Position numbers and translations under genes: made by a program. From an uncultured Bacilli bacterium (GTDB taxonomy: Bacteria; Bacillota_I; Bacilli_A; RF39; UBA660), in the NCBI GenBank assembly GCA_947629815.1, contig CANRFG010000005.1, forward strand, positions 1 to 59,482: a stretch of DNA of 59,482 nt, in the 5' to 3' direction. Positions within the stretch are counted from its first letter, which is position 1, and every line of letters starts with the position of its first letter. The notes beneath the pieces were generated by a model that made no database searches, was not told the origin of the DNA, and saw only the letters and a list, made by a program, of their open reading frames with translations. This document shows, piece by piece, positions 1-59,482 of this stretch.

Positions 1-3000
1 TATTTACTTTCTTAATGGGTTCAGTTCCAGCATTTGCTCGTGAAATGACATTACAAGAATTAGGTAAAGAAGCAAGTAAAATTCAAAAAGATGCAGGTTA
101 TGTTTACATAATTGGTGATTATGCATTTACATCAAAGTTTAACATAAAAACAGAAGATATTATGTTGGCTTCTACAACTTTGAAAATACAAAATCCAACA
201 GATTCAAAAAAAATGGTTATAAATCAAATTACAAGAACTTATAATGACAGTTATGAACCAACAGGTTGGACAAAAGGAACAAATGCTTTAGGAACAACAG
301 TTTTACCTGAAAAATTTAACATAAGTTATATTGACTATGTAATTCAACCTGATAAATCTAAGGCAGAAATTAATATAGATCTTTCAAATGATAAATTTTC
401 TGAATATAAAGATGTTTTAACTAAAGCATTAGGTTTTAAAGCTGATGAAGCATATGGTGATGGAAAATTAGATTTTAAAGATGGAAAAGTAAGTGGATTA
501 CTTTTACAAGATACAAAAATAACACTTAGTGCTTCAGATCAAGCAAAATATAAAAATCCAAAATATTTCTTTGCTTATGTATTAGAAGTACCAAATGCAA
601 GTTCAAAAACAAAAATAACTACATCTGGTATGGGTCACAATGGAGAAATAAAATGGGATAGTTTTGATATACAAGATGAAGAAGGAAAAACTCTAGGTGT
701 AGTAGTATTAGTACCTGTAGATCCTACTGAATGGGAAAAAGATAAAGATAAAACTTTAACTATTACAGTAGATGTTGATGGAGAAGGAAAATACTATGAA
801 CCTGTAGATTATAAATTAGATTTAAGTGGATTAAAATTCCAACAAGATTCAACAGCAACATTAGCAGATACTACTAATGGTGTATCACAAGAAGATTTAG
901 ATACTTTAGAAAATTGGGGATATACTTTCCCAACTAATAAGAAGTATAATTTAACACAAGATGGTGCAAATGCTAATAATTATAAATTAACAGGAAAAAT
1001 TGAACCACAACTTCTTAACGCAAATGGTTGGAGTAAAGAGGAACAAAATGGATATTTCTTCTTATTCACACTTAAGAAACCTGATGAGTTAGAAAGTGTA
1101 CCAGAAGGAGTTAAAGTAACAGTAACAGGAGATGAAACTAAAACTTTTGGTAAAGAATACTTTAATGAAGAAGGTATATTTGTAGACTTATTTAAATTAA
1201 ATCCTAATTGTGAAAGTGATTGCAAAATTACAATCAAAGTTGATTGGGATGGAGATGGAGAAGAATATTTAGAATCTAAAGAAATTACAATAAGCTATAA
1301 TAAGAAAGACTTAGTTTTTGAAAAATCATCTAAGTTTAGTGTAGAATCTATTGATAATTCTGGAGAGACTGCACTTGATGAAGCTTATGGTTGGAAAAAG
1401 CCAGATAAATTTGGGGTTAAATTTGATACTACAGGAACAACTGTAAAAGTAACAGGATTATTACCAATATTAGAATCATTTGGTGAGAAACATCCATTTG
1501 AAGAAGATGAAGCAACAGGATATTACTTACCATTTGTAATTAAAACTTTAGATAAAACAACTAATGGAAGTGATAAAGTAACTGTTCAATTTATCCATAA
1601 AGGAGAAGAAGGTAAAACTATTACATCTGAATCTTTTGATGGAAATGATGTACTTTATATTTTAAGACATCTTGATAAAAAAGCTACAGATAGAACATTT
1701 GAAATTGTAGTAGATATGGATGGAGACGGAGAAGAGTATGCTCCATACACAATTACATTTGATTGGAGTGAATTAAAACTTCAAGAAAAAACAGTTGCTG
1801 AAGTTAAAGTTGATAGTGCATCAGCAACTGATAAAGAACAATTAAAAGGATATGGTTATAAATCTGAAGTTAATTCAGATGTTAAAATTTCTGGAACTGC
1901 TGGAAATTATACATTAGAAGGTAAATTAGTTGAACAAGTACTTAAAGAAAATGTTTTCACTAATAATACAGGGTACTATTTTGATTTTACATTTAAATTA
2001 CCAGAAGGTGTAAAACCTGAAAATGTTAAAATATCACATTTAACTGATGAAACTTTAAATAATAATGGTAAAATTAAAAAAACATTTAAGGATAGTGAAT
2101 ATGACAAAGAAGATAATAGTTTAACAATTCTTTATCAATTCACAGAAGATCCTAATTGCAAAGGTAACTCTGGAAATTGTAAATTATATTACAGTGTAGA
2201 TTACGATGGTGAAGGTGATGAATATCTACCTACATTAGTAACAATAGATTATAGCAAACTTACTTTTGAAAAATCATCATTATTTACTGTAGTAGCAATA
2301 GATGATACTAATAAGAGTCAATATGACGATGATGGTTGGTATAATGAAGAAGATGGTTATTCCGTAAGTGTAGTAAAAGATGATAAAGATCCAAATAAGT
2401 ATAAAGTAAGTGGAGTTTTACCAAAACTTGAAGATAGTGATTGGGATGGTAATGATGCACCATTCGAAGATAATGGAAGTTTACTTTACTATTTAGGACT
2501 AGGACTTAAGTTAACAAATGCTCCCGAAGATTATAATTCTCAAGGAGATAAAAAAATTAATATTTTATTTGAACATGATGCAGAAAGTAATAATTTTAAG
2601 AAACTTTTTGGTAGTGACTTTGATAAATCTTCAACTGTTTATATTTTAAAAGCATTAAAAGCAACTAATGAAGATGGTTCACATCTTAAAGGTAGTGAAA
2701 AATGGTTTACTATTACAGTTGATTTAGATGGTGATGACAATGATGAATATGCTCCATATGAAGTAACAATTGATTATAGTGAATTGAAATTTCAAGATTC
2801 TTCTTCTGGTGCTAGTTTCGATTTATTAGATACAGAAAATTTAGATGATAATTCTCCAGAGAAAGAAGAACTAGAAGGATATGATTTTGATTCAACAACA
2901 GTAAAAGAAGTAAAAGCTAAATTAAATCATGAACAACCTGATAGAGAACCTTATATCGAAGGAATTGAAGGTACAATTAAAGAGCAAACTTTACAAAGTG

Positions 3001-6000
3001 GTTTTACAAATAATAAAGGATATTTTGTACCCATTAAAATATCAGTTCCAAAAGATGAAGATTGGTTTGCAGATTATAAAAATACTTGGAAATTGATATT
3101 AAATACTGAAAGTGGAAAGGAGAAGACTTATCAGCCAACTCCTGAAGAATATGAACAAGGTTGGGTAATGGTTTTATTTAGATTAGATGATAAGTCTACT
3201 AAAGAAATTAAATATAAAATCGATTTTGATGGAGATGGAGATGCTTTCTTACCAGATGAGTATACAATTGATTATAGCGAATTAAAATTTGAAGAAGCAC
3301 ATAAATTAACATTTAATGGGCTAAAAACAGGGTTAACAGTATATGATGGTGATACAATTACAGAAGATATGTTACCAGAAGATACACCAGAGGTTTCTGA
3401 TGCATATCATAATTTTGCTTATTGGGCAAATGAAGAAGGTACAAATATTGTAGGTACAAAAATTACTTCTGATACAGAAGATAATATAACTTTAGAACCA
3501 CATTGGAATTTGTATTCAGATAAATTTATAGCTGATGTTCTTGAAGATTTGAATAAAACAGAAGATTCGAAATCAGAAGACTTTAGTAGTGAATTTAAAA
3601 TCGAAGATTATGTAGAAAATAGTGGAGAAATTACTATTACAGTAATTGATCCTACAACTAAATTATCAAGAATGAATGATACAAGCATTCCAGGGGCAAT
3701 AGCTTATATATTATCAAAAGATGAAATTAACGAAATAACATTATCAGTTAATGGAGAAGAAAAAACATTTACAAAAAATGGTATAGAAGACCAAGCAGAA
3801 TTAAAGAAAGCTATTCAAGATGGCGCAAAAGAATTATACTCAAAAATATTAAAAGAAAATTTTGGTGATAAAACTGATGAAGATGTAACTTTAGGAGAAA
3901 TTGCTAATAAAGAAGGATATGAGAGTTTCACATTGAAATTTAATCCAGAAAAAGTTTCAAAAACAGTTACACTTGTAAAAGCACCTGCTCAACAAGGAAT
4001 TTCACTTGCAAGTAATATAGAAGTACCAACTGATTACAAGTTTACATTTGAATCAGATATGGTTGTTGTAAAAACACAACAAGAATTAGAAAATGCATTA
4101 AGTAGTAAGGCAGAACATATATTTATAGGTGATAATTTTGAAGTTAATAAAACTATAGATATTAATAGAAAAGTAGTAATAAGTGGAAATGAAAAATATA
4201 CTATAACTGCTGGAAGTAATGTTGACACAATATTTACTGTAAAATCTATGGGAGTAACTATTGATACGATTAAATTAGCGAATGCAAAAACATCAATTGT
4301 TGTTGAAAGTAACGGAAATTTAGTATCAACAGGATTAGAAATTAGTGTAACAGGTGCAGAAGCTGGTATAGAAGTTAAAACAGGAGGAACTTTCACAGGA
4401 AGTGAAATAACTTATGAAGGTGAAAAATATAGTAAACCTTTAGTTAAAGCACAAGATAGTGCAACTGTTAATGTAACTAATATTAAAAAAGAAATTTCTA
4501 AACCTATTACAATGCAAGAAGTTAAAAGATATGAAAAACCAAGCAGTGATATAGTTTCAAACTATATTGGAGATGAATTAATTAACAAAGAGGGTTATAA
4601 TTACAAAAATTATTATAATGACCCTGATGTGGAACACAATTTTATAAAAATAGTTTATAGTGGAGACCGTGTTACTACATCTTATCCAATTTCATTTACA
4701 AGATGGTTTGACAAAGAACATCCTGATAAAATTGAACCAGATGATGATATAAAATATTTAACTACATATAGTGATGCTTTAGCAGATTACACTATTGAAG
4801 CTTGGGTAAAAGGAGCTGAAAGCTATGAAAAAGGTAAGGTTCCACAACCAACAGAAGATACTTACTATGGAGCTGATTTAAAAGCAACTTACCACGCAGA
4901 AGTAACTACTGTAAAAGATGAGCAACAATTAAAAGAAGCAGTGAGTGAAAAGGGTGTTCATAGTGTAATTATAGTTGAAGGAAAAATTTCATTAACGAGT
5001 GAATTAAATATTGAAAAAGACAATATTACAATTATTGGAGTAAATTCAAAAGGAATTAAGAATTATGCTACTATTGAGGGTAAAATAAAAGTATCTTCAG
5101 ATGATGTACATTTTGAAAAAATTAATATTATAGGTAATTCAAGTACTGAAGATGAAAATCAAAATGTTATTACTGTTGAAGGAACAGGATTTAGTACTTA
5201 TCAAGCAAATGTTAGTGCAAATGCAATAACTGGAGGAAAAAATTGGCATAGTTTAGTCGAATTTACACATGAAAATCCAAGTACTATTATTTACTTTGGT
5301 AATTTTGAAGGCTCTAATGCTGAAATGATAATTAATTTTGAAAAAGCAATAGGTAATTCTTCTAAAATTGTAGGGAATAATTTTAATGGGGCTTTAGAAA
5401 CAAAAGAATTTATTTATATAAATGCTATTGATAATGATGCTAATATTGAAATTAGGCAACAAACTGCAACTTTTGTAGGTCAAAATGAATATGGTATTAG
5501 GATTAAAGCACCTAAAGAAAAAACAACTGCTAAAATTAGTTTAGGTTCATTCTGGGCTAATAGTCTTAATAAAACTCTTAAAATAGGAATTGATGTAACT
5601 GACACTGATTATGATGCATCTGGATTCACTTTCGAAGCAGGCGCTATATTTGAAGATAAAATAAAAATTGAATATATTGATGCTGAAGGTCATACTTCAG
5701 AAACTAATCCAAAAGGTGTTACATATAATGCAACACTTAAAATTGGAGATAAAATAGTATCTTCTAATATTCCAGAATCTGCAACTATTTCAGGTTTAAC
5801 TAAAAATGGTAATACATATTCTGGATTAGTAAGTCAAAGTGTTGATGGTAAATTTTATTTACCATTGACACTAACATCAAGTAAATTTGATGATAGAGTA
5901 TCTACAGTAACTGTTACAGACCCAAATGGTAATAGCGAGGAATATTTATATTCTTCAAGAAGTAATAATGGTGTAGCAATAAGTAGTGCTAATACAATGC

Positions 6001-6878
6001 AATTAAACTTAGAGGCTATAAAATCTTCAAAAATTAGTAATGAAGCTGGAAAAGTTTATAATATTGCTATTGATTATAATGGTGATAAAAAAATAGATAA
6101 TACATATACAATTGATTATAGTGGTGTAGAAACTTTAGAAGAAAAAATTAATGCAGCAGCGCAAAATACATTAAATTCTAAAAGTTTTACAGTAAAAAAA
6201 GATAATCATATAAATGGTTATACTGAAGCTTTTACTTATAAATTTAATAATGACTTAGGTTTAACTCATTTAATATCTGATAAAGATAATGTAGAAGAAT
6301 ATACATTCTCTTTAAAGTATGTTGGAAAAGAAAATTCTAAAGCTAGTGTAGTAACAAGAAAACAAACTAAACATGAAGAAGGAAAAGTATATATCAATGA
6401 TTGGGAATATATTCATCCAATTCAAGTAGGTCGCACTATTCAAGAAGTTACAATGCTAACTGATGTTATGGGAGAAACTTATATCAATGCTATAGATAAA
6501 GTAAAATTAGCTGAAGGAAAAGCACATACTTATATAGCAACTTTAAATAGAGACAAATATAATGATTGGGTAAAAAAGAATTATCTTTCAAACTCAAAAT
6601 ATAGTTCTGCTGAATGGGCTTTAGATGATACAGTAGAAGTTGAAGTTGAACTAGATGATAATGAACAATATATAAAGAGCATAAAAACAAGTCAAAAAAG
6701 TTCAGATAATACATTTAATGTTTCTTTTGAAAATGTAAATTCAACTGACATAAAAGCACCAAAAGAATTTTTAGCAGAAAATGACAAAGCTCTTACTGAA
6801 CAAGATATCATTGATTTTTATAACAAAGGAATCAAATGGTGGGAAGATTATACAGGAGCTACTGTATATTCAGAATAA
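1..6878 (+). CDS. Giant secreted/surface repeat protein (>2287 aa, 5' end probably outside the window): six ~160-175 aa DxDGxG repeats, an InlB-B/Listeria-Bacteroides-like repeat and two beta-helix-like regions
   Basis: The frame is open upstream of ATG 15 (..FTFL-MGSVPAFA|RE resembles the end of a signal peptide). Repeated V/I-D-x-D-G-x-G...Y-x-P...IDYSxLxF motifs. LTFNG..VYDG..P..F..W...ITLEPHW resembles an InlB B repeat. VKTQQELENAL and VKDEQQLKEAV resemble N-caps of pectin-lyase-like beta-helices. Acidic composition. Confidence 0.75.
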   Translation, partial: FTFLMGSVPAFAREMTLQELGKEASKIQKDAGYVYIIGDYAFTSKFNIKTEDIMLASTTLKIQNPTDSKKMVINQITRTYNDSYEPTGWTKGTNALGTTVLPEKFNISYIDYVIQPDKSKAEINIDLSNDKFSEYKDVLTKALGFKADEAYGDGKLDFKDGKVSGLLLQDTKITLSASDQAKYKNPKYFFAYVLEVPNASSKTKITTSGMGHNGEIKWDSFDIQDEEGKTLGVVVLVPVDPTEWEKDKDKTLTITVDVDGEGKYYEPVDYKLDLSGLKFQQDSTATLADTTNGVSQEDLDTLENWGYTFPTNKKYNLTQDGANANNYKLTGKIEPQLLNANGWSKEEQNGYFFLFTLKKPDELESVPEGVKVTVTGDETKTFGKEYFNEEGIFVDLFKLNPNCESDCKITIKVDWDGDGEEYLESKEITISYNKKDLVFEKSSKFSVESIDNSGETALDEAYGWKKPDKFGVKFDTTGTTVKVTGLLPILESFGEKHPFEEDEATGYYLPFVIKTLDKTTNGSDKVTVQFIHKGEEGKTITSESFDGNDVLYILRHLDKKATDRTFEIVVDMDGDGEEYAPYTITFDWSELKLQEKTVAEVKVDSASATDKEQLKGYGYKSEVNSDVKISGTAGNYTLEGKLVEQVLKENVFTNNTGYYFDFTFKLPEGVKPENVKISHLTDETLNNNGKIKKTFKDSEYDKEDNSLTILYQFTEDPNCKGNSGNCKLYYSVDYDGEGDEYLPTLVTIDYSKLTFEKSSLFTVVAIDDTNKSQYDDDGWYNEEDGYSVSVVKDDKDPNKYKVSGVLPKLEDSDWDGNDAPFEDNGSLLYYLGLGLKLTNAPEDYNSQGDKKINILFEHDAESNNFKKLFGSDFDKSSTVYILKALKATNEDGSHLKGSEKWFTITVDLDGDDNDEYAPYEVTIDYSELKFQDSSSGASFDLLDTENLDDNSPEKEELEGYDFDSTTVKEVKAKLNHEQPDREPYIEGIEGTIKEQTLQSGFTNNKGYFVPIKISVPKDEDWFADYKNTWKLILNTESGKEKTYQPTPEEYEQGWVMVLFRLDDKSTKEIKYKIDFDGDGDAFLPDEYTIDYSELKFEEAHKLTFNGLKTGLTVYDGDTITEDMLPEDTPEVSDAYHNFAYWANEEGTNIVGTKITSDTEDNITLEPHWNLYSDKFIADVLEDLNKTEDSKSEDFSSEFKIEDYVENSGEITITVIDPTTKLSRMNDTSIPGAIAYILSKDEINEITLSVNGEEKTFTKNGIEDQAELKKAIQDGAKELYSKILKENFGDKTDEDVTLGEIANKEGYESFTLKFNPEKVSKTVTLVKAPAQQGISLASNIEVPTDYKFTFESDMVVVKTQQELENALSSKAEHIFIGDNFEVNKTIDINRKVVISGNEKYTITAGSNVDTIFTVKSMGVTIDTIKLANAKTSIVVESNGNLVSTGLEISVTGAEAGIEVKTGGTFTGSEITYEGEKYSKPLVKAQDSATVNVTNIKKEISKPITMQEVKRYEKPSSDIVSNYIGDELINKEGYNYKNYYNDPDVEHNFIKIVYSGDRVTTSYPISFTRWFDKEHPDKIEPDDDIKYLTTYSDALADYTIEAWVKGAESYEKGKVPQPTEDTYYGADLKATYHAEVTTVKDEQQLKEAVSEKGVHSVIIVEGKISLTSELNIEKDNITIIGVNSKGIKNYATIEGKIKVSSDDVHFEKINIIGNSSTEDENQNVITVEGTGFSTYQANVSANAITGGKNWHSLVEFTHENPSTIIYFGNFEGSNAEMIINFEKAIGNSSKIVGNNFNGALETKEFIYINAIDNDANIEIRQQTATFVGQNEYGIRIKAPKEKTTAKISLGSFWANSLNKTLKIGIDVTDTDYDASGFTFEAGAIFEDKIKIEYIDAEGHTSETNPKGVTYNATLKIGDKIVSSNIPESATISGLTKNGNTYSGLVSQSVDGKFYLPLTLTSSKFDDRVSTVTVTDPNGNSEEYLYSSRSNNGVAISSANTMQLNLEAIKSSKISNEAGKVYNIAIDYNGDKKIDNTYTIDYSGVETLEEKINAAAQNTLNSKSFTVKKDNHINGYTEAFTYKFNNDLGLTHLISDKDNVEEYTFSLKYVGKENSKASVVTRKQTKHEEGKVYINDWEYIHPIQVGRTIQEVTMLTDVMGETYINAIDKVKLAEGKAHTYIATLNRDKYNDWVKKNYLSNSKYSSAEWALDDTVEVEVELDDNEQYIKSIKTSQKSSDNTFNVSFENVNSTDIKAPKEFLAENDKALTEQDIIDFYNKGIKWWEDYTGATVYSE

Positions 6879-6880
6879 AA

Positions 6881-6912
6881 AAAAGGTGTGATGGCGACAT
6901 TACACCTTTATT
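6881..6912 (+). terminator. Intrinsic terminator-like hairpin
   Basis: AAAGGTGTGATG-GCGA-CATTACACCTTT stem (one G-U) directly after the stop codon. Confidence 0.7.
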
Positions 6913-6931
6913 TAAAATATAAGGAGGTAAA

Positions 6932-7474
6932 ATGAAAAAACTATTATATATGTTTTTTCTTCTGGTGCTTTTATGTTTACCAACTACATCAAAGGCACTT
7001 GCAACTAACTCTTCTTACAATAACATTGTAGTATATTTCATTTATGAAGATAATTGTAATAGTTGTGATAAAGGAAAAGAATTTTTAGAACAACATTTAA
7101 AAGACAACAATCGTGTTAGAGCAGAATATATTAAAGTTGATAATAATAAAGAATTAAACACAAAACTTAGAAAAGCATTAAATATAAAAAAAGAAGATAC
7201 TCCTTTAATTATAATAGGAACTAATTACTTTATTGGATTCAACAATAAAATTAAAGAAAATCTAACAGAAGCAATAAAATCTTATGAAAATACTGCTGAT
7301 TATTGTGATGTAGTATCAAGAGTACGAAATAATGAAGAAATTAAAGATTGTATAAATTTTAATAAAGATATTTATAAAGAAAAAACACCAACTTTTTTAA
7401 TAATAATTTCAATATTAGGTGGAATTTGTTTAATTACATGTACTTGTTTAATAATCAAGAGAAAAAGTAGATAA
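6932..7474 (+). CDS. Exported thioredoxin/glutaredoxin-fold protein with a C-terminal membrane anchor
   Basis: RBS AAGGAGG, signal peptide, YFIYEDNCNSC (CxxC), cis-Pro-like TPLIIIG, C-terminal hydrophobic helix and basic tail. Confidence 0.75.
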   Translation: MKKLLYMFFLLVLLCLPTTSKALATNSSYNNIVVYFIYEDNCNSCDKGKEFLEQHLKDNNRVRAEYIKVDNNKELNTKLRKALNIKKEDTPLIIIGTNYFIGFNNKIKENLTEAIKSYENTADYCDVVSRVRNNEEIKDCINFNKDIYKEKTPTFLIIISILGGICLITCTCLIIKRKSR

Positions 7475-7566
7475 TCTACTTTTTTTGATTTATAATTTTC
7501 TTTACAAAAGATATTATTTTATATATAATTAAATTATAAATATAAAAATAGTTGGGAGTTATATAA

Positions 7567-8892
7567 ATGGAAAAAGCAATTCAAAAAATAAATTTTATTT
7601 CTATATGTTTTTTAATTATATATACTCCTTTAATATATTTTTTAAAACTTATATTTTCTCCTTTTAAAATATTAAATGGATTTTTATATTTTTATGAAAT
7701 ATTATATTTGTTTATTCCAATAGGAATATTTATATATGTATATAATTTGATAAAGAAAAACATTAAAATAACTAAATATGATATTTTTATATATATATTA
7801 ATAATACTTGGAATAATAGTAACAATAAATGCAGTAGATGTTAAAACATCAATATATGGAGCATATTTAAGAAATGAAGGATTGCTTTCTTTATTAAGTT
7901 ATTATTTATTATTTTTAAATAGTAGAAGTTTAAAAGAAAAAGAAATAAAAAAAATTATAAATATACTTTTTATAGTAGGTATATTTCAATTTATATATAG
8001 TTTTTTACAAGTTTTTGTAAGAGGAGAATATGTTGAAACATTTTCATTAGAAAATATTAATTATATGGCTAGTGGATTTTCAGGTAATCCTAATATGTTA
8101 GGTAGTTATTGTATTTTATTATTGGGTATTTCAATAATGTATTATTTAATATATCATTCAAAAAAATATTTAATTTTAAGTGTAATATTTTATATAAATC
8201 TTATTTTCGCACAATCAACAGGTCCTTTTTTTACATTAATATTTTTATTAATATTTATAATAATATTTTTACATAAGAAAAATATTGATTTAAAAAAAGT
8301 ATACATAATTTTAAGTTTATTTTTTGTTACATTTATACTAGTTAGTAATGTAACAGAATTTTATGTAAGTAAAGTATTTAATGATAAGATAGAAAAAAGT
8401 TATACAATAAAAGGGGATATTTTAAATACGTTGTCATTGTTTTCTAATTCTAGTGGAAATGATAATGAAGTAACAATTGATAATTATGGTTCTGGTAGGT
8501 TTACAATTTGGAAAAATACTATGAAAATAGTTCCTAAATATTTTTGGTTAGGTTCTGGAATTGATAATTTTGGATATGTATATAAACAATCTGTTGATTC
8601 ATATTGTGATAAAGCACATAATGAATATTTACAAATATTAGTAACAGAAGGTATATTTACTTTAATTACTTATTTATCATTATTATTTAATTTATTTATT
8701 GATGGAATTAAGAGTAAAAATAAATTAGTTTGGGTATTACTTATGAGTTTTATAGGTTACGCTGTTCAAGCATTTTTAAATATTAGTAGTGTTTTAGTTG
8801 CGCCTATTTATTTTATAATTATAGGTATGCTTTCAGGATTAATTTATAAAGACAAATATATTAAAATGGAGGTAAAAAATGATAACATTTGA
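7567..8892 (+). CDS. O-antigen ligase (Wzy_C)-family polytopic membrane protein
   Basis: Many TM helices; GNPN motif; SGRFTIW, GSGIDNF and AHNEYLQILVTEGI motifs typical of the family. Confidence 0.8.
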   Translation: MEKAIQKINFISICFLIIYTPLIYFLKLIFSPFKILNGFLYFYEILYLFIPIGIFIYVYNLIKKNIKITKYDIFIYILIILGIIVTINAVDVKTSIYGAYLRNEGLLSLLSYYLLFLNSRSLKEKEIKKIINILFIVGIFQFIYSFLQVFVRGEYVETFSLENINYMASGFSGNPNMLGSYCILLLGISIMYYLIYHSKKYLILSVIFYINLIFAQSTGPFFTLIFLLIFIIIFLHKKNIDLKKVYIILSLFFVTFILVSNVTEFYVSKVFNDKIEKSYTIKGDILNTLSLFSNSSGNDNEVTIDNYGSGRFTIWKNTMKIVPKYFWLGSGIDNFGYVYKQSVDSYCDKAHNEYLQILVTEGIFTLITYLSLLFNLFIDGIKSKNKLVWVLLMSFIGYAVQAFLNISSVLVAPIYFIIIGMLSGLIYKDKYIKMEVKNDNI

Positions 8893-9205
8893 TGATTTTG
8901 TTAAATTAGATATTAGAGTAGGTACGATAATAGATGCACAAATGTTTGAAAAAGCAATAAAACCTGCATATAAATTAAAAATAGATTTCGGAGAAATTGG
9001 TATTAAAACTTCATCAGCTCAAATAACTAAGTTGTATAAAGAAAAAGATTTGATAGGTAAACAGATTTTAGCAGTTGTTAATTTCCCACCAAAACAAATA
9101 TCAAATTTTATTTCAGAAGTATTAGTTTTAGGTACTTATAGTGAAAATGGAGTAGTATTAATAACCCCTGATATAAAAGTTAGTAATGGTGATAAATTAG
9201 GGTAG
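8879..9205 (+). CDS. csaA: CsaA / tRNA-binding OB-fold protein
   Basis: ITFDDFVKLDIRVGTI...SSAQIT...AVVNFPPKQI..SEVLVLG signature. Confidence 0.85.
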   Translation: MITFDDFVKLDIRVGTIIDAQMFEKAIKPAYKLKIDFGEIGIKTSSAQITKLYKEKDLIGKQILAVVNFPPKQISNFISEVLVLGTYSENGVVLITPDIKVSNGDKLG

Positions 9206-9227
9206 TTTGCAAAAAAACTAAAAATAA

Positions 9228-9276
9228 AAAGTTTTGCAAGTGTATTTGCAAAACTTTACAAAAACTGATTTTTGTA
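9228..9276 (+). promoter_or_regulatory. Two adjacent inverted repeats over the promoter region of the ATPase gene (putative operators)
   Basis: AAAGTTTTGCAA-N6-TTGCAAAACTTT and TACAAAAA-CTGA-TTTTTGTA. Confidence 0.5.
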
Positions 9277-9300
9277 GTATTATTTAATTAGGTGATAAAA

Positions 9301-10506
9301 ATGATAATTAGAGAAAAATATTTAAAAAGAATGATAGATGCAAAAGATACTGAATTTATAAAAGTAATAACAGGTGTTAGAAGAAGTGGTAAATCTACAC
9401 TTTTATTAATGTTTAGGGATTATTTACTTGAAAATAATATAAGTAGTGAAAATGTAATTTATATCAATTTTGAGTCTGCAAAGTTTGATGATATTAAAAA
9501 TTATAAAGATTTATACAAATATGTTGAACAAAGGGTTAAAAGTGATAAAGTTTATTTGTTATTAGATGAAGTACAAAATGTTAATTCTTGGGAAAAAGCA
9601 ATAAATTCTTTTAAAATTGATTTTGATGTAGATATATATATTACAGGTTCAAATGCATATTTATTATCATCTGAGTTATCCACATTATTATCAGGAAGAT
9701 ATATAGAAATAAAAATGTATCCATTATCATTTAAAGAGTTTTTAATATTTAATGATTATGATAATAATAATTTAGAAGATAAATTTAATGAATATTTAAA
9801 GTATGGTGGATTACCCGCAATAACACTTATAAAGAATAATGATGAATTAGTTCTATCTTATTTAAATGATATATATAATACTATTGTTAAAAAAGATATA
9901 ATTGACAGAAATAACATAAAGGATACAGCTTTACTTGAAAATCTAATAAAATATTTAGCTAACAATATAGGAAGTACGATTTCATCTACAAAAATAAGTG
10001 ATTATTTAAATAGTAATAAAATTGTACAAAAATCAAATCATCAAACAATTGATAATTATTTAAGTATGTTGGAAAAATCATTTATAATGTATAAAGCTGA
10101 TAGAACAGATATAAAAAGTAAATCTTTATTAAAAACTCTCGGTAAATATTATATATCAGATACAGGTATAAGAAATATAGTACTTGGTTTTAGAAATATA
10201 AATGAAGGACATTTACTTGAAAATGTAGTTTATTTAGAATTATTAAGAAGAGGATATAGAGTAAATATTGGAAAATGTAATGATTATGAAGTGGATTTTG
10301 TTGCTGAAAACCCTAATGAAATAAAATATTATCAAGTTACTCAATCTTTAATGAATGAGGAAGTTAAAAATAGAGAATTAAGAAGTTTAGAAAATATAGA
10401 AGACAATTATGAAAAAATAATATTAACTTTAGATAAGTCTATCAACAATGATTATAATGGAATAAAAGTTATAAATATAATAGATTGGTTATTAAAAGAT
10501 GAATAA
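9301..10506 (+). CDS. AAA_14 ATPase with C-terminal DUF4143 (PD-(D/E)xK-like) domain
   Basis: Walker A GVRRSGKST, Walker B LLLDEVQ, ITGSN, KYYISDTG, ENVVYLEL, EVDFV. The start at ATG 9301 follows AGGTG. Confidence 0.9.
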   Translation: MIIREKYLKRMIDAKDTEFIKVITGVRRSGKSTLLLMFRDYLLENNISSENVIYINFESAKFDDIKNYKDLYKYVEQRVKSDKVYLLLDEVQNVNSWEKAINSFKIDFDVDIYITGSNAYLLSSELSTLLSGRYIEIKMYPLSFKEFLIFNDYDNNNLEDKFNEYLKYGGLPAITLIKNNDELVLSYLNDIYNTIVKKDIIDRNNIKDTALLENLIKYLANNIGSTISSTKISDYLNSNKIVQKSNHQTIDNYLSMLEKSFIMYKADRTDIKSKSLLKTLGKYYISDTGIRNIVLGFRNINEGHLLENVVYLELLRRGYRVNIGKCNDYEVDFVAENPNEIKYYQVTQSLMNEEVKNRELRSLENIEDNYEKIILTLDKSINNDYNGIKVINIIDWLLKDE

Positions 10507-10709
10507 AATGTATTAATTTGTAATTTAAATGCTATAGAATTAGAGTGGAATTTTAAGTCTCTCTTAACTATAGTATTTTTTAATATCTAAATAATTTGAT
10601 ATTTTTTAAATACAATAAATTTATAAATTATATATAGAATATTTTTAAGTTAACTTTTATAATACCTGAAAAGAACTCAAGATATTAAGTTCTAATTACA
10701 ATAATTATA

Positions 10710-11190
10710 TTATTTATTAATACAAAATACTGCATATAATGGTACTGATTTTATGTTATTTTCAAATCCAAAATTTTTAGTAGATATCCTAATACTATAC
10801 TTAGGATTATATTTTTTAATATACTCATTTAAACTTTTACTATTGGTTCTTCTTCCACTTTTTACTTCTATTGGTATAATATCACCATTTATTTTTATTA
10901 AGAAGTCTATTTCATATTTATCAAAATTATAATAATATAATTCTTTTGATTTAGGATATAATTCACAAGCTATATAGTTTTCAGTTAAAACACCTTTAAA
11001 TATTTCATTTTTATCTAAAATAATTTCACTATAGTCTAAATTAGATAATGATCTAAGTAAACCTACATCACTTAAATATAATTTAAATTTGTCAGAATTA
11101 ACGAATGCTTTAAGTGGTGATTCATTTTTTTTCTGTTAGGTTACACCTTAATATCATATTACTAGCAAGTAACCAATCTAAACTACTTTT
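10710..11190 (-). pseudogene. 5'-truncated, frameshifted C-terminal remnant of a second AAA_14/DUF4143 ATPase
   Basis: The minus strand reads SSLDWLLASNMILRCNLTEK, then a +1 shift in an A8 run (11125-11132), then NESPLKAF..FKLYLSDVGLL..GVLTENYIACEL..YEIDFL..PIEVKSG..VPLYAVFCINK*. No start codon and no ATPase domain. Confidence 0.85.
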
Positions 11191-11459
11191 TTCGTACAAA
11201 ATGTACGAAATTATAGCAAAAATATGTACATTTTGTACGAAATTTATACTTTTTAAAAAATTTTTATTTGAGTAATCTTATTTACAATGTAATTCTTATC
11301 TTTGTTCTTTACTTTAAGTTTGTTTCTATAACAACTTAAAAAGAATTTTAGAAATTGAGTTATATTAAAAATTTAAATATATCAAAGTTCCTATTGCTTA
11401 TCTATAACTTTAAAAAAATATGTAAGTTCTTCCAAAAGTTCTTACATACTTTAATTTTA

Positions 11460-12311
11460 TTATGCTATAACTAATGCTGATTCTAATATTTCAATTATTT
11501 CGTTTATTGCATTAATTGTATCTTCGAATTTTACTTTTTTCGCATAGTTAAGTTTTTTACTATAATTATAAAATAATTCTTTTAATACAGCACTATCTTT
11601 TATTATTTCAAATATATTGTTTATGTATTCAATATCAAAATTTACATTTCTATGCTTAAATGTTCTTTCAATAGCTTTAATTAATGTATTTTTATTCACT
11701 TTATCAATATGATTATTTATTATTACATAAATATCATAAAAGTCTTTAGCTCTTGTAGTAGTTATATTTTTGCTAATAATACTTTCAAACTTTTCAGCTA
11801 TTATAGTTTCAATGGTGTAAGCCATAATGTTAATAGTTTTTTCTTCAAATATAGAGTTATATTTATATTTAATTTCTCTTGGTGTAATAACATCTCCTGT
11901 TGTTACTTCTATAAAAAAATTAGTTTTTAATTTATCATATTCTCCATATACATTTATTCTATAACCACCATATTCATCTTCTAATTTGATATCCTTAATA
12001 TAATCTATTTTAAAAATAAAACCATCATCTATATCAATTGATAATATTTCTTCAAAAATATCTTTAATAGACTGTTCATTTAATGGAATACTTTTTAATG
12101 TAGCGTCTATATCTTTTGTAGTTCTCATATCACTTCCTATAATTGAAGAAAGTAATACTCCACCTTTTAGAATAATATTATCTTTATACTTGCTTTTTTC
12201 TAACCTCATTAGTACATGTTCAAAGAAAAACATTTGATGAAGATGTAATGATATATCATTACTTCCATTAGCGTGTTTTTTTATTAGAGCATTAAGTTTA
12301 TTACTATTCAT
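11460..12311 (-). CDS. abiEii: AbiEii-family nucleotidyltransferase toxin (type IV TA / abortive infection)
   Basis: ILKGGVLL, RTTKDID, ETIIAEKF and TRAKDFYD motifs. Confidence 0.9.
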   Translation of the reverse strand: MNSNKLNALIKKHANGSNDISLHLHQMFFFEHVLMRLEKSKYKDNIILKGGVLLSSIIGSDMRTTKDIDATLKSIPLNEQSIKDIFEEILSIDIDDGFIFKIDYIKDIKLEDEYGGYRINVYGEYDKLKTNFFIEVTTGDVITPREIKYKYNSIFEEKTINIMAYTIETIIAEKFESIISKNITTTRAKDFYDIYVIINNHIDKVNKNTLIKAIERTFKHRNVNFDIEYINNIFEIIKDSAVLKELFYNYSKKLNYAKKVKFEDTINAINEIIEILESALVIA

Positions 12312-12904
12312 TATAAAATTACCTGCATAATTTCTACAACTTCCTTTTCAATGTTTAACTTTTTTGAATATTTAGCAAGTTTTAAAATATTTTTGCTTTT
12401 TCTTTCAGCATACCATTTTAAAGCCTTAGTATAAATTTCTTTATCCATATGATTTTTATTTTTAATAATATCACAAATAGTTCTTTCAACATCATAACAT
12501 TTAATATCCATGCCATATGGAGATTTAATGGTTTCCATTCCTAAGTTTAAAACACTATCATCTACATAATGCAGTGATACTGTATCAATATTTTGTAGTT
12601 GTCCACCATATCCACGAGGAACAGTAATATCAAAATATAATGGTGTTCTATCTGATAAATCGTGTAAAAAAAGGGACGTAGTATAAGAAAATATAGCATT
12701 TTTACTTTTTGAAATAATTGTATAATAATAATCATTAATCATGTTAGGTAATGAATAATATCCAGCTGATACTCTTTCTAACAAACCACCATCACATAAT
12801 CTTTTTAATGCCATTTTATTTAATCCATTATTAACGACTTCTTTAGTAGTAATATAACCATCATTTTTTTCTACTAATTGTAAAATCTTTTCTAAATCAC
12901 TCAT
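12311..12904 (-). CDS. abiEi: AbiEi-family antitoxin / transcriptional regulator
   Basis: N-terminal wHTH (LERVSAGYY), FSYTTSLFLHDL, YDVERTICD. RBS GAGGTG precedes ATG 12904. Overlaps abiEii by 1 nt. Confidence 0.88.
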   Translation of the reverse strand: MSDLEKILQLVEKNDGYITTKEVVNNGLNKMALKRLCDGGLLERVSAGYYSLPNMINDYYYTIISKSKNAIFSYTTSLFLHDLSDRTPLYFDITVPRGYGGQLQNIDTVSLHYVDDSVLNLGMETIKSPYGMDIKCYDVERTICDIIKNKNHMDKEIYTKALKWYAERKSKNILKLAKYSKKLNIEKEVVEIMQVIL

Positions 12905-12926
12905 AGATAACACCTCTCTTGTGATA

Positions 12927-13010
12927 ATTATACTATATTATTGACTAAAATAAAATAGTTTTTGTTACTTTTTAAATTATTTTTTTAATATTTTAATTTT
13001 AAAAGTAACA
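12927..13010 (-). promoter_or_regulatory. abiE promoter (-10 TATAAT) and a 17-bp inverted-repeat operator
   Basis: TATAAT on the minus strand at 12927-12932. TGTTACTTTTTAAATTA (12963-12979) and TAATTTTAAAAGTAACA (12994-13010) pair with one mismatch. AbiEi proteins are known to autorepress via inverted repeats. Confidence 0.55.
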
Positions 13011-13077
13011 TTTATAATAACTTATAAAATGTTCTTTTTTTCATTAAAAATTCATATGTTACACTAGGGTGAATACT

Positions 13078-14985
13078 ATGTTTTTTAAAAATATACATTC
13101 AAGAATAAAAATAGTTTTAATAATAATAATTTTCCTATTTATTCTAATAATTGCTAAAGTATTTTATATACAAGTAATAGATTATAATAAACTTTCAAAT
13201 TATGCATCAGATTTATGGAGTAGAAATCTACCAATAGAAGCAAATCGAGGTATTATATACGATACAAATGGTGTAGTTTTAGCTGATAACATAACTACAG
13301 TATCATTAGTAATAATACCTAATCAAGTACAAAATAAAGAAGAAACAGCAAGAAAATTATCTGAAATATTAAATGTTTCATATGATGAAATGTATTCACA
13401 TGTGAGTAAAAAAACATCAATTGAAAGAGTACATCCAGAAGGAAGAAGATTAAGTTATGAAATAGCAGATAAAATAAATGAATTAAAATTACCAGGTATA
13501 TATTTAATAAAAGAATCAAAAAGATATTATCCATATGATACATTATTGTCACATACTATTGGATTTGTAGGAATAGATAATCAAGGTTTAAGTGGACTTG
13601 AACTACTTTATGATGATTACTTAACAGGAAGTTATGGAGCAATAAAATATTTTAGTGACGCTAAAGGAAATAGATTAAATTTAAGTGAAATATATGAACA
13701 GCCACAAGATGGTATAAATTTAACTCTTACAATAAATTATGAAATACAATCTTCATTAGAAAGAGAATTAAATAATGCTGTATTAAAATATAATCCTGAT
13801 CAAGCGCTTGGAATAGCGATGAATCCAAAAACAGGTGAGATTTTGGCGATTGCCTCAAAACCAGACTTTTCTCCTAGTAATTATCAAAATTATACAGTAG
13901 AAGAAATAAATAGAAATTTGCCTATTTGGGCAACATATGAACCAGGTTCAACTTTTAAAATAATAACACTTGCATCTTCATTAGAAGAAGGAATAGTAGA
14001 TTTAGAAAAAGATACATTTTTTGATGGTGGTGCGATAACAGTAGAAGGCGCAACAATACATTGTTGGAAACATGGAGGACATGGCGCTCAAACATATTTA
14101 CAAGTTGTAGAAAATTCATGTAACCCTGGATTTGTAAATTTAGGATTAAAACTAGGTAAAGAAAAATTATTCTCATATATAGATAAATTTGGATTTGGTA
14201 AAAAAACAGGTGTCGATTTAAATGGGGAAAGTAGTGGAATATTATTTAGTTTAGATAAAGTAGGTCCTGTTGAATTAGCTACAACTGCATTTGGTCAAGG
14301 TGTAAGTGTAACTCCTATACAACAAATAACAGCAGTAAGTGCAGCAATAAATGGAGGAACATTATATAAACCATATGTTGTAAAAAGTTTAAACGAACCT
14401 GTTACAAATACAGTAATACAAGAAAATCATCCAACAAAAGTAAGAACAGTTATAAGTGAAGAAACAAGTAAAAAAGTAAGAGAAACATTAGAAAGTGTAG
14501 TAACAAATGGTACAGGAAGACCTGCATATATAGAAGGATATAGAGTAGGAGGAAAAACAGGAACTGCTCAAAAAGTAAAAGATGGAAAATATATGGTAGG
14601 AAATTATATCGTATCATTTATTGGATTTTTACCGGCCGATGACCCACAAATTGTTGTATATGTAGCGATAGATAATGCTAAAGGAGTAACACAATATGGA
14701 GGTACAGTCGCAGCACCTATAGCAAAAAACATACTTACTGATTCTATAGAAATTTTAGGTATTGAAAAAAGAAACACAACAACAGAAAAAAAATATAACT
14801 ATGGTGAAAAAAAATATGTGACTGTACCTAATGTAGTTGGATATTCCGTTTCAGATGCTAAAAAAGAATTAAAAGGATTTAATTTAGAATTTTCTGGTAC
14901 AGGAGATAAAATAAGTTATCAATCACCAGAAGCAAATACAAGAGTTTTAGAAGGTTCAAGTATTAGATTATTATTAACAGAATAG
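13078..14985 (+). CDS. spoVD: Stage V sporulation protein D (class B PBP with PASTA domain)
   Basis: YEPGSTFK (SxxK), ENSCNPGF (SCN), GGKTGTAQK, IHCWK..GHG, C-terminal PASTA domain. Confidence 0.88.
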   Translation: MFFKNIHSRIKIVLIIIIFLFILIIAKVFYIQVIDYNKLSNYASDLWSRNLPIEANRGIIYDTNGVVLADNITTVSLVIIPNQVQNKEETARKLSEILNVSYDEMYSHVSKKTSIERVHPEGRRLSYEIADKINELKLPGIYLIKESKRYYPYDTLLSHTIGFVGIDNQGLSGLELLYDDYLTGSYGAIKYFSDAKGNRLNLSEIYEQPQDGINLTLTINYEIQSSLERELNNAVLKYNPDQALGIAMNPKTGEILAIASKPDFSPSNYQNYTVEEINRNLPIWATYEPGSTFKIITLASSLEEGIVDLEKDTFFDGGAITVEGATIHCWKHGGHGAQTYLQVVENSCNPGFVNLGLKLGKEKLFSYIDKFGFGKKTGVDLNGESSGILFSLDKVGPVELATTAFGQGVSVTPIQQITAVSAAINGGTLYKPYVVKSLNEPVTNTVIQENHPTKVRTVISEETSKKVRETLESVVTNGTGRPAYIEGYRVGGKTGTAQKVKDGKYMVGNYIVSFIGFLPADDPQIVVYVAIDNAKGVTQYGGTVAAPIAKNILTDSIEILGIEKRNTTTEKKYNYGEKKYVTVPNVVGYSVSDAKKELKGFNLEFSGTGDKISYQSPEANTRVLEGSSIRLLLTE

Positions 14986-14996
14986 AAGGTGAAATT

Positions 14997-15989
14997 ATGA
15001 TAATGATGGTTAAATCAGTACTTTCAATGATGATAGGATTTATATTTTCATTAATAGTTGGTGTTTTTCTAGTACCAATATTAAAAAAGAAAAAAATTAA
15101 TCAAACATTAAGTATATACTTAGAAGAAAGACATAAAAAAAAGATAGGAACTCCTACTATGGGAGGATTAATATTTATAATACCTGTTATTATTTATTTA
15201 ATATTGATGATAATATTAGGTAAAATTAAAATAAATTATACATTAATTTTAGTAGTTTTTACTTTCTTAAGTTATTCTTTAATAGGTTTTATAGATGATT
15301 ATTTAATAATTAAAAAAAACAATAATAAAGGATTAAGTGAAACTTCAAAATTTGTAATGCAAATAATAATAGCAGTTATATTTTTCTTTATATTTATGAA
15401 AGGTGGAAATGAACCATTAATATGGATACATACACTTAATATTAAAGTAAATATTGGTTGGTTATATGGAGTATTTATATTACTTGTTTTAGTTGCAAGT
15501 AGTAATGCAGTAAATATAACAGATGGACTTGATGGACTTTCAGGTGGTCTTAGTTTAATTGCTTTTATAACTTTTTCACTTATTTCATGGAATACAGGAT
15601 GGCTAGAAGGATATAGTGATATTGCACTTTTTGGATTTGCTTTATCAGGAGCTTTACTTGGATTTTTAGTTTTCAATATAAAACCTGCTAAAATATTTAT
15701 GGGGGATACAGGTTCACTTGCGCTTGGCGCAACACTTGGAACATATGCAATACTTACAAGACATGAATTATTACTAATTGTAATAGGAATAGTATTTGTA
15801 ATAGAAACATTAAGTTGTGTTATTCAAAGATTTTATTATAAATTAACTAAAAAAAGACTTTTTCCTATGACACCAATACATCATACTTTTGAAAAAATGG
15901 GTTGGAAAGAAGAAAACATAGTTAAATTATTTTGGATAGTTGGTTTAATTGCTTCCATGATATCACTTAGTTTTGGGGTATTATTATGA
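14997..15989 (+). CDS. mraY: Phospho-N-acetylmuramoyl-pentapeptide transferase
   Basis: GTPTMGG, GFIDDY, NAVNITDGLDGL, IFMGDTGS, PIHHTFE. Confidence 0.95.
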   Translation: MIMMVKSVLSMMIGFIFSLIVGVFLVPILKKKKINQTLSIYLEERHKKKIGTPTMGGLIFIIPVIIYLILMIILGKIKINYTLILVVFTFLSYSLIGFIDDYLIIKKNNNKGLSETSKFVMQIIIAVIFFFIFMKGGNEPLIWIHTLNIKVNIGWLYGVFILLVLVASSNAVNITDGLDGLSGGLSLIAFITFSLISWNTGWLEGYSDIALFGFALSGALLGFLVFNIKPAKIFMGDTGSLALGATLGTYAILTRHELLLIVIGIVFVIETLSCVIQRFYYKLTKKRLFPMTPIHHTFEKMGWKEENIVKLFWIVGLIASMISLSFGVLL

Positions 15990-17077
15990 AAAAGAAAAAT
16001 GTAGAAATGTTATTAGTAATTTCAGTTATTTTAATATCTATATTTGGTATTGTAATGATTTATTCAGCATCATATATTTGGGCAGAATTTAAATATAATG
16101 ATTCACTTAAATATGTAAAAAATCAAGCATTATTCTTTATAATAGGTATTATTTTAATGTTTTTTGTAAGTAAAATAGATTATAAAATTTATTTAAAAAA
16201 AGCAAATATAATTTTAATTGGTTGTTTAATATTATTAGTATTAGTAATAATTCCAGGTGTTGGTATGGTTAGAAATGGTAGTAGAAGTTGGTTTGGTATT
16301 GGTTCATTTGGAGTTCAACCTAGTGAATTTACTAAACTTGCTTTAATAATATTTACATCTAAATATTTAATGAATAATGAAAAAAGAATGAAAGATATAA
16401 AAAAAGGAGTTTTACCAATACTAGCTGTTTTATTTTTAACATTTGGACTTATAATGTTACAGCCAGATTTTGGAACAGGTATGATAATAGTAGTTTCAAT
16501 AATAGGATTATTATTTGTAGGTGGAGTAAATATGAAATTTTTTATAGGACTTGGAATTATAGGGGTTTTAGGTATAACAGGTCTTATTATAGTTGCTCCT
16601 TATCGTTTAGCGCGTATTCTTTCATTTTTAAATCCTTGGTCTGACCCACTTGGTAGTGGATTTCAAATAATACAATCATTATATGCGATAGGACCTGGTG
16701 GATTATTTGGATTTGGATTTTTAAATTCAAGGCAAAAACATTTTTATTTACCAGAGCCACAAACAGATTTTATTTTTTCTATAATTAGTGAAGAATTTGG
16801 ATTTCTTGGAATAGTTATAGTTGCAGCTTTATTTTTAACTATAATTATTACAGGATTTAAAATATCTAGAAATTGTAAAGATATATTTGGAAAATATTTA
16901 TCATTTGGAATAATGTTTCAATTATCTTTTCAAGCCATACTTAATTTAATGGTTGTAGTAGGGCTTATTCCTGTAACGGGAGTAACACTTCCTTTTCTTT
17001 CTTATGGTGGCTCTAGTTTGCTTATAACTTTATGTAGTATTGGAATAGTCCTTAATATTTCAAGGTATGAGAAATAA
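15986..17077 (+). CDS. spoVE: SEDS family peptidoglycan polymerase SpoVE/FtsW
   Basis: NGSRSW, QPSEFTK, LQPDFG, YLPEPQTDFIF, GVTLPFLSYGGSSL; co-located with spoVD. Confidence 0.8.
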   Translation: MKKKNVEMLLVISVILISIFGIVMIYSASYIWAEFKYNDSLKYVKNQALFFIIGIILMFFVSKIDYKIYLKKANIILIGCLILLVLVIIPGVGMVRNGSRSWFGIGSFGVQPSEFTKLALIIFTSKYLMNNEKRMKDIKKGVLPILAVLFLTFGLIMLQPDFGTGMIIVVSIIGLLFVGGVNMKFFIGLGIIGVLGITGLIIVAPYRLARILSFLNPWSDPLGSGFQIIQSLYAIGPGGLFGFGFLNSRQKHFYLPEPQTDFIFSIISEEFGFLGIVIVAALFLTIIITGFKISRNCKDIFGKYLSFGIMFQLSFQAILNLMVVVGLIPVTGVTLPFLSYGGSSLLITLCSIGIVLNISRYEK

Positions 17078-17147
17078 CTTTAATAGTTATTTTTTTTTGT
17101 AAACTTTTCATAAATATCTTTACAAAATGGAAATAATAGAGTAAAAT

Positions 17148-17182
17148 AGTGGATGTAAGTGGGATAAAGTGTCAAAAAGTGG
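17148..17182 (+). promoter_or_regulatory. MraZ-binding direct repeats (four AGTG(G) boxes, 10-bp period)
   Basis: AGTGG at 17148, 17158 and 17178 and AGTGT at 17168, directly upstream of mraZ. Confidence 0.8.
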
Positions 17183-17192
17183 GGTGTTTGAT

Positions 17193-17627
17193 ATGTTCAT
17201 GGGAGAATATCATTATTCAATTGATGAAAAAGGAAGAATAACAATTCCTTCAAAATTAAGGTATGAACTAGGTGAAAATTTCATACTTACTCGTGGACTA
17301 GATGGTTGCTTATTTATATATCCAAAGCAAGAATGGGTAACTATTGTAAATAAATATAAAGAACTACCAAACATTAAAGACGCTAGAAATTTTATGAGAT
17401 TTTTTCTATCAGGTGCGACAATATGTGAACTTGATAAACAAGGTAGAGTAAACATAAATCAACCACTAATAGATTATGCTGATTTAAAAAAAGACTGTGT
17501 AATAATTGGCGTAAACGAGAGAATAGAAATTTGGAGCAAAGAACGTTGGGAAACATTTATCCAAGAAAATGAAAACAACTTATCAGATATTGCAGATAAT
17601 TTATTTGCATCTAATTTAAGTATTTAG
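17193..17627 (+). CDS. mraZ: Transcriptional regulator MraZ
   Basis: MFMGEYHYSIDEKGR, LDKQGRV. The likely start is ATG 17193; the track's GTG 17169 lies within the MraZ boxes. Confidence 0.95.
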   Translation: MFMGEYHYSIDEKGRITIPSKLRYELGENFILTRGLDGCLFIYPKQEWVTIVNKYKELPNIKDARNFMRFFLSGATICELDKQGRVNINQPLIDYADLKKDCVIIGVNERIEIWSKERWETFIQENENNLSDIADNLFASNLSI

Positions 17628-17636
17628 GAGGTATTT

Positions 17637-18554
17637 ATGCATATAAGTGTTTTACTTGAAGAGTGCCTACAATATTTAAATTTAAAAGAAGAAGATATAG
17701 TTGTAGATTGTACATTAGGTTATGCGGGACATAGTAGTAACATACTTAAAAGAATAAAAAAGGGGTTTTTATTCGCCTTTGACCAAGATAATGAAGCAAT
17801 AGAAAAATCATTTGTAAAACTTAAAAATATTTCTTCTAATTTTGAAATAATAAATACTAATTTTGTAAATATTAAATCAGAATTAAATAAAAGAAATATA
17901 AAAGAAGTAAATTCAATATTATATGATTTAGGGGTTTCAAGTCCACAACTTGATGAAGACGAAAGAGGTTTTAGCTTTCATAATGATGCAAGACTTGATA
18001 TGAGAATGAATCAAAATCAAAAATTAAGTGCTTATGAAGTTGTAAATGAATATGATTATGAAAAATTAGTACAGATTTTTTATAAATATGGAGAAGAAAA
18101 ATATTCAGTACCTATAGCTAAAAATATAGTAAAAGCAAGAAATATAAAAAAAATAGAAACAACTTTAGAGTTAGTAGAAATAATAAGGTCTTCTGTTCCA
18201 GAAAAATATAGAAGAGAAAAACACCCAGCTAGGAAGATTTTTCAAGCAATAAGAATAGAAGTAAATGATGAATTAAATGTATTTGAAAAAAGTTTAAGAG
18301 ATTCTTTAGATTTAATTAAAATAGGTGGAAGAATATGTGTAATAACATTCCATTCCTTAGAAGATAGAATATGTAAACAGGTATTTAATGAAGTAAGTAA
18401 AGTAGATAAAAAACTTGAAAAACTACCTGTAATACCTGAACAGTTTAAACCAAAATTTAAAGTAATAGCTAGCATAAGTCCAACAGAAGAAGAAATTATA
18501 AAAAATAAAAGAGCGCGAAGTGCGAGATTAAGAGTAATAGAAAGGGTAAAATAA
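17637..18554 (+). CDS. rsmH: 16S rRNA m4C1402 methyltransferase
   Basis: HISVLL, DCTLG.AGHS, DLGVSSPQLD..RGFS, FQAIRIEVN, ITFHSLEDR, RARSARLR. Confidence 0.97.
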   Translation: MHISVLLEECLQYLNLKEEDIVVDCTLGYAGHSSNILKRIKKGFLFAFDQDNEAIEKSFVKLKNISSNFEIINTNFVNIKSELNKRNIKEVNSILYDLGVSSPQLDEDERGFSFHNDARLDMRMNQNQKLSAYEVVNEYDYEKLVQIFYKYGEEKYSVPIAKNIVKARNIKKIETTLELVEIIRSSVPEKYRREKHPARKIFQAIRIEVNDELNVFEKSLRDSLDLIKIGGRICVITFHSLEDRICKQVFNEVSKVDKKLEKLPVIPEQFKPKFKVIASISPTEEEIIKNKRARSARLRVIERVK

Positions 18555-18555
18555 T

Positions 18556-18849
18556 ATGGAAAGAAAAAAAATAAGAGCAAAAATTACAAGAGGAGAAAAG
18601 ATGCTTTATAGTGTATCTATATTAGCTTTTCTATTTACTTTTGTGCTTAAAATATTTTGTGGTGCGACACTTGGAAATTTAAGTATAGACACTGAGAAAG
18701 TAAGAACAAAAATAGCCTCACAACAAAAAACAAATGAGTCTTTAACAATGCAAGTAAATGAATTAACTTCATTTGATTATGTAAAAGATGTTGTAAAAGA
18801 AATGGGATTGGCTTATAATAATGATAATATAGTAATTGTAAACGAATAG
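18556..18849 (+). CDS. ftsL: Cell division protein FtsL
   Basis: Small bitopic protein with a coiled coil, between rsmH and a PBP gene. Confidence 0.8.
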   Translation: MERKKIRAKITRGEKMLYSVSILAFLFTFVLKIFCGATLGNLSIDTEKVRTKIASQQKTNESLTMQVNELTSFDYVKDVVKEMGLAYNNDNIVIVNE

Positions 18850-18864
18850 TAACGAGGTGTAAAA

Positions 18865-21024
18865 ATGAAAGCAAGAAATAATAAAACATGGAAATATCCA
18901 ATTAATATTTTTATTATTTTTCTTGTTTTTTTTAGTATAATTATACTTCAATTTGGATATATATCACTTTTCCCAAATATATATGGAATAAATATGAAGA
19001 AATTCGCTACAAGTAGAAATACAGTATCTACAACACTTAGAGCTTCTCGTGGAAGTATATTTGATTCAGAAGGTAATCCTTTAGCGATAACTGTAACATC
19101 ATATACAGTAATTGCTTATTTATCAGAATCAAGAACTACAAATCCAGAAAAGCCACAACATGTAGTAGATGTTGAATATACTGCTAAAATGCTTTCACCA
19201 ATTTTAAACATGACAGAAGAAAGGTTAACAGAATTATTATCTAGAAAAGTTTATCAAGTTGAGTTAGGTCCAGGTGGTAGAGGAATAACTGAGGTTAAAA
19301 AACAACAAATTAAAGATTTAGAACTACCAGGAATAGATTTTATCGAAGACCAAAAAAGATATTATCCAAATGGAGATTTTGCTTCTTATATAATTGGATA
19401 TGCCAAAAAAAATGATGATGGAGAAATAATAGGCGAACTTGGTATTGAATCTAAATACAACGATATATTAAAAGGTACAGATGGTTATTTAAAATATCAA
19501 AGAAATAATTATGGATATAAAATTCCAGATACTCCAGAAGAAAGATTAGATGCCGTTGAAGGTAGTGATATATATTTAACAATAGATTCAGGTATTCAAA
19601 GATTTTTGGAAGATGCAATAAAATCTGCTAGTGAAAAATATCCAACTGATTGGTTATTGTTTACTGTAATGGACGCAAAAACAGGTAAAATTTTAGGAAG
19701 TGCGACAACACCTTCATATAATCCAAATATATTAAATATAACAAATTATGAAAATCCATTAGTAACATATGCATTTGAACCAGGTTCAACAATGAAAATA
19801 TATTCTTTTATGTGTGCAGTAGATAAAGGAACATATGATGGTAATGCAACATATCAATCTGGAACAATTACATCTGGAAAAGATACAATATATGACTTTA
19901 ATAGAGTAGGTTGGGGAAGAATAAGCTTTGATTTAGGATTCGAATATTCAAGTAATGTTGCAGCTTCACATTTAATAAGAGATAAAATTATAACAAAAGA
20001 TGAATTAAAAGAATGTTATACAAAATATGGATTTGGGCAAAAAACAGGTATAGAATTAAGTAGAGAAGTAGCAGGTAAAATAGAATTTAATTATGATGTA
20101 GAAGTACTTTCTGCAACTTATGGACAAGGTATTTTAACAACTCCTATTCAGCATTTGCAGGCACTTACAATAATCGCTAACAATGGAAAAATGTTAAAAC
20201 CTTACATAATTGAAAAAATTGTAGATACAAACACAGGTGAAATAACATATGAAGGTAAAAAACAAGAAAGTGAACAAATAGTAAAAGAATCAACAGTAGA
20301 AAAAATGAAAGAACTTATGTTTAATGTTATAAATGGTAAAAATCCATCCACAACAGGAACAGGATACAGAATAGATGGATTTGATGTAATAGGAAAAACA
20401 GGAACTGCTGAAATATATGAAAATGGAAGTTATTCAAATAATTACATATATTCGTTTGCAGGAATGTATCCTAAAGATGACCCACAATTAATAATATATG
20501 CTGCTGCAAAAAAACCAACTTGGGGAAGGTCAGCTGTTTTATATACGACAACACGTGAATTAATGAAAAATATGGCAAAATATTATAATATGTTTGGAGA
20601 AGAAAAAGAAGATAAGTCTTTAGAAGAATATGTGGTTCAAAATTATATAAATAAAAGCGTTAGTGAAGTTTCAAGTAATTTAAAAGAAAAAAATATACAA
20701 GTTATAGTATTAGGTGATGGGGATAAAGTAATAAATCAATATCCAAAATCACAAGAAATAATAGTAGAAAAAGACAAAGTAATTTTACTTACAAATTCAG
20801 GTGAAATCAAAATGCCTTCTATCGCAGGTTGGTCTAAAAAAGAAGTAGAAGCACTTTCTAATTTATTAAATATAAACTATGAAATAAATGGATATGGTTA
20901 TGTTTCAAATCAAAGTATAAAATCAGGTACAATTTTAACTGATGATTTAAAACTTATAGTAGAACTAAAAAACAAATATATACAGGAAGAAACAGAACAA
21001 AAAGAAGAACAACAAAATAATTAA
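18865..21024 (+). CDS. pbpB: Division class B penicillin-binding protein (PBP2B/2X-like) with two PASTA domains
   Basis: QVELGPGGRGI, FEPGSTMK, SSNV, GKTGTA; position after ftsL. Confidence 0.88.
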   Translation: MKARNNKTWKYPINIFIIFLVFFSIIILQFGYISLFPNIYGINMKKFATSRNTVSTTLRASRGSIFDSEGNPLAITVTSYTVIAYLSESRTTNPEKPQHVVDVEYTAKMLSPILNMTEERLTELLSRKVYQVELGPGGRGITEVKKQQIKDLELPGIDFIEDQKRYYPNGDFASYIIGYAKKNDDGEIIGELGIESKYNDILKGTDGYLKYQRNNYGYKIPDTPEERLDAVEGSDIYLTIDSGIQRFLEDAIKSASEKYPTDWLLFTVMDAKTGKILGSATTPSYNPNILNITNYENPLVTYAFEPGSTMKIYSFMCAVDKGTYDGNATYQSGTITSGKDTIYDFNRVGWGRISFDLGFEYSSNVAASHLIRDKIITKDELKECYTKYGFGQKTGIELSREVAGKIEFNYDVEVLSATYGQGILTTPIQHLQALTIIANNGKMLKPYIIEKIVDTNTGEITYEGKKQESEQIVKESTVEKMKELMFNVINGKNPSTTGTGYRIDGFDVIGKTGTAEIYENGSYSNNYIYSFAGMYPKDDPQLIIYAAAKKPTWGRSAVLYTTTRELMKNMAKYYNMFGEEKEDKSLEEYVVQNYINKSVSEVSSNLKEKNIQVIVLGDGDKVINQYPKSQEIIVEKDKVILLTNSGEIKMPSIAGWSKKEVEALSNLLNINYEINGYGYVSNQSIKSGTILTDDLKLIVELKNKYIQEETEQKEEQQNN

Positions 21025-21030
21025 CATACT

Positions 21031-21064
21031 TAAAAAACGACATAATAAATAGTCGTTTTTTTTT
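21031..21064 (+). terminator. Terminator after pbpB, abutting a TATAAT for spoIIGA
   Basis: AAAAAACGAC-N10-GTCGTTTTTTTT. Confidence 0.6.
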
Positions 21065-21085
21065 ATAATGTAGTTGGTGATAAAA

Positions 21086-21877
21086 ATGAAAATATATATA
21101 GATTTAGTTTTATTTATAAATTTTGGATTAGATTTTTTATTACTATTATCAGTAGCTATAATATTGAAAAGAAAAATCAAAATGTATAATATTTTGCTAG
21201 GTTCTTTTATTGGTAGTTTAAGTATATTACTTTTATTTATAAATATAAATTCTATACAATTATTTTTAATAAAAGTAATAACGAGTATTTTTATGATATT
21301 AATTTCATTTGGATATAAAAATATAAAATATTTTTTAAAAAATTTTATTTTTTTATATATAAACAGTATATTACTAGGTGGATTTATGTATTTTATAAAC
21401 AATCAATTCTCTTACAAAAATAATGGGATTGTTTTCTATAATAATGGTTTAAGCATAAACCTTATATTTTTAATTATAGCTTCACCAATAATAATATATA
21501 TTTATATAAAACAAATTAAAACATTAAAAACAAATTATAATTCTTATTATCAAATAGATATATATTTGAATGATAATATTATTAATTGTACTGCATTTTT
21601 AGATACAGGTAACAAATTGAAAAGTCCTTATTCAAATAAACCAATAATAATAATAAATGAAAGTGTGTTAAAAAAATATTCAATCCCACCACCTACATTT
21701 GTGCCTATTAATACAGTTACAGGTAGTTATTTAATGCAAACATTTAAAGTTAATAAAATAGAAATAAAAGGAATTGGATTTTTAAATAATGTAATATTTG
21801 GAATATCTAAGAATAATATTAATATAAATGGAGTAGATTGTATTTTAAATTTAGAACTATTGGAGGCAATAAAATGA
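21086..21877 (+). CDS. spoIIGA: Pro-sigmaE processing aspartic protease
   Basis: IYIDLVLFINF N-terminus, about five TM helices, FLDTGNKL..P motif; overlaps sigE. Confidence 0.9.
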   Translation: MKIYIDLVLFINFGLDFLLLLSVAIILKRKIKMYNILLGSFIGSLSILLLFININSIQLFLIKVITSIFMILISFGYKNIKYFLKNFIFLYINSILLGGFMYFINNQFSYKNNGIVFYNNGLSINLIFLIIASPIIIYIYIKQIKTLKTNYNSYYQIDIYLNDNIINCTAFLDTGNKLKSPYSNKPIIIINESVLKKYSIPPPTFVPINTVTGSYLMQTFKVNKIEIKGIGFLNNVIFGISKNNININGVDCILNLELLEAIK

Positions 21878-22563
21878 TAAAAAAAATATTAAATTATATT
21901 TTAGGTTTTATAAGAGAAAGAAGTATATATTTTGTAGGTAGTGCGGATAAGCTTCCTGAACCACTTTCAAAAGAAGAAGAAACAAGATATGTAGAATGTT
22001 CTATGAATGGAGATAAAAATGCAAGAAATATTTTAATTGAACATAATTTAAGATTAGTAGTTTTTTTAGCTAAAAAATATGAAAATACAGGGTTAGATTT
22101 AGAAGATTTAGTAAGTATCGGTACAATTGGTTTAATTAAAGGAGTAAATACATATAAACTAGATAAAAATATTAAACTTGCTACATACGCATCAAGATGT
22201 ATAGATAATGAAATATTAATGTTTTTAAGAAAAAATAAAAAAAGAAGAGGAGAGGTAAGTTTTGAAGATAGCCTAAGTTATGATGCAGAGGGTAATGAGT
22301 TACATTTAGAAGATATTTTAGGTACTGATAATGATATAGTTACAAAAGAAATAGAATCAGAAAATGATAGAAAAGTATTTTATAAAGAAATAAATAAATT
22401 AAATAGTAGGGATAAAAAAATTATGATACTTAGATATGGATTATATAATAATGAAGAAATGACACAAAAAGATGTTGCTTCTCTTTTAGGTATAAGTCAA
22501 TCCTATATTTCAAGAATAGAAAAAAAGGTTATAAAAAGATTAAGGAGTGTAACTAAAAGTTAA
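21874..22563 (+). CDS. sigE: Sporulation sigma factor SigE (with pro-sequence)
   Basis: RBS GGAGG before ATG 21874; YFVGSADKLPEPL, KLATYASRCIDNEILM, LGISQSYISRIEK. Confidence 0.95.
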   Translation: MIKKILNYILGFIRERSIYFVGSADKLPEPLSKEEETRYVECSMNGDKNARNILIEHNLRLVVFLAKKYENTGLDLEDLVSIGTIGLIKGVNTYKLDKNIKLATYASRCIDNEILMFLRKNKKRRGEVSFEDSLSYDAEGNELHLEDILGTDNDIVTKEIESENDRKVFYKEINKLNSRDKKIMILRYGLYNNEEMTQKDVASLLGISQSYISRIEKKVIKRLRSVTKS

Positions 22564-22575
22564 ACACTCCTTTTT
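22542..22575 (+). terminator. Terminator overlapping the end of sigE
   Basis: AAGGAGTGT...ACACTCCTT followed by a T run. Confidence 0.65.
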
Positions 22576-22646
22576 ATAATATATAACTAGTATAAATTAA
22601 TAATAGATGATATAATGTTATTAGCTTATGTGCTGAAGGAGAGATT

Positions 22647-23375
22647 ATGAGTAGTATAAAGATACCAAATCATGTAGGAATAATATTAGATGGTAATGGA
22701 AGATGGGCACAACAAAGAAATTTGAGTAGAAGTGAAGGACATAAGACAAGTGTTGAAACATTAAAAAAAGTAGCTGCATATATATTAAGTAAAGGAATAA
22801 AGCAGTTAAGTGTTTTTGCTTTTTCAACTGAAAACTTTAAAAGAAGTGAAGAAGAAGTTAGTTTTTTAATGAATTTATTTATTAAAAAATTTACAGAAGA
22901 AGCAAATTATTTTAATGAAAAAAATATCAAAGTAGTTTTTTCTGGTATTAGAAATAAACCACTTCCAAATAGTGTAATTAAAGCTATGAATACTTTAGAA
23001 GAACAAACTAAAAATAATACTAATGGAATATTAAACATTTGCTTAAATTATGGTGGAAGAGCAGAAATAGTTGATGCAACTAAAAAAATAGTAAATGATG
23101 TTATTAATAATAAGTTAGATATTGATTCATTAAATGAAGAAATATATTCAAATTATTTATATCAAAAATTAGAACCAATCGATTTATTAATTAGAACAAG
23201 TGGTGAAAATAGAATAAGTAATTTTATGTTATGGCAACTTGCTTATGCTGAATTTTATTTTCCAAATATATATTTTCCAGATTTTAATGAAGATGAATTC
23301 GATAAAGCATTATTAGAATATAATAAAAGAGATAGAAGATTTGGAGGAATAAACTATGAGAAAAAAAGTAATTGA
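22647..23375 (+). CDS. uppS: Undecaprenyl diphosphate synthase
   Basis: HVGIILDGNGRWA, FSTENFKRS, NYGGR, IRTSGENRISNFMLWQ, RRFGG. Confidence 0.95.
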   Translation: MSSIKIPNHVGIILDGNGRWAQQRNLSRSEGHKTSVETLKKVAAYILSKGIKQLSVFAFSTENFKRSEEEVSFLMNLFIKKFTEEANYFNEKNIKVVFSGIRNKPLPNSVIKAMNTLEEQTKNNTNGILNICLNYGGRAEIVDATKKIVNDVINNKLDIDSLNEEIYSNYLYQKLEPIDLLIRTSGENRISNFMLWQLAYAEFYFPNIYFPDFNEDEFDKALLEYNKRDRRFGGINYEKKSN

Positions 23376-24984
23376 ATATGAAGAAAAGAAATATCGTAAA
23401 TATTTTATAAGTATTATATTTACAATATTATTTGCTTTGATAATATATTATTTTATGTTACCACCAATAAATTTAACATCATTTTCATTTTGGATTTATT
23501 TAATGTTAGTAGTTGGTTTTTATACTTTAGTTGCTAGCTGTTCAAATTTGAAAATAGAAAATAATATACTAGTAAGTAAAATACCAAGACAAAATGATAA
23601 ATTTAAGTATGTATGGTATTGTTTTATAGTTATTTTTTTAGCGATTATATTTGTTAATATTTTAAATTCTCCTATTTTCGCTTCAAAATCTTATTATAAT
23701 AGAATAACAGTAGATGAAACAGGTGTATTTGAAGAAGATATAAGTCTTGTAGATACTTCAAAGTTACCTTTACTTGATAAAGCATCAAGTTCAAAATTGG
23801 GAGATAGAGTAATGGGACAAATGCCTGATTTAGTATCTCAATATACAGTTTCAACACTATATACTCAAATAAATTATAATGATGAAATAACAAGGGTAAC
23901 CCCTCTTGAATATGCAAGTATAATAAAATACCTTACTAATCATAAAACAGGTGTTATAGGGTATATAAAAGTTAATTCAGTAAATGGAAAAACAGAATTA
24001 GTTAGATTAGAAAAAGGTATGAAATATATGCCATCTGCTATTTTAAATGAAGATTTATATCGTAAACTTAGATTTTCATATCCAACAGAAATATTTGGAG
24101 AAGCAAATTTTGAAATAGATAATGATGGAAATCCATATTGGGTAGTACCAACAATTAGATATACTGCTGTTGGTTTAAGAGAAGAGGTAAATGGAGTTGT
24201 TATACTAGACCCAATAACAGGTGAAAGTAAGAAATACTCTGTATCTGAAGTACCAAAATGGGTTGACCATGTATATTCACCAGATTTGATAATAGAACAA
24301 TTAGATGATTGGGGAACATATAAAAATGGATTTATAAATTCATTCTTTGGCCAAAAAGGAGTAGTAAATACAACAGAAGGATATAATTATACTGTAATGA
24401 ATGATGATGTATATTTATATACAGGAATTACTTCTGTTGCTAACGACGAATCAAATATAGGATTTGTATTAAGTAATTTAAGAACAAAAGAAACTGTATT
24501 TTATGCTGTTTCTGGAGCTGAAGAATTTTCTGCAATGGAAAGTGCTAAAGGTCAAGTTCAACAAATGAATTATGATGCAACTTTTCCATTACTTGTTAAT
24601 ATAAATAATAAACCTACTTATTTATTGTCATTAAAAGATAAAGCAGGCTTGGTAAAAATGTATGCTTTGGTAGATGTTGTCGATTATCAAAAAGTAGTTG
24701 TAACAGATTCTAGTGAAGGAATAGATAATGCAATTAAAAATTATTTAGGAAACACAGTTATTGGGGTAGAAAGTAAGACATCAACTATAACAATAAGCAA
24801 AATAAAAGAAGCTTCAATAGAAGGTAATACTTACTATTTTATAACAGATTCAAATAATAATAAGTATAGAATTTCTATTAAAGTAAATGAAAATATCTTA
24901 CCATTCTTAGAAATAGGTTCAAAAGTTAATATTACATATGTAGAAAATGCTAATATAAAAGAAATAACACAATTAAGCTACTAA
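23356..24984 (+). CDS. Membrane protein of unknown function (three N-terminal TM helices, large extracytoplasmic domain)
   Basis: 542-aa ORF overlapping uppS; hydrophobic N-terminus, beta-rich soluble domain. Confidence 0.7.
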   Translation: MRKKVIEYEEKKYRKYFISIIFTILFALIIYYFMLPPINLTSFSFWIYLMLVVGFYTLVASCSNLKIENNILVSKIPRQNDKFKYVWYCFIVIFLAIIFVNILNSPIFASKSYYNRITVDETGVFEEDISLVDTSKLPLLDKASSSKLGDRVMGQMPDLVSQYTVSTLYTQINYNDEITRVTPLEYASIIKYLTNHKTGVIGYIKVNSVNGKTELVRLEKGMKYMPSAILNEDLYRKLRFSYPTEIFGEANFEIDNDGNPYWVVPTIRYTAVGLREEVNGVVILDPITGESKKYSVSEVPKWVDHVYSPDLIIEQLDDWGTYKNGFINSFFGQKGVVNTTEGYNYTVMNDDVYLYTGITSVANDESNIGFVLSNLRTKETVFYAVSGAEEFSAMESAKGQVQQMNYDATFPLLVNINNKPTYLLSLKDKAGLVKMYALVDVVDYQKVVVTDSSEGIDNAIKNYLGNTVIGVESKTSTITISKIKEASIEGNTYYFITDSNNNKYRISIKVNENILPFLEIGSKVNITYVENANIKEITQLSY

Positions 24985-25003
24985 TAAGTAGTTTTTTTGT
25001 TAT

Positions 25004-25040
25004 TTGACTTTTTTAAATAAATATAGTAATATATGTCAAT
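25004..25040 (+). promoter_or_regulatory. SigA-type promoter with a short flanking inverted repeat
   Basis: TTGACT-N17-TAATAT; TTGAC...GTCAA repeat; preceded by a terminator-like hairpin (AGCTACT/AGTAGTT + T run). Confidence 0.55.
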
Positions 25041-25055
25041 AAAAAGAGGGGTTTT

Positions 25056-26507
25056 ATGGATAAAAATATCAAAAAATTAGAAATAATTTTAAAACAAGAA
25101 CTTACAAATTTAATTAATAAAAAATGTAATAAAAAAGTTATACAAAGAAACATAGACATTTTAAATAATGTAAATATATTATTATCTAAAAAAATAGAAA
25201 TATTAATAAAAAATAAAATGACTATTTTTCTTTGTTTGGATACAGTTTTTGGTAAAGATAATTTGTATTCAAAAGAATTAATTAATGATATTGTTTGGTT
25301 AGAAAATTGTAATTTAGAAATAGTAGATATGGAAGAATATCAAAATAAAATTGATAATATATTATCTTTAAAACAAAATATAGAAGAAGATATATTTGAA
25401 ATGGAATTACAACTAGAAGAAATAGCTAATATAGAAAAGTCTAAAAATGGTTTTAATAAAATACAAAGAATAAGTTATTTACTTCAACTTTTAAAATATG
25501 AACAAAGAATAAGTGAAAATTATTTAGAATTTATATATGATTTTTTAAATTCTAAAAATATTAGTCAAAAAGAAATAATATATATATTAGAAAGTCTTAG
25601 AGAAAGAAACATTTCAATACAAAAAACTATTATTAATAATCCAAATTTAAAATTTGATTATTCGATATTAAATACAATTAATATTGGATTTGAATACTAT
25701 AAGAAATTACCTGTAAGTGAAGTAGAAGAAAGTAAGTTGTTATTAAGAGTACAAAGTATTATAACTTCATTTGAAGAATGTTTAAAACTAAATGGTACAA
25801 TTCAATTTGACTTAGAACTATTAAAATTTAATGAAAAAATTGATAATATTTATAGTTATAAAGCTTTTTATCATTTATTAATGAATGCAATACAAGATAA
25901 AATGATTGAAATGATTAATTTAATACAAGATAAAGATTTTTACTTTGATAAACAAATAAAAATACAAGTTTTAAAAAATTATAATGATTATTTAAGAATG
26001 TATTTAGAATCAAGAAATTATATAGATAAGCAAATTTTTGATTATGAAAATCCAAATATAGAAACTGAGTTAATTGAAAATAAAAATAAAAATCATTTGT
26101 TTTTTGCAAAGAAAAATGATTGTACTTATTTTGAAAAAGATTTAAAAAATATACCAAAAGAATATTTTTATAAAATAGAACAATTATTAAATAATTTTAA
26201 GGAAAATACAATTCCTAGAAAGCAAATAAAATTTTTTAATTCAGCTGGAATGAAAAAATTTGTTGATTTTTTCGAACTTAAAGATGACCAAGTTAGAATA
26301 TGCGCAAAAAGAATAAAAGATAATTATTATTTAATAACAGGTGTTGGAATAAAAAAAGAAAACATTAATACTAAACTGCTTGAGGCTATATGTAGACCTA
26401 GTGATATAAAAGAAGATGAAATTGATAGTTATTTAAAAGAAGAACAACAAATATACGATAATATAATTGAATATTGTAAAAATAATAAAAGGAGAGGTAA
26501 TAGATGA
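25056..26507 (+). CDS. Long helical/coiled-coil protein with a C-terminal RelE/ParE-like domain
   Basis: The C-terminal FEKDLKNIP..KIEQLL...FFELKDDQVRI..KRIKDNYYLITGVGIKK matches the RelE/HigB pattern by eye. Confidence 0.55.
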   Translation: MDKNIKKLEIILKQELTNLINKKCNKKVIQRNIDILNNVNILLSKKIEILIKNKMTIFLCLDTVFGKDNLYSKELINDIVWLENCNLEIVDMEEYQNKIDNILSLKQNIEEDIFEMELQLEEIANIEKSKNGFNKIQRISYLLQLLKYEQRISENYLEFIYDFLNSKNISQKEIIYILESLRERNISIQKTIINNPNLKFDYSILNTINIGFEYYKKLPVSEVEESKLLLRVQSIITSFEECLKLNGTIQFDLELLKFNEKIDNIYSYKAFYHLLMNAIQDKMIEMINLIQDKDFYFDKQIKIQVLKNYNDYLRMYLESRNYIDKQIFDYENPNIETELIENKNKNHLFFAKKNDCTYFEKDLKNIPKEYFYKIEQLLNNFKENTIPRKQIKFFNSAGMKKFVDFFELKDDQVRICAKRIKDNYYLITGVGIKKENINTKLLEAICRPSDIKEDEIDSYLKEEQQIYDNIIEYCKNNKRRGNR

Positions 26508-26689
26508 AAAAAGAAGAAATTAAAGAATATATAAAAAATAATGGTGATATTAAATTATTAGTTGCTAATTATCCTAATGATTTAATATTAATTTCAAAAT
26601 GTTTAATTGAAGTTATAAAAGAAGAAGATAATAAATTTAATGAAATACTTGCTTTAGAAACAAAAGAAAACAAAATAAAAAGTAAGTAA
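26504..26689 (+). CDS. 61-aa hypothetical protein translationally coupled to the upstream ORF
   Basis: ATGA overlap and RBS GGAGAGG. Confidence 0.65.
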   Translation: MKKEEIKEYIKNNGDIKLLVANYPNDLILISKCLIEVIKEEDNKFNEILALETKENKIKSK

Positions 26690-26693
26690 ATAT

Positions 26694-26740
26694 GAATAAT
26701 AAATCTCTTTTCGTATCAAAATCGATATGAAAGGAGATTT
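26694..26740 (+). promoter_or_regulatory. SigF/SigG-type promoter embedded in an RBS-sequestering hairpin of sigG
   Basis: GAATA-N18-CAAAATC; 17-bp stem AAATCTCTTTTCGTATC / GATATGAAAGGAGATTT (two G-U pairs) covering AAGGAG. Confidence 0.65.
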
Positions 26741-26743
26741 TTA

Positions 26744-27520
26744 ATGTCACGTCACAAAGTAGAAATTGCGAACGTGAATACTGCGAATATTAAAGTTTTA
26801 ACAAATGAAGAAATGGTAGAATTATTTAAAAAATACCAAAATGGAGATTTAAATGCTAAAGAAGAATTAGTAAATGGTAATTTAAAATTAGTCTTATCAA
26901 TACTTAGAAAATATAACAATAGAACAGATAATATGGACGATTTATTTCAAATAGGTTGTATCGGACTTATAAAAGCAATAGATAATTTTGATTTATCACA
27001 TGAAGTAAAATTTTCAACATATGCAGTGCCTATGATTATTGGAGAAGTAAAAAGATATTTAAGAGATAATAGTAGTGTTAGAATAGCTAGAAGTATAAAA
27101 GATATTGCATATAAATCATTAAAGAAAAAAGAAGAACTTACAAATCAACTTGGAAAAGAACCAAGTATTTCAATGATTGCCTCATCTTTAGGGTACACAG
27201 AATATGAAGTTGCAAATGCACTTGATTCTATAAAAGAAACAATAAGTATGGCAGAAGCAATATATAATGATGGTGGGGATACTATATATTTAGAAGACCA
27301 ACTAGAAGATAAAAAAGATGATATGTATAATTTAGATATAAAAATTGCTTTAAAAGATGCAATAAATAAACTAAAAGATAAAGAAAAATACATTATATTA
27401 GAACGATATGTAATGGGAAAAACGCAAATGGAATTAGCAGAAGAAATAGGTATAAGTCAAGCGCAAATATCAAGGTTAGAAAAAAATGGACTTAATAACA
27501 TAAAAAGAATTATAAGTTAA
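26744..27520 (+). CDS. sigG: Sporulation sigma factor SigG
   Basis: HKVEIANVNT N-terminus, DDLFQIGCIGL, FSTYAVPMIIGE, IYNDGGDTIY, GISQAQISRLEK. Confidence 0.95.
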   Translation: MSRHKVEIANVNTANIKVLTNEEMVELFKKYQNGDLNAKEELVNGNLKLVLSILRKYNNRTDNMDDLFQIGCIGLIKAIDNFDLSHEVKFSTYAVPMIIGEVKRYLRDNSSVRIARSIKDIAYKSLKKKEELTNQLGKEPSISMIASSLGYTEYEVANALDSIKETISMAEAIYNDGGDTIYLEDQLEDKKDDMYNLDIKIALKDAINKLKDKEKYIILERYVMGKTQMELAEEIGISQAQISRLEKNGLNNIKRIIS

Positions 27521-27549
27521 AATATTCATAAAATTAAATAGGTGGTTTT

Positions 27550-27780
27550 ATGCGTTTATCTGATTTACAAGATAAAGATGTTGTAAATATAAAAGATGGT
27601 ACAAAAATAGGAAATATAATAGATGTAGAAATAACAAGTGATGGAAAAATGAATAGTTTGATAGTTGAAAAAAGTAAATTTATATTATCAAGATTTACAT
27701 CAAAAGGTGAAATAAAAATAAAATGGGAACAAATAGAAAAAATAGGAGAAGATGTTATACTTGTTAGTATTGTAATTTGA
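27550..27780 (+). CDS. ylmC: YlmC/YmxH PRC-barrel sporulation protein
   Basis: MRLSDLQDKDVVN..DG..IG.I.D...IKWEQIEKIGEDVILV; follows sigG. Confidence 0.9.
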   Translation: MRLSDLQDKDVVNIKDGTKIGNIIDVEITSDGKMNSLIVEKSKFILSRFTSKGEIKIKWEQIEKIGEDVILVSIVI

Positions 27781-27816
27781 TTTGCTTATGATATAATTAT
27801 TGTAGGAAGTGAATGT

Positions 27817-28869
27817 ATGAAAAAAATAACAATAAATATGTTATCATCAGCAGATAAAGTAGATGGACAAGGAGTAGGAAGCGCATATTTAGAACAAGTA
27901 TCTTTAATAAAAGAGGCAAATGATTTATTTGATGTTAAAATAAATGATAAAAATGATGCTGATATAATACATTGTCATACAGTAGACTTAGGTAATTATA
28001 TCGCTATGTCAAAAACAAAAGGTGTAAGTGTTGCTTATGTACATTTTTTACCAACAACATTAGATGGAAGTATAAAACTTCCAAAACCAGCCTTTTCTGT
28101 ATTTAAAAAATATGTAATTAGTTTTTATAATAAAGCAGACCATTTAGTAGTTGTAAATCCAATATTTATAGATGAACTTCAAAAAAATAAAATAGATAAG
28201 AAAAAAGTAACATATATACCAAATTATGTGTCAAAAGAGTCATTTTATAAAATAAGTAAACAAAAAAGAAATAAAATAAGAGCAAATTATAATTTAAAAG
28301 AAGATGATTTTGTAGTTTTAGGAGTAGGACAAGTTCAAACAAGAAAAGGTGTAATGGATTTTATAGAAGTTGCTAAAAAACTACCAAAAATTAAATTTAT
28401 ATGGTGTGGTGGATTTTCATTTGGAAAAATAACAGATGGATATGATGAACTTAAAAAAATATATGATAATCCTCCTAAAAATGTACAATTTTTAGGAATA
28501 ATACCAAGAGACAAAATGAACGATATGTATAATATGTCAGATGTACTTTTCATGCCATCATATAATGAATTATTTCCAATGTCAATATTAGAAGCAGTTA
28601 ATTCAGAAAAACCACTTATTTTAAGAGATTTAGAATTATATAAAGATATATTATTTGAAAAATATTTAAAAGGAAACAAAAATACAGATTTTGTAAAACA
28701 AATTAAATTATTAAAAGAAGATGAAAAAACATATAAAAAATATAGTAAATATTCAAAAGAAATAAGTGAGTTTTATTCAAAAGAACATGTACTTGAAATG
28801 TGGAAAAAATTTTATGTACAAATACATAATGAACATAAAGAAAAAATGAAAGAAAAAATTAAAAGTTAA
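27817..28869 (+). CDS. GT4 glycosyltransferase (CpoA-like glycolipid glycosyltransferase)
   Basis: SSADKVDGQGVGSAY, GQVQTRKG, PSYNELFPMSILEA. Confidence 0.85.
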   Translation: MKKITINMLSSADKVDGQGVGSAYLEQVSLIKEANDLFDVKINDKNDADIIHCHTVDLGNYIAMSKTKGVSVAYVHFLPTTLDGSIKLPKPAFSVFKKYVISFYNKADHLVVVNPIFIDELQKNKIDKKKVTYIPNYVSKESFYKISKQKRNKIRANYNLKEDDFVVLGVGQVQTRKGVMDFIEVAKKLPKIKFIWCGGFSFGKITDGYDELKKIYDNPPKNVQFLGIIPRDKMNDMYNMSDVLFMPSYNELFPMSILEAVNSEKPLILRDLELYKDILFEKYLKGNKNTDFVKQIKLLKEDEKTYKKYSKYSKEISEFYSKEHVLEMWKKFYVQIHNEHKEKMKEKIKS

Positions 28870-28956
28870 TACATTAAAAAGCCTTATATTATAAGACTTT
28901 TTTTAAAAAATATTTGAAAAAATTATCTTTCATGGTATAATTATAAAGGTGATAAC

Positions 28957-30867
28957 ATGGCAAAATATGATGAAAGCTCAATTAAAGTATTAGAGGGATT
29001 AGAGGCTGTAAGAAAAAGACCTGGTATGTATATTGGTTCAACAGATAAAAGAGGCCTTCACCATTTAGTATGGGAAATAGTAGATAATAGTATAGATGAA
29101 GTTATAAATGGATATGGTAAAAAAATAAAAATAGTTTTATATCCTGATAAAAGTATAAGTGTTGAAGATGAAGGAAGAGGAGTACCTGTTGGTAAACATT
29201 CAACAGGAATGTCTACTCCTGAGGTAATATATACAATACTACACGCAGGAGGTAAATTTGAAAGTGGTGGATATAAAGTATCAGGTGGACTACATGGAGT
29301 AGGTGCGAGTGTTGTAAATGCACTTTCTAAATGGATGGAAGTTACAATAAAAAGAGATGGTTATGAACATTTTATAAGTTTCAAAAATGGTGGTAAATTA
29401 GATAAACCATTACAACAACTAGGTAAGACTTCTAAAACAGGAACTAAAGTTAAATTTATGCCAGATGATAGTATATTTTCATCAACTACATTTTCATTTA
29501 CAACAATATGTGAAAGGATGCAGGAATGCGCATTTTTAATTAAAGGTTTAACTGTTATAGTAGAAGATATAGAAGATAATAAAAGTGAAACATTTCATTA
29601 TGAAAACGGATTAAAATCTTTTGTAGAATACTTAGACGATGATAAAAAGCAGTTGCACAATGTAGTATCATTTGATGGAACAAAAGATGGAATAAATGTA
29701 GAAGTTGCATTTCAATATACAGATACATATTCTGAAAATATAGTTTCATTTGTAAATAATGTAAAAACAAATGATGGTGGTAGCCATGAAGTAGGGTTTA
29801 AGACTGCTCTTACTAGAGTATTTAATGACTACGCTAAAGAAAATGGATACTTAAAATCAAAAGATAAAAACTTAGAAGGTAGTGATACAAGAGAAGGTTT
29901 AACTGCAATAATAAGTTTACAAATACCAGAAAATTTACTTCAATTTGAAGGACAAACAAAAGCTAAATTAGGAACACCTGTTGCTAGAACTATAGTAGAT
30001 AAAATAGTGGGAGAAAAACTTCAATATTTCCTTGAAGAAAACAAATCAATTGCTACATTAATACTAGAAAAAATGGTAAAAAGTAAAATGGTAAGAGAAG
30101 CAGCAAGAAAAGCAAGAGATGAAGCAAGAAATGGAAAAGATAAAAATAAAAAAGAAAGGTCTTTAAGTGATAAATTAACTCCAGCTCAAACTAAAAATCC
30201 AGATAAAAACGAATTATTTTTAGTCGAGGGAGATTCAGCAGGTGGTTCTGCAAAACAAGGAAGAGATAGAAAATATCAAGCAATATTGCCACTTAGAGGT
30301 AAAGTACTTAATACAGAAAAAGTAAAACTTGAAGACATATTTAAAAATGAAGAAATAAATACAATAGTTCATACTATAGGAGCTGGAGTTGGTAGCGATT
30401 TTGAAGTAAAAGATTCAAATTATGATAAAGTTATAATAATGACCGATGCAGATGATGATGGTGCGCATATTCAAATTTTATTATTAACATTCTTTTATAG
30501 ATATATGAAACCATTAATAGAAGCAGGTAAACTTTATATAGCGATGCCACCACTTTATAAATTATTTAATGGTAAGACTGTATATTATGCATGGAGTGAC
30601 GAAGAAAGAAAAGAAATACTTGAAAGTAGTAAAGTAAAACTAGAAACACAAAGATATAAAGGTCTAGGAGAAATGAACTATGATCAATTATGGGAAACTA
30701 CAATGAACCCAGAAACAAGAAGTTTAATAAAAGTAAATATTAATGATGTTTCTTTAGCAGAAAAAAGAGTTAGCGTTTTAATGGGAGATAAAGTAGAACC
30801 AAGAAAACAATGGATAGAAGAAAATGTTGAATTTTCATTAGAAGATAACTATAAAATAGAAGCATAA
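28957..30867 (+). CDS. parE: DNA topoisomerase IV subunit B
   Basis: LEGLEAVRKRPGMYIGS, EGDSAGGSAKQGRDR, LMGDKVEPR (ParE-type C-terminus); upstream TTGAAA..TGGTATAAT. Confidence 0.93.
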   Translation: MAKYDESSIKVLEGLEAVRKRPGMYIGSTDKRGLHHLVWEIVDNSIDEVINGYGKKIKIVLYPDKSISVEDEGRGVPVGKHSTGMSTPEVIYTILHAGGKFESGGYKVSGGLHGVGASVVNALSKWMEVTIKRDGYEHFISFKNGGKLDKPLQQLGKTSKTGTKVKFMPDDSIFSSTTFSFTTICERMQECAFLIKGLTVIVEDIEDNKSETFHYENGLKSFVEYLDDDKKQLHNVVSFDGTKDGINVEVAFQYTDTYSENIVSFVNNVKTNDGGSHEVGFKTALTRVFNDYAKENGYLKSKDKNLEGSDTREGLTAIISLQIPENLLQFEGQTKAKLGTPVARTIVDKIVGEKLQYFLEENKSIATLILEKMVKSKMVREAARKARDEARNGKDKNKKERSLSDKLTPAQTKNPDKNELFLVEGDSAGGSAKQGRDRKYQAILPLRGKVLNTEKVKLEDIFKNEEINTIVHTIGAGVGSDFEVKDSNYDKVIIMTDADDDGAHIQILLLTFFYRYMKPLIEAGKLYIAMPPLYKLFNGKTVYYAWSDEERKEILESSKVKLETQRYKGLGEMNYDQLWETTMNPETRSLIKVNINDVSLAEKRVSVLMGDKVEPRKQWIEENVEFSLEDNYKIEA

Positions 30868-30875
30868 GGAGAACT

Positions 30876-31430
30876 ATGTATAAAAAATATATAAAAAGAT
30901 TATTGGATATTATTTTTTCTATAATATTTCTAATTATTTTATTACCACTTAATATAGTAGTAGGAATATTATGTCTTTTTTCTACACAACATATTTTTTA
31001 TAAGCAAAAAAGAGATGGGCTTTATAAAAGAAGTTTTTGGATGTATAAGTTTTCAACTATGAAAGATATAGAAGGAATATATGAAGAAAGAACAACAAAA
31101 GCAACTAGAATTATTCGTAAGCTTGGATTAAATGAAATACCACAACTTTTAAACATTTTAAAAGGAGATATGTCTTTTGTTGGACCAAGACCTTTCATTA
31201 CAGGCGAAAAATTACCTAGTTATCCAAGTGAAATCTTTTATACAGTAAAACCAGGTATAGTTTCTCTAGCTATTTCACATGGAAGAAGAGTTGTAAATCA
31301 TACTAAAAAATTAAAGTATGACGAACAATACGCTAAAAATGTTACTTTTAAACAGGATATAATTATTGTTATTAAATCAATAAAAGTATTAATAACTCAA
31401 AACACAGGAGGTAACCTATGGAAGTATTAA
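30876..31430 (+). CDS. Monotopic phosphoglycosyl ('sugar') transferase homologue with a degenerate active site
   Basis: IKRLLDI, YKFSTM, GLNEIPQLLNILKGDMSFVGPRP, VKPG; the canonical DE dyad is replaced by NE. Confidence 0.8.
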   Translation: MYKKYIKRLLDIIFSIIFLIILLPLNIVVGILCLFSTQHIFYKQKRDGLYKRSFWMYKFSTMKDIEGIYEERTTKATRIIRKLGLNEIPQLLNILKGDMSFVGPRPFITGEKLPSYPSEIFYTVKPGIVSLAISHGRRVVNHTKKLKYDEQYAKNVTFKQDIIIVIKSIKVLITQNTGGNLWKY

Positions 31431-33943
31431 TGAAAAAAATATATGATTATTCTTTAGAGGAAATAATGGGTGAAAGATTTGGAAGATATTCAAAAACAAT
31501 TATTCAAGACCGTGCTCTTCCAGATGTAAGAGATGGATTAAAACCTGTACAAAGAAGAATATTATATGCAATGTATAGAGATAGAAATACATATGATAAA
31601 CCATATAAAAAATCAGCAAAAACAGTAGGAAATGTAATGGGGCAATATCACCCACATGGAGATTCTAGTATATATGAAGCAATGGTAAGAATGAGTCAAT
31701 GGTGGAAACAAAATACAGTTCTTATTGATATGCATGGTAATAATGGTTCAATGGATGGAGATGGGCCAGCTGCTATGCGTTATACAGAAGCTCGTTTATC
31801 TAAAGTAAGTAATGAACTTTTAAAGGATATAGATAAAGGTACAACAACTTGGGCACCTAATTATGATGATACTTTGTTAGAACCTACTGTATTACCAGCT
31901 AAATTTCCAAATTTACTTGTAAATGGCGCAACAGGAATAAGTGCTGGATATGCAACAAATATCCCACCACATAATTTAGGAGAAATAATAGATGCTACAA
32001 TAAAAAGAATAGATTCACCAAATTGTCATGCAGATACAATATTTGATATAGTAAAAGGTCCTGATTTTCCAACAGGAGCAATTGTAGAAGGAAAAGATGG
32101 TATAAGAGAAGCCTTTTCAACAGGTAGAGGAAAAGTAATAGTTAAATCAAAATTAGAAGTTGTAAAAACAAAAGGAAAAGAACAAATAATTATTTCAGAA
32201 ATTCCATTTGAAGTAAATAAAGCTCTTTTAGTTAAGAAAATAGATGAAATAAGAATAGATAAAAAGATAGAAGGAATTGCTGAAGTAAGAGATGAAACAG
32301 ATAGAGAAGGCTTACAAATAGCTATTGATTTAAAAAAAGATGCAGATGCAGAATTGATTTTAAATTATTTATATAAAAATACAGAGTTAATGATTTCATA
32401 TAGTTATAATATGGTTGCTATTGTAAATAGAAGACCTATGACATTAGGAATTGTTGAAATAATAGATGCTTATATAAATCATGAAAAAGATGTAATTTTA
32501 AAAAGAACAGAGTTTGATTTAGATGTCGCTAATAAAAGACTTCATATAGTAGAAGGCTTAATAAAAGCTTTATCTATTTTAGATGAAGTAATCGCAACAA
32601 TTAGAGCTAGTAAAAATAGACAAGATGCATCTATAAATTTAGTAAATAAATTTAAATTCACAGAAGAACAAGCAAAAGCAATACTTGATTTGCAACTTTA
32701 TAGATTAACTAATATAGATGTATTAGATTTAACAGAAGAAAATAAAAAATTATTATTAATTATAAAAAGTTTAAATGAAATATTATCTAATGAAGATAGA
32801 TTAAAAGCAGTTATGAAAGAAGAACTTAGAAATATAAAGAAAGAATATGCTGTACCTAGAAAAACAGAAATAAAAGATGAAGTAACTGAAATAAAAATAG
32901 ATACTGAAAAAATGATTTCTAAGGAAGATGTAGTAGTTGTTGTAACAAAAGAAGGATATGTTAAAAGGGTTTCTAATAGAAGTTATAGCCAAAAAGATGG
33001 AGAAACTTCTTTGAAAGATGGAGATTATGTAATAGGTCTTTATAAGATGAACACATTAGATACTCTAATATTATTTACTGACCTAGGTAATTATTTATAT
33101 ATACCTGTACATGAAATTCCAGATTTAAAATGGAAAGAACTTGGAAAACATGTAAGTAATATAGTAAAATTAAATCCAGATGAAAACATTATTTCAAGTA
33201 TGCCTGTTTATAATTTTGATGATGATATATATGTAACTTTTGTAACAAAAGATGGAATGATTAAAAGAACTAAGTTAAATGAGTTTAAAGTTCAAAGATA
33301 TAATAAAGCTCTTACTGCAATTAAATTAAAAGAAAATGATAAATTAATAAATGCTATTGTAAGTAGTAAAAATCAAATATTTATAGTTACAAAAAATGGA
33401 TTTGGTTTAAGATTTGAATTAAGTGAGGTAACTCCTATTGGTACAAAAGGTGCTGGAGTTAAAGCTATAAGTTTAAAAAATGATGAAGTTGTAAGTTTTT
33501 CATTGTTTGACGATAGTGATGAGTATATAACAATAATTACACAAAAAAATACAGGAAAAAGAATAAGAATTTCAGAATTTGAAAAAATGTCTAGAGCAAG
33601 AAAAGGTATTCAAGTTGTAAGAGATGTTAAAACTAATCCTTATTATATTTTAAATTCATTTATAACAAGTCATAAAGCTAATTTAGTTATGAAGATAGGT
33701 AATGATTTTAATGTAATAAAAAATACGGAATTACCAATAATGGATAGATATTCAACAGGTTCTACTATTTCTAAAACAAATATTGATAAAATATTTGAAG
33801 AGGTTGGTCTTACTGAAAGTATAATTGTAAAAAAAGATGAAACTATAAGTGAAGAAAAAGAAGTAGAATTAGAAAAAATCGATGAAAAAATAATGACAAT
33901 AGATGATTTTTTAGATGATTTTAAAATAAATGGATTAGATTAA
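31418..33943 (+). CDS. parC: DNA topoisomerase IV subunit A
   Basis: IMGERFGRYSK.IIQDRALPDVRDGLKPVQRR, HPHGDSSIYEAMVRMSQ, AAMRYTEAR; RBS AGGAGG. Confidence 0.93.
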   Translation: MEVLMKKIYDYSLEEIMGERFGRYSKTIIQDRALPDVRDGLKPVQRRILYAMYRDRNTYDKPYKKSAKTVGNVMGQYHPHGDSSIYEAMVRMSQWWKQNTVLIDMHGNNGSMDGDGPAAMRYTEARLSKVSNELLKDIDKGTTTWAPNYDDTLLEPTVLPAKFPNLLVNGATGISAGYATNIPPHNLGEIIDATIKRIDSPNCHADTIFDIVKGPDFPTGAIVEGKDGIREAFSTGRGKVIVKSKLEVVKTKGKEQIIISEIPFEVNKALLVKKIDEIRIDKKIEGIAEVRDETDREGLQIAIDLKKDADAELILNYLYKNTELMISYSYNMVAIVNRRPMTLGIVEIIDAYINHEKDVILKRTEFDLDVANKRLHIVEGLIKALSILDEVIATIRASKNRQDASINLVNKFKFTEEQAKAILDLQLYRLTNIDVLDLTEENKKLLLIIKSLNEILSNEDRLKAVMKEELRNIKKEYAVPRKTEIKDEVTEIKIDTEKMISKEDVVVVVTKEGYVKRVSNRSYSQKDGETSLKDGDYVIGLYKMNTLDTLILFTDLGNYLYIPVHEIPDLKWKELGKHVSNIVKLNPDENIISSMPVYNFDDDIYVTFVTKDGMIKRTKLNEFKVQRYNKALTAIKLKENDKLINAIVSSKNQIFIVTKNGFGLRFELSEVTPIGTKGAGVKAISLKNDEVVSFSLFDDSDEYITIITQKNTGKRIRISEFEKMSRARKGIQVVRDVKTNPYYILNSFITSHKANLVMKIGNDFNVIKNTELPIMDRYSTGSTISKTNIDKIFEEVGLTESIIVKKDETISEEKEVELEKIDEKIMTIDDFLDDFKINGLD

Positions 33944-33985
33944 AGAAATAATTAATTTTATTTCTTTTTTGTTTAAATATATTGA

Positions 33986-34014
33986 TTGACAAAAAATTAT
34001 TTTATTTATATAAT
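33986..34014 (+). promoter_or_regulatory. Perfect SigA consensus promoter
   Basis: TTGACA-N17-TATAAT. Confidence 0.85.
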
Positions 34015-34044
34015 TTAGTTAGATATAGTAGAGGAGTTTTAGTA

Positions 34045-36420
34045 ATGAAATGTAATAATTGTGGTTTTGAACATGTTAGTAGTGTAAATTTTTGTGTCAA
34101 TTGTGGTGAAAAAATATATCAAAATATAGATGGTGAAAATAAAACTAGTATTAGATCTACTGAACAACAATATTCTAAAAAAAATAAAAATAACAAAAGA
34201 AATCTATTTATTTTAGGGATTTTATTAATTGTAGTAATTGCCATTATAATATTTATAATATTTTTTAATAAAAAAAATGAATTTGAAGATCCTTTTGAAG
34301 ATATAAGTGATTTAACAATCAATTCGACTACATCTATAAATGATTATAAGACAATAAATTCATTTTCAAAAAAATTAGAAGATGATTATCAAAATGGAAA
34401 GTTATCGAGTGATGATTATGTAATGCAATTAGCATATGCAATATATGATTCTGATAAAATAAATTTGGAATACAAATCTTATAATCCTGATTTTAATGAA
34501 CCTAATCAATTATTTAAAATAGTTCAAGACAAATTGGATGAATTATCTAATGAAACATTAATATATATATTTAAAAAATATGCATTAAGTGATGTTAAAT
34601 GGGATTTCCCTGAAAATGATTCCACTTTAGAAACTAGTAATAAGAATTTATACAATTATAATGCTGTTCCATTAATTAATAGTGATTCAAACTTAAGTAA
34701 ACTTACTGATGTAAAGTTATCAAGTAATGGACATTTTTTAATTTATTATACAAAAGATGGTAAGAATGCTATAACTGATAATGATGCTGAAAATATTTCA
34801 TTGTTTTTAGAGACAATAGTTGATGCTTATAAATCAAAATATGGATTAGATTTTAAATATAAGCCACAATATGATTTGAATAGTCAATTGTCTATTATTA
34901 AAATTTTTTCTAATCAGGGAAAAGTTTCTTCATTATTAGAAAAAAATAATATAGATACTAAGTATATGAATACTGCAATGCCAGTATATATAATTGACAC
35001 TGATTCTGACAAAACAGGAGTATTAGGTTGTTATTTTCCACCATTTCCTTGGTTTTTGGAATCTATAATGGATATATATGGTATTTTTGATGATAGCTTG
35101 GGTGTATTAGAAGATACTTCAATAACAACTTATGCATTTCCATATTTTATAGTAGATTCAAAATTGAATAATTTTGATGATACAAAAATAGTTTTGGCAC
35201 ATGAACTATTCCATCATTATCAAAAATATATTTGTGGTAATGGTAGCTATAGTGAGTGTCCAAGTGGAAATTTTACAGTTGAGACAACTGCCGATGTTGC
35301 TGCAAGTGATGTAGTTGATGTGAATAAAATAGGGACTGCAATAAATGGCCATGCCGGGGTTTATATTACAGATGTTGAGTCAAGTATGGACAAGGTTGGA
35401 TATAAATATGGCGAAAGTAATATAGGATATGGTGCATTTGTTTTTGCTACAAATTATTCTAATCTAGTAGATAATGGTTTTACAAAAGTTTTTAATTCAA
35501 TAAAAAGTGCTAATGCCTTAAAATATTTATATGATAATTCAGATGGGAAGTATAAAGATATATTATTAACTACTGCTGAAAAAAATTTAACTTTAGATTA
35601 TAGTAATAAACTTTTAATTGGAAATTATCAAGGACTTCAATATTATCCATCCAATTATCAAGATATAGGTGTAAATGATATTAAGCAAACAAATAGTATT
35701 GTGTACTCAAGTATGCATTATTACTATATTAATCCTGCAAATTATGATACAAAATCTCAATTAAGTTTTAATGCTAATTCAGATTCTTTGACATTGTTAT
35801 TATTTGTTAAAGAAAATAATTCATATGAATACTTATATTCGCATACCTTAAATAAAGAATTTACAATTGATATTCAAGATTTTAGTTACTATGAACAAGT
35901 CGCATTTGCTATAGTTAATTCAGAGATAAATGGTTCTTTATCTTATACATATGAAATTAACAATAATGGAACAAAAAAACCAACTGTAACTGCTGAATCG
36001 TTAAACCTTAAAAAGATAGATGATATTTCAACTTTTACTTGTAGTAAAATAGAAGAAGATGATCAATATACAACAGTTCAGCAAGTCAAAATCTCGTTTG
36101 ATTCAAAAGATAAAATTTTTAATTTGTTTTTTAAAGGAACAATTCAAATGAAAAATTATGATCCAAATAATCCTACATTTTCTATATCAAAAAAAATTGT
36201 TTCAGGGTTGTTGAAAATCATGCAAAAAAAATATGAAAAACAATTTCAAAATTTCAAGCTTATAACACATGATAAAGATGATAAATATAGTGTAACATTT
36301 AAAATAACTAAAGATTATTATAAGGCATTAAATAATAGTTTTAATATAAATGGTGAAAGCAAAAATGACATAATTAAGTCAATTCGAAATAATGGATTTG
36401 CTTGTGAATATGAAAATTAG
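34045..36420 (+). CDS. Membrane-anchored protein: N-terminal zinc ribbon, one TM helix, extracellular HExxH metallopeptidase-like domain
   Basis: MKCNNCG..FCVNCG, hydrophobic helix, VLAHELFHHYQ followed by VETTAD. RBS GAGGAG before ATG 34045; the track start lies upstream of the promoter. Confidence 0.7.
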   Translation: MKCNNCGFEHVSSVNFCVNCGEKIYQNIDGENKTSIRSTEQQYSKKNKNNKRNLFILGILLIVVIAIIIFIIFFNKKNEFEDPFEDISDLTINSTTSINDYKTINSFSKKLEDDYQNGKLSSDDYVMQLAYAIYDSDKINLEYKSYNPDFNEPNQLFKIVQDKLDELSNETLIYIFKKYALSDVKWDFPENDSTLETSNKNLYNYNAVPLINSDSNLSKLTDVKLSSNGHFLIYYTKDGKNAITDNDAENISLFLETIVDAYKSKYGLDFKYKPQYDLNSQLSIIKIFSNQGKVSSLLEKNNIDTKYMNTAMPVYIIDTDSDKTGVLGCYFPPFPWFLESIMDIYGIFDDSLGVLEDTSITTYAFPYFIVDSKLNNFDDTKIVLAHELFHHYQKYICGNGSYSECPSGNFTVETTADVAASDVVDVNKIGTAINGHAGVYITDVESSMDKVGYKYGESNIGYGAFVFATNYSNLVDNGFTKVFNSIKSANALKYLYDNSDGKYKDILLTTAEKNLTLDYSNKLLIGNYQGLQYYPSNYQDIGVNDIKQTNSIVYSSMHYYYINPANYDTKSQLSFNANSDSLTLLLFVKENNSYEYLYSHTLNKEFTIDIQDFSYYEQVAFAIVNSEINGSLSYTYEINNNGTKKPTVTAESLNLKKIDDISTFTCSKIEEDDQYTTVQQVKISFDSKDKIFNLFFKGTIQMKNYDPNNPTFSISKKIVSGLLKIMQKKYEKQFQNFKLITHDKDDKYSVTFKITKDYYKALNNSFNINGESKNDIIKSIRNNGFACEYEN

Positions 36421-36439
36421 AAAATGGGTTTTCAATAAT

Positions 36440-36470
36440 AAACTATTGGTTTTAAATCAATAGTTTTTAT
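36440..36470 (+). terminator. Terminator hairpin
   Basis: AAACTATTG-N9-CAATAGTTT followed by TT. Confidence 0.6.
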
Positions 36471-36523
36471 TATATTAGTTAAACATTTTAACTAAAAAAC
36501 ATATATTAATATAGGTGATTTAC

Positions 36524-36877
36524 ATGAACAAGAAAGATGAATTCAAAGAATTTGTTAAAAAAAATCCTTCATTAATTAAACATATAAAAACAGGAGATAT
36601 GTCATGGCAAAAATATTATGAAATATACGACTTATATGGAGAAGATGAAAATGCTTGGAAAGATTATATAAAAAAAGAAGAAGTAGTAGATACAGTTGCC
36701 ACTGCTTCAGCAACAGCAGGATTTTTATCTTGGTTAAAGACACTTGATTTGGATTCAATACAAAATGGAGTACAAAGTGTTCAAAGAGTTTTAAGTGTAC
36801 TTGGTGATTTTGGAGCAAAAGACACAAAAAAAGAAGAATATAAACCAAGACCTATGTATAAACATTTCGAAGATTAA
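36524..36877 (+). CDS. ylbD: YlbD-like spore coat protein
   Basis: EFKEFVKKNP.LI....SWQKYYE.Y.LYGED...W; adjacent to ylbE. Confidence 0.8.
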   Translation: MNKKDEFKEFVKKNPSLIKHIKTGDMSWQKYYEIYDLYGEDENAWKDYIKKEEVVDTVATASATAGFLSWLKTLDLDSIQNGVQSVQRVLSVLGDFGAKDTKKEEYKPRPMYKHFED

Positions 36878-37098
36878 TGATTTTAGAACTACAATTTAAA
36901 ATAAAAAATAATCCAAATTATCAAAAGTACATAAGAGAAAACTCATATTGGTATAAAATACTTAATAGGTCACCGGAAATGTTTAAAACATTTGAAGAAG
37001 AAGTAAAACATAATTATAGACTTAAATTTGCAGATAGAGTAGGAGATACATTAAAAACTATTGAAATGATTCAAAATGTACTATCAACATTAAAATAA
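36877..37098 (+). CDS. ylbE: YlbE-like protein
   Basis: YIRENSYWYKILNRSP motif. Confidence 0.8.
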   Translation: MILELQFKIKNNPNYQKYIRENSYWYKILNRSPEMFKTFEEEVKHNYRLKFADRVGDTLKTIEMIQNVLSTLK

Positions 37099-37125
37099 GT
37101 GTGATAAAATTTAATTGGTGGTATT

Positions 37126-37659
37126 ATGAGAATCATAAGTGGAAAATACAAAGGAAAAAAAATAAATGGATTTGATATAGATGGAACAAGACCAACTATG
37201 GATAGAGTAAAAGAATCTTTATTTGCGATGATTCAAAACAATTTAAAAGATAGTATATGCTTAGATTTATTTGCAGGAACAGGTTCACTAGGAATAGAAG
37301 CACTAAGTTGTGGTGCGAAAGAATGTTATTTTGTTGATAATAATATAAAAGTTATAAAAATACTTGAAGAAAATACAAAAACAATAGAAAATTCAATTAT
37401 AATAAAAAATGACTTTGTGAATGCATTACAATATTTTTCTAAACAAAAAATAAAATTCGATATAATATTTTTAGACCCACCTTATAAATTAAACTTGATA
37501 AATCCATCAATAAAAATAATACTTGATAATAATTTACTAAAAGAAAATGGACTTATAATATGTGAATATGAAAGTGAAATCCTTAATATAGAAAACACCT
37601 TAAATATATACAAAGAAAGAAAATATGGAAGTAAAAAAATAGTTATTTTAAAAAAATAA
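37126..37659 (+). CDS. rsmD: 16S rRNA m2G966 methyltransferase
   Basis: MRIISGKYKG, TRPTMDRVKESLF, LDLFAGTGSLGIEALS, FLDPPY. Confidence 0.95.
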   Translation: MRIISGKYKGKKINGFDIDGTRPTMDRVKESLFAMIQNNLKDSICLDLFAGTGSLGIEALSCGAKECYFVDNNIKVIKILEENTKTIENSIIIKNDFVNALQYFSKQKIKFDIIFLDPPYKLNLINPSIKIILDNNLLKENGLIICEYESEILNIENTLNIYKERKYGSKKIVILKK

Positions 37660-37730
37660 TTATTTTTTTTTAAAAGTAAAAAGGAAAAAAATTAAACTTC
37701 TAGTATTTTATTTATAGGAGGTGAAAAAAT

Positions 37731-39800
37731 ATTAAAAAATATCCATTTATAAAACAAGATTCTAACAAAGATTGTGGTTGTGCATGTATAAGTATGATAA
37801 TAAATTATTATAAAGGTAATTTATCAATGGAAAGGATAAGAGAACTTACTAAAACAAATAAAAATGGCACAACTGCATATAACATTGTAGAAGCTTGTAA
37901 ACAAATAGGATTTTCTTCTAAAGGAATAAAAACAAAACTATCAAATATTACAAAAGAAAATATAGTTTTGCCTTGTATCGCACATGTTATAATAGATAAA
38001 AAATTTAAACACTTTATAGTCATATATAAAATAGATTTTAGTAAAAAGCAATTATTAATTGCAGACCCAATGAACAATATCAAAAAACTATCCTTCGCAG
38101 ATTTCGAAAAAATATTCGATGGTATTTTAATAATTCTTTATCCAATAAAAAAATTACCATTTGAGAAAAACATATCATTAACTGAGTTTATTATAAGTGT
38201 GATAAAAATGCATAGGACATTATTATTAAATATTGTAATTTTATCAGTTTTTGTAACTATGTTTTCTATAATTAGTTCATTTTATATAAAATATGTATTA
38301 GATGGATTAAGTAATGTTAATAATTTACTTTTAATATTTTTATTTTTCCTATTCATAAATTTATTTAAAATATTAAGTGATTTCTTTAGAAATAAAATAT
38401 TAATTTATTTAAATCAAAAAATTGATTTAAATCTTACAATAGAAACATTTAAGAAGATAATTTCACTTCCTTATAATTATTATCATTCAAGAACAACAGG
38501 AGATATAATATCAAGAATAAACGACTTGTCAAATGTAAGAAATATGGTAACAAAAGTATCATTATCTTTATTTATTGATTTACCCCTTGCTTTTATAACA
38601 TTTATAATATTTTGCTTTATAAATATAAAGCTATCTTTAATTTCTATAACTATAATAATATTATATCTATTAATAATAATGATATTTAAAAACACAATTA
38701 ACAATAACATTAATAATATTCAAATAAAAAAATCTGAAACAATGACAAATATGATAGAGTCAATAAGTAGTTTTGAAACAGTAAAAGGAATAAGTAATGA
38801 AGAAAAAATAAATACTACATTTGAAAATAAATATGTAAATTTACTAAAAAACACTTTCAAATTTGACAATATAAATAATATAATTTATATACTTAAAGAA
38901 CTCATTAATACTATTGGTTATTTAGTAATTATATTTATAGGTTCTAAAATGGTGATTTCAAATGAAATAACTATAGGAAGTTTGTTAGTATTTATCAATT
39001 TATCAAATTATTTCTTAGAGCCTATGAAAACAATAATAGATTTAAATTCAGAAATAAAAGAAGCAAAAAACTCACTAAAAAGAATTTTAGAAATATTTGT
39101 TGAAGAAAAAGAACTAGGATTTTTAGAAGACATTAAAGCAAATAATATAAATTTTAAAAACTTAAATTATTCGTATGATGACAAAAAATATGTATTAAAA
39201 AACATAAACTTAAAATTAACTAAAGGTAAGATACTAATATTAGGAGAAAGTGGTTCAGGAAAAAGTACATTATTTAAGCTTTTAATGAAATATTACGATG
39301 TACCTAAAAATAAAATTATAATCGATAATAATGATATTAATACATATAAAAAATCTGCTATAAAAAACAACATATCTTATATATCACAAAATGAAAATTT
39401 ATATACAGATTCAGTATTTAATAATTTAAAAATAAATAATAAAATAACAAACGAAGAAATAATAAAAATTTCTAAACTTTGTTATATAGATGAATTTTTA
39501 AATGAATTAGGATTAAATATGTTAATAGAAGAAAATGGTTATAATTTATCAGGAGGTCAAAGACAAAGAATAATTCTTGCTAGGGCACTTTTAAAAAAAT
39601 TTAAAATATTAATAATAGATGAAGGATTAAGTCAAATGGATATAAATCTAGAAAGAAAAATCTTAAAAAATATTTTTGATATTTATAAAAACAAAATGAT
39701 AATAGTTATTTCTCATAGATTAGATAATATGGACCTTTATGATAGAGTAATTGAACTTAAAAATGGACAAGTAATTAAGGATGTGTATAAAAATGGATAA
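37731..39800 (+). CDS. Peptidase C39-containing ABC exporter (PCAT) for double-glycine peptides; probable ATT start
   Basis: The in-frame extension upstream of ATG 37794 gives IKKYPFIKQDSNKDCGCAC (catalytic Q..DCG). HFIVIY and IADP complete the C39 triad. GESGSGKST, LSGGQRQR, IIDE, ISHR. RBS AGGAGGTG lies 7 nt before ATT 37731. Confidence 0.85.
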   Translation: MKKYPFIKQDSNKDCGCACISMIINYYKGNLSMERIRELTKTNKNGTTAYNIVEACKQIGFSSKGIKTKLSNITKENIVLPCIAHVIIDKKFKHFIVIYKIDFSKKQLLIADPMNNIKKLSFADFEKIFDGILIILYPIKKLPFEKNISLTEFIISVIKMHRTLLLNIVILSVFVTMFSIISSFYIKYVLDGLSNVNNLLLIFLFFLFINLFKILSDFFRNKILIYLNQKIDLNLTIETFKKIISLPYNYYHSRTTGDIISRINDLSNVRNMVTKVSLSLFIDLPLAFITFIIFCFINIKLSLISITIIILYLLIIMIFKNTINNNINNIQIKKSETMTNMIESISSFETVKGISNEEKINTTFENKYVNLLKNTFKFDNINNIIYILKELINTIGYLVIIFIGSKMVISNEITIGSLLVFINLSNYFLEPMKTIIDLNSEIKEAKNSLKRILEIFVEEKELGFLEDIKANNINFKNLNYSYDDKKYVLKNINLKLTKGKILILGESGSGKSTLFKLLMKYYDVPKNKIIIDNNDINTYKKSAIKNNISYISQNENLYTDSVFNNLKINNKITNEEIIKISKLCYIDEFLNELGLNMLIEENGYNLSGGQRQRIILARALLKKFKILIIDEGLSQMDINLERKILKNIFDIYKNKMIIVISHRLDNMDLYDRVIELKNGQVIKDVYKNG

Positions 39801-40233
39801 TATAGATATATATAATAATTCAAGTGTAATACTTTCAAGAAAAGTCCCTAAAAAAATAATAAGTTGGGTTACCATATTATGTTCATTTCTCATTTTCATA
39901 ATTATATTTGGAACTTTTATAAAATTTAGTAAATATGAAAATACAATAGGAATAGTAAATGGAAATACACTTACAGTTTTACTTGAACCAAACAAATTAA
40001 ATAACATTAAAAATAAATTATTTATAAAAAATAAACAATATGAATTTAAAGTAAAATCTATCAGTAAAGATTATGTAATATCTAATAATAAAAATTATTA
40101 TGAATTAATATTAGATTTGGATTTAGATGAAGAATATAAGATAAACAATAATATATTAGAAATAAGTATAGAATTAGAAAAAACAACACTATTAAAAGAA
40201 GCACTGAAATTTTTTAAGAAAGGAATGATTTGA
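39793..40233 (+). CDS. Short bitopic accessory secretion protein (truncated HlyD/ComB-like)
   Basis: Overlaps the PCAT stop; one N-terminal TM helix and a beta-rich C-terminus (KVKSISKD...YYEL). Confidence 0.6.
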   Translation: MDNIDIYNNSSVILSRKVPKKIISWVTILCSFLIFIIIFGTFIKFSKYENTIGIVNGNTLTVLLEPNKLNNIKNKLFIKNKQYEFKVKSISKDYVISNNKNYYELILDLDLDEEYKINNNILEISIELEKTTLLKEALKFFKKGMI

Positions 40234-40373
40234 TGCAAAATTTAAGTAAAGAAGAACTTATGAAAGTACAAGGAGGAGGTATTACATTAGGAACAGGTTT
40301 ACTAATAGGAGCAGGAATAGTATTTTTAATAGGAGTAATTGATGGTTATATAAGGCCATTAAGATGCAATTAG
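40233..40373 (+). CDS. Double-glycine leader peptide A (46 aa), class IIb bacteriocin-like
   Basis: MQNLSKEELMKVQGG|GITLGTGLLIGAGIVFLIGVIDGYIRPLRCN; RBS AAAGGA; TGATG coupling to the upstream gene. Confidence 0.9.
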   Translation: MQNLSKEELMKVQGGGITLGTGLLIGAGIVFLIGVIDGYIRPLRCN

Positions 40374-40382
40374 GAGGTGTAT

Positions 40383-40550
40383 ATGTTAGATTTAAATAAA
40401 AAACAATTATTAGAAATAGATGGTGGAAGTACAATATCAGGTGCTTTTATAACCTCTATTATTAAGGGAATAAGCTCTATATTTGATTTAGGTAAAGCCT
40501 TAGGGACTGCTATAAGAAGAATTGGAACTAAAACAATATGTCCGTTATAG
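40383..40550 (+). CDS. Double-glycine leader peptide B (55 aa), class IIb bacteriocin-like
   Basis: MLDLNKKQLLEIDGG|STISGAFITSIIKGISSIFDLGKALGTAIRRIGTKTICPL; RBS AGGAGGTG. Confidence 0.9.
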   Translation: MLDLNKKQLLEIDGGSTISGAFITSIIKGISSIFDLGKALGTAIRRIGTKTICPL

Positions 40551-40699
40551 TAAAAAATAAGAAGATAATACTAATAATATTTGGAATACTTACTTTACCT
40601 TTTACGATACCATTATTGCAAACAATAGGAAACATTATTTTTGAAGGTGGGAGATTAGTAGGTAATTTTATTAGGGCTTATTCTGGTATATGCATATAA
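40538..40699 (+). CDS. 53-aa hydrophobic peptide C lacking a GG leader; its C-terminal half resembles peptide B (candidate immunity/third component)
   Basis: MSVIVKNKKIILIIFGILTLPFTIPLLQTIGNIIFEGGRLVGNFIRAYSGICI; overlaps the end of peptide B by 13 nt; weak RBS. Confidence 0.65.
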   Translation: MSVIVKNKKIILIIFGILTLPFTIPLLQTIGNIIFEGGRLVGNFIRAYSGICI

Positions 40700-40778
40700 C
40701 AAGCTTTTAAGCTTGTTTTTATATTTATAGTTAATTTTATGTTTATATATAAAAATACATTGTTTTTTTAAATTTTGC

Positions 40779-40807
40779 TTGTAATATATAAAAACAAATG
40801 TTATAAT
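40779..40807 (+). promoter_or_regulatory. SigA promoter of rpsU
   Basis: TTGTAA-N17-TATAAT with TG extension. Confidence 0.7.
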
Positions 40808-40836
40808 ATTAGCGTCAGAGAAGGGAGGGATTATCA

Positions 40837-41031
40837 ATGTCTACAGTAGTTGTAAGAAATGGAAATGTTGATAGTGCATTGCGTACTATGAAACAAAAAA
40901 ATGCTAAAGATGGCCTCCTAAAACGCGTTAAAGAAAGAAGCGAAGGTTACATGAAACCTGGCGTAAAAAGAAGAAAAGCAAAAAAAGAAGGAATCAAAAA
41001 CAGTCGTAGGAGAGAAAGAATGTATAATTAG
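40837..41031 (+). CDS. rpsU: 30S ribosomal protein S21
   Basis: VVVRNGNVDSALR..K...Y.KPGVKRRK; upstream of yqeY. Confidence 0.9.
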   Translation: MSTVVVRNGNVDSALRTMKQKNAKDGLLKRVKERSEGYMKPGVKRRKAKKEGIKNSRRRERMYN

Positions 41032-41073
41032 AACCAACCTAGTAAGGTTCTTTTTTTCAAAGAAAGGTGAAAT

Positions 41074-41514
41074 ATGAAAGAAAAAATATTAATAGATTTA
41101 AAAAATGCAATGAAAAATCAAAATAAAGATTTATTAAATGTAATAAGAATGGTTAAAGGTTCTATCCAAATGGAAGAAATAAAAGTAAAGCATGAACTTA
41201 ATGATGACGAAGTAATTACAATTATTGCAAGAGAAATAAAAACAAGAAAGGAATCTATTAAAGAATTTGAAAAAGGAAATAGACAAGATTTAATAGATAA
41301 AACAGCAAAAGAAATAGAAATACTTAATAAATATATGCCAGAACAATTAAGTGAAGAAGAAGTAAAAAAAGAAATAGATAAAGTAGTAGATGAATTAAAA
41401 CCTACATCTATTTCTGATATGGGAAAAGTAATGGGAAAATTAACTTCAATCTTAAAAGGAAAAGCAGATTTAGGTTTAGTAAATTCTATAGTAAGAGAAA
41501 AATTAAATAAATAA
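41074..41514 (+). CDS. yqeY: GatB/YqeY domain protein
   Basis: DLKNAMK...K.RKESI.EF.KGNR.DL...YMPEQLSEEE...DMGKVMG..KGKAD. Confidence 0.92.
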   Translation: MKEKILIDLKNAMKNQNKDLLNVIRMVKGSIQMEEIKVKHELNDDEVITIIAREIKTRKESIKEFEKGNRQDLIDKTAKEIEILNKYMPEQLSEEEVKKEIDKVVDELKPTSISDMGKVMGKLTSILKGKADLGLVNSIVREKLNK

Positions 41515-41910
41515 AAAATTTTATAAAAATATTTGTTAGTAAAAAATAGTTTGAAAAAAGGTTAAGAAAATGGATGAAATGTTTTATTCCATAAATTAAC
41601 CTTTTTATTATGAAATAATGAAAATTTATTAGAAACTTATAATCTAATAAATTATTAGAAAGTGTAAAAATTAAAATTCTTATAATTTAAGAAAAGATTT
41701 GGAACATAAAATAGGTGATAGTGTAGTTGTTAAAGATAATACATTAAATTATGAACATGTTGATGAAAAGAATTATTAAGTTAATAAAATAGTTCCTTAG
41801 GTATTTTATATATATTTTTAGAATAAAGTATTAAGAACATTATAATTACATAATATTTTGTTTTTTATAATCAAAAAGTGATTCAAATAAAAAAAATTAT
41901 AACAAAACAC

Positions 41911-42025
41911 TTGAAAAAACATATAATTATGATATAATGTTTTTGGCTTTTTTAATACACACGAACATGGATTTTTATGTCTAGTGCCTTTTAGGTGGTG
42001 TAAAATTAGAAATGTTCGGAGGATA
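41911..42025 (+). promoter_or_regulatory. rpsB promoter and S2 ribosomal leader RNA
   Basis: TTGAAA..TGATATAAT, then ACACAC-GAACAT...ATGTTC-GGAGG, the closing stem typical of rpsB leaders. Confidence 0.7.
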
Positions 42026-42045
42026 ATAACAAAAGGAGGAAAAAT

Positions 42046-43080
42046 ATGACAGTTGTGTCAATGAATTATTTATTAGAAGCTGGAGTTCATTTTGGACATC
42101 AAACAAAAAGATGGAATCCAAAAATGAAAGAATATATTTTTACATCAAGAGATGATATATATATCATAGACTTACAAAAAACAGCTAAAAAAATTGAAGA
42201 AGCTTATGCTGCATTAAAAACAATTGCAGAAAATGGTGGAAAGGTTTTATTTGTAGGAACTAGAAAACAAGCTAGTGAAGCTACAAAAGAAGAAGCTTTA
42301 AGAAGTGAATCTTACTATGTTAATGAAAGATGGTTAGGTGGAACTTTAACTAATTTTAGAACTATAAGAAAAAGAGTTAAAAGATTAGAAGACATCGAAA
42401 AAATGGAAGCAGATGGAACATTTGATGTATTACCTAAAAAAGAAGTAATCAAATTAAGAAAAGAATACGACAAATTAAATAAAGTTCTATGTGGAATTAG
42501 AGATATGGTTAAATTACCAAGTGCCTTATTTATAGTTGACCCTTCAAAAGAAGAAATCGCTATAAAAGAAGCAAGAATATTAAATATTCCTGTATTTGGT
42601 ATAGTAGATACTAATTGTGACCCTGATATGGTAGATTATGTAATACCAGGAAATGATGATGCTATTCGTGCTGTTAAACTAATTATTGGTGTTATGGCAA
42701 ATGCAATAGTAGAAGCTAATGGTGGTAAATTAGTAGACTATGTATCAGCTGATTCACAAAAAAATATTAATCCAACAGAAATTATGCAAAAAGCTGTTGA
42801 TTCAGTAAAGAAAAAAGAAGATAGACAAAAAAGATTCGATGAACATAAGCAAAAAAACGATAAAAAACCATTTGAAAAAAAATCATTTAACAAAGTAGAA
42901 AAAGAAGAAACAGAAGAACCTAAAGAAGAAAAAGAACCTGTTAAAAAAGAAAAAGCCGTTAAATCAAAAACTGATTTATCAAAATTAACAGTATCTGAAC
43001 TTCGTGAAATGGCAAAATCAAAAGACATTAAAGGTTATTCTACAATGAAAAAAGCCGAATTAATCGATGCTTTAAAATAA
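42046..43080 (+). CDS. rpsB: 30S ribosomal protein S2 with a charged linker and C-terminal Rho-N-like (helix-extension-helix) domain
   Basis: [44 protein letters not shown]; tail [34 protein letters not shown]. Confidence 0.97.
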
Positions 43081-43133
43081 ACTTTAAGATGATTTTATAA
43101 TCATCTTTTTAAATAAAAGAAAGGGTGGAATAT

Positions 43134-44009
43134 ATGATAACTGCAAGTTTAGTAAAAGAATTAAGAGAAAAAAGTGGAGCAGGAATGCTTGATTGCAAAA
43201 AAGCACTAGAAGCTAGTAATGGTGATATAGACGCTGCAATGGATTATTTAAGAGAAAAGGGTATTGCAAAAGCTGCTAAAAAATCAGATAGAATTGCAGC
43301 AGAAGGAACAGCAGCAATTTTAATAAAAGACAATTCAGCTGTAATAGTTGAAATGAATTCAGAAACAGATTTCGTTGCAAAAAACGAAGAATTCAAATCA
43401 CTTGTTGATACAATAATGGAAACAATAATATCAAGTAATGCAAAAACAGTAGAAGAGGCTTTAGAACTTAAAACAAATAATGGAACAATAAATGAATTAA
43501 TAATAAGTAAAACAGCTACTATTGGAGAAAAATTAAGTTTAAGAAGATTTGAAAAATTAGAAAAGAAACAAGATGAATATTTTGGTTCTTATATACATAT
43601 GGGAGGTAAAATCGCTGTTTTAACACTTCTACAAGGTTCAAATGAAGATGTTGCGAAAGATGTTGCTATGCATGCAGCAGCTATGAGACCATTATATGTA
43701 AGAAGTAGCGAAGTACCTGCTGATGTTCTTGAAAAAGAAAAATCAATTATGAGAGAACAATTAATTAATGAAGGAAAACCAGAAGATAGAATAGATAACA
43801 TATTAGTTGGAAAAGTAAACAAATATTATGAAGAAGTATGTTTAGAAAATCAAATATATGTAAAAGCTGAAAATAAAGAAACTGTTTCAAAATTCGTTCA
43901 AAACAATGGAGGAACAATCGTTAATATGGTTCGTTACGAAGTTGGAGAAGGAATGGAAAAAAGAGAAGAAAATTTTGCAGAAGAAGTTGCAGCTCAATTA
44001 AAAAAATAA
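43134..44009 (+). CDS. tsf: Elongation factor Ts
   Basis: ITASLVKELREKSGAGMLDCKKAL, NSETDFVAKN, RYEVGEG..K.EENFAEEV. Confidence 0.97.
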   Translation: MITASLVKELREKSGAGMLDCKKALEASNGDIDAAMDYLREKGIAKAAKKSDRIAAEGTAAILIKDNSAVIVEMNSETDFVAKNEEFKSLVDTIMETIISSNAKTVEEALELKTNNGTINELIISKTATIGEKLSLRRFEKLEKKQDEYFGSYIHMGGKIAVLTLLQGSNEDVAKDVAMHAAAMRPLYVRSSEVPADVLEKEKSIMREQLINEGKPEDRIDNILVGKVNKYYEEVCLENQIYVKAENKETVSKFVQNNGGTIVNMVRYEVGEGMEKREENFAEEVAAQLKK

Positions 44010-44016
44010 ATTAAGT

Positions 44017-44046
44017 AAGAACAATAAAAAATTGTTCTTTTTTTTT
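44017..44046 (+). terminator. Terminator after tsf
   Basis: AAGAACAAT-N5-ATTGTTCTT followed by a T run. Confidence 0.75.
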
Positions 44047-44101
44047 AAAATTATATATTTTTTTATTCAATTAAATGTTAAAATAATATTGGTGATTTTA
44101 A

Positions 44102-44827
44102 ATGTTATATAATTCTACACAAAATAAAAAAATAAAAGAAATAAAAAAACTATACGATAAAAAATATAGAGAAAAAAATAACTTGTTTATTGTAGAAGGA
44201 AAACATTTAGTTATGGAAGCCTATAAAAATAATGTATTAGTAGAAGTATTACTAGAAGAAAACATAGATTTAGATGTAAATGTAGAAAAAAATTATGCAA
44301 CTTCAAATGTTTTAAAATATATAAGTAACCTTGATACTCCAAATAAAATTATTGGAATATGTAAAAAAATAAAAGAAAAAGAGATAGGAAACAAAATTTT
44401 AGTCTTAGATGATATACAAGACCCAGGAAATCTAGGAACAATAATAAGAAGCGCTGTTGCATTTAATATAGATACGATTGTTTTAAGCAAAAACACAGTT
44501 GATTTATATAATTATAAAGTTTTGCGAGCAACACAAGGTATGATTTTTAATACAAACATAATAACAAGAGATTTAACAGAATTTATTCCAAATTTAAAAG
44601 AAAAAAAATACAAAATAATGACCACAAGAGTAAATGGTGGAAATGATATAAAAAATGTTGAAAAAGGAGAAAAATTTGCTATAATAGTTGGTAATGAAGG
44701 AAAAGGGGTTAGTAAATCATTAATAGATTTAAGTGATGAGTATATTTATATAAATATGAATGAAAATTGCGAAAGCCTAAATGTTGCGGTAGCGACGAGT
44801 ATAATATTATATGAGTTAAGTAGGTGA
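44102..44827 (+). CDS. TrmH/SpoU-family RNA methyltransferase
   Basis: IQDPGNLGTIIRSA, VGNEGKGVS, ESLNVAVA. Confidence 0.92.
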   Translation: MLYNSTQNKKIKEIKKLYDKKYREKNNLFIVEGKHLVMEAYKNNVLVEVLLEENIDLDVNVEKNYATSNVLKYISNLDTPNKIIGICKKIKEKEIGNKILVLDDIQDPGNLGTIIRSAVAFNIDTIVLSKNTVDLYNYKVLRATQGMIFNTNIITRDLTEFIPNLKEKKYKIMTTRVNGGNDIKNVEKGEKFAIIVGNEGKGVSKSLIDLSDEYIYINMNENCESLNVAVATSIILYELSR

Positions 44828-44831
44828 AATC

Positions 44832-45326
44832 ATGGAATATATATATGTTGGTAAAATAGTTAATACACATGGAATTAAAGGCGAATTAAGAATAATCTCT
44901 GACTTTAAATATAAAGAAAAGATATTTTTAAAAGACTTTAAACTATATGTTGGAAAACAAAAAGAAGAATTAATTATTAAAAACTATAGAAAACATAAAA
45001 TATATGACATGGTTTTATTTTATAATATAAATGATATAAACGAAGTTTTAAAATATAAAGGAGAAGATGTTTACATAAACAAAAATGATATAAAAGTAGA
45101 TGGATATTTTAATGAGGATATTTTAGGACTTACTGTATATTCAAAAGATAAAAAAATTGGAACTGTTACAAATATATTAACAACAAAAGCACATGAAATA
45201 TTGGAAATAAAAGATGAGGATAAAAAATATTTAGTACCTAATATAAGTCAATTTATACAAAAAATTGATTTAGAAAACAAAAAAATATATATAAATGAAA
45301 TAGAAGGTCTTATAAATGAAGATTGA
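44832..45326 (+). CDS. rimM: Ribosome maturation factor RimM
   Basis: VGKIVNTHGIKGE; upstream of trmD. Confidence 0.92.
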   Translation: MEYIYVGKIVNTHGIKGELRIISDFKYKEKIFLKDFKLYVGKQKEELIIKNYRKHKIYDMVLFYNINDINEVLKYKGEDVYINKNDIKVDGYFNEDILGLTVYSKDKKIGTVTNILTTKAHEILEIKDEDKKYLVPNISQFIQKIDLENKKIYINEIEGLINED

Positions 45327-45984
45327 TGTTTTAACATTATTTCCAAAAATGTTTGAAGGCTTTTTATCTGAGTCAATAATAAAAAGAGCGCTAGAAAAAG
45401 AACTTGTAAAAATAAATATTCATAACATTAGAGATTATACTTTAGACCCACATAAAAAAGTAGATGATTATGGTTTTGGTGGAGGAAAAGGTATGGTTTT
45501 AATGCCACAACCAATTTTTGATGCAGTAGATAAATTAAAAACAGACGATAGTTATATTATACTTATGACTCCACAAGGAAATACATATAGCCAAAAAAAA
45601 GCATATGAATTAACAACAAAGAAACATATAATAATTATATGTGGTCATTATGAAGGATTTGACGAAAGAATTAGAACACTTGCAAATGAAGAAATAAGCA
45701 TAGGTGATTATGTTTTAACCGGTGGTGAAATTCCTTCAATGGCAATAATAGATAGTGTAACAAGATTAATAGATGGTGTTATAGAAAAAGAATCTCATGA
45801 AAATGATTCCTTTAGTGATAATTTATTAGATTATCCTGTTTATACAAAACCTGTTGATTTTAGAGGAATGAAAGTACCAGATGTATTATTATCAGGACAT
45901 CATGAAAATATAAAAAAATGGAGATATGAACGCCAAATAGAAAAAACAAAACAAAGAAGACCTGACTTAATAGAAAAGAGATGA
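45316..45984 (+). CDS. trmD: tRNA (m1G37) methyltransferase
   Basis: IDVLTLFP, CGHYEGFDER, SIGDYVLTGGE, VPDVLLSGHH. Confidence 0.97.
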   Translation: MKIDVLTLFPKMFEGFLSESIIKRALEKELVKINIHNIRDYTLDPHKKVDDYGFGGGKGMVLMPQPIFDAVDKLKTDDSYIILMTPQGNTYSQKKAYELTTKKHIIIICGHYEGFDERIRTLANEEISIGDYVLTGGEIPSMAIIDSVTRLIDGVIEKESHENDSFSDNLLDYPVYTKPVDFRGMKVPDVLLSGHHENIKKWRYERQIEKTKQRRPDLIEKR

Positions 45985-46430
45985 ATCATATGAAAAAGGG
46001 ATATATTATATGCAAGGATAAAAAGGAAGGAAATATTATTTTAATTAATTATGAAAATATTGGTTTTAATATAAAACCTTTAAATAGAATAAATTATCCA
46101 GGAATTAAAGTTAATTCCATGGTAATATTAAATCAAAACTTTATAGAAAGAGTTTTAAAAAGAAAAATAAAAAGAAGATTAGATTTGTTTGTTAAATTAA
46201 TGATTTCTGTTCTAGAAGATGAAGATACAGACCCAGATGATGTAACAAAAGCACTTAATGAACTTTCAAAATATAGAAGCATTATAATAAATAAATATAG
46301 AAAATATTTAGATGAAAAATACATATCACTTTTACTTAAAAAACTAGATTTTTTAGAAAGAGAATTAAAACAAAAAATAATTTATATAGATGATTATGAA
46401 AGTGAAAAAGAAACAAGAAGAACAAGATAA
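45981..46430 (+). CDS. Hypothetical helical protein inserted between trmD and rplS
   Basis: 149-aa ORF with an ATGA overlap to trmD. Confidence 0.65.
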   Translation: MNHMKKGYIICKDKKEGNIILINYENIGFNIKPLNRINYPGIKVNSMVILNQNFIERVLKRKIKRRLDLFVKLMISVLEDEDTDPDDVTKALNELSKYRSIIINKYRKYLDEKYISLLLKKLDFLERELKQKIIYIDDYESEKETRRTR

Positions 46431-46441
46431 ATAAAAAACAC

Positions 46442-46520
46442 TTGCATATATTTAAAATGTATGATAAAATTTTTCATGTGATCCGCTGAGATTTATAATT
46501 ACTTATGATCGCTGTAAAAA
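46442..46520 (+). promoter_or_regulatory. rplS promoter and probable L19 leader
   Basis: TTGCAT-N17-TAAAAT with TG extension; GTGATCCGCTG...ATGATCGC resembles Firmicutes L19 leaders. Confidence 0.55.
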
Positions 46521-46536
46521 AAAAGGAGGCGTATTT

Positions 46537-46878
46537 ATGAATTTAGTTGAAAAAGTTACTAAAAGTCAAATTAGAACTGATATTCCAGAATTTCGTGTTG
46601 GAGATACAGTAAAAGTAGATGTAAAAATAATTGAAGGTAATCGTGAAAGAATTCAAGCTTTTGAAGGTTTAGTAATCGCTATTAAAGGAAGTGGAGTTTC
46701 AAAAAACTTTATTGTTAGAAAGTTATCAGGTGGTATAGGTGTTGAAAGAACATTCCCTATTAACTCACCAAAAATTGCTTCTGTAACAGTAATTAGAAAA
46801 GGAAAAGTTAGACGCGCTAAACCAGGAGCATATTTAAGAAATTCAGCAAAACAACCAAGAATAAAAGAAAGAAACTAA
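46537..46878 (+). CDS. rplS: 50S ribosomal protein L19
   Basis: [38 protein letters not shown]. Confidence 0.97.
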
Positions 46879-46920
46879 TAGGGCATTATTGCCTTATTTT
46901 TCATATAAAAGGAGGATTTT

Positions 46921-47415
46921 ATGAAAATTATAAAAGAATTAATACCATATTTAATTATAATAATAGTAGTTATAATTATTAGATGTTTCATAGTAGAGCC
47001 TGTTAGGGTAAGTGGTAATTCAATGTATCCAACTTTAAAAGATAATGATATAGTTTTACTTAATAAATTTAATAAAAATATTAAAAGATTTGATATTGTA
47101 GTATTTCAATATGGCGATAAAAAATTGATTAAAAGAGTAATTGGACTACCTAATGAACATATAAAATATGTTAATGGTATTTTATATATAAACAATGAAA
47201 AAATAGATGATGTTGATTTGAAAGTTGAAACTGATAATTTTTATTTAGATGACTTAGGTTATGATAAAATCCCAGAAGGTTATTATTTTGTAATGGGAGA
47301 TAATAGAATACTTTCTGAGGATAGTAGAGTAATTGGTCTTATATCAAAAAAAGATATAAAAGGTGTTGGTGTTTTAAGAATATTTCCATTAAATCAAATA
47401 GGATTTGTAAAATAA
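46921..47415 (+). CDS. lepB: Signal peptidase I
   Basis: VSGNSMYPTL, LIKRVIGLP, VMGDNR..SEDSR. Confidence 0.93.
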   Translation: MKIIKELIPYLIIIIVVIIIRCFIVEPVRVSGNSMYPTLKDNDIVLLNKFNKNIKRFDIVVFQYGDKKLIKRVIGLPNEHIKYVNGILYINNEKIDDVDLKVETDNFYLDDLGYDKIPEGYYFVMGDNRILSEDSRVIGLISKKDIKGVGVLRIFPLNQIGFVK

Positions 47416-47416
47416 T

Positions 47417-48748
47417 ATGAATGGTGAAATAGGTTCTTTATCAAATAGACTAAAAATATATAAAAATAATGTACTAAGGAATAAGAAAAAAAAATTAAAA
47501 CTAGAAACCAAAAAACAAGTAATCATAATTAAACATAAAAAGAAATCTAAAATAAAAACATTTCTAATGGTGTTAATTGGTTTTATATTTGGATTTTTTG
47601 AAAATATAGCAAATAAAAAACAAGAATTAAAAAAAGTAAAAAGTGAAAATATCAAATATAATACAAAAGAAAATAAATTTGAATCAATATATAATAAAAA
47701 AATAAAACTTAATTATGTTAAATCTTATTCCAAAGATATACTTTATAAAAAAAATAAAATAACTTATATAAATAAAACTATAAAATTTGATAATAATGTA
47801 AAGTCAAAAGAAAATAAAAGTACATATAATAAAATAACCAATTATAATATTTTAAATAATACCAACAAAAATTTAATTAAAAAAGAAGACAACAATATAA
47901 AACAAAACAATTTAAAAATAATAAATAAAAAAATAGGAATATATTCTAATAAAATTTTAAATGACAAAATAAAATTACATAATAATAAAATTGATACATG
48001 TGTAAAAATAACAAAAAAAGGAAATGACAATATACTTTTATCTCAACAACAAATGAAAAATAATAAAAATGTAAAAAATCAAAATGAAGTTCAAAATAAT
48101 TTAAAAATTAATAAAGAGAAAAACCAAGAAAAAATAAAACAAGAAAAAATACAAGAACAAATAGATAAAGAAGATGTAAAAAGAGGTATTGATATTATAT
48201 CTAAACAATTAAAAAATCAAAAAAAATTCATTGATAAAGAAATGGAGGTATTAAAAAAATATAAAGGGAAAATAAATGATAAATTAAAAATAAATTATTT
48301 TTCCATGTTTTTAAATAATACATTTAAAATGATACTTAGTTTTTTACCTATTTCTTTATTTCAAAATAAATTATTTGGTACTTTAGTAAGTACAATCCTT
48401 TTAAATAATTCAATTAAAACTATGAGAAATGAAATAAACTTAAAAAACAACGCAAAAATTATAGTTCCAAAATATCTAACAGAGATAGAAAAAGAAAGTG
48501 ATGTCATTAACTCTACATATGATATTTGTATAGATTCCCTAGAACAAATAGACTTATTAAAAACAGAGTTTACAATAAAAAATCACATGTATTCAAAAAC
48601 ACAAGAATATAAAGTCGCATTAGAAAGTTTAACTAACATTGAAACACAAATAAAAAAAACATTAGAAGAAACAGAAAAACTTATTAAAATGAAACAAGAA
48701 ATAGAAAAAAATACAAAGCAAAAAATATATAAAATAGTTAAAAATTAA
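47417..48748 (+). CDS. Lys/Asn-rich hypothetical protein with hydrophobic segments and coiled coils
   Basis: 443-aa ORF starting 1 nt after lepB; low complexity. Confidence 0.55.
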   Translation: MNGEIGSLSNRLKIYKNNVLRNKKKKLKLETKKQVIIIKHKKKSKIKTFLMVLIGFIFGFFENIANKKQELKKVKSENIKYNTKENKFESIYNKKIKLNYVKSYSKDILYKKNKITYINKTIKFDNNVKSKENKSTYNKITNYNILNNTNKNLIKKEDNNIKQNNLKIINKKIGIYSNKILNDKIKLHNNKIDTCVKITKKGNDNILLSQQQMKNNKNVKNQNEVQNNLKINKEKNQEKIKQEKIQEQIDKEDVKRGIDIISKQLKNQKKFIDKEMEVLKKYKGKINDKLKINYFSMFLNNTFKMILSFLPISLFQNKLFGTLVSTILLNNSIKTMRNEINLKNNAKIIVPKYLTEIEKESDVINSTYDICIDSLEQIDLLKTEFTIKNHMYSKTQEYKVALESLTNIETQIKKTLEETEKLIKMKQEIEKNTKQKIYKIVKN

Positions 48749-48874
48749 TAAAAAATATCTTTAATATGTAAAATTATGTATAAAATTGAATAAAATAATT
48801 GAAAACATAAAAATGATAGTATAGAATATATATAATAATTTATATATATTTTATTTTATAGATGGGGTGTAGTT

Positions 48875-51800
48875 ATGAGAATAAATCGTATGAAATTTTT
48901 TTTAATATTATTAACAATTATTTTATTACCAATAAATGTTTTTGCTAAAGAAAAAATAACTTTAGAATTAGATAAAACTGATTTAGAAGTAGGAGAAAAT
49001 GTAACTGTAATCGCTAAATTACCTACTGATACAAAACTTTATGCATTAACTGCTGTATTAAGCTATGATTCATCAGTTTTTGAACAAATAGATTATACAG
49101 ACTTTAATTTATTAGATGATGCAATAGATGTAGTTTATAATACAAACAATAATAAATTTGGAATTATAAATAAGTCAGGAGAAATTAAAGAAGAATTATT
49201 TAGAGTTACTTTAAAAGTAAAAGAAAATGCAAATGTTGGAAATACTTCAATTTCATTAACTAATATTTCATCATCAGATGGAGATAATACAATAAGTTTT
49301 GAAGAAACATCAACAAAAGTTTTAGTAACTCGCGATGCTACTAAAGATGAAGTAATACAAAATAATCCAGAAAAAGAAGTTGAACATGCTGATATAAAAG
49401 AAGAAAAAATAAAATCATTTTCAACAATGCCTATAATGATTTGCCTTTCAATAGTTATACTATTATTAATTATATGTGCAATAATAAATAAAAAAGAAAA
49501 CAAAAATAAACCTTTTGTTATTTTAACTAGCCTAGCTGTATTGTTTTTAGTTGCGCTAATATCATTATTCATTGTAAATAATAATAAAAAAGATGTAAAC
49601 AATGATGGCAAGGAAAACTACGAAGATGCAAAAGAAATTATGAAATACCTTATAGATATAGAAGGAACAAAATCTTCTTCTGATTCAACAAATCAAAATT
49701 CAAATAACAGTAACTCCAATCATTCAAATAAAGATAAATTTGATTATGATGTAAATAATGATGGAAAAGTAGACCTTGATGATGTTTCAAGTAGTACACA
49801 ACATGTTACAGAAGATATCAAATATGAAGTAAGTTTAAAAGAAAAAGAACAAGAATTTTATGTAAATAAAGGAAATATAACTCTAGAATTTGAAGCTAAT
49901 GTTACAAATAATGAAAAAATAAAAGAAGTTAATATAGATGGTAAATATTATCCTGTTGTTTATAACAATGTTTATAGTGTTACTTTAAATACACCATCAA
50001 CATCAGGTGTACATATATTTAAAATTTCAAAAGTAAAATTAGTTAATAACAAAGAAGTAGACACTAAATTAGAAATAAAAAGGGAAATATTAAAAGATGA
50101 ACCTTATGTAGATATGTTCAATTTCGATGATAAAGAAAAAACTTTAACATTTAAATTAGAAGATAAAGAAAAATCTTTTATCGAAGGAAACATTATAATT
50201 GAAGATAAAAATGGAGTAGAAGTAGTTAATAAAAAAATAAGTAATGACAATAATATAAAGTATGATTTTAAAATAGGTGAAAAATATACAGTAATGATTT
50301 TTGTAACATATGACCTTGATACAAACGAATTTACAAATATAACAGGTCAAATGAATAGAGTAGAAAATAAAGCTATTTATAGTCATATCTTATCAATTGA
50401 TACTAACTATAACTTCAAAATAACAAACATTAACATAAGTGATGCAATAGAAAAAGGAGAAAAACCAACTATTACTTTTGAAAGTACAAATAGTAAAGGA
50501 TATACAGTTGAATATATAGAAATCGATGGAGTAAAATATAAGGTTTCACCAAAATATGAAAAAAATAAGTATATAGTTGTTTTAGATAATATAAATACTG
50601 ATAATTATGGTAAATATCATATTGATATAGATAAAGTAGAAATGAATAACTACAAAGTATTTGAAAGAGATATTGATTATAAATCAAATACATTAAGTTA
50701 TACTGTACTTAAAAAAGCACCAACTGTTGAAAATATAACACTAGATGTTAACAAAGATGAAGAAGAAATAATTGTTAATTATAAAGTTATCGATAATGAT
50801 AAAACATTAAATAGTTTAAATCTTTATTTAGTAGATACTAACAATAATGTTGTTGCAAATATGGATAGTGTAGAAGCAGGAAATAAACAAATACTTTCTT
50901 ATTCAGGAAATATCTCAGGAGGATATAGAGTTAAATTTTTAGCTAACTATAATTTAGGTACTGATAGACATAATTATACTGATGTTAATCTTGGAGAAAA
51001 AGGTGTACTTACACAAAGTGATGTAGTTATTACAAAAGTAGAAGTAGGTTTAAATAACAATAAAACAAATCCATATCCAACAAAAAATCAACAAAAATAT
51101 CAAATAAGATATACAATTTCATTAAGTGAAAATATTATTAATAAATACAACAGATTTGCTGGTGTTACAATAAATGGAATAAATTTTGATGGTGGCTCTA
51201 ATACAGTAGATAAAAATGGAATCGCAACTACAACAATAAGTTTTACTGTACCTAGTTCATCAGGTATTGTAGACTTAAGAGTTGATAGAGTTAAATTGGC
51301 ATCAGAAAGTTATCAAGGTGTTAGTCAAGCATTTTTTACAATAGAGCCTTATACAACTCAAATTGATGTTTTAAAAGATAAACCTTCAATTGAAGATTTA
51401 GAAATTGTTGATGAAGATTATGATAATGGTAATGTTACATTTAAATTCAAAGTTATAGATGATAAAGGTGGATTTGAAAGAGGTAGTGTTTCATTAGATG
51501 GTCAAGTTAAAGATATAACACTTAAAGATAATTTAGTAACATTTACAAATATTACTAAAGATAAACAATTTAATTTACTATTTACTTCTGATTTTGATTT
51601 AGATACTAATACATTAGATGAAGATACAAATTTAAATAGTTATAAGAATGAAAAAATTTATGAAGTTTCTTATGGACTTTATAGTAATGATAAATATGAC
51701 AAAATAAATATTATTGATTTATCAACTTTATCAGAAAATAAAAATTATTTTGAAAAAAACGAACAAATCAAACTAAACTTTAATGTTGTTAAACCTGATA

Positions 51801-54800
51801 TAGATTTTGAAGTAGATAAAATAATAATAGAAGGTAATGAGTATAATGTTTTAAAAACTAATGATGGTTATACGACAACTATCCTAGGTTATTTAACATC
51901 AGGAATTAAGGAAATAAAAATAGAAGAAATCATATTAAATAATGGTAAAAAAATAACTTTAAATACACCTGCTTCAATAAAGATTGAAGTACTAAAAGAT
52001 ATAGTTAGTGTATATGATTTTAAATATGAAATAAATGATGATAAAATTAAATTAAACCTTTCTTTAAAAGATGATGACAAATCAATTATTGGAGACGCTA
52101 AAGATTATGTAAATGTAAATATTTACAATGAAAAAGGTCAATTATTATATAGTTTACCTTACAACAATGAAATTGAATTTAATAGAGCAGATAATTTATT
52201 AAGATACTATATTGATGTTTCAGCTACTTATGATAGAGATATTTCAAGAAAAAATGATAATTATTATGAAAATATGAAACTTTTAGATGAAGTCGTATCA
52301 ATAGATAAAAATTATATAGAAATAAAAGATATTATAGATGTAACTTTATATAAAGAAGAAGAAAATAAAACAACAGCAGTTGAAGAAGTTGATATTAAAG
52401 ATTTACAAGATAATTTAGATAATTATTTTGTAAAAATTTCTATGACTAATATGCCATCTATACATGGAAAAATAACTAAAATATTAAATGAAAATAATCG
52501 TTTGATTCTTATACTAGACTATGAATATACAGTTAAACAAAATTCAAAAGAAAAACAAGACTTAAGAATTGACTTTGGTCAAATAAAAGATGGTAAAGTT
52601 ATAAATGAAGCACGACCAGAAACAATGGAACAACTTATAGAAAGAATTACTAAAAATCCTTCTTCACATGTAATTTTAACTCGTGATTATGATATGTCAG
52701 AAATAAAAGTAAACACTAATACATATTTTGATGTAGAATTTGAAGGTATATTTGATGGTAATGGACATACAATTAAAAATTTAGATAGACCTTTATTTAA
52801 AATAGTTAGAGGTACTGTTGAAAATTTAAAAATTGAAAATGTTACTTTACCTTCAGGTGAAGGTACAAAGGGAACATTAGCAAATACTACATATGGGGCA
52901 AATATTAAAAACATATTAGTAAATGCTGTATCAAAAAGCAATTCAACAACAGCAACAGGTGGATTGATAGGTGATGCTAATAATACTATTATTGAAAATT
53001 GTCGAGTTACTAATGTTAATTTCAATCTTAATTATTTAGCGCAACAAAATGGAGCCTTAGTTGGTAAACTTAACAATTCAACAATTAAAAATTGCTATGC
53101 TAGTGGAAAAATAAATGGTGGATATAATTTCATTGGTGGTCTTGTAGGTGATGGTTTTGGTGGTTCTGTTATTACAAATAGTTATGCAAAAGTAACATTG
53201 ACAGGTAATGGATATAATACTACAAGTGCATTTGCAGGTTCATATCGTGGTAATTTAACTATTAAAAACTCAATTAGTTTAAGTAATGGTTTTTATTACT
53301 CATTCTCTGGAAACTTAGAAAAATCAGAAAATAATTATTTTGTAAATAATGGTAAATCAGGTAGTGAACATCCATCATTAACAAAAGTAGAGATTAATGA
53401 TGTAAATGAGAAATTATTTAAAGAAGATTTAAAATTTGATAATGATATTTGGAAATTAAGTAATATATCTTATGATAATTTACCAATATTTAATTTTGAA
53501 AAAGTAACAAAAATTAATGTTGAAGAAGTTGGAAATGACTACGATGAAAGTAAAGAATTATTATACAACAACTTAATGTTATTAATGCCTTACTATGATA
53601 GTAGTAAAATAGTAAGTAGCGCTAAAAACATTTCAGATAATACACTTTTATCAAAACAAGAAATTAAACATATAATTCCAATAGATGAAAATGGAAATGT
53701 TGTAACTTATTTAACTACTGAAAATCAAACAAAAATCAAAAAAATAAAAATAGTATTTAACAACAACGAAACTGAAGAATATGATGTACGCTATGATAAA
53801 ACATATGATATGATTGCAAGTTATCGAATCAGCGATTTAATGATTGATTATACTTATAATCATTATGTATTAGATAGTAATTCACAATTAGTAAATAATT
53901 TAACTAATTATTTAACTGATTTAACTTATGAAGATAACTTAGATAAATTAACTACTTCTACAGATAGTAGAATATATAGTGAATTTTATAATGATGTTAC
54001 AAAAAAAGAATTAAAACAATTTGTTTTAAAATATTTATCTAATAGTAATTATGCAGTTACAAGTTCAAATGAAGCAATTAGTGATTATTTAGAAAGAGAA
54101 ATTAAAAGTGACAAAAAACTAGAAAAAATGTTATATGTATATAATTACTTTAGACGCTTCTATGATGTAGAAATAGATGGTATTAAGTTATATGATTTTA
54201 TGCTATTTAATTCACAGGGATTTAGTGATTCGATGACACCTTACTCTATTGCGGAAATGTATTTAAATAATAAAGATAGTTTTGCAACTAATAAAACTAA
54301 TGATGCATATAGAGATTTATTAAGTAAATATACAGGATATACAACCATTCCTGAATTATTGGAATACTTAGTTCAAGTATTAAGTAATGAAGACCCTGCA
54401 GATTGGTATGCAAGTCAATTTAAAGGATATTTAATAGAATTAAATGTCGATAATCGCCCTGATATTGAATACAGGTTATGGGAACATATAAAAACACAAG
54501 ATAAAAATACAAAAGTAAATTGGTTTAATTATGCTTTACCAATTATAACTTTACCAGAAAATGCCGCTTACATAATATCAACTCCTACTCAATTTGTAAT
54601 TGGAGCGCAAAGAACTTACATGAATGACCCATATAACGAATCTGATAGAGCAGTATTTTTAGAAAAAGTAAAAACATATACAGCAAGAATGAAAGAATAT
54701 TATACAACTGCTGCTTCAATAATTGAAGATAAAGATATATTTAACAATATCCATACAATTCAAATAGATAAAAGATTTGCTTATGAAAATGGTGTTTTAA

Positions 54801-56098
54801 CTTTCCAAAGTCCTTATTCAACACAAGAACCATTCCATAAAAACTTCAATGAAGTAATTGGTCAATGGGCATATCCAGATGGTAATGCAGCAACAGCAAA
54901 TGGTGCTTATATAATATGGCGTGCAGAAGGAGTATTAGATGGAGAATGGACTTATCATACTTGGTCACATGAAACTGCTCATAACATGGATGCTAGATTA
55001 TTCTTAAAAGATAATGGAAGAAGATTTGATGCAGGTGGAGAAGATTATGCTGATGGAAATTTAAATCAAATATTTAATGACCATGATATTGTAATGAATA
55101 TATCAATGCATTTTCAAGATAAAGATAATATAGCAGCTAATCTTGAACCAAGTAGAATAGATAGTAAAGAAGAAATTTATGATTTTTATAATAAACTATT
55201 TGATACAGTATATATTATGGACTATTTAGAAGGTCAGGCTTTCTTAAAATTAACACCTGAAGAACAATCTAAACTTGCAGTTCAAGTTTCTTATCCAAGA
55301 GAAACAGAAGAATTACATGAAGGTGAAGAATATTTAAAACGACAACATACAGTATATCAAGAAATTTCAACTGAAGAATTCGAAAAAATGAACTTAAGTT
55401 CTATGAAAGATTTATATACTAATCATTTAGTTATGTATCCTGGCGTAATTTATACGACACTAACTACTAATCGATATGGTGGAGAAAATATACTAAAAGT
55501 ACGCTGGTATCAACCTCACAATGATTTAGGTAGACCAGATTCATATAGTATAAAATGGTGGGCTTATGAAATGTTAGGATATGCTGGATATGATGATGGT
55601 TATATTGAATATTATAGTAATATTAATTCAATAAAAAAGAATGTATATCAAGTAAGAAATACTATACCTGGTATGTATGAAGTAGACTATAAAACTGATT
55701 TAATGGCTTTACAAAAAATTACTAATCAATCAGATATGACTTTTGAAAAATATAGATTAGGTAGATTTGATAAAGTAGAACAGAATTTAACAAATATTCA
55801 AGTAATTAATGTTAATGAATACTTTAACAAATTCTATGATGCATTAAAAAAAGATGCAGAAGCAGTTAAAAAAGCACAAGATGAAGCATTAAAATTATAT
55901 CCAAGAGATACAAAAGAAATGATTGATAAACGAAATTCATATGTTATTAATAGTAAAGCAAAAGAATTAACTAATAGTTCAGCTGTTAGAAAAGAATTAT
56001 ATTTCGAACTAAAAAATGGAACAAATGATTTTATAGGAGATGTTTATAATTCAACTAATAAACAAGTAGTAAATCCATTTACTATTCCAAGCAATTAA
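48875..56098 (+). CDS. Giant ZmpA/B/C (peptidase M26, IgA1-protease-like) surface metalloprotease with an N-terminal cohesin-like domain, two TM helices, a dockerin-like module, Ig-like repeats and a GLUG-like beta-helix
   Basis: Signal peptide (..NVFA|K); cohesin-like aa ~25-150; two DVNNDGK..D loops; FDGNGHTIKNL, GGLIG/GGLVG; LLYNNL.LMPYY; HTWSHETAHNMD..EDYADG; YEMLGYAGY. Confidence 0.8.
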   Translation: MRINRMKFFLILLTIILLPINVFAKEKITLELDKTDLEVGENVTVIAKLPTDTKLYALTAVLSYDSSVFEQIDYTDFNLLDDAIDVVYNTNNNKFGIINKSGEIKEELFRVTLKVKENANVGNTSISLTNISSSDGDNTISFEETSTKVLVTRDATKDEVIQNNPEKEVEHADIKEEKIKSFSTMPIMICLSIVILLLIICAIINKKENKNKPFVILTSLAVLFLVALISLFIVNNNKKDVNNDGKENYEDAKEIMKYLIDIEGTKSSSDSTNQNSNNSNSNHSNKDKFDYDVNNDGKVDLDDVSSSTQHVTEDIKYEVSLKEKEQEFYVNKGNITLEFEANVTNNEKIKEVNIDGKYYPVVYNNVYSVTLNTPSTSGVHIFKISKVKLVNNKEVDTKLEIKREILKDEPYVDMFNFDDKEKTLTFKLEDKEKSFIEGNIIIEDKNGVEVVNKKISNDNNIKYDFKIGEKYTVMIFVTYDLDTNEFTNITGQMNRVENKAIYSHILSIDTNYNFKITNINISDAIEKGEKPTITFESTNSKGYTVEYIEIDGVKYKVSPKYEKNKYIVVLDNINTDNYGKYHIDIDKVEMNNYKVFERDIDYKSNTLSYTVLKKAPTVENITLDVNKDEEEIIVNYKVIDNDKTLNSLNLYLVDTNNNVVANMDSVEAGNKQILSYSGNISGGYRVKFLANYNLGTDRHNYTDVNLGEKGVLTQSDVVITKVEVGLNNNKTNPYPTKNQQKYQIRYTISLSENIINKYNRFAGVTINGINFDGGSNTVDKNGIATTTISFTVPSSSGIVDLRVDRVKLASESYQGVSQAFFTIEPYTTQIDVLKDKPSIEDLEIVDEDYDNGNVTFKFKVIDDKGGFERGSVSLDGQVKDITLKDNLVTFTNITKDKQFNLLFTSDFDLDTNTLDEDTNLNSYKNEKIYEVSYGLYSNDKYDKINIIDLSTLSENKNYFEKNEQIKLNFNVVKPDIDFEVDKIIIEGNEYNVLKTNDGYTTTILGYLTSGIKEIKIEEIILNNGKKITLNTPASIKIEVLKDIVSVYDFKYEINDDKIKLNLSLKDDDKSIIGDAKDYVNVNIYNEKGQLLYSLPYNNEIEFNRADNLLRYYIDVSATYDRDISRKNDNYYENMKLLDEVVSIDKNYIEIKDIIDVTLYKEEENKTTAVEEVDIKDLQDNLDNYFVKISMTNMPSIHGKITKILNENNRLILILDYEYTVKQNSKEKQDLRIDFGQIKDGKVINEARPETMEQLIERITKNPSSHVILTRDYDMSEIKVNTNTYFDVEFEGIFDGNGHTIKNLDRPLFKIVRGTVENLKIENVTLPSGEGTKGTLANTTYGANIKNILVNAVSKSNSTTATGGLIGDANNTIIENCRVTNVNFNLNYLAQQNGALVGKLNNSTIKNCYASGKINGGYNFIGGLVGDGFGGSVITNSYAKVTLTGNGYNTTSAFAGSYRGNLTIKNSISLSNGFYYSFSGNLEKSENNYFVNNGKSGSEHPSLTKVEINDVNEKLFKEDLKFDNDIWKLSNISYDNLPIFNFEKVTKINVEEVGNDYDESKELLYNNLMLLMPYYDSSKIVSSAKNISDNTLLSKQEIKHIIPIDENGNVVTYLTTENQTKIKKIKIVFNNNETEEYDVRYDKTYDMIASYRISDLMIDYTYNHYVLDSNSQLVNNLTNYLTDLTYEDNLDKLTTSTDSRIYSEFYNDVTKKELKQFVLKYLSNSNYAVTSSNEAISDYLEREIKSDKKLEKMLYVYNYFRRFYDVEIDGIKLYDFMLFNSQGFSDSMTPYSIAEMYLNNKDSFATNKTNDAYRDLLSKYTGYTTIPELLEYLVQVLSNEDPADWYASQFKGYLIELNVDNRPDIEYRLWEHIKTQDKNTKVNWFNYALPIITLPENAAYIISTPTQFVIGAQRTYMNDPYNESDRAVFLEKVKTYTARMKEYYTTAASIIEDKDIFNNIHTIQIDKRFAYENGVLTFQSPYSTQEPFHKNFNEVIGQWAYPDGNAATANGAYIIWRAEGVLDGEWTYHTWSHETAHNMDARLFLKDNGRRFDAGGEDYADGNLNQIFNDHDIVMNISMHFQDKDNIAANLEPSRIDSKEEIYDFYNKLFDTVYIMDYLEGQAFLKLTPEEQSKLAVQVSYPRETEELHEGEEYLKRQHTVYQEISTEEFEKMNLSSMKDLYTNHLVMYPGVIYTTLTTNRYGGENILKVRWYQPHNDLGRPDSYSIKWWAYEMLGYAGYDDGYIEYYSNINSIKKNVYQVRNTIPGMYEVDYKTDLMALQKITNQSDMTFEKYRLGRFDKVEQNLTNIQVINVNEYFNKFYDALKKDAEAVKKAQDEALKLYPRDTKEMIDKRNSYVINSKAKELTNSSAVRKELYFELKNGTNDFIGDVYNSTNKQVVNPFTIPSN

Positions 56099-56128
56099 AG
56101 ATTGTTAGTTATTACTGACAATCTTTTA
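56097..56128 (+). terminator. Terminator after the protease gene
   Basis: AAAGATTGTTAGT-TATT-ACTGACAATCTTT. Confidence 0.7.
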
Positions 56129-56172
56129 AATTAACAATTTAAAAATTATAACTTACAAAAAAATAAAAAAAG

Positions 56173-56277
56173 TGTTATAATTATATTGTTTGAAACAAAT
56201 ATACTGAGTCAATTATAATCAATGAGTAGCAAAAATGCGTAAGTCCAATTGTATAAGGACTTGCGTATTTTTATTTT
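56173..56277 (+). promoter_or_regulatory. Extended -10 promoter and leader terminator (attenuator) upstream of MATE
   Basis: TGTTATAAT at 56173-56181; AATGCGTAAGTCC-N10-GGACTTGCGTATT followed by a T-rich run before the RBS. Confidence 0.6.
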
Positions 56278-56300
56278 CAAAAATAATGATGGAGGTATTT

Positions 56301-57692
56301 ATGAAAAACATAGATTTAGAACATGAAAAGATTTCTAAATTAATTAAAAAATTTGCAATACCATGCGTTATTAGCATGATTGTTGCAGCACTATATAATA
56401 TAGTTGACCAAATATTTATAGGTTGGAGTGAGGCAGGTCCATTTGGAAATGCAGCAACAAATATTGTTTATCCATTTACCGTGATAGCGCTTGCTTTTGC
56501 ATTATTAATTGGGGATGGGGCATCTGCACTATTTAATTTATTGTTAGGAGCAAAAGAAAAAGAAAAAATAAATAAATCAATAGGTAATGGAGTTATACTT
56601 TTAATTATAGTATCTATCTTATTAACTATTGTTGGATTTATTTTTAACAAACAAATATTAAATATATTTGGTGCAAATCCAAATGAAGTAGAATGCTATA
56701 ATTATGCAAAAGATTATTTGACAATAATTTGTTATGGATTACCTTTTTATATTATAGGTCAAGGTTTAAATGCATCTATTAGAAGTGATGGAAATCCTAA
56801 ATATGCTATGTTTGCAACTATTATAGGGGCAATATCAAATATAATTTTAGACCCAATATTTATATTTGTGTTTAAAATGAATGTTAAAGGTGCAGCATTA
56901 GCAACTATAATTGGACAAATTTTAACTTTTATAGTAAGTATTTTATATTTAAGAAAATCAAAATTATTTAAAATTGATAAGCAATCAATAAAATTAGATA
57001 AAACAATAATAAAAAAAATAATATCACTAGGGTTACCATCTTTAATTACACAAATTGCTATAGTAATTATAATATCAGTTGCAAATAACTTAGTAGTTAA
57101 ATATGGATATATAACAATATCTTCAACAAATATACCTTATGGTGTTGTAACACCACTTGCAGTTATTGGTATATGTATGAAAGTATTTGGAATAGTTATT
57201 TCAATAATTATTGGAGTATCATTAGGGGGTATGCCAATAATTGGATATAATATGGGTGCTGGAAATATAAAAAGAGTTAAAGAAACCATTAAATGTATTT
57301 TGATAATTAACTTAATTATAGGTTCTATAGCATTTGTAATATTTGAATTTTTTCCAACTTTTATTATTAATATTTTTGGTAGTGGGAATTCTATTGAATA
57401 TTTAGAATATGCAAGATATTGTTTAAATATATTTTTAGGTGGAATTATACTAACTTGTTTAATTAAATCGATGTCTATATTGTTACAATCAATGGGAGCA
57501 GGTTTTAAATCAACAATACTTGCTTTATCGCGAGATGTAATTTTCTTTGTACCATCGATAACCATAATAGCTTACTTATCTAAAAGTGTAGTTACAATGT
57601 TATATAGTGCGATAATATCAGATGTTTTGGCTTTTATTTTAGGACTAATATTATTAAAAATTCAATTCAAAAAGTTAGAAATTAATAAATAG
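56301..57692 (+). CDS. MATE-family efflux transporter (MepA-like)
   Basis: KFAIPCVISMIVAALYNIVDQIFIG, IRSDGNP, NIILDPIFIF..GAALAT, PIIGYNMGA; RBS GGAGG before ATG 56301. Confidence 0.92.
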   Translation: MKNIDLEHEKISKLIKKFAIPCVISMIVAALYNIVDQIFIGWSEAGPFGNAATNIVYPFTVIALAFALLIGDGASALFNLLLGAKEKEKINKSIGNGVILLIIVSILLTIVGFIFNKQILNIFGANPNEVECYNYAKDYLTIICYGLPFYIIGQGLNASIRSDGNPKYAMFATIIGAISNIILDPIFIFVFKMNVKGAALATIIGQILTFIVSILYLRKSKLFKIDKQSIKLDKTIIKKIISLGLPSLITQIAIVIIISVANNLVVKYGYITISSTNIPYGVVTPLAVIGICMKVFGIVISIIIGVSLGGMPIIGYNMGAGNIKRVKETIKCILIINLIIGSIAFVIFEFFPTFIINIFGSGNSIEYLEYARYCLNIFLGGIILTCLIKSMSILLQSMGAGFKSTILALSRDVIFFVPSITIIAYLSKSVVTMLYSAIISDVLAFILGLILLKIQFKKLEINK

Positions 57693-57701
57693 GAGGATAA
57701 A

Positions 57702-58196
57702 ATGTATAAAGTAAATGAATATGTTGTGTATAAAAAAGATGTATGCAAAATAAAAGAAATAAGAAATAATAAAATGAATGGAATTGATTATTATATTTTA
57801 GTTCCAATCGATGATGAATCATTAATTATTGATGTTCCTGTTGAAAATAGAATGGGTTATTTAAGAAGTATAATTAGTAAGGAAGAAGCAAATAAATTAA
57901 TAAATAATATTCCAAATATTGAGCCATTAAAAAATATAGATGATAAATATGTTGAAAAAACATATAAAGATTTACTATATAATGGTACACATGAAGATTT
58001 AATTAAAATCATTAAGACAACTTATTTAAGGAATAATGATAGAAAAATAAACAATAAAAAATTAAGTGAAAAAGATAATGATTATTTTACAAAAGCAGAA
58101 AAATATTTATATAATGAAATTTCAATTTCTTTAAATATGAGCTTTGATGAAACAAAAAATTATATAATAAAAAAAGTTCAAGAATTAATAAAATAA
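57702..58196 (+). CDS. CarD/TRCF-RID family transcriptional regulator
   Basis: YKVNEYVVY..VCKI..YYIL.P...VPV...LR.IISKEE...AEKYLYNEI. Confidence 0.8.
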   Translation: MYKVNEYVVYKKDVCKIKEIRNNKMNGIDYYILVPIDDESLIIDVPVENRMGYLRSIISKEEANKLINNIPNIEPLKNIDDKYVEKTYKDLLYNGTHEDLIKIIKTTYLRNNDRKINNKKLSEKDNDYFTKAEKYLYNEISISLNMSFDETKNYIIKKVQELIK

Positions 58197-58296
58197 TTAA
58201 ATGTATAATTTATATTAATAATGATAATTCTTGCTTTTTTTATGTTATAATTTAAATATAAGTTTATTAATTAATATAAATTTTATAGGTGATAAA

Positions 58297-58884
58297 ATGG
58301 AAATTATTATATTTAAATTAGAAGAACTTAAAAAGAATCTTAACGGATTTGCTTGTTATATTTTAGGTAGAAGTTATGATTTAGAAGAAAATGGAGTTAC
58401 TAAAAATTTTAAAGAAGCGTTAAAGTATTACAATGAAGGTATGAATCTAAATTATCCTTTATGTGAATATTCATTAGGTATTTCTCTGATTTTAGGATTA
58501 GGTGATGTATTAAAAATTGACAAAGAAAAAGGAACTAAACTATTAATAGAAGCTTATCCTAAGATTTTAAATATAATAAATAATCAAGATTTATCACCGG
58601 AAGAAAGATTATATGCGAAATTTGTGACAGGTGCTTATCATTATTATGGATTAGGAAATATAAGAAAAGATGATAAAAAAGCCTTTGATATAATACAAGA
58701 ATGTGCTAATGAAGGACATATTGCTGCAATATATGATCTAGGTGCAAATTTCTATTATAATGGAGTTGGCACTGAACGAGACATAGAAAAATCAAAATAC
58801 TATCTAAGTCTTGCTTCAGAAGCAGGACTCCCAAGAGCAATAAAAAAATATAATGATTATAATTTTGGTACTAAAAAATTATAA
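58297..58884 (+). CDS. Sel1-like repeat protein
   Basis: ACYILG..Y....GVTKNFKEALKYY, AIYDLG..YYNGVGTERDIEKS; ATG 58297 follows AGGTG. Confidence 0.85.
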   Translation: MEIIIFKLEELKKNLNGFACYILGRSYDLEENGVTKNFKEALKYYNEGMNLNYPLCEYSLGISLILGLGDVLKIDKEKGTKLLIEAYPKILNIINNQDLSPEERLYAKFVTGAYHYYGLGNIRKDDKKAFDIIQECANEGHIAAIYDLGANFYYNGVGTERDIEKSKYYLSLASEAGLPRAIKKYNDYNFGTKKL

Positions 58885-59078
58885 AAAAATAAGTTATCCA
58901 AGTGAATGAAAATAAAACTAATATGGTTGATTATGATTTATTTGATCCTTCGGTAAAATCTTTATAAATAAAAAGTTTTCGTGAAAAATGCTTTAAATTT
59001 CGTTAAATTTATGTGATGAAATGAAAAGGTGATTACGACATTTAACCCTTAATAAAAACAAGAAAGTAGGTGTTAATT

Positions 59079-59482
59079 TTGAATAATAAATTAGAAACAA
59101 TTTCAAATCTTTTTGATGGTAAAGAAATAAGAAGTATTTGGGATGATGAAAAAGAAGAATATTACTTTAGTGTTGTTGATGTTATAAATGCATTAACTGA
59201 TAGTAGTGATGCTAGAAAATATTGGTCTGTATTAAAGCTAAGATTGAAAAAAGAAGGATCTGAGTTGACTACATTTTGTAGTCAACTGAAATTAAAAGCA
59301 AAAGATGGAAAATTCTATAACACCGATGTATTAGATACTAAGGGAATTTTAAGATTAATTGAATCAGTTCCATCAAATAAAGCAGAACCATTTAAACTAT
59401 GGCTTGCAAATTTAGGAAGTGAAAGAATTGATGAGGTGTTTGATCCTGAAATTGCAGTTAATAGAGCAGTAGAATATTATCG
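59079..59482 (+). CDS. BRO-N domain (phage antirepressor-like) protein, truncated by the window end
   Basis: TTG start after AGTAGGTG; LFDGKEIRSIWD..EEYYFSVVDVI..RKYWSVLK.RL..EG..LKL.AKDGK...RLIESVPSNKAEPFKLWLA. Confidence 0.85.
   Translation, partial: MNNKLETISNLFDGKEIRSIWDDEKEEYYFSVVDVINALTDSSDARKYWSVLKLRLKKEGSELTTFCSQLKLKAKDGKFYNTDVLDTKGILRLIESVPSNKAEPFKLWLANLGSERIDEVFDPEIAVNRAVEYY

Follow-up and report, generated by a model that had tools for sequence, protein, structure and literature searches.

A small open reading frame, ORF C, directly follows the genes of two double-glycine-leader peptides, A and B, in the 59,482-nt stretch of DNA analysed here, which we call the window. C is a real, conserved coding gene, and on sequence grounds its product is a paralogue of peptide B, predicted to be held in the producer membrane by a single helix. 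Among the functions considered for C, self-protection by subunit mimicry emerged from the sequence comparisons as the single most likely one, though it falls just short of what we would call probable. C would then be a candidate immunity protein that carries the contact module of a toxin subunit, which offers a concrete mechanism, namely competition for the partner peptide or for the receptor. It would also show a route by which a protective protein can arise, through duplication of a toxin subunit and replacement of the export leader by a membrane anchor.

C is the last of five genes on the same strand, preceded by those for an exporter, an accessory protein, A and B (Table 1). The exporter matched Peptidase_C39 (2.3e-26), ABC_membrane (2.7e-38) and ABC_tran (1.4e-27) in Pfam, each exceeding the curated cut-off. 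The ABC and accessory genes share 20 nt, and the stop codon of the latter runs into the ATG of A (TGATG). In the interval 37500-41100, the terminator-like site after C was the only one found, while shuffled sequences contained 0.3 on average; rpsU, the next gene after the operon, comes with a promoter-like site of its own. Within the operon, neither regulator nor inducer genes were seen. The accessory protein had no match in Pfam and a weak, sub-threshold match to MAG1140_fam in NCBIfam (19 bits, cut-off 35); in related loci, too, its gene lies ahead of A. It could be a minimal export partner or, in genomes without C, the real immunity factor.

Table 1 Features of the five-gene operon and of ORF C in the window.
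Feature	Position	Strand	Basis or remark
C39-ABC exporter gene (peptide cleavage/export)	37794..39800	+	Operon gene 1; Pfam domains
Accessory protein, 150 aa, single N-terminal hydrophobic segment	39781..40233	+	ORF list, sequence
Peptide A, double-glycine leader	40233..40373	+	TIGR03949; invariant columns in 75 sequences
Peptide B, double-glycine leader	40383..40550	+	Sequence; alignment of 9; consensus of 95
ORF C, 53 aa, ATG start, predicted membrane-anchored B paralogue	40538..40699	+	
B/C overlap, 13 nt	40538..40550	+	
C residues 1-9, Lys-rich; residues 10-35, hydrophobic, proline-containing predicted TM helix	40565..40642 (residues 10-35)	+	
C residues 31-53, B-like module IIF.GG..VG..IR.....C, homologous to B residues 30-53	40628..40696	+	hhalign
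Intrinsic-terminator-like hairpin (40698-40717) and T-run	40698..40727	+	Starts at C stop codon; operon end

The two hallmarks of a class IIb bacteriocin system, two adjacent genes for peptides with double-glycine leaders and a dedicated C39-ABC exporter, are both present. Peptide A passed TIGR03949 (class IIb bacteriocin, lactobin A/cerein 7B family) with 26.5 bits against a cut-off of 21.5 and scored 19.8 against Pfam Bacteriocin_IIc, under the cut-off of 27.1, while B matched no family in Pfam and NCBIfam. A tblastn search of plasmids with A gave no match. The GG of the leaders is invariant across the aligned A (75) and B (95) sequences, and the leaders of the two peptides aligned with each other at 96.3% in hhalign. 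In A the leader comprises residues 1-15, and the mature part is glycine-rich and hydrophobic, has seven invariant columns (75 sequences) and ends in the invariant module F.IGVIDG..RPL.C. The mature part of B is amphipathic with an invariant G-x3-G, an invariant R and a C-terminal Cys, so that A and B carry one invariant C-terminal Cys apiece. The B gene is preceded by AGGAGG, 5 nt upstream of its ATG (40372-40385).

In its adjacent GG-leader genes, GxxxG motifs and C39-ABC exporter, the locus resembles those of class IIb bacteriocins (TIGR03949; Abp118, carnobacteriocin XY and lactococcin G). It differs from them in the size of the accessory protein, which has 150 aa, whereas the HlyD-type partner gene of pMP118 has 1155 nt, as well as in the absence of regulatory genes and in the invariant C-terminal Cys of both A and B. 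It also differs in being a near-universal, syntenic hallmark of one family and not a strain-variable trait.

A first-pass annotation of the window had described a third ORF at this place, with a basic-then-hydrophobic N-terminus and no GG leader, and both the ORF and these features were found as described. The frame is intact in 3/3 genomes of the same genus (83, 67 and 60% identity) and also occurs in more distant genera. A search of 1.84 billion proteins with a 75-row C profile returned 245 representative clusters at E<=0.001, nearly all of 47-63 aa. G38 and G42 are invariant among 75 C sequences, and R46 is conserved in at least 90% of them. In the closest pair, the window and L003, dN was 0.111 and dS 1.055 (dN/dS ~0.11), similar to the dN and dS of A (0.092 and 0.848) and B (0.146 and 0.831) in the same pair. 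These values were calculated over 2775 pairs, in most of which dS is saturated near 1, and the closest pairs alone are informative. C evolves faster than its neighbours, with a median pairwise identity of 37% versus 48% for B and 58% for A. Conservation and dN/dS, which the annotation had named as checks, thus both bear C out as a gene. The missing convincing Shine-Dalgarno sequence upstream of C might suggest a chance, untranslated ORF, an explanation that conservation effectively refutes: a frame of conserved length (47-59 aa over 83 unique sequences) with invariant residues stays open in 83 divergent loci, dN is far below dS in the closest pairs, and the family extends over the 245 clusters.

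C matched no family in Pfam and NCBIfam, and no immunity family there. A word-based homologue search with C alone returned nothing, and the same search with the 75-row alignment returned 19 proteins, none with a Pfam domain; four of the 19 were named by their source, all as 'hypothetical protein'. The PDB profile search with C gave chance-level matches only (V-ATPase subunit K, E 1.6 and 5.9), and the top score in the ESM Atlas search was 0.80, under the informative range. Some longer representative matches (76-96 aa) were considered as B-C fusions and rejected, as they resemble mis-called starts or read-through instead. The window's own genome contains a second, weak C-like match (G000:C12:3322-3429, L002; E 0.0048, 39% identity over residues 5-42) with an internal TAA, which may be a decayed copy or a chance match. 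Second, shorter C-like frames, possibly extra or orphan copies, were also seen in a few family genomes, at G180:C37:19995-20147 and 23866-23991 (~3.7 kb apart) and, on another contig than the main locus, at G355:C9:380-499.

The start of C lies within the end of B in 83/83 loci, with an overlap of 13 nt in 47, 7 nt in 18 and other values in the remaining 18; the start codon is ATG in 74 loci and GTG in 9. In every one of the 83, this codon is made of the base before the codon for the invariant Cys of B and the first two bases of that codon, which in the window are the last base of an Ile codon followed by TG. This arrangement suggests translational coupling of the two genes. No strong Shine-Dalgarno sequence was found upstream of C in the window, where a weak GGAA-like stretch lies inside the B coding sequence (40522-40540); C is therefore probably translated by re-initiation after B. 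In many loci, a Gly codon of B that is semi-conserved and stands three codons ahead of the Cys provides a GG at the right distance from the start of C.

The likeness of B and C is weak and marginal in the single pair and clear at the family level. BLASTP gave no alignment of the two peptides of the window, and their Smith-Waterman score was 40 versus 23.4 +/- 4.5 for 5000 shuffles (z 3.67, p 0.004), in an alignment colinear over nearly the whole length, from 'NKK' on the N-terminal side to the C-terminal module; A versus C, as a control, gave z -0.73. With profiles of 9 sequences, hhalign aligned B 30-53 with C 31-53 at a probability of 92.6% (E 4.5e-7), while the A versus C control reached 0.6%. 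Enlarging the profiles to 95 B and 83 C sequences raised the probability to 96.4% (E 1.1e-9), with a score of 44.4 over 56 colinear columns, against 15.9 for reversed C and 8.7 for A versus C. Column-shuffled C alignments scored at most 16.4 in 262 of 263 cases; the lone remaining shuffle had a nominal score of 129.6 over a 7-column alignment of 14% identity and was regarded as a numerical artefact. HMM searches matched in both directions, from C to 96 B frames (mostly at model positions 24-55) and from B to 21 C frames, and whole-genome searches with the C profile also picked up the adjoining B genes, at times along the whole model. The paralogy with peptide B proposed in the first-pass annotation is upheld by these comparisons, and the likeness stood out from shuffled controls, which had been named there as a check, for the single pair as well as for the profiles.

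B and C have the same median length (54 aa), align colinearly along their whole length and share a C-terminal module, G-x3-G-[ST]-x-hydrophobic-R, in which both Gly are 100% conserved and a Cys follows 8 residues after the R (R-x7-C). GxxxG is the accepted helix-helix contact motif of two-peptide bacteriocins, as given in PMC2850506. A Cys occupies the aligned C-terminal column in 95/95 B sequences and in 80% of the 83 C sequences. The Cys of C is not universal, as 66/83 have one within the last 6 residues and 4/83 have none at all. The N-terminal parts differ: B has a 15-residue double-glycine leader followed by an amphipathic helix, whereas the first 35 residues of C form a basic N-terminus and a predicted TM helix. 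The double-glycine leader, the export criterion of the peptide-B family, is absent from the C consensus. By parsimony we infer the direction of descent, with C as a later, lineage-restricted derivative of B. Pairs of B and C from the same locus were no more alike than pairs from different loci (z -2.0 to -1.3), and this lack of excess likeness gives no sign of co-adaptation to a common partner or of gene conversion.

The membrane tether that had been proposed for C agrees with the predictions. AF2, run with the 75-row alignment, modelled C as one continuous helix of residues 8-52 (mean pLDDT 83.4). The median length of the hydrophobic span is 25 residues, and two columns in it hold a semi-conserved proline, present in 67% and 69%. 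The mean net charge is +2.9 in the N-terminal flank and +1.3 in the tail, and the N-flank is the more positive one in 77% of the 83 sequences, a bias from which an N-in/C-out topology is predicted. In this topology the B-like module would lie on the outer face of the producer membrane. The N-terminus of C, a positive n-region with a hydrophobic one behind it, could also be read as a cleavable Sec signal, from which a 25-aa B-like peptide would be secreted as a third bacteriocin component. We consider this very improbable, since the span has the length of an anchor and not of a signal h-region, no small-x-small cleavage motif is conserved in the consensus, and the AF2 helix is continuous.

The position of C, where the first-pass annotation had expected an immunity gene, finds a parallel in small single-TMD immunity genes, which in PMC6957408 are placed right after the two structural genes. 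The CbnZ protein described there has 42 aa and one TMD with experimentally determined N-in/C-out topology, and its expression led to a 250-fold increase in resistance; BrcI (53 aa), EnkIaz (52 aa) and AbpIM (55 aa) are further proteins of this type in the same source. Like these CbnZ-type proteins (PMC6957408), C is encoded directly downstream of both structural genes in the same operon and has ~50 aa, with one hydrophobic helix in N-in/C-out orientation by prediction. It differs from them in having no detectable family relation, as judged with one comparator, the 55-aa ORF of pMP118 from Ligilactobacillus salivarius UCC118. This ORF lies directly after two genes named 'Blp family class II bacteriocin' and is itself followed by the AbpIP gene; we take it to be AbpIM from its size and position, while the record names it 'ABC transporter permease'. 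The C HMM did not match it, and the single-pair Smith-Waterman comparison reached only z 3.1 (p 0.013). The ORF showed no similarity to its own Abp118 alpha and beta peptides (z -0.3 and 0.0), while alpha versus beta gave z 10. Such loci therefore do not in general conceal a paralogy between a small immunity candidate and its toxin subunit. The annotation had known of no class II immunity protein that is a paralogue of its toxin, and neither the Abp118 comparator nor the literature contradicted this: no report of an immunity protein related to its own bacteriocin was found in the limited literature collection searched, and subunit mimicry is undescribed there as an immunity mechanism of class II bacteriocins.

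The parallel with CbnZ in position, size and predicted topology would equally suit an immunity protein that blocks the receptor or the pore from within the membrane, as other single-TMD ones may, with the likeness to B left over as a vestige of its origin. In passages of section 3.2.2 of the review PMC8538875, how such proteins act is called unknown and the word 'mimic' is absent; the missing same-locus co-variation of B and C is also compatible with a vestige. The invariant columns of C are nevertheless exactly those of B (G, G, [ST], R and Cys), whereas a mere vestige would be expected to decay, and we regard this explanation as quite unlikely.

The same invariant columns suggest that B and C have the same partner, which leads to the explanation that we prefer, self-protection by subunit mimicry. 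Here, a duplicate of B would have given rise to C, in which the C-terminal module was retained, while the cleavable leader and the amphipathic N-terminal half were replaced by a Lys-rich cytoplasmic N-terminus and one proline-containing TM helix. The B-like module would thus be displayed at the outer face of the producer membrane, where it most likely competes with secreted B for the partner of the B module. The candidates for this partner are the target receptor and the invariant module at the C-terminus of A (GVIDG..RPL.C), the latter perhaps joined through a Cys-Cys link as well. On the producer, A and B would then be kept from assembling into active complexes. As a Cys is found near the C-terminus in A, B and most C sequences, a disulfide between A and B and a competing one between A and C are conceivable. 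The residues that the mimicry model singles out are G38, G42, R46 and the C-terminal Cys. The complex prediction for mature A with C gave 0.02 versus a mark of 0.32, which is no evidence either way. In its most specific form, C would be an immunity protein born from its own toxin, in which an anchored beta-type copy captures the alpha-type peptide A through the GxxxG/Arg/Cys module, perhaps with a mixed disulfide, in a near-universal, family-specific peptide system of an uncultured gut lineage with reduced genomes. We put this form forward tentatively, as possible on the sequences and open to considerable doubt.

The retained contact module and the synthesis of C in step with B, as expected from the overlapping start, would also fit a third, cell-bound subunit. 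Its B-like module would draw A and/or B to the surface of the producer, for instance to assemble or retain them there or to deliver them on contact, and would give no protection. Such a subunit might be dispensable, as C is in many A+B lineages, in the manner of an optional add-on. Against it, C matches known immunity genes in position and size, and no precedent for an anchored third subunit in a two-peptide system was found in the limited literature collection; we judge it rather unlikely.

The loci were found in uncultured gut MAGs of ~1 Mb named 'Bacilli', 'Tenericutes' or 'Mollicutes', e.g. Candidatus Pelethosoma, which we take to be the RF39 group. No literature on the locus in RF39 or Mollicutes was found in the limited collection. 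Peptide A was detected at E<=1e-4 in 375/401 sampled genomes of the family, in 287/299 high-quality genomes and in 211/214 genera. At E<=1e-9 it was present in 27/34 family genomes versus 1/266 genomes of 28 other families of the class. The A locus usually lies at the same place across genera, with rpsU and a yqeY-like gene as neighbours. A distribution that makes A nearly a family marker is very unusual for a bacteriocin-type peptide. Since the operon is present in almost every genome of a large, uncultured family of gut Bacilli with ~1-Mb genomes, its function is probably central to their lifestyle.

The 75-row C profile matched 129/401 family genomes at E<=1e-5, so that C is recognisable in about a third, and in at least 7 of these 129 the listed match is merely partial and to the B peptide. 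Around A, in 67 unique loci of the nearest relatives, C was present in 56 (52 by HMM and 4 divergent ones by inspection) and absent from 11. Twenty family genomes with strong A and no C match had B beside A in 20/20; a divergent C-like ORF overlapped the end of B in 5 of them, and none was seen in the other 15, one of which is cut by the contig end. Whole-genome searches with the C profile in five C-less genomes yielded, in 5/5, only the B peptide or a spurious hydrophobic frame, and no C elsewhere. Because A occurs in 375/401 genomes but C in about a third, C cannot be a general self-protection factor. Moreover, a near-universal, syntenic and family-specific A, unlike strain-variable bacteriocins, raises doubt whether immunity is the right frame. 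The reading of C as a decoy that confers immunity is plausible but sits uneasily with the distribution data.

The distribution of A favours another explanation, in which A and B are a vertically inherited exported pair with a physiological role at the surface, in the membrane or in signalling of these gut bacteria with reduced genomes, and C is a version of B kept in the membrane, which in part of the family modulates or docks the system. The constancy of the rpsU and yqeY-like neighbours across genera and an operon without regulator or inducer genes point the same way, and the seven invariant columns of A fit purifying selection better than an arms race. On the other hand, the components are all of bacteriocin type, with GG leaders, a C39-ABC exporter and a peptide A that passes TIGR03949, and the sequence names no alternative function; for bacteria with a dependent lifestyle, a conserved lytic pair could itself belong to the core traits. 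We consider the physiological role unlikely, though the likeliest of the rivals to self-protection by mimicry.

The spacing of A and B varied in some loci. In one genus, a 227-aa SAM-dependent methyltransferase-like ORF is inserted between the two genes (L010 608-1291, identical to L028 626-1309), and gaps of 508-1782 nt separate A and B in four further loci.

Follow-up and report, generated by a model that had tools for sequence, protein, structure and literature searches.

A cohesin, a membrane hairpin and a dockerin ahead of an M26-type metalloprotease in a gut Bacilli bacterium: a candidate self-locking anchor

The window analysed here, that is, the whole stretch of 59,482 nucleotides, holds a 2407-aa open reading frame (P0001; 48875..56098, plus strand, as are all features below) for an M26 (Zmp-type) zinc metalloprotease with an N-terminal anchoring cassette, in which a signal peptide, a cohesin, two transmembrane (TM) helices and a dockerin follow one another in this order. 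We propose that P0001 is a membrane-anchored, extracellular M26 protease and that its cohesin and dockerin form a cognate, Ca-dependent pair, acting either as a clasp or as a link between copies, a reading that we consider somewhat likelier to be right than wrong. In its fuller form the proposal is more tentative, and we regard it as possible rather than probable. Namely, the cassette may be a self-locking, portable anchor that was born by fusion, with TM2 as a fossil signal peptide, and that closes a non-covalent ring or links copies into dimers or arrays, replacing sortase anchoring for the giant exoenzymes of gut Bacilli with reduced genomes.

Architecture of P0001

A Shine-Dalgarno-like motif, GGGGTG, lies approximately 6 nt 5' of the ATG of P0001. 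The signal peptide (residues 1-24; 48875..48946), as read from sequence and a hydropathy peak at residues 6-24, is MRINRMKFFLILLTIILLPINVFA followed by KE, with cleavage predicted between VFA and KE; A24 is nearly invariant among 67 aligned homologues. The module that follows (residues 25-154; 48947..49336) matches Pfam Cohesin PF00963 at residues 28-142 with an E-value of 5.3e-12 and 46.6 bits, against a gathering cut-off of 24.1 bits, if the N-terminal 175 aa are scanned alone. A six-frame genome search gives it 47 bits, and the match is absent when all 2407 aa are scanned with Pfam at once. In the AF2 model the module is a beta-sandwich with pLDDT of about 90-97 that agrees with the nine-stranded jelly-roll of solved cohesins; its best Foldseek matches are cohesins (2vo8, E 2.6e-9, TM 0.78). 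What is more, cohesins occupy ranks 1-42 of the VIA comparison, where C. perfringens 2vo8 has Z 14.5 and an rmsd of 2.0 Å across 124 residues. By sequence, the N-terminus of P0001 finds only sub-threshold matches in the PDB (best E 0.065). Judging from the modelled fold, then, the N-domain is a genuine cohesin and not a generic Ig fold, which bears out the cohesin-like domain that a sequence-only reading of this DNA had described. Its deeply conserved residues are Y64, D65, F69, F77, N89 and F95.

An acidic, flexible and poorly conserved linker (residues 155-185; 49337..49429), modelled free of secondary structure at pLDDT 73-74, tethers the cohesin to TM helix 1 (residues 186-204; 49430..49486; hydropathy 3.25; AF2 helix 185-207), which would run from outside to inside. 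A Lys-rich loop (NKKENKNKPF, residues 205-214; 49487..49516), predicted to be cytoplasmic by the positive-inside rule, leads to TM helix 2 (residues 215-233; 49517..49573; hydropathy 2.94; AF2 helix 211-237), which would run back from inside to outside. The signal peptide and the Lys-rich loop would place both the cohesin and the dockerin outside the cell, as had been suggested before.

The dockerin (residues 238-314; 49586..49816) is assigned from Pfam Dockerin_1, its Ca ligands and the modelled helices. Its Ca loop 1 (residues 240-251, starting at 49592) and Ca loop 2 (residues 292-303, starting at 49748) carry ligands at positions 1, 3, 5 and 12, namely D240/N242/D244/D251 and D292/N294/D296/D303, and each is followed by an AF2 helix (249-265 and 301-314, respectively). 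The second of these helices is polar (VSSSTQHV). Across 67 sequences, D244, D251, D292, N294 and D303 are invariant and D240, N242, G245, Y249, D296 and G297 nearly so; the deep conservation of the module covers the Ca ligands plus Y249 and L259. Y249, at loop position 10, is replaced by I, T or E in the other dockerins of the host genome. Type I dockerins are built from compact, duplicated segments of about 22 residues, with a loop-to-loop spacing of about 33-38. In P0001 this spacing is 52 and falls outside the compact range because of a disordered Ser/Asn insertion of 22 residues between the loops (266-287), the sole stretch of the model with pLDDT below 50 (266-282); relatives range from 33 to 108, with 33-38 in 16 of 61 two-loop relatives. 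When residues 232-322 are scanned alone, Dockerin_1 (PF00404) scores a marginal 23.8 bits (E 5e-5, cut-off 22.9), and with more context the score drops to 17.2 bits (residues 1-342) and 13.6 bits (all 2407 aa). Relatives that have the cassette reach 29-49 bits, and those with canonical spacing exceed the Pfam cut-off. The E-values of the P0001 matches lie well outside what chance would produce; only the dockerin call for this copy is borderline, and it rests on homologues, which support the assignment of its Ca loops to a dockerin, as claimed before. The signal peptide, the cohesin, the TM helices, the loops at 49592 and 49748 and the Ser/Asn linker all lie where the sequence-only reading had put them.

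Beyond the dockerin extends a stalk of repeated units (residues 320-1144; 49832..52306) with VLKD-type boundaries at 405, 832 and 1039; a Pfam scan of residues 310-1209 returned no family. It is followed by a region homologous to IgA1 protease/ZmpA (residues 1145-2392; 52307..56050), recognized through NCBIfam, PDB and Pfam and including GLUG motifs. Peptidase_M26_C matches residues 1647-2390 with an E-value of 2e-28 and 99.4 bits (cut-off 22), covering profile positions 2-791 of 792, and reaches 102.7 bits at 53813-56044 in the six-frame search. In the PDB, IgA1 protease 7jgj is matched with E 7.5e-57 (query 47-1208 of 1307 against chain residues 6-1209), and Gemella 7uvk matches the C-terminal ~1200 aa with E 2.8e-50. 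The NCBIfam scores of 181 bits for ZmpA (over 1145-2392) and 146 bits for ZmpB are far below their cut-offs of 3000, so that P0001 is an orthologue of neither. The zinc site is of the HEXXH...E type, with HETAH at 2032-2036 (zinc-binding H2032 and H2036) and E2056 (54968..55042), the latter a probable zinc ligand by analogy with the family motif (PMC3518915), and the RRFDAGGEDYAD block is kept in the homologue consensus. The HETAH of P0001 differs from the motifs HEMTH, HEMVH, HETTH and HELTH cited in PMC3518915. By domain, motif and homology, P0001 is thus an M26 (Zmp/IgA1-protease family) metalloprotease, and the M26_C match and HETAH confirm the Zmp/IgA1-protease-like identity first suggested for it. 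What would such an enzyme cut? By family, one may guess at IgA, a mucin-type glycoprotein or another host mucosal protein. The gene belongs to an uncultured, genome-reduced gut Bacilli with a genome of ~1.1 Mb (93.8% complete). That so small a genome devotes 7 kb to an enzyme of the IgA-protease type is a sign that the bacterium interacts directly with host mucosal proteins.

Conservation and spread of the cassette

Residues 1-340 of P0001 are matched by 76 long proteins (1323-4213 aa searched), with E-values between 5e-93 and 9e-10. With P0001 included, at least one Ca loop directly follows the TM pair in 77 of 77 proteins and two loops do so in 69, while HExxH is present in 75. A wider set of 210 retrieved relatives gives the same picture. 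In 119 of them the chain continues for 30 aa or more beyond a hairpin; 102 of these 119 have a Ca loop of the strict pattern no more than 30 aa from the hairpin, and another 16 have a variant loop (e.g. GELNGDG), as judged by eye. In total, then, 118 of 119 hairpin relatives have a dockerin loop, P0110 being the sole exception.

The cassette is also found ahead of other payloads. Three of the listed homologues, in none of which M26 is matched, have it N-terminal to domains of the BNR or Sortilin type: in P0179, LRRs precede a cohesin (1040-1158), a TM pair, a dockerin (1296-1348) and BNR, and in P0180 and P0195 the cassette occurs with Sortilin/BNR domains (the Pfam scan of the relatives left out P0097, of 5721 aa). 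In a further relative (G156; locus L014, 4003-4758, minus strand) the chain stops after signal peptide, cohesin and both TM helices, and a dockerin and a protease are absent downstream, which counts against the pairing proposed here. The Zmp cassette is present in 4 of 41 genomes, the host included. Taken together, these sequence comparisons indicate that signal peptide, cohesin, TM hairpin and dockerin form a conserved, portable cassette.

Could small relatives of 200-240 aa with signal peptide, cohesin and TM helix be anchors in their own right, with homology to the Zmp cohesin? This idea was dropped after six sequences had been examined: at least three of the six (P0090, P0091 and P0098) have irregular tails after TM1 and look truncated or frameshifted, and we draw no conclusion from them. 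In a protein atlas, the closest clusters consist of small proteins from Bacillota that have both Cohesin and Dockerin_1, at scores of 0.84-0.87, which fall below 0.9 and are a lead only.

A candidate clasp and its alternatives

How might these parts work together? With the signal peptide cut, the cohesin would lie outside the cell, tethered to TM1 by some 30 residues, the Lys-rich loop would lie in the cytoplasm, and TM2 would return the chain to the outside, where the dockerin would begin about 5 residues above the membrane and bear some 2100 aa of stalk and protease. Binding of cohesin to dockerin within one chain would form a clasp over the hairpin; alternatively, the binding could be reciprocal between neighbouring copies. 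Such a non-covalent lock would stand in for the sortase/LPXTG element that precedes the same hairpin in streptococcal Zmps. As for origin, a gene for a signal peptide-cohesin-TM anchor may have fused with a gene for a dockerin-bearing enzyme, whose signal peptide would have become TM2. Adjacent cohesin-anchor/dockerin gene pairs appear to be common in the host's bacterial family, cohesin and dockerin matches being no more than about 500 bases apart in 14 of 40 relatives as well as in the host genome, and pairs of the type seen on host contig C6 are a plausible source for such a fusion. The C6 pair itself consists of a 714-aa protein with SH3_3 and a dockerin, followed by a 484-aa protein with signal peptide, cohesin (4112-4600 of locus L017), cadherin-like domain and TM helix. 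That said, the hairpin would already anchor P0001, and a clasp is hence without obvious necessity.

The motif LPx[TSA]G is absent from P0001; no more than 2 of the 77 homologues have it, and in these it lies deep in the chain (residues 1955 and 1371) and nowhere near the N-terminus. The idea that the cohesin took the place of LPXTG through lack of a sortase or cell wall is ruled out by 3 sortase and 5 transpeptidase matches in the host genome.

The AF2 model of residues 1-342 has pLDDT 84.9 and pTM 0.77, and that of a 27%-identical cassette (G017) has pLDDT 82.7 and pTM 0.70, values of pTM that may be inflated if AF2, working without a membrane, packs the TM helices on the soluble domain. Since pTM is high although the cohesin makes up only 38% of the chain, we infer from these models that cohesin, hairpin and dockerin hold a fixed mutual arrangement. 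Complex prediction of the cohesin (25-155) with the dockerin (235-318) gave ipSAE of 0.47, 0.44 and 0.47, while the best of three controls reached 0.02; the runs share at least 98% of contacts, and the partner's pLDDT of at least 49 leaves its own fold uncertain. In calibration, 58 of 80 solved complexes passed the ipSAE mark, as did 2 of 110 mismatched pairs, and passes at 0.60 or below comprise 7 of the 80 solved complexes and both mismatches. Moreover, solved cohesin-dockerin complexes exist, so that a pass may reflect likeness only, and in models of this kind cousins of the real partner tend to score as well. The prediction thus lends weak support to a cohesin-dockerin contact within P0001. 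Of the uses that the sequence-only reading had offered for the two modules, a clasp, a polymer or docking of other proteins may apply, but the cellulosome-like surface protease complex is not supported by the genome-wide census. Namely, a six-frame profile search of the 93.8%-complete host genome found two cohesin matches, one each in two proteins, four dockerin matches in three proteins (P0001 included) and no multi-cohesin scaffoldin; beyond P0001, a single protein with a cohesin and two with dockerins do not make a cellulosome-like multi-enzyme complex.

These same few proteins could still be the real partners and assemble at the surface into a small mixed complex: the Zmp cohesin would recruit the C16 or C6 dockerin proteins, the Zmp dockerin would plug into the C6 cohesin, or both. 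The C16 protein, with Big_2/Listeria-Bacteroides repeats and at least two tandem dockerins, has no cohesin gene in view beside it; the contig stops at this gene, and a tblastn search of the other contigs found no continuation. A precedent may be seen in the 'mucinolysomes' of Limousia, which, as described in PMC12997984, join dockerin-bearing peptidases to scaffoldins, and the tendency of complex models to score for cousins would fit a partner in trans as well. We nevertheless consider such a hub unlikely. In particular, it leaves unexplained why 118 of 119 hairpin proteins combine cohesin and dockerin and why the two travel jointly onto non-M26 payloads. What is more, the C6-type dockerin gene already sits beside its own cohesin gene in the 14 relatives mentioned above, most of which are without the Zmp cassette, and the cassette-bearing genome G007 gave only one other dockerin match.

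Two further readings seem to us less probable still. If TM2 were cut by signal peptidase as a second signal peptide, as has been proposed for streptococcal Zmps, the freed dockerin-protease would be held by the TM1-anchored cohesin, and the order of the modules is exactly what this would need. The gene for signal peptidase I, lepB (46921-47415), lies one ORF upstream, and the order rplS-lepB-Zmp is seen again in two, L007 and L009, of the 5 related loci that were compared (the locus search with P0001 as single protein gave 3 related loci), an adjacency that may mean nothing, as rplS-lepB is a housekeeping cluster. TM2, however, comprises 22 hydrophobic residues with NNNKK directly behind them and is free of small residues at -3/-1; a small -3/-1 pair within 12 residues ahead of the first Ca loop occurs in 32 of 77 homologues, P0001 not among them, and at no conserved site in the 77. 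A conserved cleavable signal peptide at TM2 is thereby ruled out, which makes cleavage followed by docking very improbable. Equally remote, in our opinion, is the reading by which cohesin and dockerin do not bind at all, the former serving as a spacer or adhesin and the Ca loops doing no more than stiffen the juxtamembrane segment. The marginal Dockerin_1 score of the P0001 copy and the weakness of the complex test would suit it. Against it stand the strict co-occurrence of the two modules among hairpin relatives, the Ca ligands, which do not vary, and the surface residues on both modules that hardly vary across about 25% identity, and a complex score far above controls. A cognate pair within the cassette therefore remains our preferred reading.

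Relation to known systems

To our knowledge, Zmp-type proteases have been studied almost only in streptococci, where the N-terminal anchor of LPXTG and hairpin is poorly understood. The P0001 family, which keeps the hairpin, has a cohesin in for the sortase motif and adds a dockerin, offers a natural experiment on this N-terminal element. Moreover, should the pair bind as proposed, it would constitute a compact, genetically encoded unit for surface anchoring or self-assembly that might be used for surface display. Our literature search found no paper that ties cohesins or dockerins to M26, Zmp or IgA proteases or to a TM hairpin, passages of PMC12997984, PMC6487960 and PMC3518915 included.

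The M26 enzymes of streptococci and Gemella (IgA1 protease/ZmpA, ZmpB, ZmpC and ZmpD) are, like P0001, giant secreted HEXXH...E metalloproteases, homologous to its C-terminal ~1200 aa (7jgj, 7uvk). The streptococcal N-terminus, as described in PMC3518915, also has a signal peptide, two hydrophobic segments and a variable repeat region. Unlike them, P0001 has a 130-aa cohesin instead of LPXTG and a dockerin after the hairpin, and a Pfam scan finds no G5 domain in it.

The cohesins closest to that of P0001 come from C. perfringens GH33 and GH84C (2vo8, 2w1n, 2jh2 and 2o4e; Z 14.5 to 14.2, 19-23% identity), and the modules of this toxin complex, like those of P0001, sit on host-directed hydrolases and not on plant-fibre enzymes. 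In that non-cellulosomal system, cohesin and dockerin are found on different secreted enzymes, which they join in trans; it has neither a TM hairpin between the modules nor an M26 protease. In the Limousia 'mucinolysome', according to PMC12997984, it is again peptidases from gut Bacillota that bear dockerins, and a part in breaking down host mucosal glycoproteins has been proposed; such systems are sortase-anchored and comprise 3-6 scaffoldins, carrying up to 12 cohesins, and as many as 22 CAZymes with dockerins. The present host, by comparison, has single cohesins, three dockerin proteins and TM anchors.

Both module types do occur on one polypeptide, as in P0001, in adaptor scaffoldins such as R. 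flavefaciens ScaA and in proteins of Archaeoglobus fulgidus; the P0001 model is similar to the A. fulgidus cohesin 2xdh at Z 11.4, and the protein from which 2xdh derives presumably also bears a dockerin. In adaptor scaffoldins, cohesin and dockerin each have a partner of their own, and the two are not separated by a membrane hairpin. Cohesin and dockerin modules normally join separate proteins; if our proposal is true, P0001 would have such a pair at work inside one membrane protein, and not between proteins.

The protease and its N-terminal cassette

The enzyme considered here (P0001, 2407 aa; ORF 48875-56098, plus strand) comes from an assembly of 1.14 Mb in 46 contigs, with a G+C content of approximately 24% and a completeness of 93.8%, of which the window is the entire contig C5; the nearest named relatives of this genome are rabbit-gut MAGs (uncultured Bacilli bacterium). 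The expectation of a Zmp/IgA1-protease-like enzyme is borne out by the HMM scan, which gives Peptidase_M26_C at residues 1647-2390 (Pfam, E 2e-28), along with GLUG motifs. Residues 1145-2392 align with the NCBIfam models ZmpA (181 bits) and ZmpB (146 bits), both far under the 3000-bit cut-offs, and the final 1307 residues are matched end to end by the S. pneumoniae IgA1 protease 7jgj (E 7.5e-57) and also by 7uvk from Gemella (E 2.8e-50). As its zinc motif the sequence has HETAH (2032-2036), and E2056 stands 20 residues past the second histidine. Taken together, the Pfam, NCBIfam and PDB matches and the zinc motif mark a genuine yet distant M26 member, which is not an orthologue of any named streptococcal Zmp.

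Between lepB and the protease gene lies an ORF of 443 aa (47417-48748, plus strand), rich in Lys and Asn and with a single hydrophobic segment, for which a Pfam search returned no family match; at two related loci, L007 and L009, the gap between the lepB match and the start of the protease gene is about 200 bases and holds no ORF of at least 120 aa. Elsewhere in the window, ribosomal protein S2 (42046-43080, plus strand) carries an unusual C-terminal extension with a Rho_N/HeH-like domain (residues 310-343, E 1.5e-9), and the stretch downstream of the protease gene (58231-59480, plus strand) encodes a Sel1-repeat protein, next to an ORF with a BRO-N domain that crosses the contig end, a pair that may be the edge of a mobile element or prophage.

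The N-terminal elements described in the sequence-only reading are all located where it had placed them: a signal peptide (SP; residues 1-24, ending VFA/KE), a beta-domain (25-154), two hydrophobic helices (186-204 and 215-233, nt 49430-49573) and two Ca loops, starting at D240 (nt 49592) and D292 (nt 49748) and split by a Ser/Asn-rich stretch of 22 residues. Profile searches recognize both proposed modules, depending on context. Namely, Pfam Cohesin is absent from the listing for the whole protein and reaches 46.6 bits (E 5.3e-12, cut-off 24.1) when residues 1-175 are scanned alone, while Dockerin_1 scores 23.8 bits (cut-off 22.9) on residues 232-322 alone and 17.2 and 13.6 bits in longer contexts. 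In an AlphaFold2 model of residues 1-342 (alignment of 43 rows; pLDDT 84.9, pTM 0.77), a beta-sandwich (29-152) precedes helices at 185-207 and 211-237 and dockerin helices at 249-265 and 301-314, with disorder restricted to 266-282. The beta-domain sorts with cohesins in Foldseek and VIA-align, the top matches coming from glycoside hydrolases of C. perfringens: 2vo8 (E 2.6e-9, Z 14.5, rmsd 2.0 Å over 124 residues), then 2w1n and 2jh2 at Z 14.2; since cohesins occupy the ranks through 42, the objection that this is a generic Ig fold fails. The Ca ligands of both dockerin loops are invariant or nearly so among 67 aligned sequences. A cassette from the relative G017, 27% identical and with a canonical three-helix dockerin, also gives a confident fold (pLDDT 82.7, pTM 0.70). 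As the cohesin makes up less than 40% of the residues, we take pTM values of 0.77 and 0.70 to mean that AlphaFold2 settles how cohesin, hairpin and dockerin are placed relative to one another, with the caveat that packing of the TM helices without a membrane could inflate them.

The cleavable signal peptide, the net-positive inter-helix loop NKKENKNKPF and the start of the dockerin some 5 residues past TM2 suggest that both modules would be extracellular, and an acidic tether of about 30 residues would be long enough for the cohesin to reach the dockerin. The codons of the inter-helix loop (49487-49516) contain A-rich runs (aaaaaagaaaacaaaaataaa), and at least 3 of 6 short database relatives terminate irregularly directly after TM1; such ends could be homopolymer frameshifts, by assembly error or phase variation.

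Conservation and spread

A word-indexed search with residues 1-340, limited to proteins of 1323-4213 aa, returned 76 matches (E 5e-93 to 9e-10); an exhaustive profile-free search gave 310 representatives at E <=1e-3 and 40 at <=1e-30. With P0001 counted, one or more Ca loops come after the TM pair in 77/77 proteins and two in 69/77, and HExxH is present in 75/77. Spacing between the dockerin loops ranges from 33 to 108 residues (canonical, 33-38, in 16/61), so the linker is expandable and the Ser/Asn insertion of P0001 is one of its states. In 119 of the 210 retrieved relatives a hairpin is followed by 30 aa or more; a strict-pattern Ca loop follows within 30 aa in 102 of these and a variant loop, by eye, in 16 of the remaining 17, the sole protein without one being the multi-TM P0110.

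The cassette also accompanies payloads beyond M26: in P0179, LRRs precede the cohesin (1040-1158), TM pair and dockerin (1296-1348), and BNR repeats come after, and P0180 and P0195 combine the cassette with Sortilin/BNR domains. A counter-example is found in G156, where a 251-aa SP-cohesin-TM-TM ORF (L014, 4003-4758, minus strand) has neither dockerin nor protease downstream and is followed by a membrane-protein gene; it may be the remnant of a deleted cassette gene. The distribution is patchy, with the cassette occurring in 4/41 relatives when its own genome is counted, in none of the three genomes of the same genus and in 34/301 genomes of the family (25/227 of the high-quality ones), in some as two copies.

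Proposed pairing of cohesin and dockerin

Complex prediction for the cohesin (25-155) and the dockerin (235-318), with 67-row alignments each, gave ipSAE values of 0.47, 0.44 and 0.47, against 0.02 for the best of three controls. In calibration the mark was reached by 58/80 solved complexes and 2/110 mismatched pairs, and passes at <=0.60 came from no more than 7 of the 80 solved complexes and from both passing mismatches. Contacts agree to at least 98% between runs, with a partner pLDDT of at least 49, its own fold being uncertain. The proposed AlphaFold check on the pair therefore lends weak support to a predicted contact and leaves the partner's fold in doubt; what is more, because cohesin-dockerin complexes have already been solved, the pass may reflect likeness to these only.

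We lean, by a little, towards the view that cohesin and dockerin are cognate partners that bind in a Ca-dependent manner on the outer side of the membrane. Binding would take the form of a cis clasp or be reciprocal between copies, and the pair would replace the LPXTG element of streptococcal Zmps ahead of the same hairpin. The arrangement would derive from the fusion of an SP-cohesin-TM anchor to an enzyme carrying a dockerin, the enzyme's signal peptide having turned into TM2. A cognate pair is preferred to its rivals because the modules strictly co-occur, the cassette has moved as a whole onto other payloads, and either module has nearly invariant residues. A hub in which the modules bind other partners strikes us as rather unlikely, and the case that they do not bind at all as improbable. 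Cleavage by signal peptidase after TM2, with subsequent docking, would agree with the secretion model in PMC3518915; however, a small -3/-1 pair is present in only 32/77 homologues, P0001 not among them, and no conserved site was found, and we give this course little credence. The self-pairing cassette is, in our view, an attractive hypothesis.

Other cohesins and dockerins, and known systems

The genome-wide census did uncover a further cohesin protein and two further dockerin proteins, and no multi-cohesin scaffoldins. The cohesin protein (484 aa, SP-cohesin-cadherin-like-TM; contig C6, L017 4112-5566) scores 21-23 bits, its orthologues in relatives exceeding the cut-off. Directly upstream is the gene of a 714-aa SH3_3 protein with a C-terminal, canonical, internally symmetric dockerin (L017 1958-4102); by our own reading of coordinates, dockerin-then-cohesin adjacency recurs in 14/40 relatives, and the pair looks like a minimal, family-wide cohesin-dockerin tether. 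The other dockerin protein (contig C16, L003 655-1791) combines a Listeria-Bacteroides repeat and Big_2 domains with two or more dockerins, arranged in tandem within a repeated unit of about 90 aa; the assembly breaks within the repeat, the gene is cut by the contig end, and its continuation was not found on other contigs. At L015 (G100:C7:35500-41500), two pairs succeed each other, each a dockerin-ending exoprotein gene and then a small SP-beta-domain-TM gene, one exoprotein being 945 aa long with repeated Ig-like units. The small inventory and the adjacent pairs indicate that, in this family, single cohesins anchored in the membrane routinely serve as tethers for exoproteins, and that multi-cohesin scaffoldins are not built. 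In other words, the observation of the P0001 architecture is solid, and the cellulosome-like surface protease complex read into it is too strong for a genome with two cohesin and three dockerin proteins. There are also 3 sortase and 5 PBP matches in this genome, so the missing LPXTG of P0001 is not forced by an absent sortase or wall.

In the literature, we found neither cohesins or dockerins joined to M26, Zmp or IgA proteases nor a description of a cohesin-hairpin-dockerin unit, although a 2009 survey of noncellulosomal modules might contain either. Limousia mucinolysomes include dockerin-bearing peptidases, and the terms 'M26' and 'IgA' occur neither in the text of that report (PMC12997984) nor in 10 of its supplements. 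The cohesins nearest to that of P0001 are the non-cellulosomal ones of the C. perfringens toxin complex, which belong to glycoside hydrolases. As for streptococcal Zmps, as described in PMC3518915, the signal peptide and two-helix layout are common to them and to P0001, whereas their LPXTG is missing from the P0001 anchor.
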